Sequence record: SRR31156797_967
DNA length: 20,000 nucleotides
Direction: 5' to 3' (one strand)
The notes under the pieces are model-generated. The model made no database searches, was not told the DNA's origin, and was given only the letters and a program-made list of their open reading frames with translations. Every line of letters starts with the position of its first letter. Positions within the stretch are counted from its first letter, which is position 1. This document shows positions 1 through 20,000 of this stretch, piece by piece. The translations under genes were made by a program, and so were the position numbers.

Positions 1-1180
1 AATTTCCCATACCTAAATCAGCTAATTGTTCTAGTATTTTTACTTTTAGCTGTTCACTTGATTCATGACGAAGCTGAGATATTTGTTTTGCTAGATTTAA
101 TGAATCATCGTACAGCTTGTCTCTTTTGTGCTCTAACTCATCCAGAATTATTTCATGTTCGTCCAATACAAGGAGTCTTTCCTCAATTTGTTTTTTGTAG
201 TCTATTATTTCATTTACATCGGCACCGTATTTTCTAGTAAGCTTCTTAACCTGAGCAAGTCTATTTTCGATCTGTTCTAAATCATTTAAATCAAAATCGA
301 ACTCTCGCTCCAGGTCTCGAATTTCATCGGCAATATCATCAAGCTCCATTGATGTTTCTTCCATTCTTTTTGCCAGCACCTGATATTTTTTGTCCATACC
401 TGCAAGTGATGTGATATTATCTAGTGCAATTTGGATTAAAGATATGATAGATGAATCATCTGCAGTACCGGCAAAAGCATAGTGCGCATTATCAATACAG
501 TTCTTGATATCTTCAGAGTTAATGAGTACTTCCCGCTGCTCACGAAGCAGAGTATCTTCATCAGGAATAAGGGCAGCTTCCTCAATTTCTTTTACCTGAA
601 AAGTATACATCTCTATCTGCCTTTGCCGCTCTAATTCGTTTAGCTGCATGGCTGATATTTCATCTTTAGTTTTTTGGTATTCACTGTATTTTTGATTATA
701 AAGATTTTTTAATTGAGATAATCTTTCACCGCAGTAACCGTCAACCACCACAATATGATTTGCTTCATCTAGTAGTGACTGATGCTGGTGCTGCCCGTGA
801 ATATCAACTAATGAATTTGTTATAGCTTTAAGCTGGGATAGGGTAGACACATGTCCATTAATACGACATACATTACGTCCATTAGCAGACAGCTCCCTTC
901 TGACCACCAGTTCATTGTCATCAGTTTCGAAATATCCCTTTAGAAGTGCTTTAGCCAAAGGTGACTTTGATACATCGAAAATTGCTTCGACAATTGCTTT
1001 GTCTGCACCTGTTCTGATAAGGTTTTTGTCAGCCCGTTCGCCAAGAGCCAAATTAACTGAATCAATGACTATGGATTTACCTGCACCTGTTTCACCTGTT
1101 AATATATTTAAACCTTCGCCTAATTCTATCTTTGCTGATTCAATAACAGCAACATTTTTTATAGACAAATATTGTAGCAT
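1..1180 (-). CDS. recN: DNA repair protein RecN (5' part; runs off window start)
   Basis: Read manually from ATG at 1180: MLQYLSIKNVAVIES...LNILTGETGAGKSIVIDS (Walker A), later LVDIHGQHQHQSLL. SD AAGGGG upstream. Canonical position after argR. Confidence 0.96.
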   Translation of the reverse strand, partial: MLQYLSIKNVAVIESAKIELGEGLNILTGETGAGKSIVIDSVNLALGERADKNLIRTGADKAIVEAIFDVSKSPLAKALLKGYFETDDNELVVRRELSANGRNVCRINGHVSTLSQLKAITNSLVDIHGQHQHQSLLDEANHIVVVDGYCGERLSQLKNLYNQKYSEYQKTKDEISAMQLNELERQRQIEMYTFQVKEIEEAALIPDEDTLLREQREVLINSEDIKNCIDNAHYAFAGTADDSSIISLIQIALDNITSLAGMDKKYQVLAKRMEETSMELDDIADEIRDLEREFDFDLNDLEQIENRLAQVKKLTRKYGADVNEIIDYKKQIEERLLVLDEHEIILDELEHKRDKLYDDSLNLAKQISQLRHESSEQLKVKILEQLADLGMGN

Positions 1181-1231
1181 TATTTATTCCCCTTGTACTG
1201 ATTCTAATATAAATCTATATCCAGTATCACT

Positions 1232-1261
1232 ATTATATCATTTATGAGATTAAATTGCCAA
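1232..1261 (-). promoter_or_regulatory. Putative internal sigma-A promoter for recN
   Basis: Minus strand TTGGCA (1261-1256), 18 nt, TATAAT (1237-1232) with TGn extension; overlaps the end of argR. Confidence 0.5.
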
Positions 1262-1694
1262 GCCTTGCGACCATTTCATCACCGTCTACATCTTCGGCAA
1301 TAATCAGCATTATGCAGTTATCGCCTGCAATTGTGCCTAGAATATCATCCCACTGCAGTGAATCAATAGTTTCTGCTGCAGCGTTGGCACTGCCAGATAG
1401 GGTATTAATAATTATTATATTTTTTGAGCGTTTTATCGATAGTACGGATTCGTAGAAAATACGTAGTTTTCTAGCTGACAGCTTGTCCACAGCCTTGTCA
1501 CTGGTTGCGTACTTGTGGTTGCCTTTTCCATCACCTATTTTGATTAGCTGAAGTTCATTAATGTCTCGGGATATAGTTGCCTGAGTTACATCAAAGCCCA
1601 GCTGGCGCATTTCATTAGCAAGGTCAAACTGAGTGTGAATATCCATCTTTTCAATTGTTTCAAGTATTGCCATTTGTCGTTGATTCTTTGTCAT
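1242..1694 (-). CDS. argR: Arginine repressor ArgR/AhrC
   Basis: VTQATISRDI winged-helix motif and GTIAGDN arginine-binding motif. Start placed at ATG 1694 (MTKNQRQ) behind SD AAAGGA rather than at GTG 1709. Confidence 0.95.
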   Translation of the reverse strand: MTKNQRQMAILETIEKMDIHTQFDLANEMRQLGFDVTQATISRDINELQLIKIGDGKGNHKYATSDKAVDKLSARKLRIFYESVLSIKRSKNIIIINTLSGSANAAAETIDSLQWDDILGTIAGDNCIMLIIAEDVDGDEMVARLGNLIS

Positions 1695-1715
1695 AGTCTT
1701 TCCTTTCACTGTGAG

Positions 1716-2585
1716 CTATTTGATGCTCCAGCTGATAATTTTTTCTCTAAATCTATTAAAATAATCATCGTAACCAATTCTGATAAATTTGGCAGAGAAT
1801 CCTGCCTTTGTTATGCAAACATTGCCTTTCATAGGGACAGGCAGCAGGTGCTGACCGTCGATAGTTATAATCACGTCCTGCAGAAGGTCACTGGCTAGTA
1901 CTTTGATGCATACATCATCGGATACTATCATAGGACGTGTATGAAGAGAATGAGAGCATACAGGGGTTATTAGTATGCAGTTCACGCCAGGTAATACAAT
2001 TGGACCGCCTGCTGACAGGGAATAGGCTGTAGAGCCGATGGGGCTTGCAACAAGTACACCATCAGCGTCAAAGCTATCTAGCAGCTGTTCGTTGACATAA
2101 ACATCCAGCTTGATTATTCTGGCGTGTCCATGTCTTGATATATTAAAATCATTTACTGCCAACAAATCACTTTGAACAATATTGTCATTTTCATCGTGTA
2201 CACTAGCACTAAGAATAATTCTCTCTTCAATGGTAAATTCATTAGCTTTTATTTTATCCACCATATTATCTATATTGCGTTCATCCACTTCAGCAAGAAA
2301 GCCCTTGCGTCCGGCATTAATTCCCACCGTTGGGATACCAGATTTTGCAGAGCTTCTAAGAACAGAAAGTATTGTGCCGTCTCCTCCTATTGTAAATATA
2401 GCGGAGCACTTTTTGCAGAAATTATTTAATTTTTCGCTATCTTTTGTATCATAATTATATACCTCATAACTTAGTGAAGCTTTATCCAAAGCACAAGACA
2501 AGGCAGACAGTATGCTTTCTACTTTTTTCTTTTGCCTTAATGCTACTATTCCGAATGGTTTGTTTTTATCAATATTTCTATCCAT
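1716..2585 (-). CDS. nadK: NAD(+) kinase
   Basis: GGDGT, GINAGRKGFL, ND, DGVLVASPIGSTAYSLSAGGP motifs; synteny tlyA-nadK-argR-recN. Confidence 0.95.
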   Translation of the reverse strand: MDRNIDKNKPFGIVALRQKKKVESILSALSCALDKASLSYEVYNYDTKDSEKLNNFCKKCSAIFTIGGDGTILSVLRSSAKSGIPTVGINAGRKGFLAEVDERNIDNMVDKIKANEFTIEERIILSASVHDENDNIVQSDLLAVNDFNISRHGHARIIKLDVYVNEQLLDSFDADGVLVASPIGSTAYSLSAGGPIVLPGVNCILITPVCSHSLHTRPMIVSDDVCIKVLASDLLQDVIITIDGQHLLPVPMKGNVCITKAGFSAKFIRIGYDDYFNRFREKIISWSIK

Positions 2586-2665
2586 ACAGTTATATTATAC
2601 ATTATATTCTATATTATGAAAACATAAGGTTGAAAAAAAGTATAAAGTTATTAAAAAAAGATTAT

Positions 2666-3475
2666 TTACTGTTTCTTTTCTTTTAATTTGCTATGGGCAT
2701 TATCAACTACCTGATTAATATTTATATTTGACATGGTATCTTTCTTTGAGCAGTATAGCACGAATTCTATATTTCCTTTAGGACCTGTTATTGGGCTAAA
2801 GTCAAGACCAATTGGGTTAAATGAAGTGTTCTCAGTTACAAAGCTAGTAATTTTGCTGATAGTCTCAATGTGTATTTCTTTCTTACGGATTACACCGCCT
2901 TTACCAACCTGCTCTCGTCCGGCTTCAAACTGTGGCTTTATTAGTACGGCAATCTCAGAAACAGAACTAGTGCAGACATCAATTGCTGGGAGTAATTTTG
3001 TCAATGAAATAAAACTAGCATCACATACAGCCAAATCGCAGACTTCGCCTAGTTTTTCTGGAGTCAGATATCTGGCATTTGTACGTTCAAATACAATCAC
3101 TCTATCATCATTGCGCAGTTTCCAGCTAAGCTGTCCATAGCCTACATCTACGCTGTACACTTTAGCTGCACCATTTTGCAGCAAACAATCGGTGAATCCG
3201 CCTGTTGATGCGCCTACATCAAGCACAACTTTTCCTTTTGCATCTAGGTTAAACACTTTTAGAGCTTTTTCTAATTTGTAGCCACCTCGACTTACATACG
3301 GCATTTGCTCCTTGATAACTACTTTATCATTTGTAGTATCTACCGCATATGAAGCTTTATTAATAACACGTTCATTAACTAGTATCTGACCAGCCATTAT
3401 TAATTTTTTTGCCATTTCTCTGGACTGTGTATAACCATTCTCGCTGAGATATTGGTCAAGACGGATTTTCTTCAT
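2666..3475 (-). CDS. tlyA: TlyA family RNA methyltransferase (S4 + FtsJ-like)
   Basis: N-terminal RLD S4 domain; YVSRGGYKL, DVGASTGGFTD, VDVGYGQL, LIKPQFEAG, SPITGPKGNIE motifs. Confidence 0.95.
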   Translation of the reverse strand: MKKIRLDQYLSENGYTQSREMAKKLIMAGQILVNERVINKASYAVDTTNDKVVIKEQMPYVSRGGYKLEKALKVFNLDAKGKVVLDVGASTGGFTDCLLQNGAAKVYSVDVGYGQLSWKLRNDDRVIVFERTNARYLTPEKLGEVCDLAVCDASFISLTKLLPAIDVCTSSVSEIAVLIKPQFEAGREQVGKGGVIRKKEIHIETISKITSFVTENTSFNPIGLDFSPITGPKGNIEFVLYCSKKDTMSNININQVVDNAHSKLKEKKQ

Positions 3476-3495
3476 ATTCTTACCTTTAAAGTATG

Positions 3496-5412
3496 TTACT
3501 TTGCTCGTACTCCAACATCAATTAATTTTGGTACATTGTCTTTTGCAGACGTTTTTACAATCTTTTTTATAACATTGCTTATGCTGTTTGAATCCAGGTA
3601 GTGACATCCATAGAGATATTCTTTATTACCATGAGCTACAAACACATCATCATAACCGAGGCAGATAGTCTCAGCATTTTTGCCCATTAAGTTTAATGTT
3701 TCCAGTATTGCAGAGCCAAATCCACCCTGAAGGAGATTGTCCTCTACGGTAATTATTGTATCATATGTATCTGATATTTTCTCCAAAGTATCCATGTCAA
3801 TAGGCTTAATAGATCGTGCATTGATTACATCTACGAAATTATACATATTATCCTTTTTGATTGCATCCATACATTTTACAAGCATCGAAGAATTGGAAAG
3901 GAGGACAATTCTTTTTTGCTTAGCATTTGTGCAGTACTGCCACTTAAAGATATCGTCCTGCGGATTGTTGTATATATTGTTTTTCGGAAGTTGATTCCCC
4001 AGAAGAACTGCTGTTGGTCTACATGAATTCAATGCTGTCTCAATGGTATTTTTTGCTTCGGCTTCGGTGGCTGGTATTAATACCTCCAGATTAGGTATAT
4101 GCCTGAGGAATGAAATATCATATATACCGTGGTGTGTTTCACCATCATTGCCAACAATTCCGCTATTATACACTATGAAATTAACAGGAAGATTCTGCAG
4201 ACAAACATCATGGACAATCTGGTCATATGATCTTTGTAGGAATGTAGAATACACACAAAAGCATGGTTTCATACCGCCAGCTGCCAGTCCTGCTGCCATT
4301 GTTACTGCGTGACCCTCGGCGATTCCTACATCAAAAAAACGCTTAGGGTGATTTATCTTATAGGATTCCAGCCCGCATCCGCTCTCCATAGCAGCAGTAA
4401 TAACGCAGATTCTTGAGTCCTTTTTTGTCATGTCGGATAATTTTTTACTGACCTCAATTGGCAGATTATATTTGCTTTTAACCTTTTTTTCGCCAGTTTC
4501 AATATCAAATGCTGAAGTTGAGTGATACTTGTCCGGAGACTCGCTGGCAAACTTACATCCTTTTCCTTTTTTTGTTTTAACATGGATAATAACTGGATCA
4601 TCAATTTCCTTGCACTGATTAAGAATTGTAATAAGTTCTTCAATGTCATGACCATCTAGTATACCATAATACTTGAATCCCATTTCTTCAAACAATAGAT
4701 TGTTAACAAACATATATCTGAATGTATCTTTTATTTTATCTAAAAGCTTAAATATAGGTTTACCAATTAGTGGAATTGCTTTTAACAATGAAGAGAAGAG
4801 AGTTTTAGTCTTTACATAGTAATTCTTTGTACGAAGATTAGACAGATACTTACTCATAGCTCCGACATTCTTACTGATGGACATTTCATTGTCGTTAATT
4901 ATAACTATCAGTTTTTCTTTTTGATGTCCTACATCATTAATTGCTTCCCATACCATGCCGCCAGTTAATGCGCCATCACCGATTATAGCAACTACTCTAT
5001 CATCCCTGCCTTGCAGCCGCTGGCTTCTGGCTAGTCCTACAGCAGCAGATATTGATGTGGAAGAGTGCCCGGTGTTAAAGCAGTCGCATTCGCTTTCCTC
5101 TCTTTTTGGGAAACCAGATAATCCATCCTGCTGTCTGATTGTATGGAATTGATCTTTTCTACCTGTTATTATTTTGTGAGTATAGCACTGATGTCCTACA
5201 TCAAAGACTATGGAATCCTTTGGTACATCAAAAACTTTATGGAGTGCCAGAGTAATCTCTACCATTCCTAAGTTTGATGCCAGATGTCCGCCTGTTTCTG
5301 ATAAGGTGCTGATTATTTTATTTCTAATTTCACCTGATAGTTGATTCAGTTCGTCTATATTCAGTTTCTTGATATCTTGTGAATTATTTATGTTATCTAA
5401 TATATTATTCAT
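3496..5412 (-). CDS. dxs: 1-deoxy-D-xylulose-5-phosphate synthase (atypical acceptor site)
   Basis: GGHLASNLG, FDVGHQ, GHSSTS, GDGA...NDN ThDP motif, VGIAEGHA, YSTFLQR, DGETHHG. The DRAG and RYPR motifs are replaced (see findings). Confidence 0.92.
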   Translation of the reverse strand: MNNILDNINNSQDIKKLNIDELNQLSGEIRNKIISTLSETGGHLASNLGMVEITLALHKVFDVPKDSIVFDVGHQCYTHKIITGRKDQFHTIRQQDGLSGFPKREESECDCFNTGHSSTSISAAVGLARSQRLQGRDDRVVAIIGDGALTGGMVWEAINDVGHQKEKLIVIINDNEMSISKNVGAMSKYLSNLRTKNYYVKTKTLFSSLLKAIPLIGKPIFKLLDKIKDTFRYMFVNNLLFEEMGFKYYGILDGHDIEELITILNQCKEIDDPVIIHVKTKKGKGCKFASESPDKYHSTSAFDIETGEKKVKSKYNLPIEVSKKLSDMTKKDSRICVITAAMESGCGLESYKINHPKRFFDVGIAEGHAVTMAAGLAAGGMKPCFCVYSTFLQRSYDQIVHDVCLQNLPVNFIVYNSGIVGNDGETHHGIYDISFLRHIPNLEVLIPATEAEAKNTIETALNSCRPTAVLLGNQLPKNNIYNNPQDDIFKWQYCTNAKQKRIVLLSNSSMLVKCMDAIKKDNMYNFVDVINARSIKPIDMDTLEKISDTYDTIITVEDNLLQGGFGSAILETLNLMGKNAETICLGYDDVFVAHGNKEYLYGCHYLDSNSISNVIKKIVKTSAKDNVPKLIDVGVRAK

Positions 5413-5968
5413 TATCTTTGCTCCATATATTTGTAAACAGATGTATAAATCTGCCTACAGCTAATACTATATTTTTGTTGCCTTTCATTGCCAGCAATTT
5501 TCCTAATGCTTTACCTGATACAGTAATACCTGCTATGATGGCACTGGCTATTACCGAAATGGTTAATGGCTTTAGCGTCTTTGACATTGAAATCAGAGTA
5601 GTTACAATAATAGCACCTGCAGCACCTGAAATGATTCCGCAGATATCGCCTATTACATCATTACATATGTTGGTCACTATTTCGGCTCGCTGCAATAAAA
5701 ACAGCCCTTCCTTTGCTCCTTTAATACGCTTAGAACTCATCGCTACAAATGGAGTTGGATTAGCTGTTGCTATGGCTACACCGATTGTATCAAAAAACAC
5801 GCCTATAAGTATAAATAAAATAAGTGCTAAAAATGCTAAAGGTAATGATAAATTTCTTAGGGAAACCTCAGCTAAGAAGCTCATCACTGTGGCTAGCGCC
5901 AGAGTGATAGCAAATATTTTTACTATCCATACCCAAGGGGGTTTGGATGCTGCATTTTTCTGCTTCAA
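5405..5968 (-). CDS. oapA: OLE-associated membrane protein OapA (DUF21/CNNM-like)
   Basis: About 4 hydrophobic segments; FDTIGVAIATA and CNDVIGDICGIISGA motifs; lies between OLE RNA and dxs. Start is likely TTG 5968 (GGAG 6 nt upstream), alternatively GTG 5980. Overlaps the dxs start by 8 nt. Confidence 0.88.
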   Translation of the reverse strand: MKQKNAASKPPWVWIVKIFAITLALATVMSFLAEVSLRNLSLPLAFLALILFILIGVFFDTIGVAIATANPTPFVAMSSKRIKGAKEGLFLLQRAEIVTNICNDVIGDICGIISGAAGAIIVTTLISMSKTLKPLTISVIASAIIAGITVSGKALGKLLAMKGNKNIVLAVGRFIHLFTNIWSKDNE

Positions 5969-6186
5969 AATTATCTCCACTTGAGTTAACCCATTATTAT
6001 AATGGGAGAAATATTAGGTTTTACCCATATGTACAAATAATATGGAATTACTATACATATTATTAAAACATAAAATCGCAAAACCACGAATTCAAACGTA
6101 ATTAACTTTATAATTGTAAGCTGTCTACACTATATTACATTAAAGAACGTAAAAAGGTAAACTCAATATATTTCAAATAAATTTAT

Positions 6187-6777
6187 GGTGGCAGCATAGT
6201 GGATAAACCTTGCGGCATCAGGTCCAGCAGGCTTTCCCTGCAGAGTACTTCCCGTCACCGGTAAAGTAGTTTCCATTTAAACTTTGCACCAAATTGTTGC
6301 CAAAAATTGGGGCTGGATTACCACTTAGACCACACTATAATCCCCACTATGCCAAATAAATTTCAGTCTAGGAGCTTTCCTCGACAGTTTCACATATCTC
6401 TAGCCTCTATTGCAATATTGGTTTCATTAGGCAATCACTAAATGCACTAGGTACCATTTGTACAGATAGTGTGTTCCGTCTAATCCACCAACCCCACTCA
6501 AGGCAGGCTACACTGCACACAGCTTTCATTCACCGCAATACAGGTTTAATCCCGGCAAGTAATGTTTTATCAAATAACGCACCACTCGTTCAGGTCTCCA
6601 CGAGAGCTGGGTCAAACGCCCGCATGCCGTTGCGGATCGCCCTTCTCTCTTATCTCCCAGCACAAACCCACGACTGGGCGTCGTAAGCAAGCACAAGAAG
6701 CTTCATCGATATGCCCTTTGACGGATTTTTAGCCCCGCCTTCAAGGTATGTGACGCTGACTAGAATACTGCACCACC
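6187..6777 (-). ncRNA. ole: OLE RNA (ornate, large, extremophilic RNA), ~590 nt
   Basis: GC-richer non-coding block in an AT-rich background. Minus-strand 5' end GGTGGTGCAGTATTCTAGTCAG matches my recollection of the OLE 5' consensus. The 5' GGTGG can pair with the 3' CCACC (6187-6191). Internal stem GCATAGTGG/CCACTATGC (~6194/~6343). Length and the downstream oapA-dxs-tlyA-nadK-argR-recN order are diagnostic. Confidence 0.93.
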
Positions 6778-6784
6778 GAAGTAG

Positions 6785-6814
6785 ATTATATCATAAAGAT
6801 ACTGCTTATGTAAA
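6785..6814 (-). promoter_or_regulatory. Sigma-A promoter of ole
   Basis: TTTACA (6814-6809), 18 nt, TATAAT (6790-6785) with TGn extension; 7 nt upstream of the predicted RNA 5' end. Confidence 0.75.
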
Positions 6815-6922
6815 GAAAGTGTAACATTTGGTATTATATTTGAAAAACTTAGTGTAATATTATCGCATATCAAATATAATCGATTTGTTACATATCAAAT
6901 AAAAAATATAAAAACAGGGGAT

Positions 6923-8116
6923 ATGACTATGCAACCCACTTTTGCTTCACAATTCATTCAGTACCTACTTCTAACATTTCAAATATTAGCGATATTTATA
7001 TTACCACAAGTTTTCGTAATTTTGTCAAAAAGAAATAAAATATTTAAATTTTTATCACCTGTATTATTGTGTTATCTTGCAGGAATAATATTCGCAAATA
7101 TACCAATACCTGCACTATGGGACAAAAATCTTTCAATGACAATTTCTGAAATCAGTGTACCTATTGCAATAGCACTTATATTATTTTCAGCTGATCTTGT
7201 CAAGTGGTCTCATTTGATAAAAATGACAAAATCTTTTTTTCTTGTACTGGTATCAGCAACCATTGCTACATCTGTTATGGCAATGATTTATTCTGGTTGG
7301 GTTGATGAAGGGTGGAAAATAGCAGGAATGCTTACCGGATGCTATACAGGAGGAACACCAAATTTGATGGCTGTAGGTACGAGCCTAAAAGTACCCAAAC
7401 CAACAATAGCTCTTGTAAATATGTGTGATATGCTGTGTGGCGGAGTGTACTTTCTATTGATATCATCATTTTTAATAAAAGTATATAGAAGATTCCTTCC
7501 GAAATATGAAAGCTCTGATTTCGACAAATTAGGTCATACAAAAATTATGGCACTTGAAACTATCTTTGATGATGGTGTATTACAGGGGTGGAAGAATATT
7601 GGTTTTGCACTTTTGTTTGCTATTCTTGCAACTGGTGTATCTGTAGGTATAGCATTACTATTTACCGGAGAAATGAATACACTTATTATTATACTTTCTG
7701 TGACAACTATTTCAATTGCTCTGTCCTTCTGGAAGAAATTGAAGAGTTTAAGGGGAACTAATGCAATGGGACAGTATGCAGTATATATTTTCTCCATGGC
7801 TATAGGCGGAGCTGTTGATATTTCTAAGTTCTTTGAATCTTCACCCTTGCTGCTAGGGTATACAGCAAGTATTATGATGAGCGGAATATTGCTTCATTTT
7901 ATACTCTGTAAGATATTCAAAGTAGACGCAGATACAGCTATTATTACTTCGATGGCAGGTGTATATGGACCAGCATTTATTGCACCTGTAGCAGAAGCTA
8001 TGAATAATAAAGAGATTGTAGTAAGTGGTCTTTTAACAGGTATTGTAGGATATGCAGTGGGTAATTACCTAGGTATAGCTATCGCATATCTAACAAAAAT
8101 GTTATTTTATATATAA
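6923..8116 (+). CDS. DUF819-like polytopic membrane protein (putative transporter)
   Basis: 397 aa with about 10-11 hydrophobic segments; YTGGTPN and C-terminal GIVGYAVGNYLG motifs. Start could be ATG 6929. Confidence 0.75.
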   Translation: MTMQPTFASQFIQYLLLTFQILAIFILPQVFVILSKRNKIFKFLSPVLLCYLAGIIFANIPIPALWDKNLSMTISEISVPIAIALILFSADLVKWSHLIKMTKSFFLVLVSATIATSVMAMIYSGWVDEGWKIAGMLTGCYTGGTPNLMAVGTSLKVPKPTIALVNMCDMLCGGVYFLLISSFLIKVYRRFLPKYESSDFDKLGHTKIMALETIFDDGVLQGWKNIGFALLFAILATGVSVGIALLFTGEMNTLIIILSVTTISIALSFWKKLKSLRGTNAMGQYAVYIFSMAIGGAVDISKFFESSPLLLGYTASIMMSGILLHFILCKIFKVDADTAIITSMAGVYGPAFIAPVAEAMNNKEIVVSGLLTGIVGYAVGNYLGIAIAYLTKMLFYI

Positions 8117-8122
8117 ATAAAT

Positions 8123-8160
8123 AGCAAGGCTGTCCATTATGGTGTTGCCTTGCTTTTCTT
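8123..8160. terminator. Probable bidirectional intrinsic terminator
   Basis: AGCAAGGC...GCCTTGCT stem followed by TTTCTT, A-rich on the other side; lies between convergent genes. Confidence 0.7.
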
Positions 8161-8187
8161 ATGACAATCAATATAAATAGATTATAG

Positions 8188-8619
8188 TTATTCATTTGAT
8201 AGGTTAATTGCATAGTTTCTATAGTTAAGATCATCTCTTAAGTCAAATCCAAGGCTTTCCCAGAATCCATTTCCTAATTCATTATCTTTGTAAACGACCA
8301 AAGCAGTTTTGTGGATGCCTTCTTTTTCCAAAGCAAGAAGTGATTCATTTACTAGTGCTTTACCAATGCCCTTTTTCCTATCATCAATACTTACAGCAGC
8401 ATGATAGATATACCCTCTGCGACCATCATGTCCGCATAGTATTGTGCCGTTTATCCTGCCGTCAGTTTCTGATACAAAGCATGTAGTTGGATTGCGTCTT
8501 AGAAATTTATCAATACCTTCTAGTGAATCATCTAAGGTACGCATCCCCATACCTTTAGTGTTATACCATAGTTGATATACTTTGTTATAATCTTCTATTT
8601 TCATTAAGCGAATCGACAT
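8188..8619 (-). CDS. GNAT family N-acetyltransferase (YpeA-like)
   Basis: GHDGRRGYIYH, RKKGIG acetyl-CoA motif A, N..G..FWESLGF; SD AAGGGGG. Confidence 0.88.
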   Translation of the reverse strand: MSIRLMKIEDYNKVYQLWYNTKGMGMRTLDDSLEGIDKFLRRNPTTCFVSETDGRINGTILCGHDGRRGYIYHAAVSIDDRKKGIGKALVNESLLALEKEGIHKTALVVYKDNELGNGFWESLGFDLRDDLNYRNYAINLSNE

Positions 8620-8661
8620 GTGTTTTCCCCCTTAATATATCATACAAATTTTTTTTCACAT

Positions 8662-10008
8662 TTATTTCGGCAGTGATATCTGAAAACTTGCACCACCTTG
8701 CGGAAGATTGCCCAAAACAAGTTGCCCTTTGTGCTTTACAATAATCTCTTTCACTATATATAATCCCAGTCCGCTGCCATTTGCCTTCTCGTATGACATA
8801 CCTGACTGAAGTATATTCATTAGTTCTTTATCAAATCCTTTACCATTGTCGGAAATTGTAATTGATATGTCATTATAATTCTCACAAAGCTCAATGTCAA
8901 TTCTGTCTTTAGTATATTTGATGCAATTAGATAGAATATTATTAAGTGCAATAAAAATCTTCTCATCATCAATCATTACTTTGCTTATTTTTTTGGGTTG
9001 ATAGTAGATATCAATATCATTAAGTATTGCTATGCTTTCTATGCTTTTAATTGCATTCTCTATTACAATAGAGATATCGTACTTAGCAAATTTTAATACT
9101 TCTATATCGCTTTCCAGCTTGCTTAGGAGAATTATATTCTCGGCATACTCCTTTATACGAAGGCTTTCGCTCATAATTATATCAAGGGGCTCATCGGTAT
9201 CTTTGAACACACCTGTTTTTATACCCTCTGCATAACCATAGATAGCAGTAAGAGGTGTTTTCAGTTCATGAGATATATTTCTGTATAGTTTTTCTTTTTC
9301 CCTGTCATGTGCCTGTAGGGAGTTAGCCAAAGTATTTATAGATTCAGATAATATCTGGATTTCGTCATTAGTATCTGCAATGTATTTTTCACTAAAGTCG
9401 CGGGATGCATATTTCTCAGTCAGTTTAGTTAGTTTTTTAATTGGTTTTGTAATGCGATCTGATAATATCAGCGTTATTCCAATCGAAATTACTGATAAAA
9501 CGATTAAGCAGATTACCAAAGCAGCATAGAATCTTTTCGTGACATTTTGAATACTTTTTGTTGATATTAAAGATATTGTTACATATTGAAGATTATTAGT
9601 ACTATCTTCTCTGATAGTACTGATAGAACATAGGTATTCATCATTATTAATATTTACCGTAATTATTGCTTTTCTTTCCTCTAGGAATTTACTTAGCAGA
9701 GTACTAATATCAATATCCATTTCTAAATCACTATCGCTGTTATACATTAGCTCCAAGCCATTGCTGGTATCATTCAAGGAATAGACCAGATTTATGCTGT
9801 CGGAGAGGACAGAATACAGCATTGGCTCATCAATTCCTCTTTTGTAGAATTTATTTGCTAGTTGATTTTCTACAACCAGTTGTTTCTTTATATTTTTATA
9901 AGTATAGGATTTGTATATTGCAGATATAACAAAACAAAGCAATGATAACGATAGTACCAATATCAGTGCATTTGCCAGAGTGAATTTCTTTGAGATAGAA
10001 TTATTCAT
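8662..10008 (-). CDS. Sensor histidine kinase (2 TM, HAMP, HisKA, HATPase)
   Basis: ITKPIKKL...DEI..L HAMP, NISHELKTPL H-box, NILSNCIKY N-box, DNGKG and GSGLGL G-boxes. Start likely ATG 10008 (SD AGGTG), next to the regulator stop. Confidence 0.92.
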   Translation of the reverse strand: MNNSISKKFTLANALILVLSLSLLCFVISAIYKSYTYKNIKKQLVVENQLANKFYKRGIDEPMLYSVLSDSINLVYSLNDTSNGLELMYNSDSDLEMDIDISTLLSKFLEERKAIITVNINNDEYLCSISTIREDSTNNLQYVTISLISTKSIQNVTKRFYAALVICLIVLSVISIGITLILSDRITKPIKKLTKLTEKYASRDFSEKYIADTNDEIQILSESINTLANSLQAHDREKEKLYRNISHELKTPLTAIYGYAEGIKTGVFKDTDEPLDIIMSESLRIKEYAENIILLSKLESDIEVLKFAKYDISIVIENAIKSIESIAILNDIDIYYQPKKISKVMIDDEKIFIALNNILSNCIKYTKDRIDIELCENYNDISITISDNGKGFDKELMNILQSGMSYEKANGSGLGLYIVKEIIVKHKGQLVLGNLPQGGASFQISLPK

Positions 10009-10009
10009 A

Positions 10010-10693
10010 TTATTCACCTATTTTATATCCATAACCCCAGACGGTTTGTATCTGACATTGTGAATTAATTGTAAGCATTTTCTTACGTAGGCGTTTAATC
10101 ATATGGTCTACCTGCCTTGTGTCGCCATAGTATTCATACCCCCAAATTCTATCTATTATCTGCTCTCTGGAGAATGCCCTGTTTACATTTTCCAGGAATA
10201 ATAAAAGCAGGTTGAATTCTTTGGCTGTAGTAGGCACAGGTGTATCATTTATTGTTATAGTCCTATTTGCTTTATTAAGAACTAAGTCCAGATACGAAAT
10301 ACTATCGTCTGAGTTGTTATTACTTTCATATGAATTTAGTCGTCTAAATGTGTTTTTTATCTTTGCAAGCAGTTCACGAAATGATATTGGCTTTGATATG
10401 TAATCGTCGCTTCCTAATTCCAGTCCAAGTACACGATCAATTTCGTCATTGTGCGCACTAATCATGAAAATTGGTATCATGCTAGACTTTCTTATTTCCC
10501 TGCATAAATCATAGCCGGACATTTGGGGCATTACAATATCTGTGATTATCATATCACAAGGGGATGAATTATATGCATCTAATAGTAGCTGCCCATTCTT
10601 AAAGGTTTTTGCCCTGTAACCAGCGTTCTCAATATGGCTTTTTATTAATTTGCAAATGTTTTCATCATCATCGGCGATATATATCATTTTCAT
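10010..10693 (-). CDS. OmpR/PhoB family response regulator
   Basis: ADDD, TDIVMP (phospho-acceptor Asp), GSDDYISKP receiver motifs; winged-helix SREQI..IWG, VDHMIKRLRKK, TVWGYGY. Confidence 0.95.
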   Translation of the reverse strand: MKMIYIADDDENICKLIKSHIENAGYRAKTFKNGQLLLDAYNSSPCDMIITDIVMPQMSGYDLCREIRKSSMIPIFMISAHNDEIDRVLGLELGSDDYISKPISFRELLAKIKNTFRRLNSYESNNNSDDSISYLDLVLNKANRTITINDTPVPTTAKEFNLLLLFLENVNRAFSREQIIDRIWGYEYYGDTRQVDHMIKRLRKKMLTINSQCQIQTVWGYGYKIGE

Positions 10694-10714
10694 ATTAGAG
10701 TCCTTAATCTGTTA

Positions 10715-10743
10715 TACACCTGCAGCCAAACAGCGCAGGTGTA
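10715..10743 (-). other. Intergenic hairpin without U-tract
   Basis: Perfect 9-bp stem TACACCTGC (10715-10723)/GCAGGTGTA (10735-10743) between the repeat-protein gene and the regulator gene. Confidence 0.6.
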
Positions 10744-10786
10744 GTTATAGTTTAATAAGTATTTGTGTAATTTATAGTCCTAAGTT

Positions 10787-11569
10787 TTAGTTACTATTTC
10801 CTTTTCCTGAATCATTTCCGCCAGATTGCTTGTTCTGTAATCCATCTCCTAGCTCCTGCAGGTATTCTTTATATTCTTCCAAAGTCATTCCTAATTCAGC
10901 AGCTTTTTCTTCCATTTCGGATTTTATCTCCTCAACTTTTTCCTGCCTTTCTTGTCTTTGTTCAGCCAAATATTCTTTGTATTCATCTATGGTCATGCCT
11001 AGCTCCTCGGCTTTGGCTTCGAATTCAGCCTTGCGGTTTTGCATCTGCTGACGATACTGCTCCAAAGTCATACCATTTTCTTCAGCTCTTTGTTGAAATT
11101 CCTGCCTGCGCTGCTGTAGGTAATCAATATATTCATCTGTAGTCATGCCATGTTCAGCTGCTCTTTGCTGGAATTGCTCTTGTTTGCTTTTTAGATAAGC
11201 CTTGTATTCATCTGTAGTCATTCCCAGTGCTTCAGCATTTTCCTGAAATCTTTGTTTTTTCTCTTTTAATGATGCTTTGTATTCTTCCAAGGTCATACCT
11301 TGTTCTGCTGCTTTTTCTTCTAGCTTTGCTTTTCTATTCTTTAAGTACTCAATGTACTCATCAATAGTCATACCTTGCTCAGCTGCTTTTGTCTCGAGGT
11401 TATCTTTCTTTTCATTTAGATAATCTATAAATTCTTCAACTGTCATTCCCTTTGCCTGAGCTTTTTCTTCTAGCTTAACCAGCAGATTATCGTTTTCCAC
11501 AGCAAATGCTGACATAGAACCAAAGACTATAAATGTAAGTATTAAGATCATTATAATTGTTTTTTTCAT
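10787..11569 (-). CDS. Secreted helical repeat protein (8 x ~25-aa A.E.GMT.EEY..YL units)
   Basis: ATG 11569 with SD AAGGAG; signal peptide MKKTIIMILILTFIVFGSMSAFA (A-x-A site); tandem repeats visible in the translation. Confidence 0.88.
   Translation of the reverse strand: MKKTIIMILILTFIVFGSMSAFAVENDNLLVKLEEKAQAKGMTVEEFIDYLNEKKDNLETKAAEQGMTIDEYIEYLKNRKAKLEEKAAEQGMTLEEYKASLKEKKQRFQENAEALGMTTDEYKAYLKSKQEQFQQRAAEHGMTTDEYIDYLQQRRQEFQQRAEENGMTLEQYRQQMQNRKAEFEAKAEELGMTIDEYKEYLAEQRQERQEKVEEIKSEMEEKAAELGMTLEEYKEYLQELGDGLQNKQSGGNDSGKGNSN
10841..11473 (-). repeat. Intragenic 75-bp degenerate tandem repeat, 8 units (the seventh has an 11-aa extension)
   Basis: Invariant GMT recurs every 25 codons; units 4 and 5 share the DNA stretch TATTCATCTGTAGTCAT. 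Confidence 0.9.
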
Positions 11570-11597
11570 TGTTTTGCTCCTTTTACTTGATGGTATT

Positions 11598-11652
11598 AGC
11601 ATAATCTAAACCAATGTTGAAACTGTACTTATTTTATGGATGAATTGTGGCA
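11598..11652 (-). promoter_or_regulatory. Putative response-regulator-dependent promoter (direct repeat + -10)
   Basis: Plus-strand TTATGG (11634) and TTGTGG (11645), 11 bp apart; minus-strand -10-like TATGCT at 11603-11598; no consensus -35. Confidence 0.55.
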
Positions 11653-12060
11653 CTATTCATCCAGCAGTGCTTCCAGCTCCTCTAATTCCTCAATTTCATC
11701 CATCAGCTCTTCCAGTTCAGTCAAGTCAACTAATTCCTCAAGTTCGGCTAGCTCTTCTAATTCGCTTAACTCAGTTAATTCTTCTAATTCCTCTATTTCC
11801 TGATTATCAAGCAGATACTGAAGTTCACTTGCAGCTTCCAGGTCATCATAGCTTTCAATATCATCAATTGCTTCAACTTCCTCAAGTTGTTCTAGTAATT
11901 CCAAATCATCAGTATATTCTGCTATATCAAGATTCTCTTGGGCTTCATCAATATTCTGAGCAGTTCTCTTTGAAATAATTTTTCCTGCTATGGCAGAAAG
12001 CATTATAACTACCATAACAATTATGACAATTACTAGAAATATTTTTAGATTTCTATTCAT
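11653..12060 (-). CDS. Membrane-anchored, highly acidic low-complexity protein (x-E-L triplets)
   Basis: SD AAGGAG; single N-terminal hydrophobic helix; no Lys/Arg after residue 32; period-3 repeat tail. Confidence 0.8.
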   Translation of the reverse strand: MNRNLKIFLVIVIIVMVVIMLSAIAGKIISKRTAQNIDEAQENLDIAEYTDDLELLEQLEEVEAIDDIESYDDLEAASELQYLLDNQEIEELEELTELSELEELAELEELVDLTELEELMDEIEELEELEALLDE

Positions 12061-12106
12061 TCTAATCTCCTTATAATGATTTTATAAGTTCCTTACCGCC
12101 AAAGTA

Positions 12107-12170
12107 ATGGTAATATTTCAATGTGATATATATATGCATAAATTATGGCAGATTTATGGCAGATTTGTAC
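12107..12170 (-). promoter_or_regulatory. Putative response-regulator-dependent promoter (11-bp direct repeats + -10)
   Basis: TTATGGCAGAT twice in tandem (12143-12164), with degenerate in-phase copies at 12121, 12132 and 12165; minus-strand -10-like TACCAT at 12112-12107. Confidence 0.6.
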
Positions 12171-12218
12171 GTTAATATATTTGTATATACAAGAGAGTAA
12201 ATTAAGTCGGAACATCTA

Positions 12219-12710
12219 TTAGTAGATGCTATAATCAGTTTTATTAATTAATATTTTAATAAATTCTATCAGACCCGTTTCATCATATTGGGTAAAGCGG
12301 TTTATCTTTGGGCTGTCAATATCCAGTACACCGATAACTATTCCAGAGCACACTATAGGAAGTACAATCTCACTCATAGAATCACTGTCACACGCAATAT
12401 GTTCAGGGAAATTATGGACATCAGCTATTCGCATTATTTGATTATTTGTGTATGCTGCACCGCAGACACCTCTATTGGGGTTTATTCTGACACATGCAGG
12501 CTTACCCTGAAATGGTCCTAAAACTAAATTATCATTTTCTCTATCAAATAGATAGAATCCAACCCAATTAATTTGGGATAAGCTATGCCATAGCAAAGAA
12601 GAAGCATTAGCCATATTAGCTATGGGATTTGTTTCGCTCAGTAAAAGGGCTTCCAAACTTTTATTAATACTTTTATAATCATTCAGATAGAATATATGCT
12701 CGCCTTCCAT
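12219..12710 (-). CDS. msrC: GAF-domain free methionine-R-sulfoxide reductase (MsrC/YebR family)
   Basis: NWVGFY, LGPFQGKPAC, GVCG, HIACD, SEIVLP, GVLDIDSP motifs, all three cysteines present; SD AAGGAG. Confidence 0.85.
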   Translation of the reverse strand: MEGEHIFYLNDYKSINKSLEALLLSETNPIANMANASSLLWHSLSQINWVGFYLFDRENDNLVLGPFQGKPACVRINPNRGVCGAAYTNNQIMRIADVHNFPEHIACDSDSMSEIVLPIVCSGIVIGVLDIDSPKINRFTQYDETGLIEFIKILINKTDYSIY

Positions 12711-12846
12711 TGCTGCTCCTTAAGACTTTTGTTTATTATATCATTTAATATTTAATTTTTGTAAAGTAATTATAATAATTGATTATTAAAAGTAAAAGTG
12801 AATAAAAGCAACTAGAGTACTTAATATATAATAATATTATGTTAAA

Positions 12847-12888
12847 GAGCCTTTACTTTTTCAAGAAACAAGCTAAAAAGTAAGGCTC
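12847..12888 (-). terminator. Probable terminator downstream of the 12950-13567 gene
   Basis: GAGCCTTTACTTTTT...AAAAAGTAAGGCTC inverted repeat with one bulge; short T run follows on the minus strand. Confidence 0.55.
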
Positions 12889-12949
12889 ACAATGTATATA
12901 TACTAAATTGTATTATACATCGCAATAAATGAATAATGCGTAGTTAGTA

Positions 12950-13567
12950 TTAATTAACTGTTGTTATATCCCTTTTATATAGTGTATATGTACCGAATAT
13001 CAACATGGAATTTGATACTACACCGAGTATCTCGCATATCCAGTGTGTTAGTTCATGCTCGCCGCTGCTTGATAAACCTGAAGTAATTAAAACAACTACA
13101 ATATATACTATAAAAGAAACAACAACCCATTTATATTTTTTACGTGCAGCAATCAAAATCAAGCATATTAAATATCCGATAGTACTAATGGTTAATAATC
13201 CAATTGCTAAAACATAGAATGGGAACGCATGAGTAGTACTGCTTTGTTGAAATTTGAGTTTATCTCTGCGTGTCATATAGATACATGCAATAAAAATTAA
13301 TATCGTACCAAGAGCAAGACCTGGCATATGTATTCTGTTCATAATATCAATACTAACACCGCTAAGAGCATATAGCAGCTTCCATGTTGCTTTTGAGATA
13401 CCAGCAAGTGTTGCTATTATTGCACCTATAACTAAAGTGAAGAAATATAGTTTTGTTGCATTCCTATAGGTATATTTTGATAAAAAGTACATGCCTACTG
13501 CAAATAGTATAACCTGTATATAGTCAAATAGTCCAAGAGCAATGGATGGTGTAAATAAGTACTGCAT
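12950..13567 (-). CDS. Hypothetical integral membrane protein (about 6 TM)
   Basis: 205-aa hydrophobic ORF with SD AGGGAG; no family recognised. Confidence 0.75.
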   Translation of the reverse strand: MQYLFTPSIALGLFDYIQVILFAVGMYFLSKYTYRNATKLYFFTLVIGAIIATLAGISKATWKLLYALSGVSIDIMNRIHMPGLALGTILIFIACIYMTRRDKLKFQQSSTTHAFPFYVLAIGLLTISTIGYLICLILIAARKKYKWVVVSFIVYIVVVLITSGLSSSGEHELTHWICEILGVVSNSMLIFGTYTLYKRDITTVN

Positions 13568-13860
13568 AAATTCTCCCTATATTAGTAATGTTTTTTACAA
13601 TATATAGTAAATATATCATGCCAAGAGTATATTTACCACATTTAATTTAAAAAAATTATCTAAGTAACATTGTTACTAATAATAGAATGAGTATGGTTTA
13701 TAATAAGTCTATAAAATCTATAAAGAATTCTATGATTAGTCAAAAATAATCTCATAGTTAGATTGTTTTGGGCATTATTCCTTAATACTATTTTCATAAT
13801 TTAGAAGCTATAATGGAATAATAAATGTTTATAATGTAATCACTTGGAGGGTAAAAATAT

Positions 13861-14742
13861 ATGTTGAATGGAACAATTAATTTTTTAACAGCTTGGGCAA
13901 CGGTGGTATTAATATTTTTGGTGAGTGTTATATGGATACTCCGTTTACTGATAAAGTTCGACGTAATTAAAAAAGATTCAGGACTGGCGAAAGTAAACCG
14001 TGCTTTGCGGGTTCATCATAAATCATTGGGAATAACTTTAATAATTACTTCTTTGATACATGGTGTGGTTTCATCGGCAAAGTTGATTGATGTAAATCTA
14101 GGCAGTATTACATTTTTTCTTATTGTGATATTGGGAATATCATATTTAGTGAAGTCTAAAACAAAACGCAATTTATGGCTGAATGTTCACAGACTGCTGA
14201 CGGTAGCTACAATTATAGTACTAATACTTCATTTGACAGATGTAGGGATACAGGGAGTTAATCTAATAACTTCAAGTCCACCTGATATAGAGGAATATAA
14301 CTTAAGTCAGGATGAAGTGGATGAAATAATTGATGATATTGAGGATGAATCATCAGATACTGCTGAAGCAACACAAGCACCATTAGAATCTGAAAGCAAT
14401 TCACAAGATGTCCAATATGCTGACGGTGTATATACTGGTACAGCCGATGGATTCGGACCAGACCTGACAGTTGAGGTTACAGTCGCTGATGGTTTGATTT
14501 CAGAGATTACTGTTATTTCTCACAATGAAAGAGAGGAAAGATACTACGGTGTACCTATGGAAGTAATACCTGAACAAATTATTGAAACACAAAGCCTTGA
14601 TGTTGATACAGTATCAGGAGCTACATATACATCAATAGGATTAAAGAATGCAGTAATTGATGCTCTAAGTGAGGCAATTATAAGCGGAGAATTACCTGAG
14701 CAGGAGGAAGCTTCTTCTGGCGGGCATAGACATGGTCATTAA
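13861..14742 (+). CDS. Cytochrome-b-like membrane domain fused to an extracytosolic FMN-binding domain
   Basis: SD GGAGG; 4 TM segments with paired His (VHH...LIHG; WLNVHR...LILH); acidic linker; YADGVYTGTADGF...VDTVSGATYTS containing the SGAT flavinylation motif. Confidence 0.85.
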   Translation: MLNGTINFLTAWATVVLIFLVSVIWILRLLIKFDVIKKDSGLAKVNRALRVHHKSLGITLIITSLIHGVVSSAKLIDVNLGSITFFLIVILGISYLVKSKTKRNLWLNVHRLLTVATIIVLILHLTDVGIQGVNLITSSPPDIEEYNLSQDEVDEIIDDIEDESSDTAEATQAPLESESNSQDVQYADGVYTGTADGFGPDLTVEVTVADGLISEITVISHNEREERYYGVPMEVIPEQIIETQSLDVDTVSGATYTSIGLKNAVIDALSEAIISGELPEQEEASSGGHRHGH

Positions 14743-14759
14743 GAGATAAGGGAGACAAT

Positions 14760-15191
14760 ATGAAAAAATATTTAATTATCATTGCTGTAATTACTGCTCT
14801 CACTGCAGCAGGATGTACAGCAGATAATGGATTAAACGAGCAATCACAGACATCTGAAACAACTGATTCACCTAAAGTAAATGCAGAATATCATAAAATA
14901 GCTCAGGATGATGCAAAGGAAATGATAGATGAAGGCGGTGTAGTTGTAATTGATGTTCGTGAAGATTATGAGTACGATGAGGGGCATATTGATGGTGCAG
15001 TATTATCACCATTAGGCAATTTAGAGAACGATATTGTAAATCATGTTAGCAGCAAGGATGATGTGATTTTGATTTATTGCAGAAGCGGCAACAGAAGTCA
15101 GACAGCTTCAAATATTCTGGTTGATTTAGGATATACAAATGTATATGATTTCGGCGGAATAATAAACTGGAAGTATGATATTGTTTATTAG
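14760..15191 (+). CDS. Rhodanese-domain lipoprotein
   Basis: Lipobox-like TAAGC; IDVRE..EY..GHI.GA, active-site YCRSGNRS, LGYTNVYDFGGI; SD GGGAG. Confidence 0.88.
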   Translation: MKKYLIIIAVITALTAAGCTADNGLNEQSQTSETTDSPKVNAEYHKIAQDDAKEMIDEGGVVVIDVREDYEYDEGHIDGAVLSPLGNLENDIVNHVSSKDDVILIYCRSGNRSQTASNILVDLGYTNVYDFGGIINWKYDIVY

Positions 15192-15241
15192 CAGGTGATA
15201 AATTATCTACCAGCTTTGATATAGATGAATTTAATTACTTG

Positions 15242-15268
15242 AAAAAGACTGCATTATGTAGTCTTTTC
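15242..15268. terminator. Bidirectional intrinsic terminator
   Basis: AAAAGACTGCA-TTA-TGTAGTCTTTT hairpin between the convergent rhodanese and ridA genes. Confidence 0.7.
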
Positions 15269-15289
15269 ACTTGTAGCTATATCACTGTA

Positions 15290-15667
15290 TTAAGATTTTG
15301 CTATTACCTCAATTTCCACATCTACAGATTTTGGCAAACGTGAGACTTCAACCGTTGCTCTGGCGGGGTAGGGAGGAGTAAGGTAAGATTCGTATACCTC
15401 ATTCACTTCTTTAAAATCATTCATACTAGTCAAGTAAATAGTTGTTTTTACAATGTCTGACCAATTCAAGCCTGCTTTTTTGAGTATTTCATGAACGTTT
15501 TCCATTACTTGTTTTGTCTGCTGCTTTGGATTATCGTCTATAACTTTACCTGACACAGGGTCAATGGGTATTTGACCAGATACAAATAGCCAGCCGTCAA
15601 CATATATGCCTTGCGAGTAGGGACCAATCGCAATTGGAGCTTTGGGGGTATCTATTTTCTTTTTCAT
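15290..15667 (-). CDS. ridA: RidA/YjgF family enamine/imine deaminase
   Basis: APIAIGPYSQG, FVSGQIP, F..VNEVY, YPARATVEV..LP, VEIEVIA; catalytic Arg present. Confidence 0.92.
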   Translation of the reverse strand: MKKKIDTPKAPIAIGPYSQGIYVDGWLFVSGQIPIDPVSGKVIDDNPKQQTKQVMENVHEILKKAGLNWSDIVKTTIYLTSMNDFKEVNEVYESYLTPPYPARATVEVSRLPKSVDVEIEVIAKS

Positions 15668-15878
15668 TCTTAATCCTTTGCAAAATAATGCTGTGCAATA
15701 ATTGTATAAATAATATATATTAATAATAGCATATTGATTCTAATAATGGAATATAGTAGAAAAATATTTCAGTATATTTATTTCTACTATGTGATTCTGG
15801 AAACTACATACCTTGTATGATAAAATATACCATATAATATTCTGATGAATGTAAAAAAAATAAATGGTGGAGATGATT

Positions 15879-17111
15879 ATGAAGAGGAAAAGTTGTAGTC
15901 TGATTATTATTCTAATGCTTACGTTAGCTGGATGCAGAAGTAATTTATCTGATATATTGTTAAGTGATGAAAATCTGACAGAAATATCATTAACACTGTA
16001 TGGAGAAAAAGATACAGTAGTTAACTTTGGAGGTATGTATATTGATGATGGAGTTAAAGCAGTAGATAATGGTAATGACGTAAGTGAATTAGTTATGATA
16101 GATAGTAATCTTGATACAGAAAAAATCGGTAATTACACGATTACTTATGCATATATGAATGAAAAGGCAGTCAGGAATATACAGGTTATTGATACAGAAC
16201 CTCCAGTTATGAAATTAGTCGGATACAATCATATGTTTCTTCCAATGGGTATAGAGTATGAAGAGGCAGGTTATAGTGCCATAGATAATTATGATGGAGA
16301 TATTACATATAAAGTAGAAGTTATCAATAACGCAGATACGTCAGAATTAGGAGAATATACCGTCACTTATCGTATAGAAGACAGCAGCGGCAACTGTACA
16401 GAGATGCAGAGAAAAATATCAGTAGTTGATTCACCTCTTTCAGATGATTTAGCTGATTTTTCACTAGAAGGGTTATTCACAAATACTATAATACCTGAAA
16501 CGATATTAAGTGATGAAGAACTTAAGAAGTATATGGAGGGAACAATAATAATCGGCGATTCCAGAGCGTGTTATTTTATATGGTACGGATTTATACCGAA
16601 AACTAATGTTCTTGGGAATACTTCACTTCATCCGATGAATATTTTTGAAAGAGAGATAAATAATTATGAAACGGAAGAACTTATGTCAACACTAGAATAC
16701 ATTAGCAACAATAAACCAAAGAGGGTTATATTTTCTATGGGAATTGATTGCGTAGGTACTTATCCGATGGAAAATATAGTAGAAGAATATACAAAGTTCT
16801 TAAATATGGCAATAGACGCTTCGCCTGATACAACTTTTATAATACATAATGTAATGCCAGTAAATGGACGATTGGATTACGAAGAGTATGAAGTATGGAT
16901 GCCTGATAATGAAAAAATCAATAGACTAAATTACTATTTAGTTCAAATGTGTGAAGATTTGGGCATCTATTATCTGGATTCTCATAAAGTGCTGAAAAAT
17001 GAATTTGGCTATGGGATACCATGGTATTTTATAGATGATATGATTCATCTTTCAAAAATGGGACAGGAAAAAGTTTTTGAATATATAAAAACACATCCTG
17101 TAATTGAGTAA
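15879..17111 (+). CDS. Lipoprotein with two Ig-like (DUF5011-type) repeats and a C-terminal SGNH/GDSL hydrolase domain
   Basis: Start likely ATG 15879 (GGAG 6 nt upstream); lipobox LAGC; repeats AVDNGNDVS...GNYTITY and AIDNYDGDIT...GEYTVTY; GDS block I and DMIHL block V. Confidence 0.82.
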   Translation: MKRKSCSLIIILMLTLAGCRSNLSDILLSDENLTEISLTLYGEKDTVVNFGGMYIDDGVKAVDNGNDVSELVMIDSNLDTEKIGNYTITYAYMNEKAVRNIQVIDTEPPVMKLVGYNHMFLPMGIEYEEAGYSAIDNYDGDITYKVEVINNADTSELGEYTVTYRIEDSSGNCTEMQRKISVVDSPLSDDLADFSLEGLFTNTIIPETILSDEELKKYMEGTIIIGDSRACYFIWYGFIPKTNVLGNTSLHPMNIFEREINNYETEELMSTLEYISNNKPKRVIFSMGIDCVGTYPMENIVEEYTKFLNMAIDASPDTTFIIHNVMPVNGRLDYEEYEVWMPDNEKINRLNYYLVQMCEDLGIYYLDSHKVLKNEFGYGIPWYFIDDMIHLSKMGQEKVFEYIKTHPVIE

Positions 17112-17267
17112 TGATTTACAGCAGGAGTCTAGGCAGAAGTTTTCATTTGCAATAATTCTATAGTAAATGATTGATTGGTATTTTAACAAAAATGACATTA
17201 ATACTTTAAAAACTAATGATATACTTTCAAATAGTACGAAAAACTACACCATACTATTATTTCTGCC

Positions 17268-17297
17268 TTGACACAAATTACGCAAAGGCTATATAAT
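17268..17297 (+). promoter_or_regulatory. Consensus sigma-A promoter for PFOR
   Basis: TTGACA (17268-17273), 18 nt, TATAAT (17292-17297). Confidence 0.75.
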
Positions 17298-17390
17298 ATG
17301 TAGTTGGATACGACAATTTTATCTAACATATTATTAAAATAATTTATTTAGTTTAGAAGCACAAAAAATGTGTTTATAATATTTATTTAA

Positions 17391-20000
<2,610 letters not shown>

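Follow-up and report, generated by a model that had tools for sequence, protein, structure and literature searches.

DXP synthase (DXS, or DXPS) is a much-studied antibacterial target with an unusual mechanism, in which the binding of D-glyceraldehyde 3-phosphate (GAP) triggers the decarboxylation of lactyl-ThDP, and two of its arginines (R420 and R478 in E. coli numbering) are treated as the anchor of this substrate. The locus described here, within a 20,000-nucleotide stretch of DNA (sequence record SRR31156797_967, hereafter the window), raises the question of what such an enzyme does when asparagine occupies both positions. The first-pass annotation, made from the letters of the window, had proposed that the paired loss reflects a changed acceptor or a carboligase repurposed within the canonical dxs slot. 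The gene and its neighbours (positions are those of the window) are arranged as follows:

6172..6792, minus strand: full-length OLE RNA (Rfam RF01071, 482.6 bits against a gathering score of 50, model positions 1-616 of 616)
5405..5980, minus strand: candidate oapA, encoding a 191-aa hydrophobic membrane protein, between OLE and dxs (named by position and from PMC10898510)
3496..5412, minus strand: dxs (P0001), a stop-free open reading frame of 638 aa, encoding a DXS-family ThDP enzyme of the YN[ST] clade described below
2666..3475, minus strand: tlyA-like gene for an S4 and FtsJ rRNA methyltransferase, downstream of dxs (Pfam FtsJ 1.8e-47, S4 4.2e-11)
1716..2585, minus strand: NAD kinase (Pfam NAD_kinase and NAD_kinase_C)
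1242..1709, minus strand: arginine repressor ArgR (Pfam Arg_repressor and Arg_repressor_C)
2..1180, minus strand: recN-like gene with its 3' end beyond the window (named from its N-terminal sequence and operon position)

This order (OLE-oapA-dxs-tlyA-nadK-argR-recN) is the usual one for the dxs slot, in which dxs often adjoins ole and oapA (PMC10898510), and all three elements of the cluster (a full-length OLE RNA, a small membrane protein gene and an adjacent dxs) were recovered; OLE RNA was likewise located upstream of dxs in six of six relatives' loci. The candidate oapA product gave no Pfam or NCBIfam match and contains a DxxxD stretch (DVIGD). In keeping with the translational coupling annotated from the sequence, the two genes overlap, the candidate oapA stop (TAA, 5407-5405) and the dxs ATG (5412-5410) sharing an 8-nt overlap, with a GGAG situated 8 nt upstream of the ATG.

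The assignment of the product to the DXS family is consistent across methods. It scored 687.5 bits against the curated equivalog profile TIGR00204 (dxs; cut-off 465.95; profile positions 3-614 of 616) and contains the three DXS domains (Pfam DXP_synthase_N, Transket_pyr and Transketolase_C), while its best transketolase score (193.1 bits, NF004559) fell far below the cut-off of 488. An AF2 model (pLDDT 87, pTM 0.86) had the D. radiodurans DXPS as its best Foldseek match (6ouv_A, TM 0.86/0.92, 38% identity), and the top matches listed were all DXPS (TM up to 0.86/0.94). Furthermore, the gene branches inside the DXS of related bacteria and, as expected of an ortholog, is represented by a single DXS match in each of six relatives' genomes. 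For the comparisons that follow we used a YN[ST] clade of 26 full-length members (51-97% identical, uncultured Clostridia) and 176 canonical sequences, and the segments of dxs on which the argument turns are:

4972..4980, minus strand: GDG145-147, ThDP-binding motif (G145 and D146 shared by all 26 clade members and all 176 canonical sequences; G147 invariant in the 77-sequence alignment A1)
4888-4896, minus strand: NDN173-175, the Asn part of the ThDP motif, present in the product and kept by all 26 clade members
4576..4578, minus strand: K279, a basic residue acquired by the clade, closing a domain-I strand on its C-terminal side, candidate compensating charge
4375..4377, minus strand: C346 in GCGL, Thr or Ser in canonical DXS, signature of the whole Arg-less lineage
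4162..4170, minus strand: Y415-N416-S417 (codons TAT AAT AGC) in place of canonical D-R-A, N416 corresponding to E. coli R420 and D. radiodurans R423
4132..4146, minus strand: D423-G-E-T-H427, the retained equivalents of E. coli D427 and H431 (alignments, codon map)
3991..4005, minus strand: L470-L471-G472-N473-Q474 in place of canonical R-Y-P-R/K-G, N473 corresponding to E. coli R478 and D. radiodurans R480

The translation reads ...LPVNFIVYNSGIVGNDGETHHG... and ...RPTAVLLGNQ..., in agreement with the text of the first-pass annotation, whose span (3994-4170) runs from N473 through Y415. The correspondence of both asparagines to the canonical arginines held in the alignments. A phmmer alignment with E. 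coli DXS (2o1s_A), ungapped, placed query residues 388/394/416/423/427 opposite chain residues 392/398/420/427/431, and the alignment to 2o1x_A paired N416 with D. radiodurans R423. In a 219-sequence MAFFT alignment, ungapped in this region, N473 paired with the second Arg of RYPRG (D. radiodurans R480), which is the equivalent of E. coli R478 (bioRxiv 10.1101/2025.03.03.641193). A HMMER pairwise alignment with 2o1x_A opens a 4-residue gap and sets K477, not N473, opposite R480; K477 was rejected as a compensator, because the lysine is unconserved (the ten further proteins of subclade A have A/S/T/V/E/Q) and MAFFT leaves no gap there. Among the canonical sequences of the 219-sequence alignment, D and R occupy 415/416 in 176 of 176 (motif D-R-[AGSC]), position 470 is R in 175 of 176 and position 473 is R in 142 and K in 34, so that the second-site motif reads R-[YF]-P-[RK]-G, against LLGNQ in the window's enzyme. 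The role of R420 and R478 in binding the GAP phosphate, which the annotation had taken as established, is documented in PMC5851014, PMC9068908 and bioRxiv 10.1101/2025.03.03.641193; in M. tuberculosis DXPS a phosphate-like density contacts Tyr387, Arg415, His426 and Lys473 (PMC9068908). Of the corresponding E. coli ligands (Y392, R420, H431 and R478), the window's enzyme keeps the first and third as Y388 and H427, two of the four phosphate-contacting residues of the M. tuberculosis structure, and has N416 and N473 in place of the others. As a separate observation, these four ligands are substrate-binding residues and do not belong to the criteria that define the TIGR00204 family model.

Across the 26 clade members the first site is almost uniform (415: Y in 25, F in one; 416: N in all; 417: S in 21, T in five), and at the second site position 470 is L in 24 and C in two, with K in 12, N in ten and S in four at position 473. 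The paired loss that had been proposed therefore stands for the window, where both arginines are replaced, but is less uniform in the clade, 12 of whose 26 members carry Lys at the R478 position, Asn or Ser being found in the window's subclade and in two small ones. The catalytic core was retained, as annotated: H43, H74, GDG145-147, E366, Y388, R394, D423 and H427 are kept in 26 of 26 (H43, E366, Y388, R394, D423 and H427 being the equivalents of E. coli H49, E370, Y392, R398, D427 and H431), as are 89 of the 98 columns with at least 97% conservation in the 176 canonical sequences. The mean pairwise identity of the clade is only 61% and its invariant columns number only 172 of 638, and the codons of Y415-N416-S417 vary synonymously among seven genes (TAT/TAC, AAT/AAC, AGC/TCA). 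Judged by these alignments, the replacement residues are fixed by selection; YN[ST] marks a conserved clade under purifying selection, which excludes sequencing error and relaxed selection as their source. An artefact of sequencing or assembly, or a pseudogene, has a negligible probability, given an intact frame without stops over 638 aa, the recurrence of the same residues in 26 independent protein clusters (several sources) and six other genomes, and the high score against the curated family profile. A search for cultured, named carriers of the His or Asn variants returned only MAGs labelled 'Clostridia', 'Clostridiales' or 'Eubacteriales bacterium', and no natural DXS variants without these arginines were found in the literature searched (subscription-only papers lay outside its scope).

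The YN clade is monophyletic with a support of 100 (98-row FastTree and 48-row IQ-TREE, the latter built without the trait columns) and in both trees groups with 13 His/Ser variants (support 95) within the Clostridia DXS; its stem and terminal branches are of a length not unusual for the tree. By this placement the window's dxs descends vertically from the DXS of Clostridia. In the wider Clostridia lineage around the clade the R420 position is occupied by His or Ser, and among sister clades His in place of R420, together with Lys at 478, is a common combination that arose several times. The sister variants of uncultured Clostridia (S/T-H-S/T/C and C-S-S motifs) and the D-H-A/G type of Defluviitaleaceae resemble the YN clade in having no Arg at R420; like it, the 13 His/Ser variants have also lost the Arg that opens RYPRG and carry C346 (Cys in 26 of 26 YN and 13 of 13 variant sequences, against 157 T, 18 S and one C among 176 canonical ones), but differ from the window's enzyme by His (12 of 13) and by Lys or Arg at 478 (13 of 13), where the latter has Asn in both cases. 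Each of these sister-type DXS is the only DXS match in its own genome, Dxr was present in all five such genomes checked, and no description of either type was found in the literature searched. A natural Lys at the R478 position also occurs in M. tuberculosis DXPS (Lys473; 7a9g, 7a9h), as in YN subclade B, and that enzyme is functional with a normal KM for GAP (PMC9068908); it keeps the R420 equivalent (Arg415), in contrast to the window's enzyme with Asn at both positions. On a 472-sequence tree Arg at 416 was lost at least 11 times, and in an independent-pairs test non-Arg 416 tended to go with non-Arg 473 (3.9 versus 0.0 pairs) and, in the same direction, with the loss of R470 and with C346, none of the three sign tests being significant (median p 0.125, 0.5 and 0.25). 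We take the charges to have been given up in steps: an ancestor common to the YN and sister clades exchanged the Asp-Arg pair and the Arg that begins RYPRG but kept Lys at 478 (D-R to S/T-H, R to C/L, T346 to C), His then became Asn in the YN clade, and in the window's subclade the Lys at 478 finally disappeared too. To judge from the residues, His/Lys, Asn/Lys and Asn/Asn look like graded stages of a single function.

The metabolic setting was assessed in the genomes of six relatives with the same enzyme type (G001, G002, G019, G015, G017 and G008), which stand in for that of the window; their DXS are 52-67% identical to the window's and their completeness is unreported. In each of these genomes (of unreported completeness) the only DXS-like match found was of this same type, the other matches being transketolase-like proteins (25-31% identical), and two of the dxs genes are carried by single contigs (3.07 and 3.59 Mb). 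Dxr exceeded its cut-off in five of the six, the sixth having a Dxr split across two contig ends; IspD, IspE, IspF, IspG and IspH were over curated cut-offs in five of five genomes, and the mevalonate markers (HMG-CoA synthase and mevalonate kinase) in none of five. The presence of Dxr and the Isp enzymes together with the lack of mevalonate markers means that a source of DXP is needed, and the YN-type DXS is the only candidate seen. These results lend no support to the earlier reading of a changed acceptor or repurposed carboligase. In its fuller form that reading would have the enzyme use a non-phosphorylated aldehyde (e.g. D-glyceraldehyde) to make 1-deoxy-D-xylulose or another acyloin, which would reach DXP through a kinase or be put to another use. 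It draws on the lack of both cationic phosphate ligands in the window's subclade and on conserved basic residues of which the clade has, on balance, lost several (192, 448 and 470 besides 416, as well as 473 in part of its members), and a less anionic ligand would fit the losses at 192, 448 and 470 as well as a rebuilt pocket does. It also draws on the title of PDB 9kpq ('ThDP-dependent enzyme belonging to the DXPS-like subfamily'), from which it follows that DXS-like enzymes with other roles may exist; this structure has the DXS fold (TM 0.82/0.89, 32% identity to the model) and is only distant kin of the window's enzyme (365 bits by sequence), and no relevant paper on this entry or on such 'DXPS-like' enzymes was found in the literature searched, which left aside subscription-only papers. 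Besides the genomic evidence, the fact that the gene in the canonical operon slot is an ortholog and not a paralogue speaks against it, as do the Lys kept at 478 in half of the clade and the His with Lys of the sister clades, and we regard a changed acceptor as unlikely.

The cost of losing the first arginine has been measured in D. radiodurans, where R423A has a kcat of 1.7 versus 7.9 per second (22% of wild type) and a KM for GAP that rises from 0.05 to 12 mM (PMC5851014, Table 3), leaving a kcat/KM at 0.09% of the wild type, a roughly 1000-fold cost. This KM approximates that of the wild type for unphosphorylated glyceraldehyde (14 mM; PMC5851014), so that the loss of the Arg removes the advantage conferred by the phosphate, a point in favour of the changed acceptor. 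The E. coli variant R420A is called extremely inefficient, and R478A required GAP to be held at 3 mM, not 50 µM (bioRxiv 10.1101/2025.03.03.641193). Given the kinetics of R423A and R420A, a clade enzyme without compensation should be poor with GAP. The replacements might be mere losses of affinity, tolerated by a slow-growing anaerobe (with high GAP or low isoprenoid demand) and involving no new binding mode. The share of kcat that R423A retains is in keeping with this, as is the variability in the clade of the equivalent of E. coli Y288 (Y in ten, A in seven, C in three, and others), a residue called critical in bioRxiv 10.1101/2025.10.24.684457; the repeated losses of Arg at 416 indicate that nature does not absolutely require this position. 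The replacements are, however, specific and fixed (Y25/F1, N26/26, S/T), unlike the variability expected of neutral loss, their codons change synonymously while the amino acids are conserved, and the branches are of ordinary length; we hold a merely weakened enzyme to be quite improbable.

Taken together, these observations make it likely that the window's dxs encodes an orthologous DXP synthase that works, its pocket for the GAP phosphate having been rebuilt with largely uncharged residues. It shares with canonical DXPS (E. coli 2o1s; D. radiodurans 2o1x and 6ouv) the three-domain fold, the ThDP motif, the catalytic residues listed above, the operon slot and (as checked in relatives) the place in the MEP pathway, and differs in the change of D419-R420 to Y-N and of RYPRG (with Arg478) to L-L-G-N-Q, in the Cys that replaces Thr/Ser of the GTGL loop, and in the gain of K279. 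The predicted reaction would be the ThDP-dependent condensation of pyruvate with D-glyceraldehyde 3-phosphate, the product feeding Dxr and the later steps of the MEP pathway. As uncharged residues now stand in for both phosphate-holding arginines, the substrate would be bound in a way that has not yet been studied: we infer that neutral hydrogen-bond donors (Y388, Y415, N416, S417, H427, N473 and Q474) may hold the phosphate, with possible assistance from a bound cation or from Lys279, which is specific to the clade. Position 279 is K in 23 and R in three of the 26 clade members, is basic in only 5% of canonical sequences (which have I, V or L there), and ends a strand (274-279) assigned by DSSP on the AF2 model. 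A non-Arg ligand at the R423 position is workable, since its equivalent in yeast transketolase (His469) hydrogen-bonds the acceptor phosphate (PMC5851014); that enzyme has the homologous ThDP fold, from which the window's enzyme is set apart by its DXS-specific N-terminal domain and by Asn instead of this His. Compared with the Arg-bearing enzymes, this one probably binds GAP less tightly or in a different geometry.

A more radical outcome, that the window's subclade (with N416 and N473) gave up electrostatic recognition of the GAP phosphate altogether, appears to us rather doubtful. It could have come about by a pocket relying on hydrogen bonds only or on a cation (the same seven residues, possibly with K279), in which case the GAP-triggered, 'ligand-gated' decarboxylation special to DXPS would be altered, or by an unphosphorylated acceptor, with entry into the MEP pathway through 1-deoxy-D-xylulose and a kinase; in both cases the mechanism would be one so far undescribed for a natural DXPS. 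An enzyme with Asn at both positions as the sole DXS of its hosts would mean that evolution has found another solution to the anchoring of GAP, as the graded series from R/R through H/K and N/K to N/N would likewise indicate, and this series offers ready-made intermediates for the study of rebuilt phosphate recognition and gating. GAP-competitive or bisubstrate inhibitors aimed at the Arg pair would not work universally. A family score used on its own for annotation conceals such active-site variants.

Translation and alignment confirmed the residues that the first-pass annotation had reported at both arginine sites of the window's dxs product (P0001, 638 aa), which reads VYNSGIVGNDGETHHG and PTAVLLGNQ. 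An ungapped alignment to 2o1s_A placed residues 388, 394, 416, 423 and 427 opposite E. coli Y392, R398, R420, D427 and H431, and N416 fell on R423 of the D. radiodurans enzyme. N473 corresponds, at an ungapped site of a 219-sequence MAFFT alignment, to the second arginine of RYPRG, i.e. D. radiodurans R480, the equivalent of E. coli R478 (bioRxiv 10.1101/2025.03.03.641193); a HMMER pairwise alignment paired K477 with R480 by way of a 4-residue gap, and lysine is not conserved at 477 in the ten nearest relatives. By every family measure the protein is a DXS: it scores 687.5 bits against TIGR00204 (cut-off 465.95), carries all three DXS domains, and its AF2 model (pLDDT 87, pTM 0.86) has only DXPS among its best structural matches (top 6ouv_A, TM 0.86/0.92). 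A DXS fold with 32% identity to the model is also found in PDB 9kpq_A ('A ThDP-dependent enzyme belonging to the DXPS-like subfamily', released 2025-08-20), for which our search of open-access papers and bioRxiv returned no accompanying paper.

The premise that both arginines anchor the phosphate of D-glyceraldehyde 3-phosphate (GAP) is sound, since the cited mutagenesis and structure reports agree on it. In D. radiodurans, R423A is reported to raise KM(GAP) from 0.05 to 12 mM (close to the wild-type KM for glyceraldehyde, 14 mM) and to lower kcat from 7.9 to 1.7 per second, leaving 0.09% of wild-type kcat/KM, while R423K retains 7% (PMC5851014). In M. tuberculosis DXPS, Tyr387, Arg415, His426 and Lys473 are described as contacting phosphate-like density, Lys473 being a natural, functional substitute for Arg478 (PMC9068908). 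EcR420 and EcR478 are likewise named as D-GAP binding residues, R420A turnover being termed 'extremely inefficient' and R478A requiring GAP to be held at 3 mM, not 50 µM (bioRxiv 10.1101/2025.03.03.641193).

The gene lies in a run of seven elements sharing minus-strand orientation:

6172-6792, minus strand, full-length OLE RNA (Rfam RF01071, 482.6 bits)
5405-5980, minus strand, ORF occupying the oapA position; its membrane-protein product (191 aa) includes the DxxxD stretch DVIGD
3496-5412, minus strand, dxs (638 aa, P0001; ORF and family searches)
2666-3475, minus strand, tlyA-like S4/FtsJ methyltransferase (domain search)
1716-2585, minus strand, NAD kinase (domain search)
1242-1709, minus strand, argR (domain search)
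end of the run, minus strand, recN-like gene extending past the window edge

As dxs is reported to be often directly adjacent to ole and oapA (PMC10898510), this gene order puts it where OLE-bearing Bacillota usually have dxs. The proposed canonical slot thus holds, as does an overlap with oapA: the OLE RNA lies 5' of the two genes, and the candidate oapA stop and dxs ATG overlap by 8 nt (with GGAG 8 nt upstream). An OLE RNA also precedes the gene at 6/6 loci of relatives with the same motif. Upstream of the OLE RNA the window holds neither ispA nor xseAB; a DUF819 membrane protein lies there on the opposite strand (6923-8116). Beside a GNAT acetyltransferase gene (8188-8619) are genes for a HAMP/HisKA histidine kinase and an OmpR-type response regulator (8662-10693, minus strand, 8-nt overlap). 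A 271-aa ORF (10787-11602, minus strand) belongs to no clear family; its Pfam matches are numerous but weak and below threshold (DUF7267, NikA-like, MerR-DNA-bind, others), and it may encode a repetitive or coiled-coil protein. Another pyruvate-using ThDP enzyme, pyruvate:ferredoxin oxidoreductase, is represented by its N-terminal 867 aa (17397-20000, plus strand, extending past the window edge; POR_N, PFOR_II, POR, EKR and 4Fe-4S domains).

A protein search over 5.8 billion sequences recovered, among the best 120 matches, Y/F-N-S/T at positions 415-417 in P0002-P0026 (52-71% identical) and in the fragment P0049, the other 94 having D-R-A/G/S and R-Y-P-R/K-G. The full-length sequences form a clade of 26 from uncultured Clostridia (hereafter YN type).

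Residues in canonical DXS (n=176) and in the clade (n=26), 219-sequence alignment
Position 415: canonical D 176; clade Y 25, F 1
Position 416: canonical R 176; clade N 26
Position 470: canonical R 175; clade L 24, C 2
Position 473: canonical R 142, K 34; clade K 12, N 10, S 4

Pairwise identity within the clade averages 61%, with only 172 of 638 columns invariant. Canonical DXS has 98 columns with conservation of 97% or more; the clade keeps 89 of these and every catalytic residue checked (26/26). The motif codons of seven genes vary synonymously (Tyr TAT/TAC, Asn AAT/AAC, Ser AGC/TCA, several Leu codons). A motif fixed in so diverged a group, together with these codon changes and kept residues, excludes sequencing error, pseudogenisation and relaxed selection, and rules out substitutions unique to one assembly. 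The motif thus marks a conserved clade under selection, and the window gene is a real active-site variant of DXS maintained by selection.

The 26 sequences were monophyletic (support 100) in a 98-row FastTree and joined, at support 95, 13 DXS of related genomes in which this motif reads S/T-H-S/T/C or C-S-S; a 48-row IQ-TREE with both motif regions removed agreed (12/12 at support 100, 19 rows at support 95, nested in Clostridia DXS). The whole Arg-less lineage has lost the Asp-Arg pair, has C or L for the first arginine of RYPRG, and has Cys for the GTGL-loop Thr/Ser (window C346, 4375-4377; 26/26 and 13/13, all 39, versus 1/176 canonical). Position 470 is also Cys in 7/13 His variants, giving a Cys/His/Cys trio with the C346 position. 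As the sister clades carry His at 416 (12/13) and Lys or Arg at 473 (13/13), the 416/473 pair forms a stepwise series from R/R through H/K and N/K (subclade B) to N/N or N/S in subclades A, to which the window gene belongs, and C. Precedents exist for the His/Lys sister enzymes: in yeast transketolase the R423 counterpart is the phosphate ligand His469 (PMC5851014), and M. tuberculosis DXPS has Lys473; for the Asn/Asn combination we found none in open-access papers and bioRxiv.

Loss of the 416 arginine is recurrent: of the top 150 representatives at 50% identity, 149 were readable at this site and 13 of these lack it (DH 5, SH 4, GH 1, YN 1, CN 1, PN 1), and a 472-row tree requires at least 11 state changes. 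Position 473 of that set is Lys 49, Asn 10, Ser 3 and Arg 3 in 65 Arg-less sequences, and Arg 292 and Lys 110 in 407 Arg-bearing ones; a phylogenetically independent test of this association was not significant (median p 0.125). Independent R-to-H changes with Asp kept (D-H-A/G/S) occur in L014, L015 and L021 (Defluviitaleaceae MAGs) and in P0169, P0273, P0284, P0308, P0375 and P0385, all with Lys at the R478 position. In a wider set of DXS from uncultured Clostridia, relatives of genome G001 (loci L090, L092, L096-L102, L104-L106, L109; proteins P0130-P0142, P0178), S/T-H-S/T/C/A or C-S-S replaces D-R-A and C/L-Y-P-K-G replaces R-Y-P-R-G, each being the sole DXS match of its genome; we found no paper describing them.

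Pathway and copy number were assessed in relatives' genomes. The YN-type gene was the sole DXS-like match in 6/6 (G001, G002, G019, G015, G017, G008), with no second DXS found, other matches being transketolase-like proteins (25-31% identical); two of the genes each sit on one contig (3.07 and 3.59 Mb). Dxr exceeded its curated cut-off in 5/6 (split over two contig ends in G019), IspG, IspH, IspF, IspE and IspD exceeded theirs in 5/5, and HMG-CoA synthase and mevalonate kinase did so in 0/5. Dxr was likewise present in 5/5 genomes with a His/Ser-variant DXS. IspD and IspF matches share one open frame of 387-405 aa (G001:C8:165690-166826; equivalents in G002, G015, G008 and G017), hence these relatives have a fused IspDF. 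Hosts of YN-type genes therefore depend on a supply of DXP, and no candidate maker other than the Arg-less enzyme was seen, which argues against the repurposed carboligase of the first-pass annotation and leaves its interpretation partly supported. We consider the window enzyme most likely still a DXP synthase.

Of the four phosphate ligands, Y388 and H427 remain. In the AF2 secondary structure, Y388, Y415/N416 and L470-N473 lie at the C-terminal ends of three domain II strands (382-388, 411-415, 467-470; block pLDDT 84-97), as expected for residues lining one pocket, and in a DXP synthase the phosphate would now be held by the neutral donors Y388, Y415, N416, S417, H427, N473 and Q474. The only basic residue gained clade-wide, K279 (K 23, R 3 of 26, versus 5% basic in canonical DXS, with I/V/L there), ends a domain-I strand running into the invariant T-x-K-G-x-G segment and could supply a compensating charge. 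The clade has also lost conserved basic residues (192 and 448), and the counterpart of E. coli Y288, a residue described as critical to substrate binding (bioRxiv 10.1101/2025.10.24.684457), is C286 in the window (4555-4557; canonical Y 166/176, clade Y10/A7/C3 and others). The acceptor site is thus broadly remodelled, as the gating loops may be, and these changes keep a shifted acceptor alive, albeit as an improbable reading given the sole DXS match beside Dxr and Isp enzymes; a merely weakened enzyme, the other main rival, we regard as slightly less probable still. The variant is of moderate interest for DXPS enzymology and inhibitor design. Two positions past C286, an aromatic residue (Y/F) at 288 is conserved in 25/26 clade members.
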